Part shown: positions 1 through 64,000 of the stretch, in pieces
Numbering within the stretch: the stretch's first letter is position 1
Layout: every line of letters begins with the position of its first letter
Source of the DNA: Eubacteriales bacterium
Lineage (GTDB): Bacteria > Bacillota > Clostridia > Oscillospirales > UBA644
Reading direction: 5' to 3'
Length of the DNA: 64,000 nt
Assembly (NCBI GenBank): GCA_045637625.1
Contig: JAZTZU010000040.1
Coordinates: 38,474-102,473 of the forward strand
The notes under the pieces: model-generated
Databases searched by the model: none
Told to the model about the DNA's origin: nothing
The model's input: the letters and a program-made list of their open reading frames with translations, nothing else
Position numbers and translations under genes: made by a program

Positions 1-226
1 GATCCGCATCCCGCTTTGAAAAATCGGGGTATATCTCAATTTCCAACTGTTCACCGCTTCTGATCTCTTTTGTTGCATACACGGTTTTTGTTTGCCCGCG
101 TTTCAACAACTGTTCCGTTTCCCATTCCTTCAGATTTTCAACGCTTTTTTCATACGCTTGTTCATAATCATACGGAATATATGGATTGCGCTTGCGGCGC
201 GGTTTTGTTCGTGATTTGCCTGTCAT
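1..226 (-). CDS. hypothetical protein, 5' part only (runs off left edge)
   Basis: ATG at 226 with AGGGG 6 nt upstream; frame open to position 1. Very basic N-terminus MTGKSRTKPRRKRNPYIPYDYEQ. No family recognised. Confidence 0.4.
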   Translation of the reverse strand, partial: MTGKSRTKPRRKRNPYIPYDYEQAYEKSVENLKEWETEQLLKRGQTKTVYATKEIRSGEQLEIEIYPDFSKRDAD

Positions 227-243
227 GTCAATGCCCCTGTTCA

Positions 244-672
244 TCAATGGTTGTTCGTTCCATATTCGGGGAACGCTGTGCGGAATCCGTTCACAAATCT
301 GCTTTCATGCTCAAACACTTCGTTGTATAACGCCGTGCGGAGGTATGTCTTTTTGAATTTGATGGTGTATTCCGCTTTCTCATAATTTGTGATGACTTCG
401 CGGATGTGTTCCTCCGTCAAGAGGGAATACACATCACGCACCATAGATGCGGGCAATTTCTGCCCGTTGATCTGCACCTCCGCATCGGGCGGAAGGCGGT
501 ACATTTCCGCAATCAGCATCATGATTTCATTCACTTGCCTTTGATCGCTTTCGTAGAAACATTCAATGTTGATCTGCTCCCGGACACTTTGCAATGCTTC
601 AAAGAATGTACCCGACATGACTTGACTTTGACTTGACTTTCCCATACAGATATTTTCATCATTGTATTTCAT
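244..672 (-). CDS. DUF6017-like (replication/replisome-organizer-associated) domain protein
   Basis: 142 aa from ATG 672, with AAGGAG upstream; the longer track ORF to 873 has no RBS. The pattern INGQKLPASMVRDVYSLLTEEHIREVITNYEKAEYTIKFKKTYLRTALYN resembles, from memory, the C-terminal domain of DUF6017 proteins of Firmicutes ICEs and phages. Confidence 0.5.
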   Translation of the reverse strand: MKYNDENICMGKSSQSQVMSGTFFEALQSVREQINIECFYESDQRQVNEIMMLIAEMYRLPPDAEVQINGQKLPASMVRDVYSLLTEEHIREVITNYEKAEYTIKFKKTYLRTALYNEVFEHESRFVNGFRTAFPEYGTNNH

Positions 673-782
673 GATTGTCCTGCGCTCCTTTGGCTTTTTC
701 TCTCCCGTGTGTGCTGCCTTCAACGACTTGTTATTATCCATTACAAGGGCGCGAAAGCACCGCATCGGGCGCATTTTATGGC

Positions 783-811
783 TTGACAATCCGACACAAA
801 TGTGATATAAT
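783..811 (+). promoter_or_regulatory. full-consensus sigma-70-type promoter, oriented against the island genes
   Basis: TTGACA (783-788), 17-nt spacer, TATAAT (806-811), with TG at the extended -10 position (tgtgaTATAAT). Confidence 0.55.
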
Positions 812-816
812 AATCT

Positions 817-890
817 GTGATGAATTGTCGTTGTTGTTTGGCAATTCCGGCGGCGTGTGCTTTGGACGGACACGCCGCCTTTTCTTTTGC
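817..890 (+). ncRNA. candidate ~70-nt small RNA / counter-transcript
   Basis: Bounded by the consensus promoter at 783-811 and the intrinsic terminator at 849-897. No RBS precedes the ATG at 820. It lies in the 227-bp gap between the MazG-like and DUF6017-like genes, on the opposite strand. Confidence 0.45.
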
Positions 891-897
891 TCTTTTT
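849..897 (+). terminator. rho-independent terminator (plus strand only)
   Basis: Perfect 10-bp stem GGCGGCGTGT (849-858) / ACACGCCGCC (870-879) with an 11-nt loop, followed by TTTTCTTTTGCTCTTTTT. On the minus strand the same hairpin has no U-tract. Confidence 0.6.
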
Positions 898-899
898 GT

Positions 900-1580
900 T
901 TATAACGCCTTTCCGCCGTGGCGATATGAACGTGTGCGATTGTATTCATGCTTTATCAGCACGATTTCCTCCATGTTGTACCCGTTATCTGCAAGCCATG
1001 TGCGGATATACTCAACAACAGCGCACAAATATCCGTTGCGCTCATATGCGGCGGTTTCGGAGGGCGCGTTGTCGGCGTTCAAATGTGCATCATACGAAAG
1101 CGAAATGAGATAATGCAGATTTGCAACCACTTCCGGCAAATCCGCTTTCATGTTCAGACCGGCGCACCAATCTTCGCCGCTCTCGATCATGCTGTCAATG
1201 TCAACACCTTCAGCATCCTTGATGGTTGCATCCGCGATGCCCTCATGTCCGAAAAAGTCCAAAATGCGGATCACGCAATCAACCAATTCAACGGCGATGC
1301 CTTCCGGCTTGTCCGATTTGGCTTTGCAAATCTTGCCGCCCTCTGTGTCGATGATCCTGCTGCCACAATCCATGTTTCGTTCCGGCTGCTCCAATACGCA
1401 CACGCCGCCCGCATTGCAAGGGTAGTACATCATCGGGCGTTTCGCTCTGTATTCTTCAAGTGCTTCCGACACTTCCGAATGAAAGAGGGAAACAACCTCC
1501 GCAAACGATCTTTCTTTTTCCCACCAACCGTGCGCCACGGCGTTTTCGTGAATTCTTTTTGCCCATGTATTCAAAAACAT
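900..1580 (-). CDS. MazG-like all-alpha nucleoside triphosphate pyrophosphohydrolase (phage type) with Cys-containing insertion
   Basis: ATG 1580 is preceded by GGAGGA; the upstream ATG 1595 has no RBS. Motifs HSEVSEALEEYR and KPEGIAVELVDCVIRILD match the metal-binding helices of MazG/dimeric-dUTPase-like NTP-PPases. Confidence 0.7.
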   Translation of the reverse strand: MFLNTWAKRIHENAVAHGWWEKERSFAEVVSLFHSEVSEALEEYRAKRPMMYYPCNAGGVCVLEQPERNMDCGSRIIDTEGGKICKAKSDKPEGIAVELVDCVIRILDFFGHEGIADATIKDAEGVDIDSMIESGEDWCAGLNMKADLPEVVANLHYLISLSYDAHLNADNAPSETAAYERNGYLCAVVEYIRTWLADNGYNMEEIVLIKHEYNRTRSYRHGGKAL

Positions 1581-1648
1581 AATTTGTTCCTCCATTTTTA
1601 CATATGATTTTATTTGGCGGGGGATAAATCCCCCGATCCCCCCGCGGC

Positions 1649-2809
1649 TTACGCCGCTGAAGGCTGTTCACAAGAAAGAGCCGCCCCAATCGCCCAAATC
1701 GTGTAGGAAGCCGCGAGGCCCAAGTTCAAGTACGCCGCGCCGCAACCCGCACCGCCGATGCAGTTACCGCCGACAAGCGCGATGTTGATGTTGTCGTTAT
1801 CAAACCAACACCAATCGGGGATGTGCTTTGCATTCTGTTCAAGTTCATTCGGGATTCTTCCCAAGTGCGACATCATGGTGTTTTTGATAAATCCGCTGTT
1901 CCAACCGCTCCACGATATGCCCGTGTCGGTGTATCCCTCTCCCGTGAGATTATAAGGCGGGATCATCTTCACTTTCACTTTGCCGTAATCGCCGAGAATG
2001 CCGACAATGCGTTCCCATTGATCGCCCCACCATCCTTCGATGTGGAACACTTTCACTTGCTTGTCCGTTTCCTCATATCCGAAAAACTGCCCTTTGTCGT
2101 TCAGCGTGCCTGTTTTGAGAAGTTCGCCGGAGGTTGTGTTTCCTGCTCCGAATACCGTTTGAGAATCATCCGATCTTGAAATGACGGTCAACAGACAGTT
2201 CACAAGATTGCGATCCGCCCATGAACGTGTGCGCCAAATGTCCGCGCCGTTTTGATTGTTTGCCGCTGCGCGGTCAATTTCGGTCTGCGCTCTGCCATGC
2301 ACAAGAGAATCGCCGGACATAGAACGGAGGCGCACGCCGTCATAACTGCCCTTGAACATGGCAAGATATTTCACATCCATGATTGATTCATCTGCGCGGG
2401 TATGTGCGTATGCGTGGAAATCCTCGTCATACTGTTTTTCACACAAAATGATGTATTCGTGTTCTGCATCCTCATATTGCTTGATCCACACAAGGGGGAT
2501 CGCGGACATCGCGTTTCCTGCATAGTCCATGTTTGCGATGTCAGACGGCGCGCCGTCCGCCTTCAGCGCATAGTTGTTCGGATTCAGTTTGTAATCTTCC
2601 GTGCCGTCATATTTGAGCATACACGGATAATTGTTTTTCACAAACCAAATGTCTGCCCATCCGCCGAAATCAAACACACCACGGGAAAAATCCATGTGCG
2701 CCGGTGTCATACCAATGGCATCATACAGATATGTCACGCGCGTGATCGGATTGATGTCACCTTTGCGTATTTTCACACCATACCTTTTGATTTGTTCATT
2801 GCTGTTCAT
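1649..2809 (-). CDS. phage tail-fibre / receptor-binding-like protein with lectin/FGE-like C-terminal region
   Basis: 386 aa from ATG 2809 (AGGAGG upstream, ATGA overlap with the preceding gene). EGWWGDQWERIVGI resembles the GNVWEW motif. The Gly/Ala/Cys-rich C-terminus VGGNCIGGAGCGAAYLNLGLAASYTIWAIGAALSC resembles the end of FGE/C-type-lectin-fold phage fibre proteins. Assignment is from memory and tentative. Confidence 0.4.
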   Translation of the reverse strand: MNSNEQIKRYGVKIRKGDINPITRVTYLYDAIGMTPAHMDFSRGVFDFGGWADIWFVKNNYPCMLKYDGTEDYKLNPNNYALKADGAPSDIANMDYAGNAMSAIPLVWIKQYEDAEHEYIILCEKQYDEDFHAYAHTRADESIMDVKYLAMFKGSYDGVRLRSMSGDSLVHGRAQTEIDRAAANNQNGADIWRTRSWADRNLVNCLLTVISRSDDSQTVFGAGNTTSGELLKTGTLNDKGQFFGYEETDKQVKVFHIEGWWGDQWERIVGILGDYGKVKVKMIPPYNLTGEGYTDTGISWSGWNSGFIKNTMMSHLGRIPNELEQNAKHIPDWCWFDNDNINIALVGGNCIGGAGCGAAYLNLGLAASYTIWAIGAALSCEQPSAA

Positions 2810-3033
2810 GTTGTACCTCCTGTATAACAACAAATTTTTATTGCTGCGGATTGTACCCGCTCACAATCTGCTATTGTGACGGAATTGCGGTTTTTGTCCT
2901 GCAATTCCAATGACAAAACGGTTTTGCCGTCCTTGCAGCGATATATCAGCGCGGAAATGCACCGATATGTGATGCCTTGCGATTCAACGGGATCGCCATT
3001 GAAAAAGGCTTGTTTTGCTTCATCTGATGTCAT
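2806..3033 (-). CDS. hypothetical small phage protein
   Basis: 75 aa from ATG 3033 (GGAGGG 6 nt upstream). TGATG overlap with the upstream gene and ATGA overlap with the downstream gene. Confidence 0.45.
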   Translation of the reverse strand: MTSDEAKQAFFNGDPVESQGITYRCISALIYRCKDGKTVLSLELQDKNRNSVTIADCERVQSAAIKICCYTGGTT

Positions 3034-3293
3034 CAAAATCCCTCCGTAATGCTCCACACGAAATCAAGCAATTCCTTCGCGGCATCGTTGGTTTTTATGA
3101 ATACTTTTTCGCCGTGTCCGAATGTCAATGCGTTTTTTACCAACAGGATCAACCGATTCAGATTGCTTTCTGTTTCCGCTGCATCCGCAAGCATCTTTTT
3201 GATTTGGTTGTATTGCGATTCTGTGACCTCGACAAATATTTTTATTTCATCGCCGCCCATCGGCGATTTTTCTTTTGCGTTTTCCTTTTCCAT
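3033..3293 (-). CDS. hypothetical small phage protein
   Basis: ATG 3293 with GAGGG 8 nt upstream. Acidic, helical-looking 86-aa product. The start is uncertain; the track ORF extends to 3335. Confidence 0.4.
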   Translation of the reverse strand: MEKENAKEKSPMGGDEIKIFVEVTESQYNQIKKMLADAAETESNLNRLILLVKNALTFGHGEKVFIKTNDAAKELLDFVWSITEGF

Positions 3294-3750
3294 CTTGTTT
3301 GCCCTCAATCTTTGTATTTGATCTAATAAAAACAATATCGCGCAACTTGATTCTGCTGAACATCAATTTGAAATACACTTCACGCAACATGGATGTGTAA
3401 TGTTCGCAATATTGCCATCCGTGCTGTTCATCCAAATACGCAATCTGAATGCGATTGTTTTTGACGATGATCGGATCACCCTTTGACAGACACAGGCGGA
3501 TGCAATGCGCAAGTGTTTTTCCGCAACCTCTGCCGCCGGGCATATCATCACATTCGCCGAAAATATATTTGATCTGCCAATCCCGCAAACGGATTCCCAA
3601 CGCCTTTTCAAGTTTGCGGATCAATATGTATCGCCTTGATTGTTTTATCATTCGGAACGGCAATGTTATCAACCATTTCAAACCGTCATACACCGCCGCC
3701 ACGGTGTCAACCATCCATTCGGCGGATGCTTCAATGAATTCGTCAAGCAT
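3247..3750 (-). CDS. hypothetical protein with P-loop-like GGRGCGKT motif
   Basis: ATG 3750 with GAGAGGG upstream. DWQIKYIFGECDDMPGGRGCGKTLAHC resembles the Walker-A region of phage terminase/ATPase N-termini, but the protein is only 167 aa. Confidence 0.4.
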   Translation of the reverse strand: MLDEFIEASAEWMVDTVAAVYDGLKWLITLPFRMIKQSRRYILIRKLEKALGIRLRDWQIKYIFGECDDMPGGRGCGKTLAHCIRLCLSKGDPIIVKNNRIQIAYLDEQHGWQYCEHYTSMLREVYFKLMFSRIKLRDIVFIRSNTKIEGKQDGKGKRKRKIADGRR

Positions 3751-4030
3751 CTTTGCGCCCTCTCTTTGCTTTGCGTTGTTTTCTTTTTTGATGATATTCC
3801 CGCATCCGGGCGGATGAATTTTCACGATGCAGACATCCGCAACTTTTTTGTTGGCTGTATGTGTATGCGAAATGATCTTTGCGCAATATCACGGTGTTGC
3901 CGCAATCGCACGCGCATCGCCAATAACTGCGCCGATTCTCCGAATGTGAAAAAGCGATCACGCGCAATCGTCCATATCTATTGCCAACTATGTCAATCGG
4001 TTGTCTGCCGCCCGTCACCGCTTCCTCCAT
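3743..4030 (-). CDS. Zn-ribbon protein of the phage GxRYGRLxV...CxCxCG family
   Basis: IVGNRYGRLRVIAF...WRCACDCGNTVIL...SCGCL is a recurrent motif pattern in small phage DNA-binding-type proteins. Basic C-terminal tail. Confidence 0.45.
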   Translation of the reverse strand: MEEAVTGGRQPIDIVGNRYGRLRVIAFSHSENRRSYWRCACDCGNTVILRKDHFAYTYSQQKSCGCLHRENSSARMREYHQKRKQRKAKRGRKDA

Positions 4031-4127
4031 TCTTGCGCTTGCGTTTCAATGCCGTGATCCGCTCCCGCAGCCAATATTTGAATATGTAATAAATCTGTTC
4101 TATGTATCCGACTTTTCTGTATGACAT
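3993..4127 (-). CDS. hypothetical 44-aa protein
   Basis: ATG 4127 with GAGG 7 nt upstream, directly after the stop of the preceding gene. Overlaps the next gene by 38 nt. Weak call. Confidence 0.3.
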   Translation of the reverse strand: MSYRKVGYIEQIYYIFKYWLRERITALKRKRKNGGSGDGRQTTD

Positions 4128-4129
4128 TT

Positions 4130-4327
4130 CTATACCTCGTTTTGCTTTCCGCATTTCACGCAATTCCACGTTTTCAATATCGGTTTGCATTCATGTCCGC
4201 AATGTTTGCACACAAATGTTTCCGCCTTCGTATTGATTTTTCTCTCACTTATGCCGAAACAGTTTGTCAGCGTATTGCGGATGAATCGCCCGTTATTGTC
4301 ACGCATTTGTTTTCCGCCGCCGCCCAT
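4130..4327 (-). CDS. small Zn-ribbon protein
   Basis: ATG 4327 preceded by GAGGGTGAG. C-terminal CKHCGHEC...CVKCG (two CxxC pairs). Confidence 0.4.
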   Translation of the reverse strand: MGGGGKQMRDNNGRFIRNTLTNCFGISERKINTKAETFVCKHCGHECKPILKTWNCVKCGKQNEV

Positions 4328-4331
4328 GCGC

Positions 4332-5252
4332 TCACCCTCTCTTTTCGTCATAATCTTCAAACCGCTCAACAGTTCTGAAAATGATTCGGTTATTCACATA
4401 GCGTTGCAATAGCCGTATTTGGCGCGGCGCGGATGCCTTGTTGTAAATCATGACATAGGGATCAAACCCAAGTTCCCGCAATTTATAAACGCGGTACAAA
4501 TCCTCCTCCAATGTCGTGTCAAAGTTTGTCAGAACATAAACGCCAAGCCGTCTATAATCTTTGCTTTTGTAATACTTCTTGAATTCTTCAAAATACCGTG
4601 TCAAATCCTGTTTTGCGTTATCCCATGCAAAATGAATCCGTTTCACTTTGATTTGGTTAATTAGCGGAACGATGCCTTCCGTCAATCTGATGTCTAACCC
4701 CTGCGTGAAATCAACATACGCCTTCGTGTCTGCAAGGCTTTTCAAGATTCTTTCGCGGTCAACACACGCAAGCAGATTCGCATCAAGCAATTTGATTTCT
4801 TTTTGACCTTTCCAAAAATCATCGACATCCGCCACTTGCCGCGCGATCCTGCCTTCTTTTTTACCAACGATGCAGAACGGGCAACCGCGCGGACAACCGC
4901 GCACGCAAAATCCGTATGCTTCCGAAAATTGTGGATACAGCGAATAATCGGGGCATTGACATTCGATTTCTTTGGGAAGTACGCCTTCTTTTTCTTTTTC
5001 GTAAACTTCTTTTCCGTTTTCCAAATGGATTGCGTACCCGCTCCCGCCCTCAAACAGTTCGTCACATTGCAAGATTCCTTCAAAATCCGGCGTGAAAGAA
5101 AATATTTTACTTTTATAGATTTTGTCATAATGCTGTATAGGCATCACCCATTCAACATCATCGCCCATCTGCTTGTGATATGCCGAAATTTTCATCAACG
5201 GGATATTCGGGAAGTTGTGACCGTCCACATCAAGCAAGCCGATTTTTGCCAT
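4332..5252 (-). CDS. radical SAM enzyme (phage-borne, unknown substrate)
   Basis: 306 aa from ATG 5252 (GGAGGG upstream); the 70-aa N-terminal extension in the track ORF lacks an RBS. Canonical CX3CX2C cluster CPRGCPFC. N-terminal Rossmann-like segment IGLLDVDGHNFPNIPLMKISAYHK. Confidence 0.7.
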   Translation of the reverse strand: MAKIGLLDVDGHNFPNIPLMKISAYHKQMGDDVEWVMPIQHYDKIYKSKIFSFTPDFEGILQCDELFEGGSGYAIHLENGKEVYEKEKEGVLPKEIECQCPDYSLYPQFSEAYGFCVRGCPRGCPFCIVGKKEGRIARQVADVDDFWKGQKEIKLLDANLLACVDRERILKSLADTKAYVDFTQGLDIRLTEGIVPLINQIKVKRIHFAWDNAKQDLTRYFEEFKKYYKSKDYRRLGVYVLTNFDTTLEEDLYRVYKLRELGFDPYVMIYNKASAPRQIRLLQRYVNNRIIFRTVERFEDYDEKRG

Positions 5253-5499
5253 TTTCTGCGCCCTCCAACTTTTCAAACATCTTGTCTGTGAATGCGATCC
5301 GCTCCGGGCGCACCCTCTCGATCTTTCCGTTTTCGTATTCCACAATTCCGAAGGTGTCTTGCACAACCCCGCCACCGTGTCCGCCGACCATAACAGACGG
5401 CGGCACGATTTCGGAAATGTCACACCAACGATGAAACAATGCGGCTTTGCCGTCAACCTCACAGCGGCGCAACGATTCTGTGATTTCCAACATCTTCAT
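5230..5499 (-). CDS. hypothetical small phage protein
   Basis: ATG 5499 with GGGGGA 7 nt upstream. ATGA overlap with the methylase stop. Confidence 0.4.
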   Translation of the reverse strand: MKMLEITESLRRCEVDGKAALFHRWCDISEIVPPSVMVGGHGGGVVQDTFGIVEYENGKIERVRPERIAFTDKMFEKLEGAENGKNRLA

Positions 5500-6050
5500 A
5501 CTTCGTTCCCCCAACAATCCCACCCGGCGCGATGCTTACGGGCGTATAGTTCGATTTTGCTTGTGTCGGGATATAACCGCTCGATGATGTTGTATGCGAT
5601 TTCCGGCTTTTGGCTGTGCCGCTGCACCTTTTCGCGGAATACTGTATGTATTTTCCCTCGTTCATCCTTTGCCACGGGCATCAATTTTCCTTTGTACATA
5701 TACAGCAGATATTCATGACCGTAACGCACCGTGAATGCCGCGGGAATGCCTGTGACCTTATCCCAAATCATGCGGGCGTGCAATTTATACCCCATTTCCT
5801 CCGCCATCTGCTGTGCTTCAAACAGATATTTGTCAATCGTCCACAGAAACAAAATGGTGTCACCTTCCACAAGGGAATCCGCTTGTTTCAAATGCTCTTT
5901 GATTTCAGACAGGGAACAAACGGGGTATTCAAGCGGCTTTCCGCTTGAATTCGCGCGGACACTCTTTTTCCCACCGCGGCTTTGTTTCCACGGCGGATCG
6001 GCATATATGAGATTGTACCGATTCGCCGTATCAAAAATATTGACCGTCAT
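5496..6050 (-). CDS. MT-A70 family DNA N6-adenine methyltransferase (orphan)
   Basis: 184 aa from ATG 6050 (GGAAGGAAG upstream). Catalytic DPPW motif (LIYADPPWKQ) and the downstream SQKPE motif typical of MT-A70 / phage Dam-like enzymes. No partner restriction gene is visible. Confidence 0.8.
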   Translation of the reverse strand: MTVNIFDTANRYNLIYADPPWKQSRGGKKSVRANSSGKPLEYPVCSLSEIKEHLKQADSLVEGDTILFLWTIDKYLFEAQQMAEEMGYKLHARMIWDKVTGIPAAFTVRYGHEYLLYMYKGKLMPVAKDERGKIHTVFREKVQRHSQKPEIAYNIIERLYPDTSKIELYARKHRAGWDCWGNEV

Positions 6051-6055
6051 GCCGT

Positions 6056-6142
6056 TCACTTCCTTCCGCCGTTCTTTGACATGATCGCAAACACGATGAT
6101 GACCGTGATGCAAATGATCGCCGTTATCAAAACAGATTCCAT
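6056..6142 (-). CDS. 28-aa hydrophobic single-helix peptide (below the track's size cut-off)
   Basis: Hand translation gives MESVLITAIICITVIIVFAIMSKNGGRK. ATG 6142 lies 8 nt after GGAGG. The ORF exactly fills the otherwise empty 95-nt gap between two coupled genes, and its stop TGA lies 5 nt before the methylase ATG. Confidence 0.45.
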   Translation of the reverse strand: MESVLITAIICITVIIVFAIMSKNGGRK

Positions 6143-6145
6143 GAT

Positions 6146-6508
6146 TCACACCTCCTGTTTCATGTTCTGCGCCGCGATGTCAATGATGCTTGTATCCGGC
6201 TTTATGGCTTCATACGCTTCCATGATCGCCGCTTTCGCCTGTTCGGGCGTGATATACTGAAGGAAAATTTGCATCTTGTATGTGTCGCGTTCTTTGCCAA
6301 TCGGTTGTTTGCGGAAATTGTAATCATCCGAAATGGCTTGTCCGATGTCCTCCCATGTGCGTTTCCTGCAACGCTTGATTCGCAAATCAACGATCTTGAT
6401 GAAATGGCACGGTGTTGATCCTGTGTACCCGTGCATCGTGGAAATATCCACAACGATGTCAATGGTATCGCCATTGTCGTTTTTAATTGTTTTGATGTGT
6501 GTTGCCAT
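6146..6508 (-). CDS. hypothetical phage protein
   Basis: 120 aa from ATG 6508 (AGGAGG upstream). No family recognised. Confidence 0.45.
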   Translation of the reverse strand: MATHIKTIKNDNGDTIDIVVDISTMHGYTGSTPCHFIKIVDLRIKRCRKRTWEDIGQAISDDYNFRKQPIGKERDTYKMQIFLQYITPEQAKAAIMEAYEAIKPDTSIIDIAAQNMKQEV

Positions 6509-6728
6509 GTTTAACCTCCTGTTTTCTTTCAACATCATTTCCGATGCGCCCCGCATAGTAGTCATGGAAATCGTTTTCGTTGTAGAAATACACGCCCGAT
6601 TCCTTTATGTACGGCAATCCGTTTTTTCGTGCGCGGCGTAACGCATCTTTTGTCAGATTGTATTTATAAATAAAATGTGGCGATATGTGATATTCGCGCC
6701 CGCCGCGGATGATGTCACCCGTTCCCAT
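6483..6728 (-). CDS. putative helix-turn-helix (excisionase-like) DNA-binding protein
   Basis: 81 aa. LTKDALRRARKNGLPYIKESGVYFYNENDFHDYY resembles the MerR/excisionase-type HTH-plus-wing pattern. Confidence 0.4.
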   Translation of the reverse strand: MGTGDIIRGGREYHISPHFIYKYNLTKDALRRARKNGLPYIKESGVYFYNENDFHDYYAGRIGNDVERKQEVKHGNTHQNN

Positions 6729-6891
6729 CGGCTTCGTCCTCCTGCTTCAAAGTGATTTTGATTTCTTTGGTTTCTTCATCGAAAGAAACATACGCGCGTT
6801 GATTCGGTTTGCCGCCCGCGCCCGCCACATATTCCTTCGGAATGCTGATGCGGCATTTGTCATCAAATCGCTTGATCTCACACAGTTGCAT
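6715..6891 (-). CDS. AbrB/SpoVT-like small DNA-binding protein (58 aa, not in ORF track)
   Basis: Hand translation gives MQLCEIKRFDDKCRISIPKEYVAGAGGKPNQRAYVSFDEETKEIKITLKQEDEADGNG. GAGGAGG lies 6 nt upstream of ATG 6891. The RISIPKEY core matches the swapped-hairpin motif (GRIxIPKE). Confidence 0.5.
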   Translation of the reverse strand: MQLCEIKRFDDKCRISIPKEYVAGAGGKPNQRAYVSFDEETKEIKITLKQEDEADGNG

Positions 6892-6903
6892 ATCCCGTCC
6901 TCC

Positions 6904-7152
6904 TCAACACGCGGCGTTTGGTGTTCGCCCTCTCCGGCGAAAACTGTTTTTCTGCTTACTTTGTCCGATGTCCGCGCTGTACTTCGGCTTTCCGCTTTCG
7001 TCCTTTTCGCCTGTGTACCCGCGTTCAAGTTCTCTGTATATCGTGGCGGTATGTACGCCAACCACCGCCGCAATATCTTCGGGGCGTTCCCCCTGTGAAT
7101 AACGCTGTTCGATCTCCTGCCGATCTTCATATGATAAATAGTGATATGTCAT
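6904..7152 (-). CDS. stand-alone HTH protein resembling the N-terminal domain of IS30-family transposases
   Basis: ATG 7152 with AAGGAGG upstream. LSYEDRQEIEQRYSQGERPEDIAAVVGVHTATIYRELERG matches the HTH_38-type pattern. No DDE domain follows. Confidence 0.55.
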   Translation of the reverse strand: MTYHYLSYEDRQEIEQRYSQGERPEDIAAVVGVHTATIYRELERGYTGEKDESGKPKYSADIGQSKQKNSFRRRGRTPNAAC

Positions 7153-7168
7153 CCCGCTGCCGCCTCCT

Positions 7169-7444
7169 TTACATTTTTTCTTGATAGGGGATTGACCGCC
7201 CCGCGTGCATTGTCGTGAATCCGTAATCGTCAAGCGTTGCCTTCCCGCTCAACAGTTCTTTGAATGCACACGCCGCCGCATCGCCGCTTTCAAATCTCTT
7301 TTCTGCTCTGAATCGCTCACCGTGTCTGTTTGTCGGATACGCGGCAATCGTGTCGGCGTGTGCAAGAAATGTATAGTCACCGCTCCAATCCTCAATTTGA
7401 ATTTTCGTTTTGTTCGGCATCACGCCTTTTTCAAGCACCTTCAT
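7169..7444 (-). CDS. hypothetical protein (first gene of the island operon in this window)
   Basis: 91 aa. ATG 7444 with GGAAGG 8 nt upstream. Confidence 0.4.
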   Translation of the reverse strand: MKVLEKGVMPNKTKIQIEDWSGDYTFLAHADTIAAYPTNRHGERFRAEKRFESGDAAACAFKELLSGKATLDDYGFTTMHAGRSIPYQEKM

Positions 7445-7476
7445 CCGCGCAACCTTCCTTTTTGAATAAAAAAATA

Positions 7477-7526
7477 AAATGCGATCACAAAACCGCCGTT
7501 TTTGGGCTGTTTTTGTTTTCGCATTT
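7477..7526. other. imperfect inverted repeat at the island/chromosome junction
   Basis: AAATGCGA (7477-7484) is complementary to TCGCATTT (7519-7526). The adjacent inner arms TCACAAAA/TTTTGTTT match 6 of 8. Confidence 0.35.
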
Positions 7527-7568
7527 ATTATATAATTTTTTAATTTTCACAGAAAGACTTAGAACCTA

Positions 7569-7597
7569 TTGACAAATCAAATTTTATGTGATAAACT
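7569..7597 (+). promoter_or_regulatory. putative sigma-70 promoter of the GH35 gene
   Basis: TTGACA (7569-7574), 17 nt, TAAACT (7592-7597), with TG at the extended -10 position. Confidence 0.45.
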
Positions 7598-7642
7598 TAT
7601 ATTTGAATAAATAACAACTAAAATCAAAAGGAGATTTTAACT

Positions 7643-9400
7643 ATGGGAATTTTAACTTACGATAAAAAGAATTTTCTTATGGACGGAGAGCCGTATCAAA
7701 TCATTTCGGGGGCTATCCACTATTTCAGAGTTCACCCGAAATATTGGGAAGACAGATTGAAAAAGCTTAAGGCTTGCGGATTCAACACGGTTGAAACCTA
7801 TGTCTGCTGGAACCTTCACGAAAGAAAAGAAGGCGTTTTTGACTTTGAAGGAATTCTGGATATAGAAAAATTTGTATCTATCGCAGAGGCTCTCGATCTG
7901 AATGTAATTGTCAGACCGGGACCGTATATCTGCGCAGAATGGGATCTCGGAGGTCTCCCCTCATGGCTGCTCACATATTCAAACATTGCGATCAGATGCA
8001 ACGACCCCGTATATCTTGAAAAAGTTGAGCCTTATTACAATGAACTTTTCAAACGTCTCAGACCTCACCTTTCAACAAATGGCGGCAGAATAATAATGAT
8101 GCAGGTTGAAAATGAATACGGAAGTTATGGAGACGACAAGGAGTACTTACGCAAAGTCCGCGACATTTACGTTAAAAACGGTATCGACTGCCAGCTTTTC
8201 ACATCAGACGGAACACATCTTTGGATGCTCAGCGGCGGTACTTTGCCGGGACTTCTCTCAGTTGCAAACTTCGGAAGCAATCCAAAAGGCAATGCGGAAG
8301 CACTTAAAGCGTTCAGACCCGACGAACCCTTTATGTGCGGCGAATTCTGGTGCGGTTGGTTCGACCATTGGTATGCAGGACATACAAACCCCAGACCTGC
8401 GGAAGTTGCCAGCCTGGTTCAGGACTTCTTTGATATCGGAGGTTCCTTTAACTTCTATATGTTCCACGGCGGTACAAATTTCGGATTCCTGAACGGCGCA
8501 AACCACACGGGAGAAGAATATCAGCCAACCATTACAAGTTACGACTATTGCGCACCGTTGAGTGAAGCAGGTGACATGACCGAAACATATTTCGCAATAA
8601 AGGAAGTTATCGAGAAAAATACAGGCAAAAAAGCTCCTGAGCTCAATGTTTCAAATTCACCCAAAGCAGCTTACGGCAGACTTGAACTTACAGAAAAAGC
8701 AACTCTTATGGAGAACCTCGCCAACATCTCCACACCCGTTCATGCGGCTTATCCCCAGACAATGGAACAGCTTGGACAGGATTTCGGATACGTGGTTTAC
8801 GCTACGGAGATTCACGGTCCTATTGAAAAGCTCCCTCTCCTCTTCACAAAACTCCACGACCGCGCACACATCTTCATAAACGGTGAACTTGTAGGTCAGA
8901 GAGAACGCTCACGCCGCAATGACGAAGTATTTTTGGAGCTTAAAGACGGAGAGACCGCAAAAGTAGAAATCCTCGTTGAAAACATGGGCAGAGTTAATTA
9001 CGGATTGAAACTTTTTGACCAAAAGGGAATTGTCGGAGGTATTCACCTTGGACAGAGATTCCATTTCGGTTGGGATCATTATTCATTGCCGATGGAAGAT
9101 CTCAGCGGCTTGAAGTGGAACGAAGCGTCCCCCTGCAATGTTCCCACATTCTATAAAGGAACATTAACGGTTGACGGCGAACCAAAAGATACATTCCTGA
9201 AAACAGAAAACTTCACAAAAGGCTGTGTTTTTGTAAACGGATTCAACCTCGGAAGATTTTTCAATCCAGCAGGTCCCACAAAAACCCTGTATGTTCCCGC
9301 ACCGCTGCTTAAACAGGGCGAAAATGAGATAATTGTTTTTGAATCCGATGTATGTACAGAGCCCGTTGTGGAATTCCTTGCAGAACCCGATTTAGGTTAA
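7643..9400 (+). CDS. glycoside hydrolase family 35 beta-galactosidase
   Basis: AAAGGAG RBS. GAIHYFRVHPKYWEDRLKKLKACGFNTVETYVCWNLHE and VENEYGSYG are GH35 hallmark segments. Confidence 0.9.
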   Translation: MGILTYDKKNFLMDGEPYQIISGAIHYFRVHPKYWEDRLKKLKACGFNTVETYVCWNLHERKEGVFDFEGILDIEKFVSIAEALDLNVIVRPGPYICAEWDLGGLPSWLLTYSNIAIRCNDPVYLEKVEPYYNELFKRLRPHLSTNGGRIIMMQVENEYGSYGDDKEYLRKVRDIYVKNGIDCQLFTSDGTHLWMLSGGTLPGLLSVANFGSNPKGNAEALKAFRPDEPFMCGEFWCGWFDHWYAGHTNPRPAEVASLVQDFFDIGGSFNFYMFHGGTNFGFLNGANHTGEEYQPTITSYDYCAPLSEAGDMTETYFAIKEVIEKNTGKKAPELNVSNSPKAAYGRLELTEKATLMENLANISTPVHAAYPQTMEQLGQDFGYVVYATEIHGPIEKLPLLFTKLHDRAHIFINGELVGQRERSRRNDEVFLELKDGETAKVEILVENMGRVNYGLKLFDQKGIVGGIHLGQRFHFGWDHYSLPMEDLSGLKWNEASPCNVPTFYKGTLTVDGEPKDTFLKTENFTKGCVFVNGFNLGRFFNPAGPTKTLYVPAPLLKQGENEIIVFESDVCTEPVVEFLAEPDLG

Positions 9401-9431
9401 GAACAGTAATAGAAACTGAAGGTGAAGAATT

Positions 9432-11819
9432 ATGAAAAAATTTTTAGCAATACTGCTTGCGACGTCAATGCTTCTGACTATGCTTGCAGCGTGTAACAAT
9501 GAACAGCAGGTTGAAATACCTGACGAACCCGATGAACCAAGCCAAGGAGATGTGACTGAAATGCCCGAAGAACCCAAAGATCCCGCAATTGAAGAACCTG
9601 TTCCCGTACCCGAATACAAGGAATATGAAGTAAGTGCTGAAAACACTCTTACAAGCAAAAACGAAGAAATTTCTTTAAACGCAGCCGAAAATATTTTGTA
9701 TGTAACAAGTCTTTCGACTTCAGCAAACAAAGAGAATAAACTTGCGGAAAACTCAAAATTTTCTCTCCCGAAATATATAAAAATCGACAAGAAGAAAACT
9801 GAGCTGAATTGGGAATACGTATCTGCTTTGAAATATGAAAACAAAGAAGTAAACGGTGTTCTCACCAACGGACTCGTTTATAAATTCCATGAAGCAACTC
9901 AGAATCTCGATCTCAGAGTTTACTGCGTTGTCCGTCCCGAACTTTCAGGTCCGTTTGAATTCTACATGGAAGTTGACAACCTCAACGAAAGCGAAATCAG
10001 AATCTATCTTGAGGGTGGTTTTGCATCTCTCTCAACAAAAATCTTGGATCATGCAGCTACTGATGTTATCAGAATTGCAAGTGAAGGCTTCATTGCAGAA
10101 GGTCATGTTCAGAACGCAGATGCTTTGAACAATCCGAACTATAACAACGGTGTAATGTACGAGGGTACGGGTATTGAAGTTTTCAACCTCAGTAATGCGA
10201 AGCTGATTTCAAGTGAAAGACCTGATTTCCAGAGCAACGGCGGTGACTACACAGCACAATTCATAGACAGAGAAAACGACGGTATTTTCTACGCTCTTGC
10301 ATGGACAACAGGTCGTGTATGGTCAAAAGTTGAAAAAGACGGATACATCGAAACAAAAGCCTCTTTGGATAACGATGAAGGTAAATTTGAAACACTCATC
10401 CAGCCAGGTGACACATTCATAATCCCCTCTGTATATGTTCTTCCTTATGAGGGAGATATTGATGACGGATCAAACATCTTCAAAGCATGGTTCTTTGACT
10501 GCAAAGTTGTTCCCACACTCAGAGATGACCCTGCATTGCCTTATGTTCAGATAGACATTCAGATGTCACCCGAAGACGCAAAGGCTGCAGGAATTGACTC
10601 AATGAAACGTGAATACGGCTGGTGGTCAGGAATAGGCTTCAACGCAGAAAGACCTCTTCCCTATGAGGGTTCATGGACGCTTATGGCAGACGGCATCGAC
10701 ACTCCTAATTATACCCATGAAGATATGAAAAATTACGGAGCAAAACTTGACGAGCTCGGTCTGAACTACGCTATGTATATCCTGCTCCACGAAACAGTTG
10801 ACGAAAACGGAAATCCCACAGACCAATACGGAGAACTCAACGCTGTAACACATCCCGAATGGTTTTCAAACCAGAGACATCCATTCTGCAGGCTTGCAGA
10901 CCTCGGTAATGTTGAATGTGTTGAATATTTAAAAACTACACTTGAAAAATTCTTCAAAAACAACAATGTCGATCAGTGGAGAACAGACTTTGAGCCTATC
11001 GCAGTATATTCCGACCAGAAGAACAGACATGACGCTAACGGTTCAGACGTTTCATATTGGTGTACGGTAGGATTTGCCGAAATTGTAAATCATCTTTATG
11101 ATACAGTTGAGGGCTTCAAGTTTGAAAGCTGTAACTCCGGCGGCGGTGACAAGAACCTCTACATTGCGGAACTCACAACATTCTTCAACTGCGACGATAC
11201 CGCAAACTATCTCAGTCTGAGAACTTCTTTCTACGACAGCTCATACATCATTCACCCTGCACAGCTCGAAATCCCCTGCAACACAGAGACATTCAATCCC
11301 AACTGCAAGCAGTATTTCTTCCCCGTTGTACCTAAACCTGAAGTTGCGGCAGAAGACACCTATGACTTCACAGATGCAATGATGGATATGGGCTTCAGAA
11401 GTACTATAATCGGTATCCCAATGTGGGCTCCATGGACAGGAATTGTTCCTGCTGAGTATTACAACGAATACGCACATATGTACAAGGAACGTGTCAAACC
11501 CCTTGTTCGTGACGGTGAACTTTATCACATTCTGCCCAGACCTGACGGTGTGAACTGGGACGGTATCATGTATGCTGATCCCGACAGTGCAAACGAGATC
11601 AAAGGCGTTGTTTTCCTCTTCAAACCCTCTGCTGATGTTGAAAATGTGAAGAATATCGTGTTTGACGGCCTTGACGAAAGTACCGTATATCAGCTCACAT
11701 TTGAAGACAGACCCGAGCAGAATTGCACCGCTACAGGCGCTGACCTCATGACTAATGGCATCGACGTTGAGATAAAATATGTCGGTTCTGAGATGATCTG
11801 GATCACCGAAGCGAAATAA
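9432..11819 (+). CDS. lipoprotein, divergent GH36-like (clan GH-D) glycosidase, paralogue 1
   Basis: Signal peptide plus lipobox MLAAC. HPEW...LADLGNVECVEYL...VDQWRTDFEP...FESCNSGGGDKN...CDDTANYLSLRTSFYDSSYIIHP is collinear with GH36 alpha-galactosidase blocks (HPDW...LDxS...YIKWDMN...ESCSGGGGRFD...TSDNTDALERL). Confidence 0.65.
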   Translation: MKKFLAILLATSMLLTMLAACNNEQQVEIPDEPDEPSQGDVTEMPEEPKDPAIEEPVPVPEYKEYEVSAENTLTSKNEEISLNAAENILYVTSLSTSANKENKLAENSKFSLPKYIKIDKKKTELNWEYVSALKYENKEVNGVLTNGLVYKFHEATQNLDLRVYCVVRPELSGPFEFYMEVDNLNESEIRIYLEGGFASLSTKILDHAATDVIRIASEGFIAEGHVQNADALNNPNYNNGVMYEGTGIEVFNLSNAKLISSERPDFQSNGGDYTAQFIDRENDGIFYALAWTTGRVWSKVEKDGYIETKASLDNDEGKFETLIQPGDTFIIPSVYVLPYEGDIDDGSNIFKAWFFDCKVVPTLRDDPALPYVQIDIQMSPEDAKAAGIDSMKREYGWWSGIGFNAERPLPYEGSWTLMADGIDTPNYTHEDMKNYGAKLDELGLNYAMYILLHETVDENGNPTDQYGELNAVTHPEWFSNQRHPFCRLADLGNVECVEYLKTTLEKFFKNNNVDQWRTDFEPIAVYSDQKNRHDANGSDVSYWCTVGFAEIVNHLYDTVEGFKFESCNSGGGDKNLYIAELTTFFNCDDTANYLSLRTSFYDSSYIIHPAQLEIPCNTETFNPNCKQYFFPVVPKPEVAAEDTYDFTDAMMDMGFRSTIIGIPMWAPWTGIVPAEYYNEYAHMYKERVKPLVRDGELYHILPRPDGVNWDGIMYADPDSANEIKGVVFLFKPSADVENVKNIVFDGLDESTVYQLTFEDRPEQNCTATGADLMTNGIDVEIKYVGSEMIWITEAK
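11517..11819 (+). repeat. 303-bp near-identical segment shared with 13901-14203
   Basis: Hand alignment to 13901-14203 gives 21 mismatches in 303 nt with no indels, most of them synonymous. Similarity collapses immediately upstream. Confidence 0.9.
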
Positions 11820-11839
11820 ATTAAAAAGGAGCAACGATC

Positions 11840-14203
11840 ATGAAAAAAATAATTACTTTATTACTTGCGATGTCAATACTCTTGACCATACTTGCGGCGT
11901 GCAACAACACACCAACAGAGACGCCAAACGAGCCTGACACCCCTGAAGTGATTGACCCCGTCGAGCCAAATGTTCCTGATGAGCCGGAAATTGTCGAACC
12001 CGTTATACCCGAATATTCCGAAACGGAAGTTGGCGCGGAGAACACAATTACAAATGCTGGAACAACAATCACATTGAATGTTTCCGAAAACAAGCTTCTT
12101 ATTACGAATGTGGCAACGACTGCTTCAAATGAGAATATGCTTGCTGAAAATTCAGTTTATGCGTTACCCAAATACTACCAGACGGAATTTCCCTCAAAAG
12201 AGACATTCGATCTGAACTGGAGTTTCACTTCCGCTGTAAAATTTGTAAACAAAGAAGTTAAGGGTGTAATGACTTCCGGCTTGATTTACAATTTTGAAGA
12301 TACAGCTCAGAATGTAAAGCTCCGTGTTTATTGTGTTGTACGTGATGACCTCAGCGGACCTTTCGAGTTCTATACAGAACTTGAAAACTGCAACGACACA
12401 CCTTTCAGAATTGCGCCTAATGATATTGCATCATTCAGCATAAATTTGATTGATGAGACCACGACCGATTTCATCAAGATTAACAGAGAGGGTCGGGTTG
12501 CAGGCGGATTTGCACTCGGGAATGAAAGCATTAACTCAGTTAAGGGTTTTCACCGAACAAACATCAGCCAAATTAAAAAGTGGACAACAATCTATACAAC
12601 AACCGACGATGGAAACAAAGATGATTTTCCTGCAATATATGTTGACAGAAACGGTCAGGACGGTTTGTTTATTGCACTTGAATGGACTCACGGAAAGATA
12701 AAATTTGTAAACAACCACGACAACACAGCAGATGCAACCATAAGCATTGACGACAGCACAGAAAAACCAAATTTCTTTACTACAGAAGTTCCTGAAAATG
12801 AGATATTCCTTCTCCCATCAATATATCTTTTGCCTTATGATGGCTCAATAGATGACGGAAGCAATATTTATAAAAAATGGTTCTTTGAATGTAAAACAAT
12901 CTCAACCCTCAGAGATAACCCCAATGAGCCTTTAACTCAAATAGACAGCCAATTACATCCCGAAGAATGCATTGAAACAGGCATTGAATCCATAAAATGG
13001 GAATACGGATGGTGGACAACTCACGGTTTTACAAAACCACATTCACTTGAAGGCTCCTGGGTATTCAGAAGTCAAGACTATAAAAATTATATAAACTATA
13101 TTGGTTGCGAAACCCTTGAAGATTACGGTAAAAAGCTTGACGAATACAATATAAACTGGACGCTTTACCTGTTACTTCATGACACTGTAGATCTTGAAGG
13201 CAATATAACGGATCAACACGGGGAATTCAACTCCATAACACATCCCGAATGGTTTACGAGCGAATCACACAATAATAAATTGGCAGACCTCGGTAATACA
13301 GAATGTGTAAACTATGTAAAAAACACATTAGCTGATCTTTTCAATACTAACCATATTGATACTTGGAGAACAGACTTCCAACCTATAGCCTCTGAATCAG
13401 AAAACAAAAATAGGCATGATGCCAACGGCACAGACGTTTCGTATTGGGCAACGAGAGGATTCTTTGAAATTATAGACCATTTATACGACACAGTCGATGG
13501 ATTCAGATATGAAAGCTGTTCTTTAGGTGGTTGCCAAAAAGATATTTATACAGCAACAAGAGTTGTAATCTTTAACACGGAAGACTCAGCAAACTACCTG
13601 AATATGAGAGCCGCATTCTATGACAGCAGCTATATTTTACACCCTGCACAGCTCCAATTCCCATGTAACCCAGATTTCTGGGATCCGATACAGCCGAGTT
13701 TTACCCCGAACATTCCGGCCCCGACAGTTGCGGAAGGAGACAATTACGATTTCCGTACTGCAATGCTTGACATGGGATACAGATCGACAATTTTAGGTGT
13801 ACCACATTGGGGTTCATGGACAAATACACCTCATGTTGATTACTATAAGAAATATGCAACTCTTTACAAAGAAAAGGTTCGTCCTCTCGTACGTGAAGCG
13901 GAACTTTACCACATTCTCCCCAGACCTGACGGTGTGAACTGGGACGGTATCATGTATGCTGACCCCGACAGTGCAAACGAGATCAAGGGTGTTGTTTTCC
14001 TCTTCAAACCCTCTGCTGATGTTGAAAATGTGAAAAACATCGTGTTTGACGGCCTTGACGAAAGTACCGTATATCAGCTCACATTTGAAGACCGACCCGA
14101 ACAGAATTGCACCGCTACCGGCGCTGACCTCATGACAAAAGGTATCGATGTTGAGATAAAATATGTCGGTTCTGAGATCATTTGGATAACAAAAGCCGAA
14201 TAA
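11840..14203 (+). CDS. lipoprotein, divergent GH36-like glycosidase, paralogue 2
   Basis: AAGGAG RBS and lipobox ILAAC. Same block structure as paralogue 1 (IDTWRTDFQP, YESCSLGGCQKD). Roughly half the residues are shared with paralogue 1, except the almost identical last 100 aa. Confidence 0.65.
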   Translation: MKKIITLLLAMSILLTILAACNNTPTETPNEPDTPEVIDPVEPNVPDEPEIVEPVIPEYSETEVGAENTITNAGTTITLNVSENKLLITNVATTASNENMLAENSVYALPKYYQTEFPSKETFDLNWSFTSAVKFVNKEVKGVMTSGLIYNFEDTAQNVKLRVYCVVRDDLSGPFEFYTELENCNDTPFRIAPNDIASFSINLIDETTTDFIKINREGRVAGGFALGNESINSVKGFHRTNISQIKKWTTIYTTTDDGNKDDFPAIYVDRNGQDGLFIALEWTHGKIKFVNNHDNTADATISIDDSTEKPNFFTTEVPENEIFLLPSIYLLPYDGSIDDGSNIYKKWFFECKTISTLRDNPNEPLTQIDSQLHPEECIETGIESIKWEYGWWTTHGFTKPHSLEGSWVFRSQDYKNYINYIGCETLEDYGKKLDEYNINWTLYLLLHDTVDLEGNITDQHGEFNSITHPEWFTSESHNNKLADLGNTECVNYVKNTLADLFNTNHIDTWRTDFQPIASESENKNRHDANGTDVSYWATRGFFEIIDHLYDTVDGFRYESCSLGGCQKDIYTATRVVIFNTEDSANYLNMRAAFYDSSYILHPAQLQFPCNPDFWDPIQPSFTPNIPAPTVAEGDNYDFRTAMLDMGYRSTILGVPHWGSWTNTPHVDYYKKYATLYKEKVRPLVREAELYHILPRPDGVNWDGIMYADPDSANEIKGVVFLFKPSADVENVKNIVFDGLDESTVYQLTFEDRPEQNCTATGADLMTKGIDVEIKYVGSEIIWITKAE
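13901..14203 (+). repeat. second copy of the 303-bp segment
   Basis: See 11517-11819. Confidence 0.9.
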
Positions 14204-14239
14204 TTCGCAAAAAATTTCTTTATTTTCGCCGTTTACCTA

Positions 14240-14268
14240 TTGTTTTTTTCGACGGTATATGTTATAAT
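14240..14268 (+). promoter_or_regulatory. putative promoter of the transketolase operon
   Basis: TTGTTT (14240-14245), 17 nt, TATAAT (14263-14268), with TGT immediately upstream (extended -10). Confidence 0.45.
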
Positions 14269-14385
14269 AAGACATATGAGCATTTACCGCCGTTCCGACT
14301 ATGGTAGGCGGCGAAAAATTTTGCCGTACATATTTGCTCGGTTCGGCTTAAAAACGGATAATATTGAAAGGATTGATATGCTGAC

Positions 14386-15195
14386 ATGGAAACAAAAGAA
14401 TTTGCCAAAGAAATGCGTAAATTGATTCTGGAAGCTATTTACAACTCAAAGAGCGGTCATCCCGGTGGCTCTCTTTCATGCACAGATATTCTCGCTGTGC
14501 TCTACAACGAAGAAATGAGAAGAGATGCAAAAGATCCCAAGAACCTCGACAGAGACAGATTTGTTCTCTCAAAAGGTCATGCTTGCCCCGCCATGTATGC
14601 GGCTCTCGCACTCAAAGGTTACTTCCCTGTTGAAGACATCAAAACATTCAGAAAGATCGACAGTTACCTTGAAGGTCATCCCGATATGAAACATATCCCC
14701 GGCGTAGACATGAGCACAGGCTCTCTCGGTCAGGGCGTTTCTGCTGCTTGCGGTATGGCTATCGCAGGAAAAAAACAGAATAAGGATTACAGAGTTTATA
14801 CAGTTCTCGGCGACGGTGAGATCGAAGAAGGTCAGTGCTGGGAAGCATTCATGTTCGCTGCACATTATAAACTCAGCAACCTCTGCGTTTTCATCGACTC
14901 CAACGGTCTCCAGATCGACGGTGATGTAAACGAAGTTATGTCTTCTGCTCCTCTTGCAGATAAAATGAAGGCCTTCGGATTCAATACTCTTGAAATCGAC
15001 GGACACGACTTTGACGCTATAAGAGGCGCTCTCAAAGCAGCTAAAGAATGTACAGACAAGCCCACTGCCGTTATCGCAAAAACAGTTAAAGGCAAAGGCG
15101 TTTCCTTCATGGAAAACCAGGCTGGCTGGCACGGTATAGCACCCAACAAAGAACAGTACGAACAAGGTATCAAGGAGGTCGAAGCAAATGGCTGA
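14386..15195 (+). CDS. transketolase, N-terminal (TPP-binding) subunit
   Basis: SGHPGGSLSCTDILAVLY, GDGEIEEGQCWEA and a length of 269 aa are typical of split transketolases in Clostridia. Confidence 0.9.
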   Translation: METKEFAKEMRKLILEAIYNSKSGHPGGSLSCTDILAVLYNEEMRRDAKDPKNLDRDRFVLSKGHACPAMYAALALKGYFPVEDIKTFRKIDSYLEGHPDMKHIPGVDMSTGSLGQGVSAACGMAIAGKKQNKDYRVYTVLGDGEIEEGQCWEAFMFAAHYKLSNLCVFIDSNGLQIDGDVNEVMSSAPLADKMKAFGFNTLEIDGHDFDAIRGALKAAKECTDKPTAVIAKTVKGKGVSFMENQAGWHGIAPNKEQYEQGIKEVEANG

Positions 15196-16165
15196 GATGA
15201 AAGCTCAAAGAGATGCATACGGTGAAGTTCTTATTGAACTCGGAAACAAGTACGAAAATCTTTTCGTTCTCGATGCAGACCTTACAAAATCCACAAAAAC
15301 TGCAGATTTCAAAAAAGCTTTCCCCGAAAGACATATCAACTGCGGTATCGCTGAAGGCAACATGATGACAACAGCAGCAGGTATTGCTACTTGCGGAAAC
15401 ATCGTTTTTGCTTCCACTTTCGCAATGTTTGCTGCAGGTCGTGCTTACGAACAGATCAGAAACAGTATTGCATATCCACACAACAACGTAAAAGTCGTTG
15501 CAACTCACGCAGGTCTTACAGTAGGTGAAGACGGTGCTACTCACCAGTGTCTTGAAGACATAGCACTCATGAGAGCTGTTCCGGGAATGATCGTTCTCGC
15601 TCCTTCCGACGCTGTTCAGACAAAAGAAGCTTGCCGTTTTGCAGCAGAATACGACGGACCTGTTTACATCCGTGTGGGCAGACTTCCCATTCCTGTTGTT
15701 TACAAAGAAGAAGATTACAAATTCGAACTCGGCAAGAGCGAACAGTTGGCTGACGGTAAAGATGTTACTCTTATGTTCTGCGGTCCCTTCTACGCTTTGG
15801 CGTGCGAAGTTAAAGAACTTCTTGAAAAGAACGGTCTTACAGCAAGAATCGTTGATATGCCCTCAATCAAACCCCTTGACACAGATGCTGTAAAAGCGGC
15901 TATCGAAGATACTGGACTTATCGTTACCATTGAAGACCATAATGTTTACGGAGGTCTCGGAAGCGCAGTAAGCGATGCTCTTGCAGAACTTGACATTTGC
16001 AGAAAGAACGGAACAGAGATCATTAAGATCGGTGCTCAGGACAAGTTCGGAACATCCGGAACACCTGCGGAGATCCTCAAGGCTTACGGATTTGATGCAG
16101 TTGAAATTGCAAAAAAGATCATCAAAACAAAATGCCCCGAATTCGCCGGTGAATTCAACTTCTAA
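15188..16165 (+). CDS. transketolase, C-terminal (pyrimidine-binding) subunit
   Basis: GGAGG RBS and an 8-nt overlap with the N-terminal subunit. CGIAEGNMMTTAAG...THQCLEDIALMRAVP motifs. Confidence 0.9.
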   Translation: MAEMKAQRDAYGEVLIELGNKYENLFVLDADLTKSTKTADFKKAFPERHINCGIAEGNMMTTAAGIATCGNIVFASTFAMFAAGRAYEQIRNSIAYPHNNVKVVATHAGLTVGEDGATHQCLEDIALMRAVPGMIVLAPSDAVQTKEACRFAAEYDGPVYIRVGRLPIPVVYKEEDYKFELGKSEQLADGKDVTLMFCGPFYALACEVKELLEKNGLTARIVDMPSIKPLDTDAVKAAIEDTGLIVTIEDHNVYGGLGSAVSDALAELDICRKNGTEIIKIGAQDKFGTSGTPAEILKAYGFDAVEIAKKIIKTKCPEFAGEFNF

Positions 16166-16186
16166 GAAATTTATATTTTAAATAAT

Positions 16187-16256
16187 ATGGGAAAAACTTT
16201 CTTTTCACGAAAAAGAAAGTTTTTCCCATACCCTTTTCAAAAAACCGGTTCCCCGA
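16187..16256 (+). repeat. hairpin-plus-tail 3' element, copy 1
   Basis: ATGGGAAAAACTTTCTTTT-CACGA-AAAAGAAAGTTTTTCCCAT followed by ACCCTTTTCAAAAAACCGGTTCCCCGAC. Starts 22 nt after the transketolase stop. Confidence 0.85.
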
Positions 16257-16387
16257 CAAAATATCATACGCCACTATGACACAAAAATTTCATGAAACAT
16301 ATTTGATTTTTCATCGTCTAAATTTATAAGAGGGACAGAAACCCCTCCGTTTCACGATATTGTTTGAAATTTCCCTTAATTAGCACC

Positions 16388-16416
16388 TTGATTTTTCATA
16401 GGTTTTGTGGTATAAT
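16388..16416 (+). promoter_or_regulatory. putative promoter of the sortase gene pair
   Basis: TTGATT (16388-16393), 17 nt, TATAAT (16411-16416), with a TG-containing spacer end. Confidence 0.5.
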
Positions 16417-16524
16417 TACGGGTGGTTCAAACTTCATCAAAAAACGACACGGTCGGAACCTGAGTCACAACACATTCTGAACCGTGTATATTCTTCTGAA
16501 AACAGACTATGGAGGCTAATTTTA

Positions 16525-18165
16525 ATGCAGACAATCAAAACAAGAACAAGATTTATGGCGCTGCTCCTTTGTTTCGTAACGGTATTTTCGCTTATTACCG
16601 CCTGCGGCAAAGACGAACAGCCGGAACAGAAACTTGTTAAGTCCATAACACTTAACATGACAGAATACACTTTCACAAGCTATGACACAACCGTTAAGCT
16701 TGAAGCTTTTGCAATTCCTTCAGATGCCGACAACGCAAACGACCTTGTATGGCAGAGTGCAAATGTCAACATTGCATCTATCAACGCAGATCACGAAGTA
16801 GTACCGATGTCCAACGGTAAAACAGTTATTACTGTTTCCACATCCGACGGTACAGTAACTGCGATGTGCAACATTACAGTTGACGTTGAAGAAGTTGTTG
16901 AGATACCCAATATCCCCGTTGAAAGCGTAAGAATCAACTCAGAATCTTATACATTTGACGAGATCGGTGACACATACAGATTAACAGAAGACGTTCTTCC
17001 CTTCTCCGCAACAAACCCCTCTGTAGTATGGTCATCCTCAGACGAATCAGTTGCGACCGTTGATGCAGCAGGTCTTGTTACTGCAATCAAAAAAGGTACT
17101 GCAACGATCACAGTAACAACAAATGACGGAGGATTCACCGCATCCTGTCAGATCACAGTTGAACCCAAACCCGAAACACCGGCAGTAGATCCCGACAACG
17201 GAAACCAGAGTCAGGGTAACAGCGGTAACTCCGGAAACACCGGAAACAGTGGCAACTCCGGAAACACTGGAAACAGTGGCAACAGCGGCAACTCCGGAAA
17301 CACAGGAACTTCAACAACAAAATTTGACAGAGAAAAGTACTTTAAACCCGTTATTGACTCCGCAGGATATCTTGTAAGCGACGGTCTTGAATATTTCAAC
17401 AGCTACAACCCCGACTGTGTTGCATGGCTTTACATCCCCAACACTAAAGGTTCCGACGGTCTCGGTGAGATCAACTTTGCGGTAGCTCAGGGCAATGACA
17501 ACGAATTATATCTTTCCGTAGGTCTCGATAAAAAGTGGAAAGACGAAGGTTCTGTTTTGGTTGACTACCGAAACTCAATCAAATCCTCAGGCGGTAAGAT
17601 CACAGATAAAAACACAATCTTCTACGGTCACGCAAAAGGAAAAACAACTTTCGACAGACTTGAATTTGCAACAAGATCCGATGAATGGTTCAGCAAAGAA
17701 AGCAACAGATATGTATATCTGAACACCCTCACAGAAGAAACTGTATGGAAAGTCTTTGCATGCTACTACACAGACTCTTCTCAGCACTATTACCTCGATA
17801 TCAACTGGCTTTGGGATACAGAAACATTGAGCGCTCTCCAGGAGACCTTGACAACAGATGAAAAGCTCGAACTTATTCTCGACGAATCCGGAAAGAAAAT
17901 GATGAACTTTATCAATGACGGTAAAACATTTGCTTCTTTCGCAAACAACTGGAGACAGAGAATCAGTACACCTGAAAACGACAAGGAATACGAAACAACT
18001 TACAAGCCTTATGCTCCCATTCTCAGAAACAGAGATTACGGAGTAACTGTAGGTCCCGATGATCAGATCATCACTCTTTCAACATGTTCTTCCGACGTAG
18101 GTAATATGAGATATGTTCTTCATGCTGTTCTTGTTCAGTCAAGACCCAGAACAGACAGAGACTAA
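16525..18165 (+). CDS. lipoprotein with two Big_2 (Ig-like) domains, GNS/GNT linker and C-terminal class B sortase domain
   Basis: ATG 16525 with GGAGG 9 nt upstream. Signal plus lipobox FSLITAC. Two repeats of the Big_2 pattern (VWQSANVNIASI..., VVWSSSDESVATVDAAGLVTAIKKGTATITV). The sortase B blocks VAWLYIPNT...AVAQGNDNELYL...LVDYRN...TIFYGHAKG...ITLSTCSSDVGNMRYVLHAVL are present, with His, Cys and Arg (Cys+8) in place. Confidence 0.75.
   Translation: MQTIKTRTRFMALLLCFVTVFSLITACGKDEQPEQKLVKSITLNMTEYTFTSYDTTVKLEAFAIPSDADNANDLVWQSANVNIASINADHEVVPMSNGKTVITVSTSDGTVTAMCNITVDVEEVVEIPNIPVESVRINSESYTFDEIGDTYRLTEDVLPFSATNPSVVWSSSDESVATVDAAGLVTAIKKGTATITVTTNDGGFTASCQITVEPKPETPAVDPDNGNQSQGNSGNSGNTGNSGNSGNTGNSGNSGNSGNTGTSTTKFDREKYFKPVIDSAGYLVSDGLEYFNSYNPDCVAWLYIPNTKGSDGLGEINFAVAQGNDNELYLSVGLDKKWKDEGSVLVDYRNSIKSSGGKITDKNTIFYGHAKGKTTFDRLEFATRSDEWFSKESNRYVYLNTLTEETVWKVFACYYTDSSQHYYLDINWLWDTETLSALQETLTTDEKLELILDESGKKMMNFINDGKTFASFANNWRQRISTPENDKEYETTYKPYAPILRNRDYGVTVGPDDQIITLSTCSSDVGNMRYVLHAVLVQSRPRTDRD
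17215..17307 (+). repeat. in-frame tandem repeat encoding (GNS/GNT)n
   Basis: 93 nt encoding GNSGNSGNT GNSGNSGNT GNSGNSGNSGNT G, made of 27/27/36-nt imperfect units. Confidence 0.9.
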
Positions 18166-18186
18166 GATAAAGAATGGAGTAAAACA

Positions 18187-19467
18187 ATGGCAGATATCGA
18201 TAACAAAAACGAAACAGCGGTAAATGAAGCCGCAGAAACAAAAGCTCCCGCAAAGAAAAGCGGAGGCAAAAACAATATAATCAGAATCGTTATCCTTGTA
18301 CTTTGCATCGGAGTTTTCGCTTTCTCCGTGTTCAAGATCGGAAGTGACCTTGTGGACGACAACTCTACAGGAGATGAATACAACGATCTCCACGAACTCG
18401 CAGGAAGAGATGAAGTAAACAACGATACACCAACAATTCCCGATGACTCTCAAAACAACAACGAATCTCAGGGTTCTGAAAACAACAACGAAAAAGATCC
18501 CGTTGAACCGACTGATCCCGATCCTGTTGAACCAAATGTTCCCGATGATTCTCAGTCTTCCGAAAACACGGAAACACCCACAACACCCGAAAATCCCGGC
18601 GACAGCACAGAAACACCCGATGATAACACAAATGTTCCCGACAACAGCACGGAAACACCTGACAATACACAGACTCAGACACCTTCAACTGATCCGATGA
18701 ACCCCAGTTCATACAACGACCAGACTGCTGCTGAAGCTGAAAAGGATAAAACTCAGAATGCAATTGTTACAGTAACAAGACCCAATGCATCTCTTGACAA
18801 AACAGACCTTTCAGTTATCCACCCAGACAACATCAAACTTGAAGATATTGCATATCTCAGCGGAATCGACTTCAAAAAGCTTGAACAGAGAAACAGCGAT
18901 ACAGTTGCATGGATCTGCATCCCCGGCAATGACTCAATCACAGGTCTCCCCGTAGATACTGCGGTTGTTCAGACTACAGACAACAGCTACTATCTCTCCC
19001 ACAGCTTCGATAAGTCCGACAATGTAAACGGTTGGATCTACGCAGACTACCGCAACAACATGTCAAATATCACATCAAACTACAACACCGTAATTTACGG
19101 ACACGCAAGAAGCTACCGTATGTTCGGCGGTTTGAAGAACCTCAACGCAACACCTGAATGGTACAAAAACGGATACAACCACTTCATCAAGATCTCAACA
19201 CCCAATGAAGAAACTATCTGGCAGATATTCTCATGGCACGAAACAAACGTTTACTATAACTACATTCAGACAGAATTTACAAGTGCTCAGGAATTCATTG
19301 ATTTTGCAACTGAACTTCAGGACAAAAACGAACTGAAAGGTTATTTCTCAACATTCGAATTCTCTGAAAACAGCAGAATCATTACCCTTTCAACATGTAA
19401 AGGTTCCAACCCCGCAAACAGAGTTGCCGTGCATGCAGTTCTCGTTGCAAGAAACCCTCTCAAGTAA
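18187..19467 (+). CDS. membrane-anchored class B sortase homologue with long acidic Pro/Thr/Asp-rich stalk
   Basis: N-terminal TM segment IIRIVILVLCIGVFAFSVF and a low-complexity stalk of roughly 150-170 aa. Sortase B blocks TVAWICIPGN...VVQTTDNSYYL...YADYRN...TVIYGHARS...ITLSTCKGSNPANRVAVHAVL. Confidence 0.75.
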   Translation: MADIDNKNETAVNEAAETKAPAKKSGGKNNIIRIVILVLCIGVFAFSVFKIGSDLVDDNSTGDEYNDLHELAGRDEVNNDTPTIPDDSQNNNESQGSENNNEKDPVEPTDPDPVEPNVPDDSQSSENTETPTTPENPGDSTETPDDNTNVPDNSTETPDNTQTQTPSTDPMNPSSYNDQTAAEAEKDKTQNAIVTVTRPNASLDKTDLSVIHPDNIKLEDIAYLSGIDFKKLEQRNSDTVAWICIPGNDSITGLPVDTAVVQTTDNSYYLSHSFDKSDNVNGWIYADYRNNMSNITSNYNTVIYGHARSYRMFGGLKNLNATPEWYKNGYNHFIKISTPNEETIWQIFSWHETNVYYNYIQTEFTSAQEFIDFATELQDKNELKGYFSTFEFSENSRIITLSTCKGSNPANRVAVHAVLVARNPLK

Positions 19468-19482
19468 TTTAATACTTATTTT

Positions 19483-19542
19483 ATGGGAAAAACTTTCTTT
19501 TCACAAAAGGAGGTTTTTCCCAAACCTTTTTCGGCTGAAACC
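19483..19542 (+). repeat. hairpin-plus-tail 3' element, copy 2 (most diverged)
   Basis: ATGGGAAAAACTTTCTTTT-CAC-AAAAGGAGGTTTTTCCCA, in which the two non-Watson-Crick positions are T opposite G. Tail AACCTTTTTCGGCTGAAACC. Starts 16 nt after the sortase stop. Confidence 0.75.
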
Positions 19543-19632
19543 ACAGATACTCACCGTATCACGGATTTTCTGAGCATAAAGCGATTTTCTGCACAAACCA
19601 AACAAATTTAATATATTTTCTTCAAAACCCCC

Positions 19633-19661
19633 TTGTTTTTTTTGACTTAATGTGTTATAAT
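19633..19661 (+). promoter_or_regulatory. putative promoter of the AEC transporter/tsaEB operon
   Basis: TTGTTT (19633-19638), 17 nt, TATAAT (19656-19661), with TGT just upstream. Confidence 0.45.
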
Positions 19662-19693
19662 AATGAATGATAGAAAAGAAGGTCTAAAAATAT

Positions 19694-20647
19694 ATGAATC
19701 AAATGCTCGCAATAATCTCCTCGGTAACGGTTCTGGGGCTTTTCATGGCCATAGGTTTTATCTCGGTAAAATCAAAATACGTAAAAAAAGAAGCCACATC
19801 GTTCCTTTCCCATATAGTAACAAGAATAGTCTTCCCCATCTGGATAATGTCAAAACTGCTGTCAAACGATGTAACCATCGAACAGCTGACAGACAGACTC
19901 CCTTTATTTTTGGGTGGATTGATCTTTACACAGTCAACAATGCTTCTGGGAATACTCATAACAAAACTGCTGAAGCTTGAAGACAAAAGAAAATACGTAT
20001 TTGTGGCTATTACATATACAGTCAACAGCATATTCATGGGTGTCCCGGTATGCCAGGAACTTTTCGGAGACTCAGGTGCTTTGAGCTGCACAATACTTGC
20101 CCTCGGATCAAACATAATCACCTGGACAACAGGCGTATCTTACGTCTCCGCAGGGGGAAGAAAGGTTCTTGGAATAGAAAAGGAAAAGGGGAAATTCAGC
20201 ATAAACCCCATAATGGCAACTTATGTTGTATGCCTTGTGCTTAAATTCTGCGGTGTGAACCTGCCGTCTCTGATACTCGGTCCGTTCACAAAATTAGGCA
20301 GCGCACTTTCATACCTTGCAATGATATACCTCGGTATGTCTCTTACAAATCTCAATGTCAAAGAACTTTTCAAGCACAAGCTGATGTATCTCTATTTACC
20401 GCTGAAACTGTTCATAATCCCGATAACAGTAAATGTCATCGCAAAGCTTACGGGACTTTTCACAGAAGAATATCTTGGAGTGTTGACGGTAGTTTATGCC
20501 GCATCCCCAAGCATCTCAATGACAATGTTCTACAAAGAATACGGACTGGACTACGAATTGGGGAATTCCCTGACCTTCATATGCGTATTGCTGAATATAG
20601 TTACGATCCCCTTTGTATTCTGGCTCTGCGGACTCATTACAGTCTGA
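19694..20647 (+). CDS. AEC (auxin efflux carrier) family transporter
   Basis: 317 aa and about 10 hydrophobic segments. The N-terminal pattern and size are typical of AEC/malate-permease-like proteins. Confidence 0.75.
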   Translation: MNQMLAIISSVTVLGLFMAIGFISVKSKYVKKEATSFLSHIVTRIVFPIWIMSKLLSNDVTIEQLTDRLPLFLGGLIFTQSTMLLGILITKLLKLEDKRKYVFVAITYTVNSIFMGVPVCQELFGDSGALSCTILALGSNIITWTTGVSYVSAGGRKVLGIEKEKGKFSINPIMATYVVCLVLKFCGVNLPSLILGPFTKLGSALSYLAMIYLGMSLTNLNVKELFKHKLMYLYLPLKLFIIPITVNVIAKLTGLFTEEYLGVLTVVYAASPSISMTMFYKEYGLDYELGNSLTFICVLLNIVTIPFVFWLCGLITV

Positions 20648-20664
20648 AAATGAAAGGATAACCG

Positions 20665-21072
20665 ATGAAATATACAACTTTTACACCGGAAGAAACCGCT
20701 GAATTAGGCAGAAAATTCGCATCAAAACTCCAAAAAGGCGACACGGTATGCCTCGACGGTGAAATGGGCGCGGGAAAAACCGTTTTTGTCCAGGGATGCG
20801 CACAGGCTCTCGGATACTCAGATGCGGTAACCAGCCCGACTTTCACGCTATGCAACGAATATATAACCGATAACATAAAAATTCTCCACTACGATCTGTA
20901 CAGGATAATGGACGAAGATGACCTTTTCTCCGTAGGTTTTTACGACAACGACGGTGACATAGTGTTTGTTGAGTGGGCAGGAAACGCCGATATCACAGAC
21001 AGAAAATGTATTCATCTGAAATTCTCCTACGGAAGCGGAGACAACGAAAGAAACATAGAAATTCCCGATTAA
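20665..21072 (+). CDS. tsaE: tRNA t6A37 biosynthesis ATPase TsaE
   Basis: GEMGAGKTVFVQG Walker A, SPTFTL and HYDLYR motifs. Confidence 0.9.
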   Translation: MKYTTFTPEETAELGRKFASKLQKGDTVCLDGEMGAGKTVFVQGCAQALGYSDAVTSPTFTLCNEYITDNIKILHYDLYRIMDEDDLFSVGFYDNDGDIVFVEWAGNADITDRKCIHLKFSYGSGDNERNIEIPD

Positions 21073-21084
21073 GGAAGTAGAAAA

Positions 21085-21786
21085 ATGACAACACTCTGCA
21101 TTGACACATCATCCATAACATGCGCTTGCTCCGTCATAAAAGATGACAGCATTCTCGCAGATATTCTCATAAACAACGGACTGAACCACAGTCAGACATT
21201 GTTGCCCTCGATAAAAAAAATCCTTGAAGAAAGCCGTTTGACAATAGCTGATATTGAAAATATTTCCTTGACGGTGGGACCCGGGTCTTTTACCGGAGTC
21301 AAGATCTCAGCTGCAACGATCAAGGGCATCGCATTTGACAGAAATATTCCATGTACTGCAATATCAACCCTTGAAGCCCTTGCATACAACAGAACTTCCG
21401 ACGGACTCGTTTGTGCCGTTATGGACGCAAGACGCGGAATGCTTTATAACGCAAATTTCATGATCCGGAACGGAAAAGCCCAACGCATCACAGAGGACAG
21501 ACAGATAAGCTGTGAAGAGCTTTTCAATGAGATAAACGGAAAAGATATATTTATCACAGGCGACGGAACGGAACTTTTCAAAAAATTCTGCGAAGAACGA
21601 AATTTCACCCCGCAGGCGGCTGAAGGAGACTTCAGATTCGTAAGAGGTATCGGAATCTACAACGCAGCAAAAAATTGCGGATTCAAAGAAACCTCCCATG
21701 AAAAGCTTGTACCGGAATATCTTCGTCTTCCCCAAGCTGAAAGAGAAAGACTTGAAAAAGAAAGAGGAATAAAAAATGGAAACTAA
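21085..21786 (+). CDS. tsaB: tRNA t6A37 biosynthesis protein TsaB
   Basis: LCIDTSS...HSQTLLPSIKKIL...VGPGSFTGVKI pattern (YeaZ family). Confidence 0.85.
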   Translation: MTTLCIDTSSITCACSVIKDDSILADILINNGLNHSQTLLPSIKKILEESRLTIADIENISLTVGPGSFTGVKISAATIKGIAFDRNIPCTAISTLEALAYNRTSDGLVCAVMDARRGMLYNANFMIRNGKAQRITEDRQISCEELFNEINGKDIFITGDGTELFKKFCEERNFTPQAAEGDFRFVRGIGIYNAAKNCGFKETSHEKLVPEYLRLPQAERERLEKERGIKNGN

Positions 21787-22213
21787 AAAAATCGTTATAG
21801 CCTCCGACCATGCAGGCTATGATCTGAAGGAAAAAATCAAAAAATACCTTACCGAAAACAATTACGAAGTTACTGACTGCGGAACAGATTCCACAGCAAG
21901 CTGTGACTATCCTGTATTTGCAAACAAACTCTGCCTTACGATTAAAGATAACCCTGAAATGAAAGGAATTCTCATCTGCGGTACAGGCATAGGAATGAGT
22001 ATGGCAGCAAACAGACATGAACACATCAGAGCAGCTCTCTGTCATAACGAATTCACTGCAAGACTTACACGTCAGCACAACAACGCAAATGTTCTCTGCA
22101 TGGGTGCAAGAACCATCGGCGAAGAGTTGGCATTTGAAACAATGAAAGTCTTCCTCGAAACAGACTTCATGGGAGACAAACACGAACGCAGAATCAATAT
22201 GTTTTCAAAATAA
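21776..22213 (+). CDS. rpiB: ribose-5-phosphate isomerase B
   Basis: KKIVIASDHAGYDLKEKI...ILICGTGIGMSMAANR...NNANVLCMGAR. Confidence 0.9.
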   Translation: METKKIVIASDHAGYDLKEKIKKYLTENNYEVTDCGTDSTASCDYPVFANKLCLTIKDNPEMKGILICGTGIGMSMAANRHEHIRAALCHNEFTARLTRQHNNANVLCMGARTIGEELAFETMKVFLETDFMGDKHERRINMFSK

Positions 22214-22249
22214 AAAAACAGATCAAAATACAGAAATGAGGCAATAAAA

Positions 22250-22876
22250 ATGAAGGTTAACGTTACAAACCATCCCCTTATTCAGCACAAAGTCAGCATT
22301 ATGAGAAAAGTTGAAACAGGTTCCAAAGAATTCAGAGAACTTGCAAGCGAGATATCCATGCTCATGTGCTATGAAGTCACAAGAGATCTTCCCCTTGAAG
22401 AAATCGACATCCAGACTCCCGTAGCTATGACAAAAGGCAAAATGCTTGCAGGCAAAAAAATGGCTGTTATTCCTATCCTCAGAGCAGGTCTCGGAATGGT
22501 TGACGGAATAATTAACCTTATCCCGGCAATCAAAGTCGGACATATCGGTCTTTACAGAGACCCCGAAACTCTCAACCCCGTTGAATATTACTGCAAACTT
22601 CCCTCAGATATCAGCGAAAGAGATGTTCTTTTGGTTGACCCCATGCTCGCAACAGGAGGAAGTGCTTCCGCAGCTATTCAGTTCCTTAAAAACTACGGTG
22701 TAAAAAATATTAAGAGTGTTCACCTCATTGCAGCTCCCGAAGGAGTTGAAAGACTCAACGAAGATCACCCCGATGTTGAAGTTTACTGCGCAGCCCTTGA
22801 CGAAAAACTCAACGAACACGGATACATAGTTCCCGGTCTCGGTGATGCAGGCGACAGAATTTTCGGCACAAAATAA
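22250..22876 (+). CDS. upp: uracil phosphoribosyltransferase
   Basis: HPLIQHK...ILRAGLGM...[12 protein letters not shown]...[15 protein letters not shown]. Confidence 0.95.
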
Positions 22877-22894
22877 TAAAACAGAATAAAAAAA

Positions 22895-22924
22895 GAGAGA
22901 CCGTTTTGTATAAATCGGTCTCTC
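22895..22924 (-). terminator. terminator hairpin between convergent upp and GNAT genes
   Basis: GAGAGACCG (22895-22903) / CGGTCTCTC (22916-22924). On the minus strand it is followed by TTTTTTTATTCTGTTTT. On the plus strand the U-tract is displaced (CGAAAAAATTTT). Confidence 0.6.
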
Positions 22925-22940
22925 CGAAAAAATTTTAAAA

Positions 22941-24098
22941 TCAAACCATATCCGGTGGTGTAAACCAAAGAGGCGCAGGGAACCATGATTCCGCAACGGC
23001 GGGTAATCTGACTCCGAGGTTGAAATTAGAACCACCATGCGAAAAGAACTTCTGAACAGCAACAAGATACGGCATCTTAACATCTGCCTCACCGTTGAAA
23101 TCTTCAACAGAAACCGAGTTGTTTTTAACCGTAATCTTGAAGGGTTTATGACCCTCAACTTCAAAACTGCATTCGCCGTCAACGAGGTTCTTCACTGAAG
23201 CTTTGACAGAAAGAAAGGCTTCCAGTACTGACTTAAAATTCAGTATCATAATAAGTTCTATGCAACCTATACCGTACCCCTCAGAATTATGCATCAAAAA
23301 GTTTGCCTTTTCTTCGTTGCAGTATTCAACAAATCCGACATTCACACTATCGGTTCCGTAAAAACGCATCATATCGTTAAGAACATGACCGAATTCAGAA
23401 AAATCAAAAAGTTCTATCTCATCGGTGTTTATGTTATTTTTGACAAGTCCCAAATACCCTTTAAACTCTCCGTCTTTAGTAATAGCAACTATCCTTGCCC
23501 CTTCATTGCAGATACAGTCAAAGAATTTATGCCTTGGACGAAGGACCTTCATAGGCTTACTCATATAAAGATCATATATTTTATCAAGTGTTTCTGTGTC
23601 TTCGCGGTCAACATCCGCAAAACGGTATCCGAAATCGGCATTTTTCCCGTAAAGGTAAACGGCATTTTGCTTTCTGAAATAAGCGCACATATTTGTTCCG
23701 GCAACAGTATATCCGAAATATTCATAGCGCTGTCTTCTTCCGCCGAGAATCGCGAAATCCACACCGTCCTCAAGCATACGGTCTTCCGCATATTTCATCA
23801 GACCTTTCATATACCCACGGCTCCTGTACTCGGGCAAAACACAGACAGTTCCGATTCCGCATGAGCGAAGCTTTTTCCCCATAATATCCATATCAGCATT
23901 ATAAGCGCAAAGAAGTCCGACAATCTTACCTTCTTCACGCACGATGTAATGACTGTCCATGGTATCATCTGTTCTGTAAAGTTTAGGCTGAATGGTTCTG
24001 AAAAAATTCTCTTCAGGAGAATGTCCGAAACCATAATCCGCAGCGCTGACAACATCTTCATAATCAGCGGCGGTAGCTCTCATATATTCAATATTCAT
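22941..24098 (-). CDS. Eis-like GNAT N-acetyltransferase with C-terminal SCP2-like region
   Basis: ATG 24098 lies 7 nt after GGAGG; the track start at 24113 contains that RBS. GIGTVCVLPEYRSRGYMKGLMKY acetyl-CoA motif, about 385 aa. Confidence 0.7.
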   Translation of the reverse strand: MNIEYMRATAADYEDVVSAADYGFGHSPEENFFRTIQPKLYRTDDTMDSHYIVREEGKIVGLLCAYNADMDIMGKKLRSCGIGTVCVLPEYRSRGYMKGLMKYAEDRMLEDGVDFAILGGRRQRYEYFGYTVAGTNMCAYFRKQNAVYLYGKNADFGYRFADVDREDTETLDKIYDLYMSKPMKVLRPRHKFFDCICNEGARIVAITKDGEFKGYLGLVKNNINTDEIELFDFSEFGHVLNDMMRFYGTDSVNVGFVEYCNEEKANFLMHNSEGYGIGCIELIMILNFKSVLEAFLSVKASVKNLVDGECSFEVEGHKPFKITVKNNSVSVEDFNGEADVKMPYLVAVQKFFSHGGSNFNLGVRLPAVAESWFPAPLWFTPPDMV

Positions 24099-24234
24099 AA
24101 TAATCCTCCTCATTCTTTCGGCAAGTAATTATTTTCACGGATAAATTATAACACTATTTACGAGATATGTCAAGAGGTTTCGGGCATAATTTTGAAAATT
24201 AGCCGAAAAAATCGGGGTTCTTTACGAAAACATA

Positions 24235-24263
24235 TTGCATTTTCTCAAAATTTGTGCTATTAT
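24235..24263 (+). promoter_or_regulatory. putative zapA promoter
   Basis: TTGCAT (24235-24240), 17 nt, TATTAT (24258-24263), with TGC upstream. Confidence 0.4.
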
Positions 24264-24323
24264 AAGATATGATTGTAAACCCGTCTTCCACATAGAATAA
24301 AACATACATAAAGGAGTAACATT

Positions 24324-24674
24324 ATGGAGAACGTATACACAGTAAGAATCGGTGGATTCGACCTTTCCCTTTACTCTTCCGAAACAGCGGAATACACAAA
24401 TAAGATTGCAGAAGAAGTTGACAGAAGAATCAAGGAGATCACCTCTGTCAATCCCAGTGTCTCCCTCACAAACGCAGCACTCCTCGTTGCGATGGATCTT
24501 GCGGATGAACTTCTTAAACTCGAAACAGGTACAGACAATATGAGATCTCAGCTCAAAGATTACCTTGACGACACAACAAAAGCTATCGCAGAAAGAGACG
24601 AAGCTCGACGTATGTCTGAAAGACTCAAGGACGAACTTCTCACCCTCAAAATCGAACTCTCCAATAAAAAATAA
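24324..24674 (+). CDS. zapA: cell division protein ZapA
   Basis: 116 aa. VRIGGFDLSLYS...YTNKIAEEVDRRIKEI...LTNAALLVAMDLADEL plus a C-terminal coiled coil. Confidence 0.8.
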   Translation: MENVYTVRIGGFDLSLYSSETAEYTNKIAEEVDRRIKEITSVNPSVSLTNAALLVAMDLADELLKLETGTDNMRSQLKDYLDDTTKAIAERDEARRMSERLKDELLTLKIELSNKK

Positions 24675-24680
24675 TCTGAT

Positions 24681-26690
24681 ATGGAAATACTTGCTCCCGC
24701 AGGCTCATACGCCGCGCTGAAAGCTGCCGTTGAAAACGGTGCAGACGCGGTGTATATGGGTGCGCCTCAATTCAACGCGCGTGTCAATGCGCAGAATTTT
24801 ACCGATGAAGAATTTAAGAACGGCATAGAACTCTGTAAAAAGAACGGTGTTAAGGTCTATGCCGTCCTCAACACGCTCATTTATGACAATGAGTTCAAGC
24901 AGGTTCTGACTCTCGCAGAAAAATTAACAGACATCGGTGTTGACGCGTTCATAGTTCAGGATATAGGTCTGGCGGAAGCATTGAAAAAATGTACCCTGGG
25001 AACAGTTCCCCTCCACGCAAGTACTCAGATGTCAATAGGAAACCTTGACGGAGTACTGAAAGCTGCTGAAATGGGATTCACCAGAGCAGTTCTTGCAAGA
25101 GAACTGTCCCGAAAGGACATGGAATATATCGCAAAAAACTCACCTATAGAACTCGAAGTTTTCGTTCACGGGGCTCTCTGCGTTTGCTACAGCGGACAGT
25201 GCAGAATGAGCGCTGTTATCGGAAACAGAAGCGGAAACAGGGGCGCTTGCGCCCAGCCATGCCGTCTCCCCTACGAAAAAGGATATACTCTCAGCCTGAA
25301 AGATAACTGCCTGCTGGAATATGTAAAAGACCTCGAAGAAATGGGAATATCCTCTTTAAAAATCGAAGGCCGTATGAAAGGTGAATCATATGTAGGTTCC
25401 GTCACAGCAGCCTACGCAGATGCAAAACGGGGAGAACCCTACACCGAAAGCAAAAAAGAGGAACTTGCCAAAATTTTCAGCAGAGATGGGTTCACAGACG
25501 GATATTTTCTGAACCGGACAGGTAAGGCAATGTTCGGAACAAGAAAAGAAAACGAATCTGTTCCACCGTACGTTCAGCAAAAAAAGGAATACAAAAGATT
25601 TTATATTGACTTCTCAGTTAAAGCGGACGAAAACAGAAATATAATTTTTTCCGCAACAGACAGTGAAAATCATTCTTCGGAAGTTTCCGTAACCGGAGAA
25701 CCTGCGGCAAATGCCCCCACAGGAGAAGAGCAGTTGAAAAAGAACCTGAACCGTCTTGGCGGAACTCCTTATGAACTAAGAAGTCTGGTTTGCGATACAA
25801 AAGATAATTTTATTCCCGCTTCAAAAATAAACGACGCAAGAAGACAGTTGATAAACAGTCTTGATGCGATGAAAAATATAAAAACAGGATCGTTTACACT
25901 TAAAATTCCCGAAAGAAAAGTTTATCCCAAAGCGGAAAACACAAAACTCGAAGCTCAATACACGGTATTGAAAAATGCGGTCATGGATGATAGACTTTCA
26001 AAGGTCTGGCTGCCATTGACTTCCGTTAAAGAAAAGAAATTCAGAGAACTCTTTGAATTCTACGAAAGCAAAACGGGCGTAGTCCTGCCCATGATAATTC
26101 GTGACGAAAACCGCCGCGAAGTCAAAAGCCTCATAGAAACAGCATTGAATATGGGAATCTCCGACTTTCTTTGCGGAAATATCGGACATATTTATGCACT
26201 CAGCGGCTATGATACAAACCTTTACGGAGACACCGGTCTGAATGTGACAAACGCCCACTCAAGAGACGCATACATTGATATGGGACTGAAAAACGTGACC
26301 CTTTCATTTGAACTGAGTATGAGAAAGATCCAGGACCTTGCAGACAGTACAACGGGCATACTCGTTTACGGAAGACTCCCGTTCATGACAATGAGGAACT
26401 GCATCAAAGGCAACGGTCACGGCTGCGAAAATAAAAATAAACCTTATTATTTAAAAGACAGAATGAACAAAAATTTCCTTGTGACCTGCGGTTATGACTG
26501 TTCCAATGAAATCTGGAACTCTGACAAACTGTGGCTTGCGGATAAAGAGCTTCCGAAGCTCGCTTTCGGCAGACTTCTTTTTACAGACGAAACTGAAGCA
26601 GAAGTGAAAGATGTGATAAACGCTTACACAGGTGCAGGAGAAGCGGAAAGAGAAATGAAAAATCTGACGAGAGGACTGTATTACAGATGA
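24681..26690 (+). CDS. peptidase U32 family protein (long form)
   Basis: MEILAPAGSYAALKAAVENGADAVYMG...HGALCVCYSGQCRMS...NRGACAQPCR are U32 hallmarks. Confidence 0.85.
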   Translation: MEILAPAGSYAALKAAVENGADAVYMGAPQFNARVNAQNFTDEEFKNGIELCKKNGVKVYAVLNTLIYDNEFKQVLTLAEKLTDIGVDAFIVQDIGLAEALKKCTLGTVPLHASTQMSIGNLDGVLKAAEMGFTRAVLARELSRKDMEYIAKNSPIELEVFVHGALCVCYSGQCRMSAVIGNRSGNRGACAQPCRLPYEKGYTLSLKDNCLLEYVKDLEEMGISSLKIEGRMKGESYVGSVTAAYADAKRGEPYTESKKEELAKIFSRDGFTDGYFLNRTGKAMFGTRKENESVPPYVQQKKEYKRFYIDFSVKADENRNIIFSATDSENHSSEVSVTGEPAANAPTGEEQLKKNLNRLGGTPYELRSLVCDTKDNFIPASKINDARRQLINSLDAMKNIKTGSFTLKIPERKVYPKAENTKLEAQYTVLKNAVMDDRLSKVWLPLTSVKEKKFRELFEFYESKTGVVLPMIIRDENRREVKSLIETALNMGISDFLCGNIGHIYALSGYDTNLYGDTGLNVTNAHSRDAYIDMGLKNVTLSFELSMRKIQDLADSTTGILVYGRLPFMTMRNCIKGNGHGCENKNKPYYLKDRMNKNFLVTCGYDCSNEIWNSDKLWLADKELPKLAFGRLLFTDETEAEVKDVINAYTGAGEAEREMKNLTRGLYYR

Positions 26691-27139
26691 TGTCCCCAAA
26701 ACTGAAAATAAAAAGACTTGAACGCAACGGAGAAAAACCTCCTATGCCGTTTTATGCCTCAAAAGGTGCAGCAGGTCTCGATCTGACATATTTCGGAGAC
26801 GAAGAAATAACTCTTATCCCCGGAGAGATCGAAAAGCTGAATACGGGAATCTGCGTAGAAATACCGGAAGGTTATGTGGGGCTTATCTACATCAGGTCTT
26901 CCCTCGGTGCAAAACACGGTATCACCCTTGCAAACAGCGTAGGAGTCATTGACTGCGACTACCGAGGTGAACTTATGGTGTTCATCACAAACACCTCCTC
27001 AGTCAAGCACACGATCCGACCGGGAGAAAGATTTGCCCAGCTGGTGCTTACTCCATGCACGCAGTTCCCAATCGAAGAATGTGAAGAGCTTTCCTCCACA
27101 GAACGTGGAACAGGCGGATTCGGCTCGACAAATAAATAA
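26687..27139 (+). CDS. dut: dUTP diphosphatase
   Basis: GAAGLDL...IYIRSSLG...GVIDCDYRGEL...ERGTGGFGSTN. 4-nt overlap with the U32 gene. Confidence 0.9.
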   Translation: MMSPKLKIKRLERNGEKPPMPFYASKGAAGLDLTYFGDEEITLIPGEIEKLNTGICVEIPEGYVGLIYIRSSLGAKHGITLANSVGVIDCDYRGELMVFITNTSSVKHTIRPGERFAQLVLTPCTQFPIEECEELSSTERGTGGFGSTNK

Positions 27140-27187
27140 GAATATAATTACTTAACATACAGAAAATAAAAAAGGAATGAAGATTCA

Positions 27188-28942
27188 ATGGAATCAGTTA
27201 TAAAACATCTTACAAACAAAGTATCCGACGCATTTGAAAAGTGCGGATATGAACGCCGTCTCGGACAGGTTTCTGTTTCCGACAGATTTGACCTTTGCCA
27301 GTTCCAGTGCAACGGATCCTTCGAGGGTGCGAAACTTTACAAAAAAGCGCCCCTTATGATTGCGGAACAAATCGCAGAAATACTCCGTCAGGACAGCGAA
27401 TTCAAAGCTGTTGACGCAGTTCGTCCCGGATTTATAAATATCACACTCACCGATGAGTTTTTGACAAAAGCAGCAAACGAAGTTCTCGCAGATGAAAACC
27501 TTGGTATTCCCACACCCGGTGTCGGAGAAACTATGGTCATCGACTACGGCGGCGCAAACGTTGCAAAACCCCTCCACATCGGTCATCTCAGAGCCGCTAT
27601 CATTGGTGAATCCCTTAAAAGAATCGCAAGAACCCTCGGCTACAATGTTGTGGGTGACGTTCATATGGGCGACTGGGGTCTCCAGATCGGTCTTGTAATT
27701 GCAGAACTCAACGAAAGACATCCCGAATGGTGCTGTTTCAAAGAAGATTTTGATCCCGAAACAGAAAAAGTTCCCGAACTCAATGTTGATGACCTTAATG
27801 AAATCTACCCCTTTGCAAGCAAAAAGAGCAAGGAAAACGAAGAATTTGCAGAAAAGGCCCACAGAATCACCGCAGAACTCCAGAAAGGCAAACCGGGATA
27901 CATCGCTGTCTGGAAAGAAATTATGCGTGTTTCAGTTGCTGACCTTAAGCTGAACTATGGCAGACTTAATGTTGACTTCGATCTCTGGTACGGCGAAAGT
28001 GACGCAGAACAGTATGTTGACGAACTCGTAAAAACCCTTACAGAGAAAGGTCTTCTCAGAGAAAGCGAGGGTGCGCAGGTAGTAGATGTTGCCGAAGACG
28101 GAGACAAAATAGACATTCCTCCCGTTATCATCAAAAAATCAGACAATTCAAACATCTATGCAACTACAGACCTTGCAACTATCATTCAGCGTGAAAAAGA
28201 TTTCCATCCATCCAAGATATGGTATGTTGTTGACAAACGTCAGTCCCTCCACTTCACACAGGTATTCCGCTGTGCGAAAAAAGGCGGTATAGTACCTGAA
28301 TCCACAGAACTTGAACATCTCGGATTCGGAACAATGAACGGAAGCGACGGAAAGCCCTACAAAACAAGAGACGGCGGCGTAATGAGACTTTCAGACCTTC
28401 TCACAACAGTTACAGATGCAGCTGAAGCAAAGATGAAAGAATCAGAATTCGTTTCTGCGGAAGAACGCAAAGCTACAGCTGAAAAAGTAGGTATTGCAGC
28501 CGTTAAATTCGGCGATCTCATCAACCACAGAACAAAAGACTATATCTTCGATATTGATAAATTCCTTTCATTTGAAGGAAAAACAGGTACTTATCTCCTT
28601 TACACCGTAACGAGAATCAACTCCGTCCTCAAAAAGACAGAGGGTGCTGATGCTACCGAAATTTCAGGTATCTATTCCGATACGGAAAGAGAACTTATCC
28701 TCAACCTTATCCTCAGCGGTGAAGCATTCATGCGTTCATTCAACGAAAAAGCACCTAACTACGTTTGCGATAACGCTTATAAGCTTGCCTCCCTCTTCTC
28801 AGGATTCTATCACGACAACCACATCATCAACGAAGCAGATGAAACAAAGAAAGCTTCCTGGATCACACTTTGCGGACTCACAAGAAAAATGCTTCTCAAA
28901 CACTTTGACGTTTTGGCTATCGACTCCGTAGAATCCATGTAA
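27188..28942 (+). CDS. argS: arginine--tRNA ligase
   Basis: NVAKPLHIGHLR (HIGH) and a C-terminal DALR-type anticodon-binding domain ending ...VESM. 584 aa. Confidence 0.9.
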   Translation: MESVIKHLTNKVSDAFEKCGYERRLGQVSVSDRFDLCQFQCNGSFEGAKLYKKAPLMIAEQIAEILRQDSEFKAVDAVRPGFINITLTDEFLTKAANEVLADENLGIPTPGVGETMVIDYGGANVAKPLHIGHLRAAIIGESLKRIARTLGYNVVGDVHMGDWGLQIGLVIAELNERHPEWCCFKEDFDPETEKVPELNVDDLNEIYPFASKKSKENEEFAEKAHRITAELQKGKPGYIAVWKEIMRVSVADLKLNYGRLNVDFDLWYGESDAEQYVDELVKTLTEKGLLRESEGAQVVDVAEDGDKIDIPPVIIKKSDNSNIYATTDLATIIQREKDFHPSKIWYVVDKRQSLHFTQVFRCAKKGGIVPESTELEHLGFGTMNGSDGKPYKTRDGGVMRLSDLLTTVTDAAEAKMKESEFVSAEERKATAEKVGIAAVKFGDLINHRTKDYIFDIDKFLSFEGKTGTYLLYTVTRINSVLKKTEGADATEISGIYSDTERELILNLILSGEAFMRSFNEKAPNYVCDNAYKLASLFSGFYHDNHIINEADETKKASWITLCGLTRKMLLKHFDVLAIDSVESM

Positions 28943-28959
28943 TGAAAGGACATTGAGTT

Positions 28960-29835
28960 ATGTACGACAGAAAACCGAAAAAGAAATCCATAAACGGTCA
29001 GTCAGTAAGAAAAAACGACAGACCGATAAAGGTAAATAAAAGAATCCGCACTGAAATAAGCAGTGATTACAGCGAAAATGCAGTTTTCGGCAGAAATTCC
29101 GTAATGGAACTGCTCCGTTCCGAAAGAACAGTGGACAAACTTTTTGTTCTCAAAGGTGACAGAGAAGGCTCGGTTACAAAGATAATTGCTATGGCGAAAG
29201 AAAAACACATTGTCGTAGTTGAAGCGGAAAAAGCAAAACTCGATAAAATGTCAGGCAACGGCAACCATCAGGGCGTTCTTGCATTGACAACAGAATTTGA
29301 ATACTGCGAAGTTGAAGACATCCTTGCATATGCGGAAGAAAAAGGCGAAAAACCTCTTATCCTCATAATTGACGGTATCAACGACCCCGGAAATCTGGGT
29401 GCAATAATCAGAACAGCAAACGCATCAGGCGTTCACGGAATAATTCTCCCCAAGAGAGGCTCATGCGGTATGACCTCTGCGGTATTCAAATCCGCGGCAG
29501 GAGCTTGTGAATATGTAAATATCGCAAGAGTTACAAATATTAACGACACAATAAAAATGCTTCAGGACAACGGTGTCTGGATATACGGTACAGACGGAAG
29601 CGGATCAGATGAACTTTACTCAACAGACCTCACAGGTTCTGCGGCAATAGTTCTCGGTGACGAAGGAAAAGGAATTTCCAGACTCACTTGCGAAAAATGT
29701 GACTATCTTATGCGTATCCCCATGAAAGGCGAAATAACCTCGCTCAATATCTCCGTTGCGGGAGCTCTTGCAATGTACGAGGCCCTCAGACAGAGAAACA
29801 TCAAGGACGCAAAGTCCGGAGGCTTTGATCTGTAA
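28960..29835 (+). CDS. rlmB: 23S rRNA (guanosine-2'-O)-methyltransferase RlmB (TrmH family)
   Basis: GRNSVMELL...HQGVLA...DGINDPGNLGAIIRTA...VLGDEGKGISRL...IPMKGEITSLNISVA. Confidence 0.85.
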   Translation: MYDRKPKKKSINGQSVRKNDRPIKVNKRIRTEISSDYSENAVFGRNSVMELLRSERTVDKLFVLKGDREGSVTKIIAMAKEKHIVVVEAEKAKLDKMSGNGNHQGVLALTTEFEYCEVEDILAYAEEKGEKPLILIIDGINDPGNLGAIIRTANASGVHGIILPKRGSCGMTSAVFKSAAGACEYVNIARVTNINDTIKMLQDNGVWIYGTDGSGSDELYSTDLTGSAAIVLGDEGKGISRLTCEKCDYLMRIPMKGEITSLNISVAGALAMYEALRQRNIKDAKSGGFDL

Positions 29836-31472
29836 TGAACGATGAAATATTCAACGAGCAATATTCAGCAGCATTGTCGACAAGAGATTCTATAAGCGTA
29901 AAAACCATCGCTGCAGGAGTTACTGCATGTGTGATGTTTATACTGTCCCTTCTCTCCTTGCCTGCAATAGTAAGTGGCATCACAGGGCTCGTTTGTGCGA
30001 TAATACTTTTCATAATTTGTCTCAACGAATTTTCCGACGGTATTATCTCCGTATTCAGACTCCAGCCATCCAATGACAGTCTCAATTCTCTGGCAGTTGT
30101 TGCAGCGGCAGTACACAGCTTATATCAGATAATCGACGGTGGGCAGGTTTCGCAGACAGTTTCCTGGGTAATTTTCCTTTCTGTTTTCTGCTCTATGCTG
30201 ATGAAACTGCTCTACGTAAATGAAATAGTGATCAACCTTAACATGATCAAAAAAGATAAAATGTACGAAGTCAGCGCTGAACGTATAAGTCTCACAAAAC
30301 GGTATGTGGAACAGGTCTGCATGGTAAATCCTGTCGTAAATTTCCCGAATGTATTCGATACATCCTATGAAGGAGATCCGTCAGAATCAAAAAGCAGATA
30401 TTTCGTACCCGTTGCTGCCGGTCTTGCGTTGATCCTGTCCGGTGTAATGGCAATATTCAACGGATTCGGAGGATTCGCACTGGCGCTGGTATCACTCTTT
30501 GCGATCACAGCTTCATTCACAAGTGAAACATCCTTTGTTTTGCCGTACATTGCAACACAGCGACGTTTGAGAAAACTTGGAAGTTTGCTTCTCGGATACC
30601 ACTCAATAGACGCACTCAAAGATATTGAGACACTTGTGGTTACCGACGTGGAGCTTTTCCCACCGAAACGCGTAAAAATAAACAAATTCAGATTCAGAAA
30701 CAAAATGTACATGACGGAAGCCATTGAATATACTGCGGCACTTCTCCTCAGAGCGGACACACCGCTGAAAAGAGCTTTCATGAAAATGGTTTCATGTCCA
30801 AAAAAACGTCTCCCTCCCGTTGATGAATGGAGATATATGAAAAACTACGGCATCACGGCAACGATATACGGAGACGAAGTCCTTCTCGGAAACAGAAATC
30901 TGCTTCTTGCTTCCGACATAACACCGCTTCCCCAGGAAACCGAAGCGGCAATGGTCACAAAAAACAAAAACATGCTCTATCTCGCAATAAACGGAGAGAT
31001 CGCAGCATACATACTCTTCACCTATAATTTCGATCCGGCAATGAAACAGGCGGCTGAGAATGTGGGAGAAGACTTCAACATTATCGTCGAGACGAATGAC
31101 TGCGTCATAACAGAAACAATGGTACAGAAGCGTTATGACCTTCAGACGACAAAAATAATCGTACCCGATGCGGATGAAGTAAATCTTATCTCAGATATCC
31201 GCGACAGCATTGCAGACGGAAACAATCTGCCCGTAATGATAACAACCAAAAATGCCATCGGTATTTTGTCCTCTGTAAAACAGGCGAAAAACCTTATGCA
31301 TATAATCGACCTTTGCATACTCACAAAACAGGCAAGTGTGGGCTTCGGACTTGTACTTACAGCAATAGCCCTGTTCCTTGCGCCCACATATGTTACCGGA
31401 CTGTGGCTGTTTTTGTTCAATCTGCTCTGGACGATTCCGGTAATTTTCATTTCCGCGTTCGGGAATAAATAA
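29835..31472 (+). CDS. polytopic membrane protein, degenerate heavy-metal (P1B) P-type-ATPase-like
   Basis: TAATG overlap with rlmB. Collinear with the CopA/ZntA core (from memory). ASFTSETSFVLPYIATQRRLRKLGSLLLGYHSIDALKDIETLVVTDVELF aligns with CPCALGLATP...GILIKGGEALE...IDTVVFDKTGTLT. YGITATIYGDEVLLGNRNLL aligns with G(V)EA.V.G..VLVGN..LM. NIIVETNDCV aligns with MLTGDN. CPC, DKTGT, TGDN and GDGxNDxP are all absent. Confidence 0.55.
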   Translation: MNDEIFNEQYSAALSTRDSISVKTIAAGVTACVMFILSLLSLPAIVSGITGLVCAIILFIICLNEFSDGIISVFRLQPSNDSLNSLAVVAAAVHSLYQIIDGGQVSQTVSWVIFLSVFCSMLMKLLYVNEIVINLNMIKKDKMYEVSAERISLTKRYVEQVCMVNPVVNFPNVFDTSYEGDPSESKSRYFVPVAAGLALILSGVMAIFNGFGGFALALVSLFAITASFTSETSFVLPYIATQRRLRKLGSLLLGYHSIDALKDIETLVVTDVELFPPKRVKINKFRFRNKMYMTEAIEYTAALLLRADTPLKRAFMKMVSCPKKRLPPVDEWRYMKNYGITATIYGDEVLLGNRNLLLASDITPLPQETEAAMVTKNKNMLYLAINGEIAAYILFTYNFDPAMKQAAENVGEDFNIIVETNDCVITETMVQKRYDLQTTKIIVPDADEVNLISDIRDSIADGNNLPVMITTKNAIGILSSVKQAKNLMHIIDLCILTKQASVGFGLVLTAIALFLAPTYVTGLWLFLFNLLWTIPVIFISAFGNK

Positions 31473-31520
31473 ATCATGTCAATAATTTTACTTAATTAAA
31501 TTTTGGAGGAATATAATTTT

Positions 31521-32252
31521 ATGTCAGGTCACTCAAAATGGAAGAACATTATGCACAAAAAAGAGAAGTCAGATGCTCAGAAAGCAAGCGTCTTCACAAA
31601 AATAGGCCGTGAGATCACTCAGGCAGTTAAAGAAGGCGGTCCTGATCCTGCTTCAAACTCTAAGCTCAAAGATATCATCGCAAAGGCTAAGACAAACAAC
31701 GTTCCCAACGATAACATTGAAAGAGTTATCAAAAAAGCTGCAGGCGACGGCGACAACACTTCTTACGAAGAAATCACATACGAAGGCTATGGCCCCGCAG
31801 GTATTGCCGTAATCGTTGAAACTCTTACAGACAACAGAAACAGAACAGCAGGCGACCTCCGTCACTACTTCGACAAATACGGCGGCAACCTCGGTCAGAC
31901 AGGTTCAGTTAACTGGATGTTCTCCAAAAAAGGCGTTATCGTAATATCCAAAGAAGAATATGACGATGAAGAAAAACTCATGGAAGAGCTCATGGAAGTT
32001 GAAGCTGAAGACTTTGTTATTGAAGAAAATGTATACGAAATATACACCACTCCCGAAAACTTCTCATCCGTAAGAGAATTCCTTGAAAGCAAAGGCTACG
32101 AATTCCTTTCCGCAGAAGTTGAACAGGTGCCTTCAAACTACATCACACTTACAGACGAAGATCATATCAAAAATATGAATAAACTTCTCGAAGTTCTTGA
32201 AGACAACGACGACGTTCAGAACACATACCACAACTGGAACGACGAGGAATAA
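31521..32252 (+). CDS. yebC: YebC/PmpR family DNA-binding transcriptional regulator
   Basis: MSGHSKWKNIMHKK start, with GGAGG 11 nt upstream. YEGYGPAGIAVIVETLTDNRNRT. Confidence 0.9.
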   Translation: MSGHSKWKNIMHKKEKSDAQKASVFTKIGREITQAVKEGGPDPASNSKLKDIIAKAKTNNVPNDNIERVIKKAAGDGDNTSYEEITYEGYGPAGIAVIVETLTDNRNRTAGDLRHYFDKYGGNLGQTGSVNWMFSKKGVIVISKEEYDDEEKLMEELMEVEAEDFVIEENVYEIYTTPENFSSVREFLESKGYEFLSAEVEQVPSNYITLTDEDHIKNMNKLLEVLEDNDDVQNTYHNWNDEE

Positions 32253-32280
32253 TACGCCTCAACATTGAAAGGATAAAAAA

Positions 32281-32616
32281 ATGAACAAAGATTTCTGCGA
32301 AATGCTGCAGAACGAAAGAAACAAAAGAGGTTTGAGTCTTCGGGCAGCAAGTGCAATAATCGGAATCAGTCATACATATCTTTCGGAGTTGGAAAACGGC
32401 CATGACCCCAGATCGGGGCACAAGCCGTTTCCATCTTCTGACGTTATATACAAGATATGCAAAGCCTATGAAATAGACGCAGAAAAAACATCCACTCTTT
32501 TGGGGTTCAAAGATGAAGACGCAATGTTTATTTATGTGGCTGACAGACTGCGGAAACTCAAAACAGAAGATCCTGCAAAATACCGCAGATTTCTCAATAT
32601 AATCAACGAGGATTGA
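32281..32616 (+). CDS. XRE-family helix-turn-helix protein
   Basis: LQNERNKRGLSLRAASAIIGISHTYLSELENG. Confidence 0.7.
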   Translation: MNKDFCEMLQNERNKRGLSLRAASAIIGISHTYLSELENGHDPRSGHKPFPSSDVIYKICKAYEIDAEKTSTLLGFKDEDAMFIYVADRLRKLKTEDPAKYRRFLNIINED

Positions 32617-32620
32617 TACA

Positions 32621-33184
32621 GTGGAAAGTAAAATCATTTTAGCATCCGCATCTCCGAGAAGAAAAGAGCTTATGGCTCAGATAGGACTGATATTCACGGT
32701 TGAACCTTCTGACGCAGATGAAAATATCGGAATAGAAGACCCTGAAAAATTGGTAGCGGAACTTTCCAGAATAAAAGCTGACGATGTATGGCAGAAGCAT
32801 CCCGAAAAATGCATTATCGCAGCAGACACAGTTGTTAGTATTAACGGAAAAATATTGGGAAAGCCTTCCGACAGAGCTGAAAGCGAGCAGATGCTGAAGC
32901 TGCTTTCCGGAAACAAACATACCGTATATACGGGAGTTACAGTACAGGATGAAAAAGGCTCATTAACCGAGGTTTCAGCAACGGATGTTTACTTCAAAGA
33001 GCTTTCCCAAACAGATATAGAAAAATATTTAAATACCAATGAACATGCAGATAAAGCAGGTGCTTACGGGATCCAGGGTTATGCAGCACGCTTTGTTGAA
33101 AAGATCTGCGGATGTTATTTCAACGTGGTAGGACTTCCCCTGTCACTGCTTGATAAAATGCTTACCGAAAAGGGGGTTATGTAA
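32621..33184 (+). CDS. maf: Maf-like nucleoside triphosphate pyrophosphatase
   Basis: GTG start with GAGGA upstream. IILASASPRRKELM...ADTVV...DKAGAYGIQG. Confidence 0.9.
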   Translation: MESKIILASASPRRKELMAQIGLIFTVEPSDADENIGIEDPEKLVAELSRIKADDVWQKHPEKCIIAADTVVSINGKILGKPSDRAESEQMLKLLSGNKHTVYTGVTVQDEKGSLTEVSATDVYFKELSQTDIEKYLNTNEHADKAGAYGIQGYAARFVEKICGCYFNVVGLPLSLLDKMLTEKGVM

Positions 33185-34180
33185 ATGGGCGCAAACGATA
33201 TAGGCATAGATCTCGGAACAATGAATACTGTTATATACAACAAAAACAGAGGTATTGTTCTCAATGAACCGTCAGCCATAGCTGTTGAAAGTTTTTCAGA
33301 CAAGATAATGGCTGTTGGCAGAGAAGCGAAAATGATGCTGGGAAGGACTCCCGACACAGTTGTTGCGGCAAGACCGTTGGAAAACGGAGTAATCGCGGAC
33401 TTTGAAAAAACTTCTCTGATGCTGAAAGAATATATAAAAACAACCAAGAAGAGCTGGGGTTCAATAACCGCAGTGGTAACAGTGCCGTACAAAGCGACTC
33501 CCGTTGAAAGAAGAGCTGTTGAAGATGCTGTCGTTTCGGCAAAAGTAAAAAAAGTTATTATGATCGAAAAACCCCTGGCAGCGGCTATCGGATGCGGTCT
33601 TCCGATATTTGAACCGAAAGGTCACATGATCGTTGACATCGGAGGCGGAAGTACTGAGATTGCCGTAATTTCCCTTGGTGGAATCGTTGCGGAAACAACC
33701 CTTGATGACTGCGGTCTTACAATGGACAGAAATATCATTTCTTTTATACGTAAAAATTACAATATCCTGATCGGAGACCAGGTTGCCGAAGAACTGAAAA
33801 TACATCTCGGCTCCGTCACAGAAAAGGAAGTCATGGATTTCATGACAGTCAGCGGAAGAGATCTTATCGAAGGTCTCCCTCTCAGTGTTTCAGTATCATC
33901 GGATGACGTACGTGAAGCTATTATGGAAACCGTTTACAACATTATTGACGGAATTAAAATGACCCTTGAAAAGATCGACCCGGAACTTGCGGCAGATATC
34001 ATAGAAAACGGAATTGTTCTTGTGGGCGGAGGCTCAATGCTTGACGGCTGGAGCGAACTTATATTCAAAGAAACAGGTCTCAGGGCAGAACTCGCGGCAA
34101 GCCCTCTCGAAAGTGTTGCTGTGGGAGCCGGAAGAGCTCTTGAACTTCTCGGAGATCTTAAACGGGCAGCTACAGTCTGA
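33185..34180 (+). CDS. mreB: rod shape-determining protein MreB
   Basis: IGIDLGTMNTVIY...RPLENGVIADF...DIGGGSTEIAVISLGG...GIVLVGGGSML. Confidence 0.95.
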   Translation: MGANDIGIDLGTMNTVIYNKNRGIVLNEPSAIAVESFSDKIMAVGREAKMMLGRTPDTVVAARPLENGVIADFEKTSLMLKEYIKTTKKSWGSITAVVTVPYKATPVERRAVEDAVVSAKVKKVIMIEKPLAAAIGCGLPIFEPKGHMIVDIGGGSTEIAVISLGGIVAETTLDDCGLTMDRNIISFIRKNYNILIGDQVAEELKIHLGSVTEKEVMDFMTVSGRDLIEGLPLSVSVSSDDVREAIMETVYNIIDGIKMTLEKIDPELAADIIENGIVLVGGGSMLDGWSELIFKETGLRAELAASPLESVAVGAGRALELLGDLKRAATV

Positions 34181-34216
34181 CGAAAATAAACTATGGGAAA
34201 GGAGGCATCACCACCG

Positions 34217-35059
34217 ATGAACAATTTTTTCAGAAGCCGATTTTTTGCGGTACTAATAATAATTTCCTGTTTTCTTGCGGGATTTATGCTTAATCTTGCT
34301 GTTGACGGCGGAGTTATGCCTCACAGAACCATCGTAGGACTGATAACTACCCCTTTCACAACCTTGGGCACAAACATAAAACATGGGGTATCAAACTTTT
34401 TTGCTGCATATACAAAATACGAAAAATTACTTGAAGAAAACGAATCATTAAAAAAAGAAAATTCAGAGCTGAAAAAAAGGCTGGAAGACTCGTATTCTTT
34501 GGAAGTCGAGATCAGCAGGCTTGAACAGCTTACAAATATTTTAAAAACAACAGAACCTCTCGAACTTGTGGCGGCACAGGTAGTCTCTGTTTCGACAGAC
34601 GGCTGGAACTCCACATTTTCAATAAACAAAGGATATCTTTCGGGGATAAAGGAAAAGGATGTTGTCATTGCGTCCACAGGGCTTGTAGGTAAAGTTCGGG
34701 AAGTTGGACCCAACTGGGCAACAGTTGTTGCATTTACCGACCCACAGATAGCCGTTGGCGCTATGATCTCACGGACAGAAGATACCGCAATGACAGAGGG
34801 AACTATAGAGCTGAAGGCAAAAGGTTTGTGCAAACTCTCTTACCTCAACAAAAACTCTACAGCGATCCGCGGAGATCTCGTTGAAACTTCCGGTCTGGGA
34901 GGCCTTTATCCGGCAGGGATCATCATAGGAACGATCAAGGATATCAGCATAGACGACAACGGCCTGACAAAATATGCGGTAATTCAGCCGGCTGTTGACT
35001 TCACAAATTTGAACATGGTATATATTTCAATAAATTACGCATCGACAGAAGTCGAATAA
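34217..35059 (+). CDS. mreC: rod shape-determining protein MreC
   Basis: N-terminal TM segment, a coiled coil (LEENESLKKENSELKKRLE) and a C-terminal beta domain (GLGGLYPAGIIIGTI). The start is chosen downstream of AAGGAGG. Confidence 0.85.
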   Translation: MNNFFRSRFFAVLIIISCFLAGFMLNLAVDGGVMPHRTIVGLITTPFTTLGTNIKHGVSNFFAAYTKYEKLLEENESLKKENSELKKRLEDSYSLEVEISRLEQLTNILKTTEPLELVAAQVVSVSTDGWNSTFSINKGYLSGIKEKDVVIASTGLVGKVREVGPNWATVVAFTDPQIAVGAMISRTEDTAMTEGTIELKAKGLCKLSYLNKNSTAIRGDLVETSGLGGLYPAGIIIGTIKDISIDDNGLTKYAVIQPAVDFTNLNMVYISINYASTEVE

Positions 35060-35087
35060 ACTAAATTTTCGGAAAGGATGAAGTACA

Positions 35088-35603
35088 GTGATTAAAAAAA
35101 GCTTTTTATATTCTCTGTGCTTTCTCCTTCTTTTTTTTGTTGAAGCAGTGCTTCGCCCTGTGACAGTATTCGGGGTATCGCCGCAATATGTGCTGTGCGG
35201 AATCGCAGCCATCGGAATTTGGGAAAAAGAACGGTTTGGAGCGATATTCGGACTTATTTTCGGACTTTTATGCGATTTTGCAAGCGGATCGGCTTTCGGC
35301 TCTCAGGCTCTTGTGTTCATGATAACGGGCATAGTTGCAGGATTGCTGGCGGAAGTCACGCTGTCAAAGGGGCTTGTCAGCACATTGCTTATTGCAGAAG
35401 CATCTATTATCATTTTCGGAGGTCTAAGAGGCTTTTTCTACATAATTTTGAATGACGCAGATCTGATATCAGTACTGTTATATATCATGCTTCCGAAAAT
35501 ACTTCTTTCCATACCGTTTGCAATACTTATATATTTTATGATAAAATTCATCTACTGGTACACATCCCCTGACCGAGAAAGGAAACGGAAAAGACAATGG
35601 TAG
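35088..35603 (+). CDS. mreD: rod shape-determining protein MreD
   Basis: 171-aa polytopic protein directly after mreC, overlapping the PBP2 start. Confidence 0.8.
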   Translation: MIKKSFLYSLCFLLLFFVEAVLRPVTVFGVSPQYVLCGIAAIGIWEKERFGAIFGLIFGLLCDFASGSAFGSQALVFMITGIVAGLLAEVTLSKGLVSTLLIAEASIIIFGGLRGFFYIILNDADLISVLLYIMLPKILLSIPFAILIYFMIKFIYWYTSPDRERKRKRQW

Positions 35604-37633
35604 AAAAAAGACCCCGCATTTATGTGGTTTTTGCCATTTTCATCTTAGTTTGCGCAGTATTTGTTCTTCAGCTTATAAAACTCCAGCTCATTGACGGAGA
35701 GGAGTATGCAGAGCGTTCGAGGAACAGTGTTATCACAAAAACCGCAGTTAAAGCCTCACGAGGAGATATTCTCGACAGATACTGTTCCCCCATAGTTCAG
35801 AGCGAAACGGTAATGACTGTTGAGATCGACCGCTCCGCTGTAAAATCTCTGAACGTACAGATAGGTGACCTGATCAGAATTTTTGATAAAACAGGCGATG
35901 CTTATTACGATACTTTCCCCATATCAAAAACAGAACCATATATTTACAACGAGAATTTTCTGGCAAGTGCCTCGAAAGTGAAAGCTTTCAATAAATATCT
36001 TTCAGCAAAAAAAATAGACTCAAACCTCACAGCTGCAGATACAGTAAAAGCCTTGATAAAATACTACAAGCTGACGGACCTTCCCGTTGAAGAGGCATTG
36101 AAAACAGTAGCTGTCAGATACGAAATGGAAGCAAGAGGTTCAACAAACTATTATACTTTTGCAAGTGAAATATCCATCGAAACAGCGACCATAATCAAAG
36201 AAAACGGTGAAGATCTTCCGGGTATATACATAAATGTGGAGCCCGTCAGAACATACACAGAAGAATATTTTGCCTCTCATATCATCGGAAATGTCGGCAT
36301 AATTTACGCGGAAGAATATGAGACACTTAAATCTCAGGGATACTCTTACGATGATTATGTTGGTAAGGACGGTATTGAAAAATACGCGGAAAAATATCTG
36401 CGCGGAACGAACGGATACAGGTACATTGTCCGTGACGCAACAGGAAGTGTTGTTGACACCATAGAAGATATTGCGGCAACACCGGGAAATGATGTGATAC
36501 TCACCATATCCAAAGATATGCAGAAAGTCACGGAGCAAAGTCTTGAAAAGATCGTTGCAATGCTGAAAGCCCAGAACGGTGAAGAGGCTGCGACCTCGGC
36601 AACTGCAATTTTTATGGATATAAACACAGCCGAGATACTCTCAATGGCATCATACCCGACATACAATCTCGAAACATACAACCAGGATTTTTCATACTAT
36701 ACAAACAGCGGTCTCCGACCCTATGTAAACAGGGCAATCTCAGGTCTTTATCCTCCGGGTTCAACGTTCAAAACAATCGTTTCGGTTGCGGCCTTGGAAG
36801 AAGGAATTATTGAACCTGATACAATATTCCTCTGTGAAGGTAAATATACCTACTACGAAACATATCAGCCCTCATGTTATCTCTACAGCCAATACGGCTT
36901 GACACACGGAAAAATAACCGTTAAAGAGGCTCTTATGAAATCCTGCAACTGCTTCTTTTTTGATGTGGGAAGACAGCTTACCATTGAAAACATATCGAAA
37001 TACGGCAAACTGTTGGGATTCGGAGAAAAAACGGGAATAGATCTTTACGGAGAAAGCAAAGGTATCCTTGCAAGCCGTGAAAACCGTGAATCTGCAGGTG
37101 AACAGTGGCAGTACGGCGAAACACTCATGGCTGCTATCGGTCAGTCAGATAATGCGGTAACTCCCCTTCAGCTTGTAAACGCAATAGCAACAATTGCAAA
37201 TGGCGGGACAAGATATAAACCCCATATAATAAAAGCCGTAAGAGACCGTGAAAACGGAGAGCTTATCATGGAAACAGAGATTGAAGTTCTTGAACACATC
37301 GACCTTAAATCATCTACAGTTGCCGCAATAATCGAGGGACTCAGGTTAAACGTTGTATCAGGAGGTTCCGCTTACGACGGATTCAAAAACTTCGATGTTG
37401 TAACAGTCGGTGTAAAAACAGGTACCGCGGAAGTTTCAAACGGACTGCCGACAGCACTTATGGTAGGCGTTGCTCCCATAGAAAACCCTCAGGTAGCTTT
37501 TGTTGTAGTAACCGAAAACGGCGGAACAAACGCAGCTGCAATCAACGCAGAGCTTGTAAAAGACGTATTGTCTTACTACTTCAGAGCCGATAACAGCGAT
37601 GAAGCAACAACTTCGGGTTCCCTCATACAGTAA
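35597..37633 (+). CDS. mrdA: penicillin-binding protein 2 (elongation transpeptidase)
   Basis: N-terminal TM segment, RGDILDR dimerisation-domain motif, and STFK (PPGSTFKTIV), SCN and KTGTA transpeptidase motifs. Confidence 0.9.
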   Translation: MVEKRPRIYVVFAIFILVCAVFVLQLIKLQLIDGEEYAERSRNSVITKTAVKASRGDILDRYCSPIVQSETVMTVEIDRSAVKSLNVQIGDLIRIFDKTGDAYYDTFPISKTEPYIYNENFLASASKVKAFNKYLSAKKIDSNLTAADTVKALIKYYKLTDLPVEEALKTVAVRYEMEARGSTNYYTFASEISIETATIIKENGEDLPGIYINVEPVRTYTEEYFASHIIGNVGIIYAEEYETLKSQGYSYDDYVGKDGIEKYAEKYLRGTNGYRYIVRDATGSVVDTIEDIAATPGNDVILTISKDMQKVTEQSLEKIVAMLKAQNGEEAATSATAIFMDINTAEILSMASYPTYNLETYNQDFSYYTNSGLRPYVNRAISGLYPPGSTFKTIVSVAALEEGIIEPDTIFLCEGKYTYYETYQPSCYLYSQYGLTHGKITVKEALMKSCNCFFFDVGRQLTIENISKYGKLLGFGEKTGIDLYGESKGILASRENRESAGEQWQYGETLMAAIGQSDNAVTPLQLVNAIATIANGGTRYKPHIIKAVRDRENGELIMETEIEVLEHIDLKSSTVAAIIEGLRLNVVSGGSAYDGFKNFDVVTVGVKTGTAEVSNGLPTALMVGVAPIENPQVAFVVVTENGGTNAAAINAELVKDVLSYYFRADNSDEATTSGSLIQ

Positions 37634-37679
37634 AAAGCAAGAATTTCAGAGAAAAAAATCGAAATATTTAACAAAAGAC

Positions 37680-37708
37680 TTGATTTTAATCGCAAAATCA
37701 TATATAAT
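37680..37708 (+). promoter_or_regulatory. putative minD promoter
   Basis: TTGATT (37680-37685), 17 nt, TATAAT (37703-37708). Confidence 0.5.
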
Positions 37709-37782
37709 GTAAGGTGCAATGTTGTTTTTCAAAAAAGAAAAGCAGAGAGAAAAAAAGATATACAGCATCGGAGGCGGGACAT

Positions 37783-38529
37783 TTGGGAAGAATAATAACT
37801 GTAATTTCAGGAAAAGGCGGAGTAGGAAAATCGACCTTTTCAGCAAACGCAGCAGCATATCTTACAACAATGGATAAAAAAGTTCTGCTTGTTGATGCTG
37901 ACATAAATATGAGCAATCTTGATATCATAATGGGTATTCAGGATGAAGTCCTTTTCAACGCATCAGATATTGTAAATAAACGCTGTGACAAACAGAAAGC
38001 TGTTATCAAAAATGTTTTTGATAATCTGGATTTTCTTTCAGGGGCAATAGGACCTAACGATGATCCGACAGAAGTGATCAACGGAATGTGCGAGCTTCTG
38101 AAAGGCATGAAACATGATTACGATATCATTCTCATCGACTGTCCGTCGGGAATTGACTCAACAGTAAAAGCTTTGGCTAAAATTTCCAATGCTTCCGTTG
38201 TAATAACAACTCCGGATATTACCGCAATAAGAGATGCAGGAAGAGCTGCGACAATGATATACGGTGAAAAGACTGACGATGTCCGTCTTGTTGTAAACAG
38301 AGTAAGACCAAAACTCATTGAAAAAGGACTTGCCCCGGACATTGATGAAATAATTGATAACACAGAAGTCAGACTTCTCGGACTCATTCCCGAAGATATA
38401 AAGATCCAGATATATTCAAACAAAGGAATCATCTCACCGGATATCAGGAAATCCCGTTCAGCAAAAGCCTTTGAAAACATAGCTGCAAGAATCGTCGGAC
38501 AGGATGTACCTCTGTATAAATTCTGGTAA
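37783..38529 (+). CDS. minD: MinD-like ParA-family ATPase (no MinC/MinE partner in window)
   Basis: TTG start 8 nt after GGAGG (37770-37774). Deviant Walker A SGKGGVGKST...LLVDADI. 248 aa, ending ...VPLYKFW without an obvious amphipathic membrane-targeting tail. Confidence 0.75.
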   Translation: MGRIITVISGKGGVGKSTFSANAAAYLTTMDKKVLLVDADINMSNLDIIMGIQDEVLFNASDIVNKRCDKQKAVIKNVFDNLDFLSGAIGPNDDPTEVINGMCELLKGMKHDYDIILIDCPSGIDSTVKALAKISNASVVITTPDITAIRDAGRAATMIYGEKTDDVRLVVNRVRPKLIEKGLAPDIDEIIDNTEVRLLGLIPEDIKIQIYSNKGIISPDIRKSRSAKAFENIAARIVGQDVPLYKFW

Positions 38530-38562
38530 ATGACTGAAAATATAACGAAAGGTGGTAAAAAA

Positions 38563-38997
38563 ATGATAACTATCGCTCTTATGGCGCATGATAAAAGAAA
38601 AGAACTGATGGTTCAGTTTTGTATAAATCATTGCAGAACACTTGCAAAACATAAAATATTCGCAACAGCAGTAACAGGGAAAGTTGTCAGAGAAGCCACC
38701 GGATTAAATGTTGAAAAGCTTATGGCAAGATCGAACGGAGGCTCGCAGCAGATAGCCTCTATGATCGCAAACAATGAGGTCGATTTTGTAATCTATTTCA
38801 GAGATACTGCTCATTCGGGAAACGATTCCGACGATGATTCAAATCTCCTCAGAATATGCGATGTGCATAATATTCCCGCAGCCACAAATATCGCCACCGC
38901 AGATATAATAATAAGAGCTCTTGAAATGGGCGAATTTGAGTTTAAAGATGTTTACGGTCTTTCGCTCAGAAAAAACAGTGAATACTACACAGAATAA
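38563..38997 (+). CDS. mgsA: methylglyoxal synthase
   Basis: MITIALMAHDKRKELM...ATAVTGKVV...GGSQQIASMIANNEVDFVIYFRD...HNIPAATN. AAAGGTGG RBS. Confidence 0.9.
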   Translation: MITIALMAHDKRKELMVQFCINHCRTLAKHKIFATAVTGKVVREATGLNVEKLMARSNGGSQQIASMIANNEVDFVIYFRDTAHSGNDSDDDSNLLRICDVHNIPAATNIATADIIIRALEMGEFEFKDVYGLSLRKNSEYYTE

Positions 38998-39013
38998 AAA
39001 AATAAAACTCAGC

Positions 39014-39044
39014 GCAGTAGACAGCCGTATTTTCTGTCTGCTGC
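39014..39044 (+). terminator. possible terminator hairpin after mgsA
   Basis: GCAGTAGACAG / CTGTCTGCTGC, 11 bp with one G-U pair. No clear U-tract. Confidence 0.35.
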
Positions 39045-39116
39045 TGCGAAAATTGATAAAGCAGTAAAACAACGAATTTAAATATATGCCGTCAGGCACA
39101 TGAAAGGGTAATTACC

Positions 39117-40373
39117 ATGGCAGTTAAAGCACCAAGAGGAACTCATGACGTTCTCCCCTCAGACTCCTATAAATGGAGATACGTAGAAGAAACAGCGGAC
39201 AGAATTTGCCGTTCCGCAGGCTACAAAGAAATAAGATTCCCCACATTTGAAGAAACAGAACTCTTCCAGAGAGGCGTGGGCGATACAACAGACATCGTGC
39301 AGAAAGAAATGTACACATTTACGGATAAAGGCGAAAGATCTTTGACTCTCCGTCCCGAAGGTACAGCTTCAGCAGTAAGACTTTGCGTTGAAAACGGTCT
39401 TCTCACAGGAGCTCTTCCCGTAAAAGCGTACTATAAGATCACTGCATTCCGCTACGAAAAACCTCAGCAGGGCAGATACAGAGAATTCAATCAGTTCGGC
39501 ATGGAGCTTTACGGAGCTTCCGCACCCACAGCAGATGCTGAAATGATCAGTCTTGCAGAAGATTTCATAAAAGCCCTCGGTATCAAAGGTGCAAAATTGA
39601 GAATAAACTCCATCGGTTGTCCCGAATGCAGAAAAGGCTACCACAAAGCTTTGCAGGAATACTTCTCCCAGTACAAGGAAGAACTTTGCGAGACATGCAA
39701 CACCCGTCTTGAAAGAAACCCCATGAGAATCCTTGACTGCAAGAGCCCAATCTGCAAAAACATCACTAAAAACGCTCCCATTATCACAGACTTCCTTTGC
39801 GATGACTGCCGTGCACATTACGAAGAGCTGAAAACACTTCTCAATAACTGCGGCACAGAATACGAAGAAGATCCCGGTATCGTAAGAGGTCTTGACTACT
39901 ACACAAGAACAGTATTTGAACTTATTCACGATAAAACAGGTCTTGCACTTCTTGCAGGCGGTCGTTATGACGGTCTTGTAAAAGAAATCGACGGAAAGAT
40001 GGATGTTCCCGGAATCGGTTTTGCAAGCGGTCTTGAAAGACTCGTTTCCGTTATGGAAGAAGAAGGTCTTTCTTTCGGAACAGAACCAACCACAGATCTT
40101 TACATTGCATCCATCGGTGAGAACGCTCTCAGATGTGCTTCCGCTCTTGCAAGAAAGCTCAGAAATTGCGGTATAAATGTTGAAACAGACATTATGGCTC
40201 GCTCTCTCAAGGCTCAGATGAAATATGCTGATAAGATTACTGCAAAATATTCAGTTGTAATCGGTGACAGCGAAACAGAAAACGGTGAAGCAGAACTGAA
40301 AAATATGCTTACCGGAGAAAAACAGAAAGTTAAGCTTGACGAATCTCTTGCTATAATAATCAAAAAAGGTTAA
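39117..40373 (+). CDS. hisS: histidine--tRNA ligase
   Basis: PRGTHDVLP...LRPEGTASAVR...FRYEKPQQGRYREF...GGGRYDGL-type motifs. Confidence 0.95.
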   Translation: MAVKAPRGTHDVLPSDSYKWRYVEETADRICRSAGYKEIRFPTFEETELFQRGVGDTTDIVQKEMYTFTDKGERSLTLRPEGTASAVRLCVENGLLTGALPVKAYYKITAFRYEKPQQGRYREFNQFGMELYGASAPTADAEMISLAEDFIKALGIKGAKLRINSIGCPECRKGYHKALQEYFSQYKEELCETCNTRLERNPMRILDCKSPICKNITKNAPIITDFLCDDCRAHYEELKTLLNNCGTEYEEDPGIVRGLDYYTRTVFELIHDKTGLALLAGGRYDGLVKEIDGKMDVPGIGFASGLERLVSVMEEEGLSFGTEPTTDLYIASIGENALRCASALARKLRNCGINVETDIMARSLKAQMKYADKITAKYSVVIGDSETENGEAELKNMLTGEKQKVKLDESLAIIIKKG

Positions 40374-40454
40374 ACCCTGATACATCCTTAAGATTATACA
40401 AAACAAAGACACAAATCTGACGATAAGATAATTTAAAATAAAGAAGGTAGAATT

Positions 40455-42227
40455 ATGGCTTATATAAACAGAACCGATTACTGCGGAAATTTCAACGCAA
40501 ATGACATCGGCAAACAGATTACCGTTGCAGGTTGGGTACAGAGAAGAAGAGTTCTCGGCGGTCTTATTTTCATTGACCTTCGCGACAGAACAGGTATTCT
40601 TCAGCTCACATTTGACGAACAGCTCAACAAAGAACTTTTTGATATTGCATATACTCTCCGCTCCGAAGATGTTATCACAGCATCCGGTACAGTAAGAAGC
40701 AGAGGCGAAGGCGCCATCAACAAAAATCTACCCACAGGTGAAATAGAAGTTCTTGCAGACACACTCAAAGTTCTCGGAAAAGCTGAAACTCCGCCCTTTG
40801 AGATCGTTGAAAACTCCAACTGCAACGAAGAACTCCGACTCAAACACAGATATCTGGACCTCCGTCGTCCCGATCTCCAGAAAAATATTCTTTTCAGACA
40901 TAAAGTAACAAAGGTTACAAGAGACTATTTCGATGAAAACGGATTCATTGAAATTGAAACTCCCATGCTTATCAGATCCACACCCGAAGGTGCAAGAGAC
41001 TATCTTGTTCCCAGCCGTATTCACAAAGGTGGATTCTACGCACTTCCCCAGTCACCCCAGCTTTACAAACAGCTTTCAATGGTTGCAGGCTTTGACAGAT
41101 ATATGCAGATTGCACGCTGCTTCAGAGACGAAGACCTCCGTGCAGACAGACAGCCTGAATTCACACAGATCGACCTTGAAATGTCCTTCGTTGACGTTGA
41201 AGACGTTCTTAAGATCGGTGAAGGTTTCATCCAGAGAGTATTCAAGGAAACTCTCGGTGTAGATATTCCCCTTCCCCTGCCCAGACTCACATACAAAGAA
41301 GCTATGGAACGCTTCGGTTCAGACAAGCCCGACACACGTTACGGAATGGAAATCGTAAACATTTCCGACCTCGTTAAGGATTGCGGATTCTCAGTATTTT
41401 CATCCACAGTTGCAAACGGCGGCAGCGTTCGCGGTATAGTTGCAAAAGATGCAGCAGGAATCCTTACAAGAAAAGAAATTGATAAGCTGACAGAATACGT
41501 CAAAGGTATCGGCGGTAAGGGTCTTGCATGGATCAGAAGAACAGCTGACGGAGACACCTCTTCCTTTGCAAAATTCATGAGCGAAGACGAAATGAACGCT
41601 ATCTACGAAAAAATGAACGTAGAAAAAGGCGACGTTGCAATGATCATCGCTGACACAAACAACAACCACGTTCTTTCCCAGCTCGGTCTCCTCAGAATCA
41701 AAACAGCAGACAGACTTCAGCTCAAACTCGAAGGATTCAATCTCCTTTGGATCGTTGAATTCCCCTTCTTCGATTTCGACGAAGATACTCAGACATACGT
41801 TGCAATGCACCATCCCTTCACATCTCCCATGGATGAATGTCTTGAATACCTCGAAACAGATAAATCAAAGGTTCGCGCAAAAGCGTACGACCTCGTTCTT
41901 AACGGTATCGAACTTTCAAGCGGTTCTATCAGAATCACAGATCCAGAACTCCAGAACAGAATGTTCAAACTTCTCGGTCTCAGCGAAGAAGAAGCCCACC
42001 TCAAATTCGGATATCTGCTTGACGCATTCAAATACGGCGCTCCTCCTCACGGCGGTATGGGTATCGGTCTTGACAGACTCGTTATGCAGATGCTCCAGTG
42101 CGACAGCCTCCGCGATGTAATTGCTTATCCGAAGGTTCAGAATGCTTCGGAACTCATGACAATGTGTCCTGCGGAAGTAGATCCCAAACAGCTCGAAGAA
42201 CTCCATATTCAGCTGCTCGACAACTAA
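40455..42227 (+). CDS. aspS: aspartate--tRNA ligase
   Basis: GWVQRRRVLGGLIFIDLRD...FRDEDLRADRQPEFTQID...GGMGIGLDRLVM. Confidence 0.95.
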   Translation: MAYINRTDYCGNFNANDIGKQITVAGWVQRRRVLGGLIFIDLRDRTGILQLTFDEQLNKELFDIAYTLRSEDVITASGTVRSRGEGAINKNLPTGEIEVLADTLKVLGKAETPPFEIVENSNCNEELRLKHRYLDLRRPDLQKNILFRHKVTKVTRDYFDENGFIEIETPMLIRSTPEGARDYLVPSRIHKGGFYALPQSPQLYKQLSMVAGFDRYMQIARCFRDEDLRADRQPEFTQIDLEMSFVDVEDVLKIGEGFIQRVFKETLGVDIPLPLPRLTYKEAMERFGSDKPDTRYGMEIVNISDLVKDCGFSVFSSTVANGGSVRGIVAKDAAGILTRKEIDKLTEYVKGIGGKGLAWIRRTADGDTSSFAKFMSEDEMNAIYEKMNVEKGDVAMIIADTNNNHVLSQLGLLRIKTADRLQLKLEGFNLLWIVEFPFFDFDEDTQTYVAMHHPFTSPMDECLEYLETDKSKVRAKAYDLVLNGIELSSGSIRITDPELQNRMFKLLGLSEEEAHLKFGYLLDAFKYGAPPHGGMGIGLDRLVMQMLQCDSLRDVIAYPKVQNASELMTMCPAEVDPKQLEELHIQLLDN

Positions 42228-42238
42228 GTAACATTTCA

Positions 42239-42273
42239 GATAAAGTAGGTATGCGTATTATATCTACTTTATC
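42239..42273 (+). terminator. possible terminator hairpin after aspS
   Basis: GATAAAGTAG / CTACTTTATC 10-bp stem with a 15-nt loop. AT-rich but no clean U-tract. Confidence 0.35.
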
Positions 42274-42314
42274 AAGTATAAATTAAGACAAAACTCATTT
42301 AGGAGGAACTTTCT

Positions 42315-43349
42315 ATGATATCGGTTTCCGGACTTACCAAACGGTACGGAAAGAAGATTGCCGTAAACAATGCAAACTTCACCATAAACCGCGGCGACAT
42401 AGTAGGTCTTCTCGGGCCGAACGGTGCGGGAAAGACTACAACAATGAACATGATAACCGGCTACATATCATCTTCCGGAGGTAAAATAACCATCGGAGGT
42501 TACGATATTTTGGAAAATCCCAACGAAGCCAAGGCAAAGATCGGTTATCTCCCCGAACAGCCTCCCCTTTACCACGACATGACCGTAAAGGAATACCTCA
42601 ACTTTGTTTATAACCTCAAAGGCTGCTCAAAAAAAGAAAATGTAAAAATAAAAAGCGAACACATAAGAGAAGTGTGCGAAGTTGTAAAGATCACAGACGT
42701 TTACAACAGAATGATCAAAAACCTTTCAAAGGGTTACAAGCAAAGAGTAGGTCTTGCACAGGCTCTTATCGGAGACCCGGAGATACTCATCCTTGACGAA
42801 CCTACCTCAGGTCTTGACCCCAAAGAAATAGTTGAGATAAGAAACCTGATCAAACGTCTCGGAGCAAGAAGAACAGTAATTCTCAGTTCCCATGTTCTTT
42901 CCGAAGTTCAGGCGATCTGCGAAAGAATTATCATAATCAATGAAGGTTATGTTGTAATGGACGCACTTACGGATGAGCTTTCCGAAAATATGGGTCCCAA
43001 CAGCCGTTACGGTATCCGCCTTGCAGCACCCGAAGAAGATGATGTTGCAGGAGTACTCGGTTCCCTCATCGGCGTTTCAAAGGTCGAATATGTCGGAAGC
43101 TACGAAAAAGGCACCAGAGATTTCATCGTTGAAGCGGATAAAAATGTCGATATACGCAGAATACTCTTTGACGAATGTGCAAAGAGAAACTGGTATATCC
43201 TGATGATAACACCTCTTGGCATGTCCCTTGAAGATATATTCATCCAGCTCGTAAACAAAAACTCCGAAGCTAAACAGCTGGCGGATAAAAAAGAAGTTCC
43301 CGAAGAAGTAAAGGAGGAGATCGCAGATGACAGCAATACTGAAGCGTGA
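42315..43349 (+). CDS. ABC transporter ATP-binding protein (GldA-like, ABC-2 type)
   Basis: GLLGPNGAGKTT Walker A, LSKGYKQRVGLAQAL signature, ILILDEPTSGLD Walker B. Confidence 0.9.
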   Translation: MISVSGLTKRYGKKIAVNNANFTINRGDIVGLLGPNGAGKTTTMNMITGYISSSGGKITIGGYDILENPNEAKAKIGYLPEQPPLYHDMTVKEYLNFVYNLKGCSKKENVKIKSEHIREVCEVVKITDVYNRMIKNLSKGYKQRVGLAQALIGDPEILILDEPTSGLDPKEIVEIRNLIKRLGARRTVILSSHVLSEVQAICERIIIINEGYVVMDALTDELSENMGPNSRYGIRLAAPEEDDVAGVLGSLIGVSKVEYVGSYEKGTRDFIVEADKNVDIRRILFDECAKRNWYILMITPLGMSLEDIFIQLVNKNSEAKQLADKKEVPEEVKEEIADDSNTEA

Positions 43350-44031
43350 ACTTGTGGCGTTCTTTAAGAACCCCATCGGTTATTTCGTAATAATGATCTA
43401 TGCATTCCTTTCGGCTATAGTTTTCACACTGTTTGTAGTGTGGCAGAACACAAGCTACCTCGGCAACTATTTCGGAATGTGGCTTTTTGTCGTGGATATT
43501 GTAGTAATCGCAATATTATCCATGCGATTTTTCAGCGAAGAGAAGAAAAACAAAACAGATCAGCTGCTGCTGACCTCTCCGATAAGTCTTTACTCTCTTG
43601 TTGCGGGAAAATTCCTCGGCGCATACATAATACTCCTTATATGCACAGCACTTAACATCGTTTATGTTTTGATAATTGATGCTTTCGGTGTCATGGACTA
43701 CGGTTCATTGCTGACAAATACAGTAGGAACACTCCTTATTCTTGCGGCAATGACATCTATCGGCATTTTTATCTCATCACTCACAGATAACCAGATTGCA
43801 GCGGCTGCAGGATCTTTTGCAGTACTTTTCATGATGATGATAATTGATTTCTTTGCAATATTCATGCCCACATGGCTTGCAAAAGCAATAATCCACCTGA
43901 ATATCTATTCCCAGTATGAAGATTTCACAAACGGTGTCATCAGTCTGCCCCCTGTTATCTACTACCTCAGCGTTACGATCATTTTCCTGTTCCTTACAGT
44001 AAAAGTTATCGAAAAACGCCGCTGGAACTGA
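43327..44031 (+). CDS. ABC-2 type permease (GldF-like)
   Basis: 234 aa with 6 hydrophobic segments. Overlaps the ATPase gene by 23 nt. Confidence 0.8.
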   Translation: MTAILKRELVAFFKNPIGYFVIMIYAFLSAIVFTLFVVWQNTSYLGNYFGMWLFVVDIVVIAILSMRFFSEEKKNKTDQLLLTSPISLYSLVAGKFLGAYIILLICTALNIVYVLIIDAFGVMDYGSLLTNTVGTLLILAAMTSIGIFISSLTDNQIAAAAGSFAVLFMMMIIDFFAIFMPTWLAKAIIHLNIYSQYEDFTNGVISLPPVIYYLSVTIIFLFLTVKVIEKRRWN

Positions 44032-44064
44032 TCTTTCGGCCAAATGTAAGAAAGGAATGATGAT

Positions 44065-45699
44065 ATGAAAAAGGACAAAAACGAAAATGTTCAGGAAACT
44101 GAAGTTCATGAACTTTCAGAAGTTGAAATCAAATCAAATGTTCAGCTTTCCGCAGACCTTGGTCAGCCCCAACAAAAAGTAAAGATCAACACAAAAAAGA
44201 TAAAATATAACTCCCTCACAACAGTTTCAACAGCTCTTATTCTTGCGGTAATAATCCTCATTAACGTAGCTGTAGGACTTGCGGGAGAAAGATTCAATCT
44301 CAGCATTGACCTTACGGAAGAAAAGGTATTCACCCTTGACTCCGAAACTATCGAATATCTTAAAACTGTTGACTCCCCTGTTGAACTCATAGTTGTAGGC
44401 GAAGAACAGGCCTACAGTACCGCAGTTTCAGCATCCAATGCAATTTCACCGGAACGATATGTCTACGAAACTCTCAACAACTATGCACGAGAAAACGAAA
44501 ACATAACGATCCACTATATTGACCCAAGATATAACCCATATTTCTTCAAATCAAGAGGAATTTCACTCAACGACGGTACTGAAACAGCCGAAAATATTTT
44601 CCTTGTTGTATACAGTCCCGAAACAAAGAGATTCCGTTACATCAAGGACACTATCTTTGAAGATCTCCAGTACGTTGGTCTTGAGAGACGTGTTACATCC
44701 GGTATCCTCTACACAACAAAAGAAGATATCCAGACAGTTGCATTCATCAAGGGACACGGAGAAAGCGATCATGCTTATTTCCAACAGACCCTTATCGAAA
44801 ACGGATTTGATGCAAAACTTATAAACATCCAGGATTTTGACACTCTCATGGGCTATGATATCGACATTCTTGTTATCGCAAACCCCACAAGAGACTACAG
44901 TGTCGACGATATCAACAAAATTGATGAATGGCTTTCAAACAATGAAGAACTGGGTAAACACCTCATGGTATTTACAGACCTTAACACGGGCGCAAATAAA
45001 TATCTTGAAGAATATCTCCTTGAATGGGGACTTTCACTCGGTACTGAAAGTATTTTTGATACAAGCAACAGCTATACTTTCACAAATGCGGTATATCCCC
45101 TGCTTAAAGTTCAGTACGGTGAAGCAACTTCCGTTATAGCGGAAGAACTTGCAACAGGAAACTACAACCAGTTCATTCAGCTTGGTACGGCAAGAGCTGT
45201 ATATGCAGAATTTGAAAACAAAGACGCAAAGAAAACTTACCCAATGATAGTTACTGCGGATACTGCTTTCTCAAGATTTACAACATCTACAAATCTGAGC
45301 TCCTCAGACTGGAAAAACTTCAAAAAACAGGAAGGCGATACTGTAGGTCCCTTCAATCTGTCAGTTCTCTCACAGAAAACAAGATATGAAGGCACTACCC
45401 CGTATTCCTCAAGCGTTTACCTCTGCGGCTCAACCTCATTTATCGATGATTACTTCATGAGTAACATCGACGGCAACAACAAGCAGACAGCAGAATACAT
45501 GATAAAACTCATCAAATACCTTGTTTCTTCAACTCAGGGTTATGATACTGAAATTCTGCCCACTCAGCTGATATTCAGTTCTCTCAACTTCACAGAGACA
45601 TATCAGATCACAGCAGTATTCCTCGGACTCGTATTCGGTATACCCCTCGTATTTGCGGTCATCGGAATAATTGTCCACAGGAGACGTAAATTCTTATGA
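44065..45699 (+). CDS. GldG-like ABC-transporter auxiliary protein
   Basis: N- and C-terminal TM anchors flank a large extracytoplasmic domain. Its position after GldA/F-like genes matches the ABC-type uncharacterized transport system architecture. Confidence 0.65.
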   Translation: MKKDKNENVQETEVHELSEVEIKSNVQLSADLGQPQQKVKINTKKIKYNSLTTVSTALILAVIILINVAVGLAGERFNLSIDLTEEKVFTLDSETIEYLKTVDSPVELIVVGEEQAYSTAVSASNAISPERYVYETLNNYARENENITIHYIDPRYNPYFFKSRGISLNDGTETAENIFLVVYSPETKRFRYIKDTIFEDLQYVGLERRVTSGILYTTKEDIQTVAFIKGHGESDHAYFQQTLIENGFDAKLINIQDFDTLMGYDIDILVIANPTRDYSVDDINKIDEWLSNNEELGKHLMVFTDLNTGANKYLEEYLLEWGLSLGTESIFDTSNSYTFTNAVYPLLKVQYGEATSVIAEELATGNYNQFIQLGTARAVYAEFENKDAKKTYPMIVTADTAFSRFTTSTNLSSSDWKNFKKQEGDTVGPFNLSVLSQKTRYEGTTPYSSSVYLCGSTSFIDDYFMSNIDGNNKQTAEYMIKLIKYLVSSTQGYDTEILPTQLIFSSLNFTETYQITAVFLGLVFGIPLVFAVIGIIVHRRRKFL

Positions 45700-47195
45700 T
45701 AACTAAAAAGAAAATTATACTTATCCTCGTATCGCTGCTCCTCCTTGGAGCTGCGATTGCGGGAGTAATGTGGATATCAACATTCGAGGTCATTCCGGAA
45801 GAACAAACTCCGGACTCTCAGCTGACTATCGAATATCAGAGAAAAACCTTGCAGATATACACCTGCAGCCTTGAAAACGTCAACTATATCAGCGTTTCCA
45901 ACCAAACGGGTGAATATAAAGTCAGCAGAAACGAAGAAGGAACCGTATATTTCCACGGTCATGCAGAAGTTCCCCTGCTGCCATATTCATCAGCAGGTCT
46001 GTTTGAAAGTGTTGCAAATATCAGATGCGAAGCCCTTATTGAAACAGATTGCGCAGAACTTTACAAATACGGTCTGGAAGAGCCCTCAGTTGTCATTACA
46101 GTAAAAATGAAAGACGGTAGGGAAAACATCTTCCACCTTGGTGACGCAGCCCCCCAGGGAGGCGGTTACTACTTCAGAGACACAACCAACAATGACGTTT
46201 ATCTTTCAGATACGTACTTCTCTGAACGTTTTGTAAAAAACCATACTCAATACTATCAGACATCCATCTCAAAGGAATTTGAATACACAGGGTTCCAGTC
46301 ATTGAGTATCAAACCTCATGAAAGCGAAAATATTTTTGTCAGAACCACAACTGAAGAAGAAGCGAAAGACATCCGTTTCATGGGCGGAACTATTGTTGAA
46401 GAACCCTTCTTTTCCGCAGGCGATTCAACACCGATCCAAAGTATGATTGAAATAATCGCAGCTCTTAAGGCTGAATACGTCGCAACAGACGTTCTCAGCG
46501 CTGAAAACCTGACAAAATACGGTTTTGATACCCCCACAGAACTCATCATAACAGCTCTGGTTGACACTTCATCAATATTGAGCAATGTTACGGGACTTGA
46601 AAACCCATACTACGATCCCAAGGGCAACGGAGAACCGAAGCTTATAACAATAAAATATGTTCTCGGCGCAACCGTTGACAACATAACATACGTTATGTTC
46701 GACGATCAGTCGGTAATTTACGCTGTAAACAAAAACGATCTCGCATGGGTAGCGGAAAACACCGTTGATGTTTACTGCCAGAGAATGATCTATCTCAAAT
46801 ACCTCAAAGAACTCGCAAAGGTTGTTGTTGAGGTTGACGGAGAAAGACATCACTTCGATATTACAGACCCCGAAGGCGGCGAAAATATGGAAGTAATGTA
46901 TAACACATATACAAAAGTGGATCAGGCGCAGTTCAGAAACTTCTACACATCAATAATCGGTGTTACACATGACGGTCTCGCTTATGAACCTGAGGAAGGC
47001 TCCGAACCTTACCTCAAAATAACATATATTCCAATCGAGGGTGAAAATATTATTCTTGAGTTCTATCAGATAGAACCGAGAAAATATGTCCTCAAAGTTG
47101 ACGGTGAAGGAAGATTCTTCGCGTACTCAACAAAAATAGATAAAATCGTAAAAGACATGCACAAGCTTATTAACGGCGAAGAGATCATGAACTGA
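45696..47195 (+). CDS. DUF4340-like membrane-anchored protein
   Basis: ATGA overlap with the GldG-like gene, with an N-terminal TM anchor. The four-gene arrangement GldA/F/G plus DUF4340 is recurrent. The domain call rests on context and memory. Confidence 0.5.
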   Translation: MITKKKIILILVSLLLLGAAIAGVMWISTFEVIPEEQTPDSQLTIEYQRKTLQIYTCSLENVNYISVSNQTGEYKVSRNEEGTVYFHGHAEVPLLPYSSAGLFESVANIRCEALIETDCAELYKYGLEEPSVVITVKMKDGRENIFHLGDAAPQGGGYYFRDTTNNDVYLSDTYFSERFVKNHTQYYQTSISKEFEYTGFQSLSIKPHESENIFVRTTTEEEAKDIRFMGGTIVEEPFFSAGDSTPIQSMIEIIAALKAEYVATDVLSAENLTKYGFDTPTELIITALVDTSSILSNVTGLENPYYDPKGNGEPKLITIKYVLGATVDNITYVMFDDQSVIYAVNKNDLAWVAENTVDVYCQRMIYLKYLKELAKVVVEVDGERHHFDITDPEGGENMEVMYNTYTKVDQAQFRNFYTSIIGVTHDGLAYEPEEGSEPYLKITYIPIEGENIILEFYQIEPRKYVLKVDGEGRFFAYSTKIDKIVKDMHKLINGEEIMN

Positions 47196-47236
47196 TCTCC
47201 ACCTCAGAATACAAAAAGAAAGGCAATGAAAAGAAT

Positions 47237-48994
47237 ATGGTAATTGAAAATCTTGAAGAAATGAAAGTGTTCTGGCACTCTACTTCTCACGTACTCGCAC
47301 AGGCAGTAAAAAGACTCTACCCTCAGGTAAAACTTACAATCGGTCCCGCTATTGATAACGGATTCTATTATGACTTCGACAGTGATGTTGCTTTCACTCC
47401 CGAAATTCTCGCACAGATCGAAGCTGAAATGAAAAAGATCACAAAAGAAAACCTTAAGATCGAAAGATTCGTTCTTCCCAAAGCAGAAGCGCTTGAACTC
47501 ATGAAAGACGAACCCTACAAAGTTGAGCTCATCAACGATCTTCCTGAAGGCGAAGAAATCAGCTTCTACAAGCAGGGCGAATTCGTTGACCTCTGCGCAG
47601 GTCCTCATCTCAACTATGTTTCCAAGATCAAAGCATTCAAGCTCACACAGTGTACAGGTGCATATTGGAGAGGCGATGCTTCAAAGAAAATGCTCCAGAG
47701 AATTTATGGTATTTCTTTCCCCAAGGCTGCAGACCTTGAAACTTATCTTGCAGATGTAGAAGAAGCAAGAAAACGCGACCACAACAAGCTGGGCAGAGAA
47801 CTTGAACTCTTCACAACTTCCGATCTTATCGGTCAGGGTCTCCCCATTCTTCTTCCCAAGGGTGCAAGAATCATCCAGACTCTCCAGAGATTCGTTGAAG
47901 ATACAGAGCAGAAGAACGGCTGGCTCCTCACAAAAACTCCCTACATGGCAAAGAGCGACCTTTACAAGGTTTCCGGTCACTGGGATCACTACCGCGACGG
48001 TATGTTCGTTCTCGGAGACGAAGAAAAGGACGACGAAGTTTTTGCACTCCGTCCCATGACATGCCCCTTCCAGTATCAGGCATACCTGAACAGAGCAAGA
48101 TCCTACAGAGATCTTCCCCTCAGATACAACGAAACTTCCACACTTTTCAGAAATGAAGCTTCCGGTGAAATGCACGGTCTTATCAGAGTACGTCAGTTCA
48201 CTATTTCAGAAGGTCACCTTATGTGTACTCCCGATCAGCTTGAACAGGAATTCAAAGGCTGCCTTGAAATGGCTATTTACATGCTGAAAACTCTCGGTCT
48301 TTACGAAGATGTAAGCTACAGATTCTCCCAGTGGGATCCTGCTGACAAAGCTAAATACATCGGCACAGAAGAACAGTGGAACGAAGCTCAGGGAATCATG
48401 GAAAAGATCCTTAACCACCTTGAGATCCCCTACAAAGTAGGCGTTGGCGAAGCTGCATTCTACGGACCCAAGCTTGACATTCAGATCAGAAACGTATTCG
48501 GCAAAGAAGATACACTTATCACTATCCAGATCGACCAGCTCCTCGCTGAAAAATTCGGCATGGAATACGTTGATAAAGACGGCACAAAGAAGAACCCCTA
48601 TATCATCCACAGAACATCCATCGGATGCTACGAAAGAACCCTCGCACTTCTTATTGAAAAATACGCAGGCGCATTCCCCACATGGCTTGCACCTGTTCAG
48701 GTAAAACTCCTTCCTATCGCAGACAGACATCACGAATATGCTGAAGAGCTTTGCAAAAAACTTACAGCTCTCGGTATCCGTGTCGAAAACGATACAAGAA
48801 GCGAAAAAACAGGTTACAAGATTCGTGAAGCACAGCTTGAAAAGATTCCGTTTATGCTCGTAATGGGTGACAAAGAAATTGAAAACGGCGAAGTTGCAGT
48901 AAGAAGCCGTAAAGACGGCGACATCGGAACAATGTCCGTAAACGATTTCATCACAATGATTCAGGGCAGAATCGAATCCAGAATCATCGACTGA
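47237..48994 (+). CDS. thrS: threonine--tRNA ligase (short form lacking the N-terminal TGS domain)
   Basis: Starts within the editing domain (FWHSTSHVLAQAVKRLYP...IGPAIDNGFYYDFD). Class II core FRNEASGEMHGLIRVRQFT. 585 aa against about 640 for full-length forms. Confidence 0.9.
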   Translation: MVIENLEEMKVFWHSTSHVLAQAVKRLYPQVKLTIGPAIDNGFYYDFDSDVAFTPEILAQIEAEMKKITKENLKIERFVLPKAEALELMKDEPYKVELINDLPEGEEISFYKQGEFVDLCAGPHLNYVSKIKAFKLTQCTGAYWRGDASKKMLQRIYGISFPKAADLETYLADVEEARKRDHNKLGRELELFTTSDLIGQGLPILLPKGARIIQTLQRFVEDTEQKNGWLLTKTPYMAKSDLYKVSGHWDHYRDGMFVLGDEEKDDEVFALRPMTCPFQYQAYLNRARSYRDLPLRYNETSTLFRNEASGEMHGLIRVRQFTISEGHLMCTPDQLEQEFKGCLEMAIYMLKTLGLYEDVSYRFSQWDPADKAKYIGTEEQWNEAQGIMEKILNHLEIPYKVGVGEAAFYGPKLDIQIRNVFGKEDTLITIQIDQLLAEKFGMEYVDKDGTKKNPYIIHRTSIGCYERTLALLIEKYAGAFPTWLAPVQVKLLPIADRHHEYAEELCKKLTALGIRVENDTRSEKTGYKIREAQLEKIPFMLVMGDKEIENGEVAVRSRKDGDIGTMSVNDFITMIQGRIESRIID

Positions 48995-48998
48995 GATT

Positions 48999-49553
48999 AT
49001 GATAAAAGAACCTAAGACTTTAGAAACAGAGAGACTCGTCATAAGACGAGTCTACTCTACTGATATTACACTTTTCAGCGCAACTTCAGACCCTGAAGTT
49101 ACAAAATACGAACCTTGGCAGCCCCACGAAGATGTAACCCAACTGATGGAATACATCAATCAGGTTTTTGACCGCTACGAAGAAGGAAATATTACTGAAT
49201 GGACCATTGAGATAGAGGAAACGGGAGAACCTATCGGAATGATAAACATTCATAACATAAACAAAACACATAAACACGGTGAATTGGGTTTTTGGCTCGC
49301 AAAGGAGTTCTGGAACAAGGGCTACGCAACAGAAGCCTGCAAAGCGGTAATTTTATATGCGTTTACAGAACTTGACTTCCGCAGGATCCACAGCATTACA
49401 GCCTCCGGAAATGAGGCGTGCAAAAGAGTTCTCGGAAAAATAGGGATGTCTTACGAAGGAACTTTCAGAAATTATATGTATCTGAATTCCACAGGACGAA
49501 AGGAACTTTCCGATGTGGAAATGTATTCTGTACTTAAAAATGAAATTAACTAA
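48999..49553 (+). CDS. GNAT family N-acetyltransferase (RimJ/RimL-like)
   Basis: LETERLVIRR...ELGFWLAKEFWNKGYATEA... Confidence 0.75.
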   Translation: MIKEPKTLETERLVIRRVYSTDITLFSATSDPEVTKYEPWQPHEDVTQLMEYINQVFDRYEEGNITEWTIEIEETGEPIGMINIHNINKTHKHGELGFWLAKEFWNKGYATEACKAVILYAFTELDFRRIHSITASGNEACKRVLGKIGMSYEGTFRNYMYLNSTGRKELSDVEMYSVLKNEIN

Positions 49554-49646
49554 TTTCTGACACATCTATGTTAAGACACTCACGAAAATTTAGTATATAA
49601 TAGACCTATAGAAACAAATCACTTACCCACAGAAAGGAAATTCAAT

Positions 49647-50867
49647 ATGGACAACGAAAACAACGTAACCCCTGAAACTTCCGCAGATCAGTCTGTAAAC
49701 ACTGAGTATGAAGTAGTTCAGCCAAACAGAGCTGCAACTCAGGGAATTTATGACAACATCACAAATGACCCGTTTGAAACATCAAATGTCCACGTTGAGA
49801 CAGTGAAAACAAAAAAGAGATCGGGAAAAGGCTTCTGGGTAGCGGCAACCGCGGTTTTGCTTGCACTTTGTATATTTACATCCTCTGCAGCAATTCTCGC
49901 AATAAGAGACAATGGCGGACAGTTCAAACTGCCCAAACCCCAAACTCCTGAATACGCACCTCTTACAGCATACACAACAGAAGACAGACTCTCCGTATCT
50001 CAGGTATACGCAAAAGTAGAAGCAAGTATCGTTGATATTATGATAAAAACAGCCACAGGCGGAGGCTTTGCAACAGGAATAATCTACACAACCGACGGTT
50101 ATATCGTAACCAATGCTCATGTTGTAGATTCCGCGACCTCAGTTATGGTAAGACTTGTTGACGGTTCTGAATACAATGCGGAGATCATCGGATACGATTC
50201 ATACACAGAAGTTGCAGTTATAAAGATAGACGCTGAAAACCTTGTACCGGCAGAATTCGGTGAATCCTCAAAGCTTGTTGTAGGTGAACAGATCGTTGCT
50301 ATCGGTACTCCTTACGACCCCTCCTTGACACACACAACATCTGACGGCATTGTTTCCGCAATCAGAAACGACTTCACATTTGCAGACCTTGGTCTGACTT
50401 TGAATCTGATCCAGCATACAGCTTCAATCAACCCCGGAAACTCAGGTGGTCCTCTGCTTAACCTGTACGGACAGGTAATCGGAATCAATACGATAAAAAT
50501 CGCAAACGATTTTGAAAATATCGGTTTCGCTCTTCAGATAGAATCAGTACTGCCAATTGTGGAACAGCTCATGAACCACGGCAAAGTTGACAGACCTCAG
50601 ATAGGTATTTCCGGTTATACGGATACAACGGTCGGAGGCGTTGTGGTTGCAGAGATAACACCGGACGGAGCTGCTTCAAAAACAGATCTCAAAGTCGGTG
50701 ATATCATCACAAAGATCGACGGCGTAAGAGTAAAAACTATCGAAGAACTTATCACACGTCTTGGCGGTTACAGCGCAGGTGATACGGTAGAACTCTCCAT
50801 TCTCAGAGATGTTGATGTTCTCACTATATCACTCACTCTTCAAAAAGCCGCTGAAACAAACGAATAA
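49647..50867 (+). CDS. HtrA/DegP-family serine protease with PDZ domain
   Basis: N-terminal TM anchor. VTNAHVV (His), TEVAVIKID (Asp), GNSGGPLLN (Ser). C-terminal PDZ (GDIITKIDG). Confidence 0.85.
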   Translation: MDNENNVTPETSADQSVNTEYEVVQPNRAATQGIYDNITNDPFETSNVHVETVKTKKRSGKGFWVAATAVLLALCIFTSSAAILAIRDNGGQFKLPKPQTPEYAPLTAYTTEDRLSVSQVYAKVEASIVDIMIKTATGGGFATGIIYTTDGYIVTNAHVVDSATSVMVRLVDGSEYNAEIIGYDSYTEVAVIKIDAENLVPAEFGESSKLVVGEQIVAIGTPYDPSLTHTTSDGIVSAIRNDFTFADLGLTLNLIQHTASINPGNSGGPLLNLYGQVIGINTIKIANDFENIGFALQIESVLPIVEQLMNHGKVDRPQIGISGYTDTTVGGVVVAEITPDGAASKTDLKVGDIITKIDGVRVKTIEELITRLGGYSAGDTVELSILRDVDVLTISLTLQKAAETNE

Positions 50868-50907
50868 CGCTTATTCCTCAAAATTCTTTTCATAAAATTC
50901 TCCCCTC

Positions 50908-50945
50908 GATGCCCCACATGAGTTTCGACACTTGTGTGGGGCATC
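50908..50945 (+). terminator. stable hairpin after htrA (possible terminator)
   Basis: GATGCCCCACA (50908-50918) / TGTGGGGCATC (50935-50945), a perfect 11-bp stem. No U-tract. Confidence 0.4.
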
Positions 50946-51011
50946 AACCTGTTCAAAAGTAATTATTTTCGTCAGAAAGTCATATCATTTAAATAAAATA
51001 AAAAGAACGGA

Positions 51012-52592
51012 TTGACTGTTTTGAAGAAAAATAAATTTATTTCAGATTTGATAATAACCACAGCGGTGTCAATACTTTTGACAGTTATCGGTATGGGATT
51101 CAGAGTTTACGTTTCAAATGAAGCGGGTGCTGAATGTATGGGGCTGTATCAGATAGTATATACACTCTATATTCCGGCCTGCACAGTAGCCGCTTCAGGA
51201 ATAAATCTTGCCGCAGTAAGGCTTATCTCAGCAAACGAAGCTAAAGGCTCATACCGTAGTGAAAATATAATGCGATGCTGTTTCGGATATTCTCTGTTTT
51301 TCGGAACAGCCGCGTTTTTACTGCTGTTTTTTCTTTCTGAACCTGCGGCAAAACACCTTATAAAAAATGACAATGCTGCTTTATGCCTGAAAACACTTTC
51401 ATTCGGTCTCCCGTTTTTGTCTGCAGCAAGTGCTGTAAACGGATATTTTACAGCCCAACGGAAAACGGTCAAGACCCTGTTGATTCAGATCACAGAAGAT
51501 TTAGCCAAAATTTCAGTTACGGTTACCGTGCTGATGATCTTCAAAGGAAGTGACTCCGAAAAACTTTGCGAAATACTTGTTTTCGGTTCAGCTTTTGGTG
51601 AAATATTTTCATGCTTCATAGCGATTTTATTCTATTTTTTTGAGAAAAAAACCGGCGGAAAAGCCAATAAAAAAATACACGGCCCGTCTATGAAAGAATT
51701 GATTTCAATTGCCTTGCCGACAGCTGTAAGCTCCTATATCCGTTCAGGGCTTTCCGCGTTGGAGAATATGCTGGTACCTTTCGGCTACAGAAAATACGGT
51801 TACAGCGAATCTGAAGCCCTCTCACATATCGGAATATTCCGTGGAATGGTGATACCGCTTATGATGTTCCCCTCAACCCTACTCGGTGCGGCGGCAAAGC
51901 TTCTCGTTCCGGAAATATCCTTTGCATATGAACAAAAAGACATGAAAAAAATCGAATCTATCGCCGTAAAAGCGATCTATTCGACCTTGTTGTTTTCGTT
52001 TTTCGTTTTCGGTGTTTTCCTGTTTTTTGCAGACGAACTTTGCGACATGCTTTATAAAAACGAGGAGGCAGGGATCTTACTGATGCTTCTGTCCGCGCTT
52101 GTTCCCATAATGTACCTTGACGGAATAGTAGACTCAATACTGAAAGGTGTCAACCAACAGCTCGCAACGATGCGTTACAGTATCATAGATTCAGCGCTGA
52201 GCGTAGGGCTTATAATTCTCCTGCTACCGCGTTTCGGAGTTTGCGGATACATCATAGTCACATATCTCAGCAGCGCTGTAAACGCATTTCTGGGCATCTC
52301 GCGCTTTCTGAAAGTAACAGATATAAAATTCTCCGTATACAACTGTATAGCTGTACCTTTTTTCTCCGCTGCCGCTGCACTTTTACCTGTTTTTGTTTTC
52401 GGCAAAGTAACCGAGATCTCAACTCCACCCGCAGCTGATATACTCATTTCTGCGATTCTGTACGTTGTTTTTCTGCTCCTTACAAAAAGCGGAAAATGGG
52501 ATATTTCAAATTTTTGCAAGCATTTCCGTGGTCATACGGAGACATTCTCCCCTTTTAAGGTTTGGATCAAGGGTGAGTCCACCGATAGATAG
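51012..52592 (+). CDS. SpoVB/MurJ-like MOP-superfamily flippase
   Basis: About 14 TM segments. The N-terminal pattern GMGFRVYVSNEAGAECMGLYQIVYTLY resembles SpoVB. TTG start. The 3' end overlaps the convergent rsuA by 87 nt. Confidence 0.7.
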   Translation: MTVLKKNKFISDLIITTAVSILLTVIGMGFRVYVSNEAGAECMGLYQIVYTLYIPACTVAASGINLAAVRLISANEAKGSYRSENIMRCCFGYSLFFGTAAFLLLFFLSEPAAKHLIKNDNAALCLKTLSFGLPFLSAASAVNGYFTAQRKTVKTLLIQITEDLAKISVTVTVLMIFKGSDSEKLCEILVFGSAFGEIFSCFIAILFYFFEKKTGGKANKKIHGPSMKELISIALPTAVSSYIRSGLSALENMLVPFGYRKYGYSESEALSHIGIFRGMVIPLMMFPSTLLGAAAKLLVPEISFAYEQKDMKKIESIAVKAIYSTLLFSFFVFGVFLFFADELCDMLYKNEEAGILLMLLSALVPIMYLDGIVDSILKGVNQQLATMRYSIIDSALSVGLIILLLPRFGVCGYIIVTYLSSAVNAFLGISRFLKVTDIKFSVYNCIAVPFFSAAAALLPVFVFGKVTEISTPPAADILISAILYVVFLLLTKSGKWDISNFCKHFRGHTETFSPFKVWIKGESTDR

Positions 52593-53192
52593 ACGTTCCA
52601 GATAAGTAACTTTGTTTTCAGTTGCGGCAAACATCAGCTTGACCTGGTGATATTTCCCCTCGGATATCTCAACAAGCGCAGCTTTTTCGCCATCAGGACG
52701 AAGTTTCGCAGGCTTGAATTCTGTTCCGTCACGTAAGGTTATACCTTTGGAAAAAAGCTCTATATCAGAATCGGTTACAGATCTCTCAAGCTCAGCCCTG
52801 TAGGTTTTAACAACATTTTTATTCGGAGACATCAGCTCATGGGAAAAATCTCCGTCATTGGTAATGAGAAGGAGCCCTTCCGTATCTTTATCAAGCCTTC
52901 CCACGGGAAACAGTCCTTTTCTGAACATTTCGGGCGGAACAAGTTCGATAACGTTCTTTTCACCTTCGGTGGCACTGATGTACCCCGCAGGCTTATTCAA
53001 CATGATATAAACAAACTTTTCCGTATCGAGAGGCTTTCCGTCAACGGAAATGACGTCTGATTCTGAAACTTTAAGAGAATAATCTTTGACCGTCTGTCCA
53101 TTCACGGACACACGGCCTTTTTTTACCATAATTTTAATTTCGGAGCGACTGTATGCTCCCGAACCGGAAATAAGAGCGTCAAGTCTTGTCAT
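52506..53192 (-). CDS. rsuA: pseudouridine synthase, RsuA/RluB family with S4 domain
   Basis: MTRLDALIS...GRVSVNGQ (S4 domain) and VGRLDKDTEGLLLITNDG catalytic motif. ATG 53192 lies 1 nt after the hslO stop. Confidence 0.8.
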   Translation of the reverse strand: MTRLDALISGSGAYSRSEIKIMVKKGRVSVNGQTVKDYSLKVSESDVISVDGKPLDTEKFVYIMLNKPAGYISATEGEKNVIELVPPEMFRKGLFPVGRLDKDTEGLLLITNDGDFSHELMSPNKNVVKTYRAELERSVTDSDIELFSKGITLRDGTEFKPAKLRPDGEKAALVEISEGKYHQVKLMFAATENKVTYLERLSIGGLTLDPNLKRGECLRMTTEMLAKI

Positions 53193-53193
53193 T

Positions 53194-53928
53194 TTACAAT
53201 TCACTTTTTTCGATATGATATTTTTTTCCGCAAAGCTTACAGCTGACCTCTATCACATCTTCCATATTTGAAGTATCTTCACCTGAAAGTGCTGCAACGA
53301 GAGCCTTTTTTACGCTTCGTTTGGTACATGTACAGCCGTATTGCAACTCGGACTCCTCAACAAATCTGAATCCGTTCTCTTCTGTAAGAGCTTCGGGAGT
53401 GCTGTTTGTTTCAAGAACTCTGAGAGCTTCGGCACCTTTTTCGATTATACTTGTAAAAGGTAATTCCTCAGCAAGAACCGCGCAGTTTCCGTACACTTTC
53501 AGAAGAGCTTTTCGCTGCATACTTCCTGTGATGTATTCTTCTATAACGCTGTCAACTGTCGGACCGCAGACAACACTGCTGTAATCTCTGCCGATACCTG
53601 AACGGCGAACCATTTCAAGTATAAAACCGTCCTTAAGCACGCCCTTTGTGTAACCTCCGACAGCACCGCAAACTCTGCCGTCCTGCTGTGCAGTAACGCT
53701 GTAAGAAACGCATTTTTCAACATTTCTGAGCATAACCGTAACAGAAGAATTAGCCTCTTTCAGATCGGAAGCAAGAACAGCCGCAATGGATGCGGCAACA
53801 ACAGCTTCAGCTCTGTTCTCAGGAGAATCAAATTCTTCCGGGAAGTATATTTTTTCGGGAATATCATTCATGACCGCCATATGAATACGGAGGTCATCAC
53901 AATAAATTATCTTATAAAGTTTATCCAT
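53194..53928 (-). CDS. hslO: Hsp33-family redox-regulated chaperone (short)
   Basis: C-terminal zinc centre CTCTKRS...EVSCKLCGKKYHI (CxC...CxxC). TAATG overlap with the upstream methyltransferase gene. Confidence 0.65.
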   Translation of the reverse strand: MDKLYKIIYCDDLRIHMAVMNDIPEKIYFPEEFDSPENRAEAVVAASIAAVLASDLKEANSSVTVMLRNVEKCVSYSVTAQQDGRVCGAVGGYTKGVLKDGFILEMVRRSGIGRDYSSVVCGPTVDSVIEEYITGSMQRKALLKVYGNCAVLAEELPFTSIIEKGAEALRVLETNSTPEALTEENGFRFVEESELQYGCTCTKRSVKKALVAALSGEDTSNMEDVIEVSCKLCGKKYHIEKSEL

Positions 53929-54653
53929 TATTTTTTCTTTCCTGTTTTTTCGCGCCGTGCAGTGATCCATACCTGTCTGCTGCCGATATTGAACCTCTTG
54001 ACCGTATCGAATCCCGCTTCGTTAAGCATAGTTTTCAACACATCAACGCTGTAATAACGTTCCTCGATCTCACTCTCGTATTTTTCAAAAAGACCGTCAT
54101 CTCTTGCCTCAAAAACAGAAATAGCATAATATGCAATATCTGAGGAAAATGTACCTTCAATCAAGGCAACAGAACCGTCTTCATGTTCAAAAGTCTGCAT
54201 TCCTACGGTCTTTTTAAAAAAAGCATTTGTTTTTACATCAAAGACAAAGAAACCGTCAGGTTCAATAAAATTATAAAGCTTTTTAAAAAATGATTTCAGA
54301 TCACGCTTATATAGAATATGATTCACCGTATCAAGTGAACAAAATGCAATATGATACGCCCCGTAAAGATCCAGATCCTGAAGTTCCTGACATACAAGAT
54401 GAGGCTCAAAACCTGCGTTTTCGATCTTCTCGCGGGCGATATTCAGCATTTCGGGGGACATATCCACACCTGTGCAGTTAAATCCGCGCTCACTCAATTC
54501 GCAAATAAGCGTACCCGTTCCGCTTCCGCAATCGAGAGCGAGCCCGCTTAGGGGAAGAGCTTCACAATTTGCGAAAACGGAATCGAGATATTTTTTGTAA
54601 TCAAAACCGTCTGTAAAGCCGTCGTAAATGGCGGCAAGACTGTCATATTTCAT
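53928..54653 (-). CDS. class I SAM-dependent methyltransferase
   Basis: ALDCGSGTGTL motif I and VDMSPEML. Confidence 0.8.
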   Translation of the reverse strand: MKYDSLAAIYDGFTDGFDYKKYLDSVFANCEALPLSGLALDCGSGTGTLICELSERGFNCTGVDMSPEMLNIAREKIENAGFEPHLVCQELQDLDLYGAYHIAFCSLDTVNHILYKRDLKSFFKKLYNFIEPDGFFVFDVKTNAFFKKTVGMQTFEHEDGSVALIEGTFSSDIAYYAISVFEARDDGLFEKYESEIEERYYSVDVLKTMLNEAGFDTVKRFNIGSRQVWITARREKTGKKK

Positions 54654-54661
54654 AGAGATAC

Positions 54662-54952
54662 TTATTTTTTGCTGAGCTTTTCGATAGCTTTCTTGTATCC
54701 GTCAGCACCGTAGAGAAGAGCACGGTTTACTCTGGAGATAGTAGCGGAGGAAGCACCTGTTTTAGCAACGATTTCTGCATACTGACAGCCGTCCTTGAGC
54801 ATACGGGCAACTTCAAAACGCTGCTCCAAGCTCTTCAATTCGGAAACAGTACAAAGGTCATCAAAAAACGCATAGCATTCTTCTTCTGTTTCAATGTTGA
54901 GGATAGCCTGCATAAGGATCTGCATCTGTTCATTCTTCAATTTTTCGTTCAT
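54662..54952 (-). CDS. YerC/YecD (TrpR-like) family protein
   Basis: FFDDLCTVSELKSLEQRFEVARML...TGASSATISRVNRALLYGADGY. Confidence 0.8.
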   Translation of the reverse strand: MNEKLKNEQMQILMQAILNIETEEECYAFFDDLCTVSELKSLEQRFEVARMLKDGCQYAEIVAKTGASSATISRVNRALLYGADGYKKAIEKLSKK

Positions 54953-54996
54953 GGTAGCATTCGCCTTTCTAAATATACAATTATTTTTTTATATAA

Positions 54997-56433
54997 TCAG
55001 CGTTTCTTCGCTGAATGATTTACTTTTCTTTTCTGTTCTTCGCGGATTATCATGTCGCTGCGATGTTCTTCATACATTGCCTGACGGCGAAGTCTGCGCA
55101 TTCTGTCTCTGCGTTTGCGTTTTGCATTGGAAACAAGGAACATGATTATAATGATACCGATCAAGATCAGTATTACCGCAAAGATTATAAGGATAACCTT
55201 AAGAAATACCGGCATTTTGAAAGTGTTTCCGGAAGGAGATGTGGATGCCTGAGTATCAGGATTCAAGGGCGTGGGAGTATCGTGCTGCTGAGTTGTAAAT
55301 TTCAAAGCAACATTTCCGATATTCGCATACATCGGAGTGGATGTATCTGTAACAGTCAACGACAGCGAAGGCTGAATATTAAACTGACTGTATGTTTCAG
55401 GAATATTTTTCGTTACACTTACTGAGGATTCGGAAATGTCATTATGAAGAAAATAAACCACCTCACTGTTCGTATATACAGTAACGGTTGCAACAATGCT
55501 GTCATTTTCAACCACATTTACCGTGCAGGGCTCAAACATATCGGATGTAACTGTCTTTTTTGAGAAATTTGCAAAACCGTAATCAAGAAGCGCTGCAAGG
55601 TCAGCAAATCTGTCATTTGCGGAATCAGCTTTAAGAGTAACGGCAATCAATGTCGTTCCGTTTCTTTCTGCAACCACAACACCTGTGTATCCGGCATCGG
55701 GAATATAGCCTGTTTTACCGCCGATAATTCCCTCGTAATAGAGCGGATTTGTCGGTTTGAGAAGTTCCATTCCTGTAGCTACGGGGAAAACTTCTTTTCT
55801 GATGTTATCAGGAGCGATCTCGTAACGGACTGTGCCGAAAACCTTTTTAAACGCAGCATTCTTTATAGCCTCACGTGTAATAAGAGCCATATCGTAAGCT
55901 GTGGTATAATGATCCTCACCGAAAAGTCCGTTTGCATTTGAGAAATTAGTATTTTTCGCACCAATAGCAACGGCACGTTCAGTCATTTTCTTTGCAAACT
56001 CCGAAATAGTTCCACTTACAGACTCTGCAATACCGTTGCAGGCATCGTTTGCCGAAGCGAGGAAAGCACCGTAGATAAGATCTTCCATTCGAACCATCTG
56101 ACCTGTTGTAAGGGCTATGTGAGAAGAATCTCTCGGAACAGTAGTGACTGTGGCATATTCAGACATCGTAACAACAGTATCCGGATTTGCCTCTTCACAA
56201 GCAAGCAGAACCGTCATTATTTTGGTGATGCTTGCAGGGTACATTCTTTGATTCATACCCTTTTCCACAAGAACCTGCCCTGTCTCAGCCTCCATTACAA
56301 TGTAACAATCGCTGTTTATACTCGGGAACGCAGTTGCGGCAGATGAAATACCGCAGCATAAGACAAGCCCCAAAGACACAGCAAATGTCAGAACGAAAGA
56401 AACCGCGCTTAAGAAAAATCGCTTGGTAAACAT
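54997..56433 (-). CDS. D-alanyl-D-alanine carboxypeptidase (S11, PBP5-like) with C-terminal membrane anchor
   Basis: Signal peptide. SITK (PASITKIMT), SAND-type SxN and KTG (GGKTGYI) motifs. C-terminal TM segment plus a basic tail. Confidence 0.85.
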   Translation of the reverse strand: MFTKRFFLSAVSFVLTFAVSLGLVLCCGISSAATAFPSINSDCYIVMEAETGQVLVEKGMNQRMYPASITKIMTVLLACEEANPDTVVTMSEYATVTTVPRDSSHIALTTGQMVRMEDLIYGAFLASANDACNGIAESVSGTISEFAKKMTERAVAIGAKNTNFSNANGLFGEDHYTTAYDMALITREAIKNAAFKKVFGTVRYEIAPDNIRKEVFPVATGMELLKPTNPLYYEGIIGGKTGYIPDAGYTGVVVAERNGTTLIAVTLKADSANDRFADLAALLDYGFANFSKKTVTSDMFEPCTVNVVENDSIVATVTVYTNSEVVYFLHNDISESSVSVTKNIPETYSQFNIQPSLSLTVTDTSTPMYANIGNVALKFTTQQHDTPTPLNPDTQASTSPSGNTFKMPVFLKVILIIFAVILILIGIIIIMFLVSNAKRKRRDRMRRLRRQAMYEEHRSDMIIREEQKRKVNHSAKKR

Positions 56434-56502
56434 AGAAAAATATCCTTTCTGAAAATAGTATTTATTCCGTCATTTATACAACCTAAAAAATACTACACCT
56501 AT

Positions 56503-56531
56503 ATTATACACTACTTTTCTCTTTTAGTCAA
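56503..56531 (-). promoter_or_regulatory. putative promoter of the DD-carboxypeptidase gene
   Basis: On the minus strand: TTGACT (56531-56526), 17 nt, TATAAT (56508-56503). Confidence 0.5.
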
Positions 56532-56582
56532 GTAGTATTCTGAAAAAATATACAAATAATTTTTTAAACAACACGCAAAATC

Positions 56583-57938
56583 TTATTTTGATTCAATTCT
56601 GCTGATCATCCACTTGCCTGATCTGATATAAATAAGACCGATCACAGCAGAACCGAGAGATGCAATGGGACCTCCGAGGCCAATACCCAACATTCCAAGA
56701 TTACACAGTTTTCCGAGAATGATGGCAAAGGGAGCTCTGAGAAGGATAGCGGAAAGCATTCCGTTGAAAAGAGAAAATGCGGTATGTCCTGCGCCGTTGA
56801 GAAGACCGTTTACGCTGAATACAACGGGAACGATTATGTAATCAAACGAAAACGCACGGATATACTGAACACCGTATTCAATAACAGCAGGGCTGTCATC
56901 AAAAATAGCAATAACAGATGCAGGGAAAAGCTGAACGAACAGGAAAATAACGCCGCCGATAATGAAAGAAATCTTGATTGATGTTTTCATTGTGTCAAGA
57001 GCTCTGTCATAAAGTCTTGCGCCGATATTCTGACCCGCCATTGAAGCGACAGACATGGACATTGCAATAATGGGAAGAATTGCCACGCTGTTAAATTTAC
57101 CTGCAATACCCGCAGCGGCGGAAGCATCAACGCCGTAACCGTTTACAAGAACGGTAATAACGATAAAAGAAAGACTTGTTACTACATTCTGGATAGCTGA
57201 GGGGAATCCGATCTTAAGTATCTTCAAGAAATGATCTTTATACATTCTGAAGCTTTTCAGCTTGAAATCGAACATGAAGTTGTTCTTTTTCAGATAAATA
57301 ACGGAAATAATAACACTGATGGCCTGAGAAGCGATAGTTGCCCACGCAGCTCCTGCCGCAGACATTTTTAAAGCGCCGACAAACACAAGGTCAAGGACAA
57401 TATTTACACCGCAGGCGATGGCCACGAAAATGAGCGGATGCTTGGAATCTCCGAGACCTCGCATTACACCGCTTATGGCGTTATACAGGAACGTAAAGAC
57501 AATACCGTAGGAACAGATCCGAACATAGTCCAAAGCTTCCTTAAAGCTCTCCTCAGGGGTCTGAATCAGACGCATGATAGGTTCGGAGAGGAATGCCATA
57601 ATAACAGAAATGGCAATACCGCTGACAGCCATAAGTGTAAAGACTGTGGCAATTGTTTTCTTGGCATCCTCATGGCGTTTTGCCCCCATATGCTGGGCGA
57701 CAAGAACAGTAGCACCGACAGCAAGACCTGCAACAAAGTTAATTATCACCAAAGTTACCTGTCCACCATTGGATACACCCGAAATACCTGCAGAGCCGTC
57801 AAATTTACCGACAATAAACATATCGGCGATATTATACAGCGCCTGAAGAAGATTTGAAAGAAGGAACGGTATACAAAATTTTAAAAGCTGTTTACCGACG
57901 CTTCCGCCTGTAAGGTCATTTCCGAAATTATTACTCAT
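56583..57938 (-). CDS. MATE family efflux transporter
   Basis: 451 aa with 12 TM segments. The N-terminal GKQLLKFCIPFLLSNLLQALYNIADMFIVG is the MATE signature pattern. Confidence 0.9.
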   Translation of the reverse strand: MSNNFGNDLTGGSVGKQLLKFCIPFLLSNLLQALYNIADMFIVGKFDGSAGISGVSNGGQVTLVIINFVAGLAVGATVLVAQHMGAKRHEDAKKTIATVFTLMAVSGIAISVIMAFLSEPIMRLIQTPEESFKEALDYVRICSYGIVFTFLYNAISGVMRGLGDSKHPLIFVAIACGVNIVLDLVFVGALKMSAAGAAWATIASQAISVIISVIYLKKNNFMFDFKLKSFRMYKDHFLKILKIGFPSAIQNVVTSLSFIVITVLVNGYGVDASAAAGIAGKFNSVAILPIIAMSMSVASMAGQNIGARLYDRALDTMKTSIKISFIIGGVIFLFVQLFPASVIAIFDDSPAVIEYGVQYIRAFSFDYIIVPVVFSVNGLLNGAGHTAFSLFNGMLSAILLRAPFAIILGKLCNLGMLGIGLGGPIASLGSAVIGLIYIRSGKWMISRIESK

Positions 57939-57971
57939 ATATTTGTTATTTTTCCTTTCACCTTTTAGAAA

Positions 57972-58661
57972 TTAAAGATTCCGAAGAAGCTCTTCCGCAA
58001 TGGAAAGATCTTCGGGGGTAGTGATCTTGATATTGGAGTATGAACAGAAGAAGAGCTTGACTTTATAACCGAGAGCTTCTGCCATACCGCTGTCATCCGT
58101 AAATTTTTCAAAACAGTCTCCGAATTTCTCGACCATTTCTCCGTAAATCTGCTTTGAAAAGGTCTGAGGCGTGGAAACGGCAACAAGAGAAGAACGGTCA
58201 AGTGTTTTTTCCACAAAACCGTTTCCATCCGCTATTTTTACAGTATCCTTTACTTTCGTAGCACATATAGCGCTTCCGCAAGCAAAGGCTTCCCTGTTGA
58301 CTCCGTCAATCTCATCAGGAGTAATAAGAGGTCTTGCGCCGTCGTGAACAGAAATAAAACTGTATGAGTCACTTGAAGCCAAAAAACCCTTAGCAGCTGA
58401 ATCCTGACGGCAAGAACCGCCCTCAACCGACTTTTTATATTTACTTATTCCGTATTCCGCAGCAAATCCGTCCATAACAGGAATAAGATCGCTGCGTGTA
58501 ACAACGATTATCTCTTTGACTGTCTCAGCTTTTTCAAAGGCAAGAAGAGTTCTGCAAATGCAGGGAATCCCCGCCAAGGGCAGAACGATCTTATCCTTCT
58601 TCATCCGTGACGCACTTCCTGCGGCTACGATAACCGCAGTTACAAAATTATTTTCAGCCAT
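57972..58661 (-). CDS. ispD: 2-C-methyl-D-erythritol 4-phosphate cytidylyltransferase-like (IspD/TarI family)
   Basis: AVIVAAGSASRM...LAGIP...VHDGARP...TPQTF motifs. Confidence 0.7.
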   Translation of the reverse strand: MAENNFVTAVIVAAGSASRMKKDKIVLPLAGIPCICRTLLAFEKAETVKEIIVVTRSDLIPVMDGFAAEYGISKYKKSVEGGSCRQDSAAKGFLASSDSYSFISVHDGARPLITPDEIDGVNREAFACGSAICATKVKDTVKIADGNGFVEKTLDRSSLVAVSTPQTFSKQIYGEMVEKFGDCFEKFTDDSGMAEALGYKVKLFFCSYSNIKITTPEDLSIAEELLRNL

Positions 58662-58662
58662 T

Positions 58663-59712
58663 TTATTCTATAACAAGTTCAGATGCGGGGATATTTGCCA
58701 TACCCTCACGGATCCTCTTATCAGCTTCCATAGCAATGCAGAAAGCCTTGAAAGCATCTTCGATCGTGGGTGAACCCTCTGTGTCATTTTCGATCATTTC
58801 GATGAGAGTCTGAAGCTGCGCATACATATTCTTGTACTGAGCGTTGATATTGATAAACGAATAGCTTCTTGTAGTGTCATCGTAAACCTCAAGAAGGTCT
58901 CCTTCTTCTTTGTGTTCCTCACGGAAATCACGGAGGATAAGTCTGATACGACCCTTTGTACCAATGAATTCCTTGATATTCTGAGAAGATGTGGAGTTTG
59001 TCCAACCCGCTTCGTAATACGCCATACCGCCGTTGGAAAGACGCATTGCGATCAGACCGTAGTCAAAACCGCCTTCGGGAACATTTTCCTTGTTAACAAC
59101 AGCTCCCATGCCGTTTACACTTACAATGTCACAACCGGAGAACCACTGAACAACATCAATGTAATGAACGCCGCAGTCAACAATGGGAGAGCAGTCGTTG
59201 AGAAGAGTTGCATATCTTTCTCTGTTCATAATATGGTGATTCTGGACCATTCTCATAAGTCTGATATCACCGATAACACCGCTGTGGATAAGCTCCGCAG
59301 CCTTGATATATGTATCATTATGACGGAGAATATGAGCGATAAGAACCTTCTGCTTGGAATTTTTCACAAGCTTATAGAATTCTTCGCCCTCTTCAATACT
59401 TGAAGCGATAGGCTTTTCGCACAAAACATGTTTACCAGCTTCAAGACAATCCTTAAGAATCTGAAGATGTGTATTTACATAAGTCGCAATGATAACAATA
59501 TCAACATCATCACGCTTTATCATTTCACGGTAGTCTGTACCGTGAAGGACTTTTTCCCCGCAGGAATATTTTCTTGAAAACAGTTCTGCTCTTTCGGGGA
59601 CAAAATCCACAACGCCTACGATCTTGACATTTTCCCTGTAATAAATGTTTTCGATATGCTCCTGGCCGATGTGTCCACAGCCGATAAGAACAACTCCGTA
59701 TACTTTACTCAT
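58663..59712 (-). CDS. Gfo/Idh/MocA family oxidoreductase
   Basis: GVVLIGCGHIGQEH Rossmann motif and VLCEKP motif. Confidence 0.8.
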   Translation of the reverse strand: MSKVYGVVLIGCGHIGQEHIENIYYRENVKIVGVVDFVPERAELFSRKYSCGEKVLHGTDYREMIKRDDVDIVIIATYVNTHLQILKDCLEAGKHVLCEKPIASSIEEGEEFYKLVKNSKQKVLIAHILRHNDTYIKAAELIHSGVIGDIRLMRMVQNHHIMNRERYATLLNDCSPIVDCGVHYIDVVQWFSGCDIVSVNGMGAVVNKENVPEGGFDYGLIAMRLSNGGMAYYEAGWTNSTSSQNIKEFIGTKGRIRLILRDFREEHKEEGDLLEVYDDTTRSYSFININAQYKNMYAQLQTLIEMIENDTEGSPTIEDAFKAFCIAMEADKRIREGMANIPASELVIE

Positions 59713-59797
59713 ACCGTATACCCCTAACATATAAAAAATATTTATGTATAAACCGATTTACCGAGACATTACATCAGTACGTATTGTCTCACTATAG

Positions 59798-59826
59798 ATT
59801 ATATCATAAATCGACAAAAATATCAA
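59798..59826 (-). promoter_or_regulatory. putative promoter of the oxidoreductase-ispD operon
   Basis: On the minus strand: TTGATA (59826-59821), 17 nt, TATAAT (59803-59798). The inverted repeat GAGACA..TGTCTC (59763-59790) lies just downstream. Confidence 0.45.
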
Positions 59827-59897
59827 CGGGAAAATTAAAGGTTCAAATTATTGTCAATAAAAAAACCATTACATGGAAAAAAAATACTTTAAAACCA

Positions 59898-59926
59898 CTT
59901 GATTTCTATCGAAATTTGAGGTATAA
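59898..59926 (+). promoter_or_regulatory. putative promoter of the amidohydrolase-smr operon
   Basis: TTGATT (59898-59903), 17 nt, TATAAT (59921-59926). Confidence 0.5.
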
Positions 59927-59962
59927 TGTGGTAGAGAAAATATTCAGAAGGATTTTCAGTCA

Positions 59963-60751
59963 ATGATCATAGATTTTCACGTTCATACATTCCCCGACAA
60001 ACTTGCTCCGAGAGTGATTCCAAAGCTTTCCGAAGCTGCCGGAATTGAACCTCAGACAGACGGAACGATAAATGACACTCTGGAAAAAATGAAAGAGTGG
60101 GGCGTTGACAGAGCTGTGATCCTGAACATTGCAACAGCACCGACTCAACAGAACACGATAAACAGCGTTGCAGCTGAGAACAATCATCTTCCGCTTTATA
60201 CTTTCGGCTCGGTTCATCCCGACGGAGAGGATAAAATATCCGAATTAAAAAGAATAAAGGAACTTGGACTTTACGGAATAAAGATGCATCCCGAATATCA
60301 GCAGTTTTATGTGGATGACGAAAAAGCTCTTCCCATTTACGAAGAATGTTCAGCACTTGGTCTTCCCATAGTTTTCCATGCAGGATGAGACCTCGGTTTC
60401 GGACCTCCGGTACACGCAACACCCGACAGGATAAGGAAGATAATAGACATGTTCCCCAAGCTGACAGTTATTGCGGCACATTTCGGAGGTTACAGATGTT
60501 GGGACATGGTCGAGCATTTCCTTGTCGGAAAAAATATCTACTTCGACACATCCTTCACGGCCAATGAGATTGACCCCGAAAGAATGAAAAAAATGATCCT
60601 GAAACACGGCTCAGACAAAATTCTTTTCGGCTCTGACTGCCCATGGAAAAAGATGTCGGACTCCATCATACAGATTGAAAAAATGAATTTGCCAGTATCG
60701 GATACAGAAAGAATTTTCAGCCGGAACGCATTGGAGCTTTTGGACAGATGA
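59963..60751 (+). pseudogene. TIM-barrel metal-dependent amidohydrolase interrupted by a single in-frame TGA (60386-60388)
   Basis: Track ORFs 59963-60388 and 60449-60751 are in the same frame, and I found no other stop between them on hand checking. The read-through product ...LPIVFHAG*DLGFGPPVHATPDRIRKIIDMFPKLTVIAAHFGG... is collinear with intact amidohydrolase-2-like proteins (MIIDFHVHTFP start). Confidence 0.6.
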
Positions 60752-61014
60752 GAAACACAGACAGACCCTCAGCGGGAATAGTCGAAATAGATATTCACGG
60801 AATGAACAAATATCAGGCAAAGACATTCATTGAAAGCCGCTTGAAAAAAGCAGAAAAATCAGTATACAGACTCAGAATAATCCACGGATACCACAGCGGA
60901 ACGGAACTGAGGGACATGGTTCGCAAAGAGCTCGGAACAAACAAAAAAGTTCTGAGGATCGAAATGGGATTAAATCCGGGAGAAACAGATCTTATTTTAA
61001 GAGAACTATTTTAA
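60748..61014 (+). CDS. Smr domain protein
   Basis: VEIDIHGMNKYQA...LRIIHGYHSGTELRDMV. ATGA overlap with the amidohydrolase stop. Confidence 0.75.
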   Translation: MRNTDRPSAGIVEIDIHGMNKYQAKTFIESRLKKAEKSVYRLRIIHGYHSGTELRDMVRKELGTNKKVLRIEMGLNPGETDLILRELF

Positions 61015-61049
61015 AAATATAAATTCAGTAATGAAAGGAAAAAACTAAG

Positions 61050-62849
61050 ATGGCAGAAAAAAGAATTATTGGTGATTACCCCGTTATCGGCATCAGACCC
61101 ACAATCGACGGAAGAAGAGGCGTTCTGAAAGTACGCGAAAGCCTTGAAGATCAGACTATGGGTATGGCTCTTGCCGCAAAAAAACTTTTCGAAGAAAATC
61201 TCAGATACTCAAACGGAGAACCCGTAAAAGTAGTTATTGCAGACACAACTATCGGCAGAGTTGCAGAAGCTGCTGCGTGCGCTGACAAATTCAAAAAAGA
61301 AGGCGTAGACATCACTCTTACAGTTACTCCCTGCTGGTGCTACGGCGCTGAAACAATGGATATGGATCCAATGACGATCAAAGGCGTTTGGGGCTTCAAC
61401 GGAACAGAAAGACCCGGTGCGGTTTACCTTGCATCCGTTCTCGCAACACATGCACAGAAAGGACTCCCCGCATTCGGCATCTACGGTCACGATGTTCAGA
61501 ACGCTGACGACAAAAATATTCCCGCAGACGTAGAAGAAAAACTTCTCAGATTCGGTCGCGCAGCTGTTGCGGCAGCATCCATGAGAGGCAAATCATACCT
61601 GCAGATCGGTTCTATCTGTATGGGTATCGGTGGCTCAATTATTGACCCCAACTTCATCGAAGACTACCTCGGCATGAGAGTTGAATCCGTTGACGAAGTT
61701 GAAATTATCCGCAGAATGACAGAAGAAATCTACGATAAAAATGAATACGAAAAGGCTCTCGCATGGGTAAAAGCAAAATGTATTGAAGGCTTCGACAAGA
61801 ACCCCGAAGAATATCAGAAATCCCGTGAAGCTAAAGACGGTGACTGGGAATTTGTTGTTAAAATGATGTGTATCATCAAAGACCTCATGAACGGCAACAA
61901 GAATCTCCCCGAAGGCTGCGAAGAAGAAATGGTTGGTCACAACGCTATCGCTGCAGGCTTCCAGGGTCAGAGACAGTGGACAGACTTCTATCCCAACTGC
62001 GACTTCCCCGAAGCAATGCTCAACTCTTCCTTCGACTGGAATGGTGCTCGTGAACCCTACATTCTCGCAACAGAACACGACGTACTCAACGGTATCGGCA
62101 TGCTCTTCATGAAGCTTCTCACAAACAGACCTCAGATGTTCGCAGACGTAAGAACATACTGGAGCCCCGAGGCTGTTAAAAATGCAACAGGCTACGATAT
62201 CGAAGGTGTTGCAAAAGAATCCGGCGGTTTCATCCACCTCATCAACTCCGGTGCTTGCTGCATCGACGCTAACGGCGAAGCTAAAAACGCTGACGGTGAA
62301 GCTGAAATCAAGCCCTGGTATGAAGTTACTGAAGCAGATCAGGAAGCTATCCTTGCAAACACAACATGGAACTACGCAGACCTCGGCTATTTCAGAGGCG
62401 GCGGTTACTCTTCCAGATTTGAAACAAAGCATCAGATGCCTGCCACAATGATCCGTCTCAACCTCGTAAAAGGTCTCGGACCCGTTCTTCAGATCGCAGA
62501 AGGCTGGACAGTAGGTCTTCCCGAAGACGTTTCTGACAAACTCTGGAAGCGTACAGACTACACATGGCCCTGCACATGGTTCGCCCCCAGAACAACAGGC
62601 GAAGGTGCATTCAAGACCGCATATGACGTAATGAACAACTGGGGAGCTAACCACGGTGCTATCTCCTACGGTCACATCGGTGCAGACCTTATCACACTCT
62701 GCTCAATGCTCAGAATCCCCGTTTGCATGCACAACGTACCCGAAGATAAGATCTTCAGACCCGCTGCATGGAACGCATTTGGCATGGACAAAGAAGGTCA
62801 GGACTACCGCGCTTGCGAAACTTACGGTCCTTTGTACAAGAATATATAA
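61050..62849 (+). CDS. fucI: L-fucose isomerase
   Basis: 599 aa. The [29 protein letters not shown]-terminus and overall length match FucI. Confidence 0.9.
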
Positions 62850-62942
62850 TCAGATAAAATGATTTGTGGGGAAAACTTCTTTTCACGGAAAAAGAAGTTT
62901 TCCCCATACCCCTTTCAAGAAAACCGATGTTTGGGCAAAAAA
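62847..62942 (+). repeat. hairpin-plus-tail 3' element, copy 3 (extended form, includes the fucI stop)
   Basis: TAATCAGATAAAATGATTTG-TGGGGAAAACTTCTTTT-CACGGA-AAAAGAAGTTTTCCCCA-TACCCCTTTCAAGAAAACCGATGTTTGGGCAAAAAA. Confidence 0.9.
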
Positions 62943-63090
62943 TAATTTATTTATGCACTCTTTCAAAAAATTCAGTGTGCTTGACACAAAAATCTTTTTA
63001 ACCCTCAATCGTAACAGCTGACGCCCAAACTGTTTGATGGAAATTATTTATTTTCCCAAGCTCGCTTTTCTTTTTCGGGGATCAAAGGGA

Positions 63091-63188
63091 TAATCAGAAT
63101 AAAATGATTTGTGGGGAAAACTTCTTTTCACGGAAAAAGAAGTTTTCCCCACACCCTTTTCAAGAAAACCGATGTTTGGACAAAAAAA
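63091..63188 (+). repeat. hairpin-plus-tail 3' element, copy 4 (direct duplicate of copy 3, 244 bp downstream)
   Basis: TAATCAGAATAAAATGATTTG-TGGGGAAAACTTCTTTT-CACGGA-AAAAGAAGTTTTCCCCA-CACCCTTTTCAAGAAAACCGATGTTTGGACAAAAAA. Confidence 0.9.
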
Positions 63189-63325
63189 ATTTATTTATGG
63201 AGGAACATTTTTGTAAAATTGTTCCCTCACGCTCCTTCTAAAAACTTTTATGTAAAGCATTTTATGTTTTACGGGGATGATAAAAACAACGAAAAAAGAT
63301 TTGCAACGAGTTTTCCCACTAATAA

Positions 63326-63403
63326 ATTGCCCCCCAATTCGGTTTTGTTGGAAAGGGGTATGGGGAAAACCTTATTTTTTCGTGAAAATAAGGTTTTCCC
63401 CAT
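63326..63403 (-). repeat. hairpin-plus-tail 3' element, copy 5 (inverted; 3' of serA)
   Basis: Minus-strand reading: ATGGGGAAAACCTTATTTT-CACGAA-AAAATAAGGTTTTCCCCAT-ACCCCTTTCCAACAAAACCGAATTGGGGGGCAATT. Begins 22 nt after the serA stop. Confidence 0.85.
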
Positions 63404-63424
63404 ATTATATCCAACTGTATTTAC

Positions 63425-64000
63425 TTATCTTGTGGAAACATTCATGATGCCGTCAACTGCCTGGAGTTTTGCAACGATTGCAGCTGCGTCAACTTTATCT
63501 GTAAGGTCGATGATAGCATAGGAGATATCACCTTTACTCTTACTCTGCATATGTTCGATGTTAAGACCCAGTTCACCGCAAGCGGAAGCCATAACACTGA
63601 TCATATTGGGAACGTTCTTATGAAGAACACAGATTCTTGTACCATTGCTTCTTTCGCAAGAAACATTGGGGAAGTTTACACTGTTCACAGTATTACCGTT
63701 TTCAATAAAGTCTGTCAGCTCTTTAACAGCCATTACAGCGCAGTTATCTTCGGACTCCTCTGTGGATGCACCAAGGTGAGGAATAGCGATAACGCCTGCC
63801 ATACCTGCTGTACGTGCATTGGGGAAGTCTGTAACATAACGTCTTACCTTACCGGATTTAAGAGCTTCTTCCATATCATCGTCGTTAACGAGAGCATCAC
63901 GTGCAAAGTTAAGAATGATAACGCCGTCTTTCATGAGAGCGATAGTATCTTTGTTGATCATGTGCTTCGTTCTTACCTTCGGATCGGGATTGTCGATGAG
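63425..64000 (-). CDS. serA: D-3-phosphoglycerate dehydrogenase, C-terminal part (runs off right edge)
   Basis: MKDGVIILNFARDALVNDDDMEEALKSGKV...IAIPHLGASTEESE (2-hydroxyacid dehydrogenase core) plus a C-terminal ACT-like domain. The frame stays open from 63961 to 64000. Confidence 0.75.
   Translation of the reverse strand, partial: LIDNPDPKVRTKHMINKDTIALMKDGVIILNFARDALVNDDDMEEALKSGKVRRYVTDFPNARTAGMAGVIAIPHLGASTEESEDNCAVMAVKELTDFIENGNTVNSVNFPNVSCERSNGTRICVLHKNVPNMISVMASACGELGLNIEHMQSKSKGDISYAIIDLTDKVDAAAIVAKLQAVDGIMNVSTR

Follow-up and report, generated by a model that had tools for sequence, protein, structure and literature searches.

Copies of the element and the genes that they mark

Five copies of a short hairpin-plus-tail element lie in the window, i.e. 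the whole stretch of DNA of 64,000 nt that was analysed, at the sites where they had been reported. The corresponding inverted repeats occupy positions 16186-16230, 19484-19522, 62867-62906, 63110-63153 and 63359-63404, with arms of 17-20 nt. In four of the five the arms are fully (100%) complementary, and in copy 2 they are 89% complementary, the two exceptions both being T opposite G. RNA folding of the five hairpins gives -22 to -29 kcal/mol (z -4.2 to -8.1 versus shuffles). The covariance model called for in the original prediction, here built from copies in other genomes, recovers all five copies on the strand claimed, with 50-72 bits and E values of 1e-10 to 1e-16. It also detects a sixth, degenerate copy at 63192-63252(+), with 27 bits and E 1e-4. 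The genes named as lying upstream are correct according to Pfam (a transketolase C-terminal subunit, a sortase-domain protein, L-fucose isomerase and a 2-hydroxyacid dehydrogenase with an ACT domain), and so are the spacing of 16-22 nt between stop codon and hairpin and, in the window sequence, the lack of a T-run after the stems. Compensatory differences between the inner stems of the window copies are genuine. The mirror scores given below compare the reversed 3′ arm of a copy with its tail, against shuffled tails.

Copy 1 (16186-16246, + strand) marks the end of the transketolase C-terminal subunit gene (15188-16165, +; Transket_pyr and Transketolase_C domains) and begins 21 nt past its stop at 16165. 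Its 20-bp hairpin (16186-16230, loop CACGA; -25 kcal/mol, z -6.2) is followed by the mirror tail CCCTTTTC AAAAAA CC at 16231-16246; it reaches 70.7 bits and a mirror score of 10 versus 2.7 ± 1.2. A promoter-like site (16388-16416, +; TTGATT, 17 nt, TG-TATAAT) is found ∼140 nt past this copy and is kept in one relative (locus L112), which puts copy 1 at the boundary of a transcription unit. Copy 2 (19484-19542, +) begins 16 nt past the stop, at 19467, of the sortase-domain gene (18187-19467, +; Pfam), whose end it marks. Its hairpin (19484-19522, 18 bp) includes two T·G pairs, and its tail at 19525-19542, CCTTTTTC GGCTGAAACC, follows the deviant 3′ arm of that same copy, AAAAGGAGG (50 bits; mirror score 9 versus 2.3 ± 1.4).

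The other copies are clustered near the end of the window. Copy 3 (62866-62925, +) marks the end of the L-fucose isomerase gene fucI (61050-62849, +; Pfam) and starts 17 nt past its stop at 62849. Its hairpin (62867-62906), a T-A linker and the tail CCCCTTTC AAGAAAA CC (62909-62925) give 71.2 bits and the mirror score of 13 versus 2.9 ± 1.3. Copy 4 (63110-63170, +; hairpin 63110-63153, tail CCCTTTTC AAGAAAA CC at 63154-63170; 72.1 bits) has no intact gene upstream and belongs to a direct duplicate (94 nt, 95% identity) of the copy-3 unit, placed 245 nt downstream of that unit. Copy 5 (63341-63404, - strand) begins 20 nt past the stop codon (63425-63427) of a serA-like gene, of which the 3′ part is present (63425-63997, -; 2-Hacid_dh_C and ACT domains); it marks the end of this gene and faces copies 3, 4 and 6. 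Its hairpin (63359-63404; -28 kcal/mol, z -8.1) precedes a tail at 63358-63341 that reads CCCCTTTC CAACAAAA CC on the minus strand (68 bits; mirror score 10 versus 3.0 ± 1.2). The degenerate copy 6 (63198-63246, +), absent from the original prediction, has the stem TGGAGGAAC..GTTCCCTCA at 63198-63229 and folds with -8.6 kcal/mol. Its tail at 63231-63244, GCTCCTTC TAAAAA, still tracks the variant stem (mirror score 7 versus 3.5 ± 1.4).

A dispersed family with covarying stems

The same element is found in at least 45 genomes and metagenome-assembled genomes (MAGs), labelled as several phyla. The DNA compared consisted of the 64 kb of the window genome and of pieces of 8-21 kb from the others. 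The exact sequence of the window transketolase has no database record, and relatives were reached through homologues. A pattern scan for the hairpin alone returned at least 111 stretches, and the tail is present in at least 78 copies. Among the aligned stems, 96.5% of cells are paired versus 87.9 ± 0.4 in shuffles, and double changes number 122 versus 33 ± 5. Significance against shuffles, here and below, is inflated to some degree, since copies sharing a genome are kin. Copies start with N-TGGGG and finish with CCCCA-N′, and the closing pair N-N′ occurs as all four Watson–Crick types. The claim of a dispersed, strand-biased family at gene 3′ ends with compensatory stem changes is supported.

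Outer stem and tail are conserved in sequence across genomes of 41-65% G+C. The family has genome-specific sub-families, local duplications and tandem units, and close relatives differ in the presence or absence of copies. Orthologous tkt genes end in one of three ways: with the element, with a variant, or with a hairpin unrelated to it. The comparison with Rfam that had been asked for (Rfam 15; the window and 14 other copy-bearing loci) gave no family at the gathering threshold, and in E-value mode only spurious matches to miRNA-type hairpins. Full-text literature searches with the core sequences matched only unrelated primers, and searches on repeats of Ruminococcaceae/Oscillospiraceae and on bacterial RNA triple-helix terminators found nothing relevant. 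Among 2.9 million viral contigs there were three hairpin matches, none with the tail, which speaks against a link with phages.

The tail is the mirror image of the 3′ arm

The element is built of a 5′ arm, a variable loop, a 3′ arm, a 3-nt turn and a mirror image of the 3′ arm. In every copy, the tail repeats the 3′ arm of the same copy in reverse order, without complementing it. The relation covers the conserved outer part (GGGGAAAA / CCCCTTT) and the variable inner stem too (e.g. TTCTTTT / AAGAAAA). The tail had already been described as a near mirror image of the arm, and scoring of arm and tail copy by copy bears this out throughout the window, with 9-13 in the five reported copies versus 2.3-3.0 ± 1.3 when tails are shuffled. 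What had escaped notice is that the symmetry is the defining feature of the element and suggests a third-strand (triplex) design. The tail stretch AARAAAA, taken to be conserved, instead mirrors, in each copy, the inner stem of that copy.

In the outer part, variant stems come with matching tails: GAGGAAAA with CTCCTTTC, GGGAAAAA with CCCTTTTC, GGGGGAAA with CCCCCTTC and GGGAGGGG with CCCTCCCC. Fisher tests of outer stem against tail at each stem level give p values of 1e-7 to 1e-2. Read as parallel pairs, outer stem and tail agree in 91.4% of cases versus 85.6 ± 0.7, with register 0 the best, and show 23 double changes versus 6.5 ± 2. A gapped permutation test restricted to outer stem versus tail gave no signal, which is explained by a systematic skip of one nucleotide at the junction and a few parse errors. 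The signal in the outer part rests on the per-level tests and the variant stems, register-controlled tests having replaced the gapped permutation. A metagenome scan, in which stems were picked blind to the tail, yielded the stems TGGGGAAGGGGAGGAGAAAC with tail CCCCATCCCCTCCTCTTCC and GGGGAAGGGAGAGGGAA with tail CCCCATCCCTCTCCTTCC. For 11 distinct arm-and-tail pairs (8 arm sequences), order-shuffle p values range from 0.0005 to 0.03.

In the inner stem, 413/483 positions match the mirror prediction; matches number 169 versus 145.4 ± 3.3 in shuffles, with 0/5000 shuffles as high. The tail has G at 17/22 positions opposite a G of the 3′ arm versus 8/444 elsewhere. Its bases are pyrimidines at levels with the purine on the parallel arm and purines at levels with the purine on the antiparallel arm, and its polarity obeys the rules of both triplex motifs, as given in PMC4666352 and PMC13541005. 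An extra hairpin can stand in for the 3-nt turn with the mirror tail kept, and in the longest variants the third strand covaries with the stem over up to ∼19 positions. Together, the outer 8 nt of the 3′ arm and the tail make up a mirror repeat that is homopyrimidine and has 3 nt at its centre. This mirror runs on into a purine segment, so that the whole repeat is neither homopurine nor homopyrimidine. Pairing of the tail with the 5′ arm, or a second Watson–Crick hairpin in the tail, was considered and rejected, the complementarity being parallel only.

Position and orientation relative to genes

For 119 copies, a census was made of co-oriented open reading frames (ORFs) of at least 120 codons ending within 80 nt upstream. 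Such an ORF end is present in 71/119 copies, at no more than 39 nt in 69 of them, and the spacing to the co-oriented stop codon is 2-39 nt. Sense-only copies number 55 versus 15 convergent-only, and position and direction at gene ends are seen again in 8/13 metagenome variants. Antisense or orphan copies make up ∼20-25% of those that can be classified; three or four of them come from relatives for which real gene calls were available. Facing copies occur between convergent genes (window copies 3 and 5 among them), which indicates that orientation follows transcription and not replication; an account based on the replication strand was rejected, adjacent convergent genes bearing opposite copies. 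Two other readings were discarded. The stop codon is not part of the element, since it may lie anywhere between 2 and 39 nt away and the sequence 5′ of the element lacks conservation, and a peptide or Shine–Dalgarno sequence on the antisense strand was dismissed by eye, the spacing being wrong.

A terminator scan found no excess of canonical terminators in the window and detects the hairpins of the element on the wrong strand only. After the stem, the sequence reads A-N-A CCCCTTTC AAAAAA, with no U-tract of ∼7-9 nt, so that the earlier verdict of 'not a textbook terminator' holds. The element is then followed by A5-6 C T3, and this stretch is 76% A/T in loci of 46% A/T.

A predicted triplex at gene ends

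Whether DNA or RNA triple helices act in living bacteria is a long-standing question. The architecture of the element implies that one strand can fold into a long hairpin with its own tail filling the major groove. The sequence pattern fits a predicted intramolecular alternate-strand triple helix over ∼15 stem levels, in which one junction nucleotide could bridge two base pairs at the switch of the purine strand. RNA secondary structures were established through covariation, and that of stem and third strand is evidence of the same type. Combined with a defined place and direction at genes, it makes the triplex question directly testable.

The reading that we prefer, while holding it tentatively, is a directional, terminator-like gene-end signal made of hairpin and triplex. 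RNA polymerase would transcribe first the palindrome, next the mirror tail. Behind the enzyme, where the DNA is negatively supercoiled, the palindrome would be extruded, and the tail of the template strand, just vacated, would fold onto its own hairpin through G·G–C, A·A–T and T·A–T triplets, for which no acid pH is needed; the hairpin of the transcript would arise simultaneously. Polymerase would thus be trapped and then released in the A/T-rich stretch downstream (A5-6 C T3). It is on the template DNA strand that the triplets are those without need of cytosine protonation. Reverse-Hoogsteen triplexes are stable at physiological pH, and a proposal exists that H-DNA arises in the wake of RNA polymerase and blocks the enzyme at its downstream flank (PMC4538819). 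The family, the covariation of hairpin and of mirror, and the bias in position and orientation are established; we infer that the triplex forms in cells, that the template DNA and not the RNA forms it, and that termination is its outcome. Among the roles first proposed, an unconventional terminator or 3′-end stabiliser is the most plausible kind, with transcript ends predicted at the element.

Several points weigh against this gene-end signal in template DNA. In the modelled fold, the closing pairs T–A and N–N′ would leave one free linker nucleotide unless they are opened, which makes a tight turn. About 20-25% of the classifiable copies are antisense or orphan. The closest analogues, PIT and BoxC of E. 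coli, showed neither terminator nor promoter activity (PMC4666352). Finally, no tailed copy occurs in the viral contigs, which is odd for a generic host terminator.

More tentative still is the broader proposition of a common gene-end signal in Clostridia and several other phyla that would be factor-independent and one-way, would act as an alternate-strand intramolecular triplex and would be the first case in which natural covariation reveals selection for a triplex in bacteria. If the element terminates transcription, it would account for those gene ends in poorly studied Clostridia of gut and rumen that have no canonical terminator, improve the annotation of transcription units in MAGs and offer synthetic biology a compact directional insulator.

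Alternative readings

A somewhat doubtful alternative keeps the architecture and the role at gene ends and places the triple helix in the transcript, the tail clamping the nascent hairpin. RNA would then either be pulled from a weak A/U-rich hybrid, i.e. terminated without a U-tract, or have its 3′ end buried, leaving no single-stranded toehold for 3′–5′ exonucleases, like the ENEs of MALAT1 and PAN. The bias in strand and position relative to the upstream gene suits it, as do the two facing copies between convergent genes, the strong RNA hairpins with a tail left unpaired in secondary-structure prediction, and the A5-6 C U3 stretch after the structure (76% A/T in loci of 46% A/T). Natural RNAs contain base triples of pyrimidine and purine type (PMC13541005), and pyrimidine-motif intrastrand triplexes do form in RNA (PMC4666352). 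However, the outer part on the sense strand would require four adjacent protonated cytosines, and up to 13 in G-rich variants, and the recurrent A of 'CCCCAT' does not give a canonical pyrimidine-motif triplet. The inner part would require purine-motif triples, which do not form in RNA according to a statement of Holder et al. that cites Semerad and Maher (PMC4666352).

The G·U pairs of copy 2 had been taken as a sign of sense-strand RNA, and sense-strand G·U pairs are retained by decayed copies (window copy 2; L112), which would favour a fold in the transcript. Yet G·U is not in excess over A·C: among 115 distinct hairpins there are 6 isolated mismatches of the G·T type versus 7 of the A·C type, and a looser count gives 27 versus 16 (p = 0.13). 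Moreover, the wobble Gs of copy 2 are matched by Gs in its tail and so belong to the mirror relation. The argument for sense RNA from G·U pairs thus fails in the larger sample, and the lack of an excess counts in favour of DNA over RNA.

It is unlikely that the element is a DNA repeat like BoxC/PIT, structural or selfish, that spreads and persists between genes by its folding or recombination properties and has no role in expression, its orientation bias stemming from purifying selection against the orientation harmful for transcription. Such a repeat would account for the genome-specific sub-families, local duplications and tandem units, for presence or absence varying between close relatives and for near-perfect palindromes without G·U excess. 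A BoxC-type motif also lies 60 nt from a copy in locus L103, and TMECO has been linked to genome rearrangement, with no assigned function (PMC4666352). Filtering of orientation alone, in contrast, would not lead one to expect a stop-codon spacing of 2-39 nt across phyla, and further points against it are the single copy per gene end, with facing pairs, and the fact that outer stem and tail keep their sequence in genomes that range from 41 to 65% G+C.

HUH enzymes usually act on a hairpin flanked by a conserved single strand, which the element resembles, being moreover extragenic and multi-copy. Recognition of hairpin and single-stranded tail by a protein and without a triplex, whether a HUH/Y1 transposase (RAYT/IS200) on a REP-like element or an RNA-binding protein or Rho on the C/U-rich tail (Rho is drawn to pyrimidine-rich RNA in bacteria with runaway transcription; PMC13323073), is nevertheless very improbable, since it predicts a fixed tail and tails instead vary with their own stem, in mirror order and position by position, the GTAG/CGTC tag is absent and the free tail is much too short for loading of Rho.

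Relation to known elements

Stable, orientation-dependent hairpins a few to a few tens of nucleotides past the stop codon, at transcription-unit boundaries, are shared with intrinsic terminators. The element differs from these in that it has no U-tract, an A/U-rich stem with a GGGG/CCCC clamp, a mirror tail and a primary sequence conserved across phyla. With H-DNA and H-palindromes it shares a mirror repeat with a 3-nt centre, formed by 3′ arm and tail; the mechanism proposed for H-DNA, which would arise behind the moving polymerase and block it at its downstream flank (PMC4538819), could apply here too. Unlike in H-DNA, the acceptor duplex can be an intrastrand hairpin, the arms are short, and the mirror crosses a purine-to-pyrimidine switch, so that it is not homopurine.

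The ENEs of MALAT1 and PAN are hairpin-borne triple helices at an RNA 3′ end, and the element could similarly hide such an end from exonucleases. ENEs, however, clamp a downstream A-rich tract between the two U-rich strands of an internal loop (U·A–U), whereas the third strand of the element is the mirror of its 3′ arm, and its stems are continuous, with no U-rich internal loop. We know of no ENE from bacterial mRNAs. REP, BIME and REPIN sequences are also extragenic palindromic repeats, often at gene 3′ ends and with genome-specific sub-families. They differ from the element by its long perfect stems, its mirror tail and a core sequence common to several phyla. REP palindromes are described, in a passage of PMC3733652, as carrying at one end a tetranucleotide, GTAG or CGTC, that is conserved; copies of the element begin with N-TGGGG and end with CCCCA-N′, and with both tags absent the suggested membership in a REP/RAYT-type family is not indicated.

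The closest known elements are BoxC, PIT and TMECO, of which the element is a different variant. To our knowledge, there is no evolutionary evidence for their fold. They are intrastrand triplex repeats of E. coli and other Proteobacteria (Hoyne and Maher 2000, 2002; Holder et al. 2015, PMC4666352). Both kinds are short repeats scattered through intergenic DNA, in which a purine block, its complement and a mirror block able to act as third strand follow one another on a single strand. Both have a 3-nt turn before the third block and the complementary triplex class on the complementary strand. The present element has an unrelated sequence, a block order of R-Y-Y′ on the sense and RH-R-Y on the antisense strand (class III/I) instead of class II/IV (class II: Y-R-RH), and a predicted triplex of the alternate-strand type. 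It occurs in Clostridia and other taxa, they in Proteobacteria. Its link to stop codons is strong, and it runs in the direction of the gene upstream, whereas TMECO shows no trend in distance and is more often upstream of ORFs. Its Watson–Crick blocks are joined by an inner stem-loop of 14-44 nt, itself mirrored, in contrast to the 3-6 nt loop of BoxC. Searches of the ITxF type (loops of 1-6 nt) would therefore miss this family; existing triplex finders, confined to short loops, overlook a large family. The TMECO consensus (CCCTCNCCC N3-6 GGGNGAGGG N3 GGGNGAGGG) has no match in the window and one match in 239 loci, at L103:2674-2706, as a separate motif beside a copy of the element.

Gene-end hairpins in the window

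The element consists of a 5′ arm, a variable loop, a 3′ arm, a 3-nt turn and a tail. The five hairpins originally claimed (copies 1–4 at 16186–16246, 19484–19542, 62866–62925 and 63110–63170 on the plus strand, copy 5 at 63341–63404 on the minus strand) are the top five short-range inverted repeats in the window, one unrelated palindrome aside. Their arms of 17–20 nt are 100% complementary in four copies and 89% in copy 2, and RNA folding gives −22 to −29 kcal/mol (z-scores −4.2 to −8.1). Pfam confirms the upstream genes that had been named: a two-subunit transketolase, a protein with a sortase domain, L-fucose isomerase and a 2-hydroxyacid dehydrogenase carrying an ACT domain. The nearest homologues of the transketolase mark the organism as an uncultured Clostridia bacterium. 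The sense orientation and the distance of 16–22 nt from stop codon to hairpin were likewise borne out. A covariance model built from copies of other genomes recovers all five on the correct strand with 50–72 bits, together with a degenerate sixth copy (63192–63252). Neither the window nor 14 other copy-carrying loci match any Rfam 15 family, as anticipated.

A 94-nt direct repeat (62854–62947 and 63099–63192; 95% identity, 245 nt apart) bears copies 3 and 4. The 575 nt separating fucI from the convergent serA-like gene hold four elements: copies 3, 4 and 6 and, facing them, copy 5. Elsewhere, 16405–19467 encodes two successive large sortase-domain proteins, the first with a Big_2 domain and a short collagen-like repeat, an architecture unusual among sortases. 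Adjacent same-strand ORFs at 59963–60388 and 60449–60751 match a single Amidohydro_2 domain, the first its N-terminal and the second its C-terminal half; a frameshift or interruption of the gene, or an error in sequencing, is the probable cause.

Stem covariation and distribution

Over 72 copies, 96.5% of the cells in the 20-pair stem are paired (shuffles, 87.9 ± 0.4%), and 122 cells differ on both sides where shuffles give 33 ± 5; the kinship of copies within a genome inflates these and the other shuffle-based statistics. The closing pair occurs as all four Watson–Crick types (U–A 31, G–C 15, A–U 9 and C–G 7). The outer stem TGGGGAAAAC/GTTTTCCCCA keeps its sequence, partly through ascertainment; the inner stem and the loop vary freely.

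The feature is real and widespread. A survey with the hairpin core alone, one genome per species, returned at least 111 stretches, and 78 copies among the matches listed carry the same tail. HMM and covariance-model searches of the fetched loci give a full set of ∼140 complete copies in 45 genomes. According to the labels in MAG records, carriers within Clostridia include Oscillospiraceae, Ruminococcus, Acutalibacteraceae, Defluviitaleaceae, Lachnospiraceae and others, and those outside comprise Desulfovibrionaceae, Thermodesulfobacteriota, a ‘delta proteobacterium’, Hydrogenedentota and a groundwater Verrucomicrobia MAG. Copy-bearing loci span 41–65% G+C, with a separate sub-family in each genome, and some 8-kb pieces carry 6–10 copies, almost one per gene end. 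No occurrence was found in 2.9 million viral contigs.

Several loci fetched from other genomes or metagenomes (L numbers) show rearranged copies. L005:1900–2850 holds 3–4 tandem units of 271–277 nt, three ending in a copy (2110–2181, 2381–2452 and 2658–2729), which suggests duplication of a small gene with its gene-end element. In L069:3644–3727 and L053:1255–1336, the tail occurs on both sides of the hairpin, making a longer perfect palindrome.

The tail mirrors the 3′ arm

The tail had been described as a near mirror image of the 3′ arm, and this is true of every window copy: each tail is the reverse, non-complemented, of its own 3′ arm. Mirror scores are 9–13, against 2.3–3.0 ± 1.3 with shuffled tails, and 7 against 3.5 ± 1.4 for degenerate copy 6. 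In copy 2, the odd-looking tail GGCTGAAA tracks an odd 3′ arm, AAAAGGAGG, which also accounts for the two T·G pairs noticed earlier. Rare outer-stem variants have corresponding tail variants at equal distance from the stem base (GAGGAAAA/CTCCTTTC, GGGAAAAA/CCCTTTTC, GGGGGAAA/CCCCCTTC, GGGAGGGG/CCCTCCCC and GGGGAAACC/CCCCTTCC). Fisher tests at each stem level yield p-values of 1e-7 to 1e-2, likewise with unique genome/arm/tail combinations only. Treated as ‘parallel pairs’ in an ungapped segment alignment, 91.4% of the outer part follows the code, against 85.6 ± 0.7%, with 23 double changes against 6.5 ± 2.0 and register 0 above all slides.

An independent test was a metagenome scan for stems beginning GGGGAAG...CTTCCCC, with the tail unspecified. 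It yielded long, complex purine arms with tails matching base by base (TGGGGAAGGGGAGGAGAAAC/CCCCATCCCCTCCTCTTCC, GGGGAAGGGAGAGGGAA/CCCCATCCCTCTCCTTCC, GGGGAAGGGAGGGAAAA/CCCCATCCCTCCTTTTCC and GGGGAAGAGGAC/CCCCTTCTCCT). When arm order was shuffled at constant composition, p was 0.0005–0.03 (11 distinct arm-and-tail pairs, 8 different arm sequences); unrelated hairpins in the same scan gave background mirror scores only.

The variable inner stem is mirrored as well. Its 5′ strand and the tail read TTTTTT/AAAAAA, TTTTTC/AAAAAG, TTTTTCT/AAAAAGA, TTTTCT/AAAAGA, TTTCTT/AAAGAA, TTCTTTT/AAGAAAA (window copies 3 and 4) or CTTATTTT/CAACAAAA (window copy 5). The mirror prediction holds at 413 of 483 inner-stem positions. 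The tail carries G at 17 of the 22 positions with G in the 3′ arm and at 8 of the 444 others; inner-stem matches number 169, against 145.4 ± 3.3 (0 of 5000 shuffles as high), and register 0 is best. At the purine switch from 5′ to 3′ arm, a single C covers two base pairs, so the T-run of the tail is one shorter than the A-run of the stem. Copies at L017:5190–5295 and L078:7630–7730 have an extra 22-nt hairpin in place of the 3-nt turn and still keep the mirror tail. To our knowledge, no polymerase-based mutational process yields reversed, non-complemented copies; the pattern is therefore naturally explained by selection for a fold that depends on such symmetry.

Insertions occur within copies. 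In three copies of one goat-caecum Clostridia MAG (L017:5238–5260, L017:7814–7833 and L078:7675–7696), a small hairpin, GAGACTT..AAGTCTC or GGAGTTAC..GTAACCTCC, lies within the linker or the 3′ arm and possibly represents another small repeat family, one that targets the element. At L113:12185–12470 in one relative, compared with orthologous L115:13322–13391, a ∼290-nt insert bounded by terminal inverted repeats of its own (GGGGTGGCTCA...TGAGCCAGCCCC) takes the place of the inner part; the GGGG/CCCC clamp outside it and the tail are retained.

Placement relative to genes

Gene calls in most loci are our own ORF heuristics. By these, a co-oriented ORF of at least 120 codons ends no more than 80 nt upstream of 71 of the 119 parsed copies, and no more than 39 nt upstream of 69. 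Sense-only copies number 55 versus 15 convergent-only, with widely scattered stop distances in the convergent cases. Eight of the 13 metagenome variants (loci of 59–65% G+C) lie 5–28 nt past a co-oriented stop, and no convergent stop occurs less than 60 nt from any of the 13. In relatives with real gene calls, ∼7 copies are sense and 3–4 antisense or orphan. The orientation bias is strong, though not absolute. Facing pairs, one copy per gene, are frequent between convergent genes (L025, L016 and window copies 3/5); orientation thus tracks transcription, not replication, and a single hairpin evidently does not act for both directions.

What stands at the orthologous transketolase gene end differs among relatives: one of 93% identity bears the element in a partly decayed form, one of 90% a variant (stem GGGGGAAC, tail TCCCTTC) and one of 89% an unrelated G+C-rich hairpin. 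In the closest relative (L112, 93% identity in TktC), ∼150 nt extra beyond the tkt element (11060–11240) include a second full copy in opposite orientation, a segment absent at window 16247–16280. A promoter-like site 3′ of copy 1 is conserved in one relative.

The mirror tail is followed by A5–6 C T3, a flank of 76% A/T even where loci have 46% A/T. Tandem repeats of ∼21 nt (CTCGAGCGTCAGCGACTAAAA and variants) adjoin copies in Ruminiclostridium-like rumen MAGs (L068:7595–7640, L101:5592–5640 and L023:3261–3300). Canonical hairpin-plus-T-run terminators show no excess in the 40 kb of the window scanned, and gene-end hairpins at 50908–50945 (gene end 50867) and 42239–42273 (gene end 42227) have neither T-run nor mirror tail; together, this suggests that the organism seldom uses textbook intrinsic terminators.

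A triple-helix design and its possible role

The tail runs parallel to the 5′ arm, with pyrimidines where that arm holds purines, and antiparallel to the 3′ arm, with purines where that one does. Since pyrimidine-motif third strands are parallel and purine-motif ones antiparallel (PMC4666352, PMC13541005), the tail meets both polarity rules, and its sequence appears designed for an intramolecular alternate-strand triple helix. The evolutionary evidence for a third strand is unusually strong and the link to gene ends is clear. In the triplex oligonucleotides of Beal and Dervan, third strands reportedly cross a purine–pyrimidine junction without a linker.

Beyond the observed architecture, covariation and placement of the element, we infer a directional end-of-transcription-unit signal. 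Both strands bear the design in complementary forms. On the antisense strand, the template of the upstream gene, the triplets are G·G–C, A·A–T and then T·A–T and require zero protonation; reverse-Hoogsteen triplexes of this type are held to be stable in physiological conditions (PMC4538819). The main rival places this fold in the transcript, where it would terminate transcription or, as ENE/MALAT1 elements do, shield the RNA from exonucleases. On the sense strand, or in RNA, the outer triplets would be U/T·A–U/T and four adjacent C+·G–C, and neighbouring protonated cytosines, up to 13 in G-rich variants, are unfavourable at neutral pH. The G-U pairs once taken to indicate sense RNA do not recur as an excess: G·T and A·C mismatches number 6 and 7 by strict count, 27 and 16 by loose count (p = 0.13), unlike typical RNA helices. 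Collectively, these features favour a DNA triplex, with one in RNA still plausible.

Our preferred version of the DNA triplex is modelled on a proposal for H-DNA (PMC4538819): the structure arises in negatively supercoiled DNA behind the polymerase, and the enzyme is caught at the downstream flank. The palindrome would be extruded in the wake of RNA polymerase, the template-strand tail, newly freed by the enzyme, would lock onto its own hairpin, and polymerase would stall and be released within the A/T-rich stretch. In a possible variant, a pre-formed structure might stop polymerases coming from the opposite direction.

Relation to known elements

Among described elements, the BoxC/PIT/TMECO repeats (CCCTCNCCC N3–6 GGGNGAGGG N3 GGGNGAGGG) come nearest. 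They are present in 262 proteobacterial genomes, with a triplex demonstrated in vitro; they have no terminator or promoter activity and no ORF distance trend, and lie more often upstream of ORFs (PMC4666352). The two families share a logic of three blocks and a turn of 3 nt. The element differs in sequence, taxa, block order (class I/III instead of II/IV), alternate-strand geometry, a long mirrored stem-loop between the Watson–Crick blocks, beyond ITxF loop limits, and co-oriented placement tied to stop codons. It is without the U-tract of intrinsic terminators, the U-rich internal loop of ENEs and the GTAG/CGTC tag of REPs. A 2026 review of RNA triple helices contains no bacterial gene-end example (PMC13541005), and a literature search of incomplete coverage found no description of a gene-end mirror-tail element, which, as far as we can tell, is previously undescribed. 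Judged by its sequence, it belongs with intrastrand-triplex repeats as a new variant. Two rivals rank lower: a BoxC-like structural repeat devoid of function, and recognition of hairpin and tail by a protein, which would leave the mirror covariation unexplained.

One element copy, in a ‘delta proteobacterium’ MAG, has a triplex motif of BoxC/TMECO type, CCCTCTCCCTCCGGGAGAGGGTTGGGGTGAGGG (L103:2674–2706), 60 nt away, so that both kinds of triplex motif are adjacent. A different repeat family without mirror tail, a hairpin TGGGGAAGAGTGTCTCC..GGAGACACTCTTCCCCA with conserved flank ATTCACCACAGACTCCAACAACAGTA in L128, L137, L172, L180, L228 and L235, was a chance catch of the metagenome scan.

Follow-up and report, generated by a model that had tools for sequence, protein, structure and literature searches.

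A conserved two-sortase operon in uncultured Clostridia encodes a predicted class-B-type sortase carried on an immunoglobulin-like stalk

We describe a two-gene operon whose first gene encodes a 546-aa protein that is most likely an active, specialized sortase, as predicted from its sequence and a structural model. Its class-B-type catalytic domain stands behind a putative lipoprotein signal, two immunoglobulin (Ig)-like domains and a disordered linker. On balance we favor, well short of certainty, the view that this conserved operon supplies a lipid-anchored, Ig-stalked enzyme that is an active transpeptidase with a signal specificity unlike that of the second, partner sortase. A literature search that included targeted reading of the SortPred paper and of the 2024 review PMC11231552 found no description of a lipoprotein sortase or an Ig-fused sortase, in agreement with the preliminary description of this DNA, which knew of no account of such an architecture. 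That description overlooked a helical expansion of the catalytic domain, the partner sortase and a subclade in which the catalytic Arg is replaced by Lys. The window referred to below is the whole stretch of DNA that was analyzed, 64 kb in length.

Gene and protein architecture

The architecture proposed from the start, a lipobox signal followed by two Big_2 repeats, a linker and a sortase domain, is correct and recurs in orthologues (Table 1). Does the gene begin where it was taken to begin? A true start further downstream would have left the lipobox outside the protein, but ATG 16525 is upheld by its ribosome-binding site and by the N-termini of homologues. Because the N-terminus is kept across 16 homologues, with the alignment beginning at Met1, and because Cys27 is invariant among them, ATG 16525 is the correct start and the lipobox lies within the protein. 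A longer open reading frame starting at TTG 16405 was dropped on the same grounds.

Table 1. Features of the two-sortase operon and its surroundings (positions in the window; residues are those of the 546-aa protein unless stated otherwise)
Feature	Position	Strand	Evidence
Hairpin terminator 3' of the upstream transketolase gene	16186..16230		terminator-like, 20-pair stem
Promoter-like site TTGATT-17-TATAAT, extended -10 TG	16388..16416	+	consensus match only
Ribosome-binding site GGAGG, 9 nt 5' of ATG 16525	16511..16515	+	read directly from sequence
CDS, Ig-stalked class-B-type sortase, predicted lipoprotein, 546 aa + stop	16525..18165	+	ORF list, Pfam, TIGR03064, homologue alignment, AlphaFold2, Foldseek
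Predicted lipoprotein signal peptide, residues 1-27, lipobox L-I-T-A-C, Cys27	16525..16605	+	G+LPP pattern, Cys27 invariance
Big_2 Ig-like domain 1, residues ~38-120	16636..16884	+	Pfam PF02368, AlphaFold2, Foldseek
Big_2 Ig-like domain 2, residues ~132-213	16918..17163	+	PF02368 (best stretch 132-209), AlphaFold2
Disordered G/N/S/T-rich linker, residues ~214-270	17164..17334	+	pLDDT, Tandem Repeats Finder
Class-B-type sortase catalytic domain, residues ~275-541	17347..18147	+	Pfam Sortase, TIGR03064, PDB phmmer, Foldseek
Catalytic codon, His369	17629-17631	+	homologue alignment
Expanded helical region, beta6-equivalent strand to Cys strand, residues ~421-512	17785..18060	+	split HMM/PDB matches, AlphaFold2, His-Cys spacing
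Catalytic codon, Cys521	18085-18087	+	homologue alignment
Catalytic codon, Arg529	18109-18111	+	alignment with B. anthracis SrtB
Partner gene, 426-aa SrtB-like sortase	18187..19467	+	Pfam Sortase at its residues 256-420; TIGR03064 7.9e-34
Hairpin terminator closing the two-gene operon	19484..19522	+	terminator-like, 18-pair stem, T-rich tail after

The N-terminal segment MQTIKTRTRFMALLLCFVTVFSLITAC fits the Gram-positive lipoprotein pattern G+LPP. It contains K5, R7 and R9, then 13 uncharged residues and L-I-T-A-C27, and so has the basic n-region, hydrophobic h-region and lipobox ([LVI][ASTVI][GAS]C) of a lipoprotein. Cys27 is the sole invariant residue of the signal peptide among the 16 homologues; together with the pattern match, this bears out the lipoprotein signal (FSLITAC) noted earlier. 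Two more lipobox proteins are encoded in the window. A single N-terminal transmembrane signal-anchor directly before the catalytic domain, a trait of typical sortases that is not essential for the enzyme family, is absent, and ~245 residues of Ig domains and linker follow the lipobox signal instead. Is the lipid anchor then the hallmark of the architecture, as was first supposed? This part of the claim did not survive, since relatives P0137, P0139, P0140 and P0144 have the same stalk and catalytic domain but are anchored by an uncleaved transmembrane helix. Anchor type is variable among relatives (lipobox or plain transmembrane helix) and the Ig stalk is constant; the stalk rather than the lipid anchor appears to be the defining, conserved feature.

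Pfam Big_2 (PF02368) matches in two stretches (E 6.9e-25; 87.3 bits against a cut-off of 22.8), and AlphaFold2 places beta-sandwiches at residues 40-119 and 134-212 with pLDDT >90, in support of the two repeats originally proposed. Foldseek matched the Ig part to the tandem Big domains of LigA and others and to Big_2-CBM56. A tandem Big_2 beta-sandwich stalk projecting a functional C-terminal domain is shared with Leptospira LigA/LigB, intimin and fibrillar adhesins, but the head here is not adhesive: it is the enzyme that normally anchors such proteins, and the stalk is no longer than one or two domains. The concept of a Big_2 stalk that projects a functional domain appears in bioRxiv 10.1101/2020.12.07.414375.

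The (GNS/GNT)10 linker read from the sequence corresponds to a 9-bp tandem repeat of 10.1 copies (17218-17308, Tandem Repeats Finder) within the disordered G/N/S/T-rich segment, where pLDDT falls below 50 at residues ~224-264. It is hypervariable in homologues, ranging from ~8 to 60 residues with 28% mean pairwise identity. The catalytic domain may be held away from the membrane, but as the linker is flexible and of hypervariable length the domain can still reach it, and because that length is not conserved no fixed working distance is implied. Nor is such spacing unique to the 546-aa protein, given that clostridial SrtB-like enzymes, the partner included, are often long-tethered.

The catalytic domain and its helical expansion

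Pfam Sortase (PF04203) scores 31.1 bits, over its cut-off of 26.6. The class B sortase model TIGR03064 of NCBIfam matches with E 1.1e-22 over model positions 63-186 only, at 80.5 bits against a cut-off of 153.75. Searched against the PDB, the domain retrieves Bacillus anthracis SrtB (E 1.5e-13) and Clostridioides difficile SrtB (8e-11), the latter compared here being CD2718. The AlphaFold2 model has a mean pLDDT of 80, with most of the catalytic domain at 85-96; Foldseek ranked 13 class B sortase structures at the top (probability 1.00, target-normalized TM 0.61-0.78). Model and matches together give the eight-stranded sortase beta-barrel with SrtB-type helices.

The fold is thus common to this protein and the class B sortases (MEROPS C60B; TIGR03064), represented by SrtB of S. 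aureus, B. anthracis, C. difficile and C. perfringens; the SrtB structures 1ng5, 2oqw, 4ux7 and 5b23 match with Foldseek probability 1.0 and TM 0.66-0.78. Shared as well are the TLSTC motif around the Cys, the YGH context of the His and an Arg 8-10 residues past the Cys. All three catalytic residues named in the preliminary description are in place: no substitution of His369 (FYGHA) or Cys521 (TLSTC) occurs among 16 homologues, and in the alignment with B. anthracis SrtB, Arg529, eight residues past Cys521, falls opposite the catalytic Arg. The same description called this a complete sortase B domain, which stands as regards the class B fold and the full triad; the domain is not a plain SrtB, in view of its split match, extra helices and sub-cut-off TIGR03064 score. 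Compared with class B sortases, a lipoprotein signal takes the place of the N-terminal signal-anchor helix, and anchor and enzyme are kept apart by a pair of folded Big_2 domains plus a repeat linker.

What breaks the match? Between the His and Cys strands lies a helical expansion ~50-65 residues longer than in canonical SrtB, and both HMM and PDB matches break into two stretches around it. AlphaFold2 builds seven short helices at residues 432-501, with pLDDT mostly 87-94. The His-Cys spacing is 155 residues, as against 101 in the neighboring sortase, and this difference holds across the Ig-stalked subfamily (145-164) and the partners (100-106). The insertion is itself conserved (39% identity; D465, W476, R479 and R503 invariant in 16 homologues). 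The beta6/beta7 loop is implicated in differences between sortase classes in the 2024 review (PMC11231552).

The window protein keeps Arg529, but in seven of 27 subfamily members Lys replaces the catalytic Arg. Partner sortases, by contrast, always keep it. That roughly one subfamily member in four carries Lys is a hint that at least some of the family uses altered chemistry; a literature search on an R197K sortase variant found no report.

A conserved pair of sortases

Twenty-one nucleotides past the stop codon of the Ig-stalked sortase gene begins the partner, which has an N-terminal transmembrane anchor followed by an acidic, P/T/N/D/E-rich disordered linker of ~160 aa. The two catalytic domains are 25% identical. 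In all related loci whose sequence extends that far, a partner gene follows directly, even where the flanking genes differ. By gene order, the Ig-stalked sortase gene comes first in a conserved operon of two sortase genes, whose limits are given by a promoter-like site (10/12 plus TG, the best promoter match in the region) and two terminator hairpins. The hairpin downstream of transketolase is the 5' boundary of the operon; its 18-nt arm, TGGGAAAAACTTTCTTTT, occurs again at 19484. An Rfam scan of the window found no regulatory RNA upstream of the gene.

Prompted by the matching hairpins, we considered a recent horizontal insertion of the operon. This was rejected, as the order of transketolase followed by the pair is kept at 35-45% identity; the GC content of the operon, equal to that of its surroundings, also counts against it. 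The flanking genes encode a transketolase, an AEC-family transporter and tsaE/tsaB-like proteins, with SMC and FtsY in relatives. Pilin genes were absent beside the sortase pair in about 25 loci, and the operon does not lie within a pilin gene cluster.

The partner belongs to a family of clostridial SrtB-like proteins with long acidic linkers (P0146-P0148, P0157 and P0167 are others). With the Ig-stalked enzyme this family shares an SrtB-type catalytic domain tethered far from its anchor, and it occurs in the same organisms and here in the same operon. Its tether, however, is an unstructured P/T/D/E/N-rich segment past a transmembrane helix rather than Ig domains past a lipid anchor, and its members lack the helical expansion (His-Cys ~101).

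What might the enzymes act on? We scanned for substrates with the regular expression xPx[TSA][GNASDV] followed by a hydrophobic stretch and a basic tail, and separately, free of any motif, for a C-terminal transmembrane helix with a K/R tail. Neither the window nor 28 related loci (~300 kb) yielded a convincing substrate with an LPXTG-, NPQTN- or SPKTG-like sorting signal. The matches were spurious open reading frames and ABC-transporter-like membrane proteins, except for a few PT-rich tail-anchored proteins in loci L018 and L002; these share no motif and were rejected. In S. aureus isdC adjoins srtB, whereas no substrate gene adjoins the Ig-stalked sortase.

Distribution and conservation

The Ig-stalked family is small, with ~25 clusters and 23 loci among 185,579 species genomes, and all carriers are metagenome-assembled genomes of uncultured Oscillospiraceae/Clostridia from gut and rumen. 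Genomes with the sortase pair include GCA_054266135.1, GCA_964448355.1, SVMT01 and JAFSHW01. We scanned 1.84 billion representatives exhaustively with HMMER; just 14 clusters match over the whole domain at E<1e-30, and each sequence inspected among them also has one or two N-terminal Ig-like domains. When only the catalytic domain was used as query, a word-index search for homologues gave eight matches and no further architectures. NCBI labels the relatives 'Ig-like domain-containing protein'. The architecture is uninterrupted in >25 independent assemblies from various studies and hosts, at 35-85% identity; because orthologues as little as 35-40% identical share it, it is not an artefact of assembly or annotation.

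Mean pairwise identity among 16 homologues is 48% for Ig1, 55% for Ig2 and 61% for the catalytic core, which has 38 invariant columns. To judge from this alignment, all folded parts are under purifying conservation.

How unusual is the fusion? The 2024 review (PMC11231552) describes SrtB as 246 aa long and anchored in the membrane by its N-terminus. The 200-250 aa quoted for sortases in the preliminary description is roughly true, but many clostridial SrtB-like proteins reach 350-590 aa, the extra length consisting of disordered or cytoplasmic extensions and not folded domains. Ten other long SrtB-like proteins scanned with Pfam had no folded extracellular domain; the Ig fusion is therefore specific to this subfamily.

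Discussion

How could such an enzyme work? The product would be exported via its lipoprotein signal and cut by signal peptidase II, and the lipid on Cys27 would tie the predicted lipoprotein to the outer face of the cytoplasmic membrane. Beyond the anchor there would be two rigid Big_2 domains (roughly 8 nm), a floppy linker of ~45-55 residues and the C-terminal sortase domain. As an active cysteine transpeptidase, the enzyme would cleave a secreted protein at its C-terminal sorting signal, keep it bound to Cys521 as a thioester and then transfer it to an amine, perhaps of a peptidoglycan precursor or cross-bridge, or of a lysine in another surface protein; this is probably ordinary sortase chemistry. 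In known SrtB enzymes the beta6/beta7 segment sets sorting-signal specificity. Here the equivalent region seems to be expanded into a conserved helical subdomain with invariant Trp and Arg, which may govern specificity; given this expansion, the Ig-stalked enzyme most likely reads a signal different from that of its partner. The two sortases may divide the work, with different substrate sets or different acceptor steps. The Ig stalk could be a spacer or a docking module, the catalytic domain working at some height in the wall zone; the long disordered tether of the partner may do likewise. Counting against this explanation are the lack of a nearby substrate, the TIGR03064 score under cut-off, the Lys subclade and the unconserved linker length.

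Might the pair instead be a polymerase and an anchor, as in sortase-assembled pili, the Ig-stalked enzyme polymerizing subunits and the partner attaching the fiber to the wall? In pilus-type polymerization the sorting signal of one pilin-like or fiber subunit is joined to a lysine of the one that follows, and this proposal narrows the explanation we favor without contradicting it. Certain class B sortases do polymerize pilins, and two of them, Spy0129/SrtC2 of S. pyogenes (3psq) and SrtB of the S. pneumoniae type II pilus (4y4q), are among the Foldseek matches; moreover, the two sortases here, though of different subtype, are always inherited together, and a growing fiber is a target for which a long stalk would be fitting. 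Pilus sortases are normally encoded within pilin clusters, however, and those of class B have a plain transmembrane anchor and no extra domains, whereas no pilin-like or sorting-signal gene lies by this pair in ~25 loci and its neighbors are transketolase, AEC transporter and SMC genes. Structural similarity favors pilus-type SrtBs no more than housekeeping or heme-type ones, and we think the proposal unlikely. The pilus-associated enzymes do illustrate the use of a class B fold for a specialized second sortase beside a housekeeping one (see also PMC3019223).

The chemistry may also have drifted: with its sortase fold retained, the enzyme would no longer be a wall-anchoring transpeptidase but a surface cysteine protease ('sheddase'), or else an acyl-transferase whose acceptor is unusual. 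An HMM score far under the SrtB equivalog cut-off, a large insertion adjoining the active-site strands, the Lys that replaces the catalytic Arg in some members of this subfamily but in no partner, and the lack of a nearby substrate would all suit this. Yet the window protein retains the full His-Cys-Arg triad and the TLSTC motif, and His and Cys are invariant family-wide; we regard such drift as improbable, bearing in mind that hydrolysis and transfer are not separable by sequence because sortases already use a protease-like acyl-enzyme. Much less credible is an Ig-domain adhesin or structural lipoprotein whose sortase-like domain is vestigial or a mere binding module. Big_2 domains are typical of adhesin stalks and NCBI names the relatives by them only, but that name reflects a sub-threshold HMM score and is not evidence; no other part of the protein is as well conserved as the catalytic core, and a vestige would not keep His and Cys invariant across orthologues only 35-45% identical overall. 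Finally, a wrong start codon or a chimeric join of an Ig-domain gene with a sortase gene might be suspected in a metagenome-type assembly with a longer TTG-initiated frame, but recurrence in >25 independent assemblies, the ribosome-binding site and N-termini aligned from Met1 refute this, and we give it next to no credence.

A bolder version of the favored explanation, which we consider decidedly a long shot, would have the sortase pair adapted to act away from the membrane, in the wall or at its outer face, with a new signal and, in the Lys subclade, an alternative catalysis. If so, ligation would be to mature peptidoglycan, a surface glycopolymer or S-layer, or lysines of surface proteins, and not to lipid II; the expanded helical subdomain would read a novel sorting signal; and the Lys-for-Arg subclade would be a natural alternative catalytic configuration of the sortase active site.

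Why does this matter? The importance is moderate, a modest but real novelty in a well-known enzyme family. There is an annotation gap, such enzymes being labeled by their Ig-like domains alone. A sortase with a new recognition motif would add to the protein-ligation ('sortagging') toolbox, and natural Arg-to-Lys variants could probe the role of the conserved Arg. The textbook sortase is a small, single-domain enzyme at the membrane, where it meets a membrane-held substrate and lipid II. A paired family mounted on Ig domains, with an enlarged recognition region, challenges the generality of that picture and points to unexplored surface-display machinery in abundant uncultured Clostridia of the rumen and gut.

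Architecture and catalytic domain

The first gene of the operon encodes the Ig-stalked sortase, a predicted secreted protein. Sequence and a structural model give it a lipobox, a pair of Ig domains, a repeat linker that is flexible, and a domain of sortase fold carrying a complete triad. Its N-terminus, MQTIKTRTRFMALLLCFVTVFSLITAC, matches the Gram-positive lipoprotein pattern (G+LPP), said to be that of Sutcliffe and Harrington. Cys27 is the sole invariant residue among the first 27 in 16 homologues, and a ribosome-binding box precedes the ATG. A longer TTG-initiated frame from 16405 was rejected as the true start because these homologues align from Met1. The lipobox occurs in most subfamily members; P0137, P0139, P0140, and P0144 instead have an uncleaved transmembrane helix, with the same stalk and enzyme. 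Judging from these N-termini, the Ig stalk, not the lipid, is the conserved feature of the subfamily. Two more proteins of the window, both GH36-like enzymes, also fit G+LPP.

Big_2 was found twice by Pfam (E 6.9e-25), and an AlphaFold2 model built on a 16-sequence alignment (mean pLDDT 80, pTM 0.72) has beta-sandwiches at residues 40-119 and 134-212 and disorder at 224-264. The rigid stalk is roughly 8 nm long and the flexible linker adds up to about 15 nm, a reach comparable to that of the disordered tether of the partner, the second sortase of the operon. Because orthologous linkers span about 8 to 60 residues, the enzyme need not work at any one height; the linker's flexibility also leaves the membrane within its reach. 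The tandem repeats in both linkers suggest that they lengthen and shorten by slippage.

The C-terminal domain is well predicted in the model. Sortase exceeds its Pfam gathering score (31.1 vs 26.6 bits), and the NCBIfam class B model TIGR03064 matches at E 1.1e-22, its 80.5 bits being far under the 153.75-bit cut-off. In a Foldseek search of the PDB the best matches were 13 class B sortase structures (probability 1.00, TM normalised to target 0.61-0.78); tandem Big domains, LigA among them, ranked next. Neither His369 nor Cys521 varies across the family, and Arg529 lines up with the catalytic Arg of B. anthracis SrtB. Every profile or PDB match to this domain is broken into two pieces, and the His-to-Cys spacing is 155 residues (145-164 in relatives) versus 100-106 in neighbouring sortases. 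For the extra residues (about 421-512) the model gives, with good confidence, seven short helices; their conservation is moderate (mean pairwise identity 39%), D465, W476, R479, and R503 being invariant. This insertion is why the protein scores below the TIGR03064 cut-off, and that low score is why NCBI calls relatives only 'Ig-like domain-containing protein'. Mean pairwise identity is 48% in Ig1, 55% in Ig2, 61% in the catalytic core, and 28% in the linker; by this measure purifying selection acts on all folded parts. The lipoprotein signal, the two Big_2 domains with a GNS/GNT linker, and the sortase domain with its His, Cys, and Arg, all proposed in the preliminary description, are thus borne out. 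Its complete sortase B domain stands as to fold and triad, but the extra residues make this a non-standard SrtB.

Features of the sortase operon and its surroundings in the window
Feature	Position	Strand	Remarks
GH35 beta-galactosidase	7643-9400		upstream glycan-utilisation cluster (7643-14203)
GH36/melibiase-like paralogues	9432-11819, 11840-14203		lipoprotein signals …LTMLAAC, …LTILAAC
Split transketolase	14386-16165		N-terminal + C-terminal subunits; immediately upstream of sortase pair
Hairpin terminator	16186-16230		bounds pair upstream
Promoter-like site	16388-16416		TTGATT-17-TG-TATAAT; 5' of sortase pair
Ribosome-binding box	16511-16515	+	GGAGG; 9 nt 5' of ATG
Ig-stalked sortase CDS	16525..18165	+	546 aa
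Linker tandem repeat	17218-17308		9-bp x 10.1; codes (GNS/GNT)n stretch
Partner sortase gene	18187..19467	+	426 aa; starts 21 nt past first gene's stop codon
Partner linker tandem repeat	18496-18546		24-bp x2 (DPVEPN...)
Hairpin terminator	19484-19522		bounds pair downstream

Partner sortase and genomic surroundings

The Ig-stalked sortase has an obligatory partner gene. In every related locus with sequence there, down to relatives of 35% identity, the partner lies directly downstream, whether the upstream neighbour is the transketolase, as is usual, or another gene (L001). In the window the partner combines a transmembrane anchor with an acidic linker of about 160 residues, rich in P/T/N/D/E, and an SrtB domain closer to the canonical form (TIGR03064, E 7.9e-34), whose identity to the catalytic domain of the Ig-stalked enzyme is only 25%. 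One related locus (L023, 2695-5785) has three tandem sortase genes, the first encoding one Ig domain plus the insertion, the next two SrtB-like with canonical spacing.

Most related loci keep the transketolase, even where sortase identity is 35-45%; a functional link is not apparent. Both terminators bracketing the operon share an 18-nt arm, TGGGAAAAACTTTCTTTT (16188-16228 and 19484-19522), with 9 matches in the window at up to 3 mismatches versus 0.22 expected by chance, and related copies at 62889-63402; it resembles a terminator or repeat that has been reused.

Candidate substrates were sought in the window and the 10-kb flanks of relatives. Within a few kb of the pair, two related loci (L018, 132-2075; L002, 15643-16116) encode secreted proteins that combine a PT-rich linker with a transmembrane helix at the C-terminus and a K/R tail, as in ...PSAAQTGLSRKAKG-TM-RRNRNK. 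In topology they resemble sortase substrates, though they have no LPXTG-like motif in common; they are possible substrates with an unconventional signal.

Distribution and variation

An exhaustive HMMER scan with the catalytic domain over 1.84 billion representative proteins detected 3,351 sortase relatives, with only 14 clusters at E<1e-30. These match in one stretch, insertion included, and every such member whose sequence was examined has one or two Ig-like domains N-terminal to the enzyme. The 23 loci found across 185,579 species (one genome each) are all from MAGs labelled Oscillospiraceae, Ruminococcaceae, Clostridia, or Eubacteriales, many from goat, deer, and cattle gut. The subfamily is small and clade-restricted.

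Lys replaces the catalytic Arg in 7 of 27 members (P0009, P0064, P0073, P0134, P0135, P0138, P0142; for example, GEVMKYIVQ) and at loci L005 and L019-L022. These members form a subclade, in several of which TLYTC replaces TLSTC. The window protein keeps Arg, as does the partner always, Lys-variant loci included. In mutagenesis of S. aureus SrtA, Arg-to-Lys reportedly impairs activity without abolishing it.

How unusual is this architecture? A 2024 review (PMC11231552) describes a 246-aa SrtB anchored in the membrane at its N-terminus and locates what distinguishes the sortase classes in the beta6/beta7 and beta7/beta8 loops; we found no discussion there of length diversity among clostridial SrtB-like proteins. 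The 200-250 aa taken as normal in the preliminary description agrees with that SrtB but not with the many clostridial SrtB-like proteins of 350-590 aa in our representative-protein search. Ten of these were scanned (P0146-P0148, P0157, P0167, P0169, P0196, P0230, P0243, P0271) and had Sortase as their only Pfam domain, the extra length being a disordered acidic linker (100-250 aa), a low-complexity tail C-terminal of the enzyme, or a large cytoplasmic N-terminal region ahead of the transmembrane helix. Long tethers are common among clostridial SrtB-like enzymes; folded extracellular domains appear to be fused to the enzyme only in the Ig-stalked subfamily. No lipoprotein or Ig-fused sortase was found described in the full-text literature searched, PMC11231552 and the SortPred paper included, although such absence is not proof. 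As a whole, the observation in the preliminary description is confirmed and its interpretation supported in part.

Proposed function

How would the Ig-stalked enzyme work? From established sortase enzymology, Cys521 would attack a C-terminal sorting signal at its scissile bond, forming a thioester, and the held protein would then pass to an amine acceptor. The insertion lies in the segment matching the specificity-determining beta6/beta7 region of SrtB; for that reason the enzyme probably reads a signal unlike its partner's, and the operon's two sortases probably share the work. We consider this picture, a predicted sortase on an Ig stalk and linker dividing labor by signal, reasonably probable. 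That the sortase acts at a distance from the membrane, on a new signal and with a new acceptor, is quite unlikely.

By analogy, the two could form a pilus-type pair of one polymerase and one anchoring sortase, and Spy0129 and the pneumococcal type II pilus SrtB are among the structural matches; however, no pilin or sorting-signal gene adjoins the pair in about 25 loci, and we think such a division improbable. The low score against the equivalog model, the presence of an insertion, and the Lys variants would suit a drift to protease or other acyl-transfer chemistry, which is nonetheless unlikely: His and Cys are invariant, and the window protein's triad is intact. That the protein is an adhesin whose sortase domain is vestigial is very improbable, the catalytic core being its most conserved part, and an artefact of assembly or start site is effectively excluded by the same architecture in independent assemblies.

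By fold and catalytic motifs the Ig-stalked enzyme belongs to the sortase superfamily, closest to class B. It clears the Pfam threshold but falls below that of the SrtB equivalog, departs from the typical signal-anchor topology, and has no adjoining substrate gene that we found. The architecture is real, conserved, and apparently undescribed. Along with the expansion by helices, the constant pairing of two sortases in one operon, and the Arg/Lys variation, it defines a distinct subfamily whose underlying mechanism is probably conventional.
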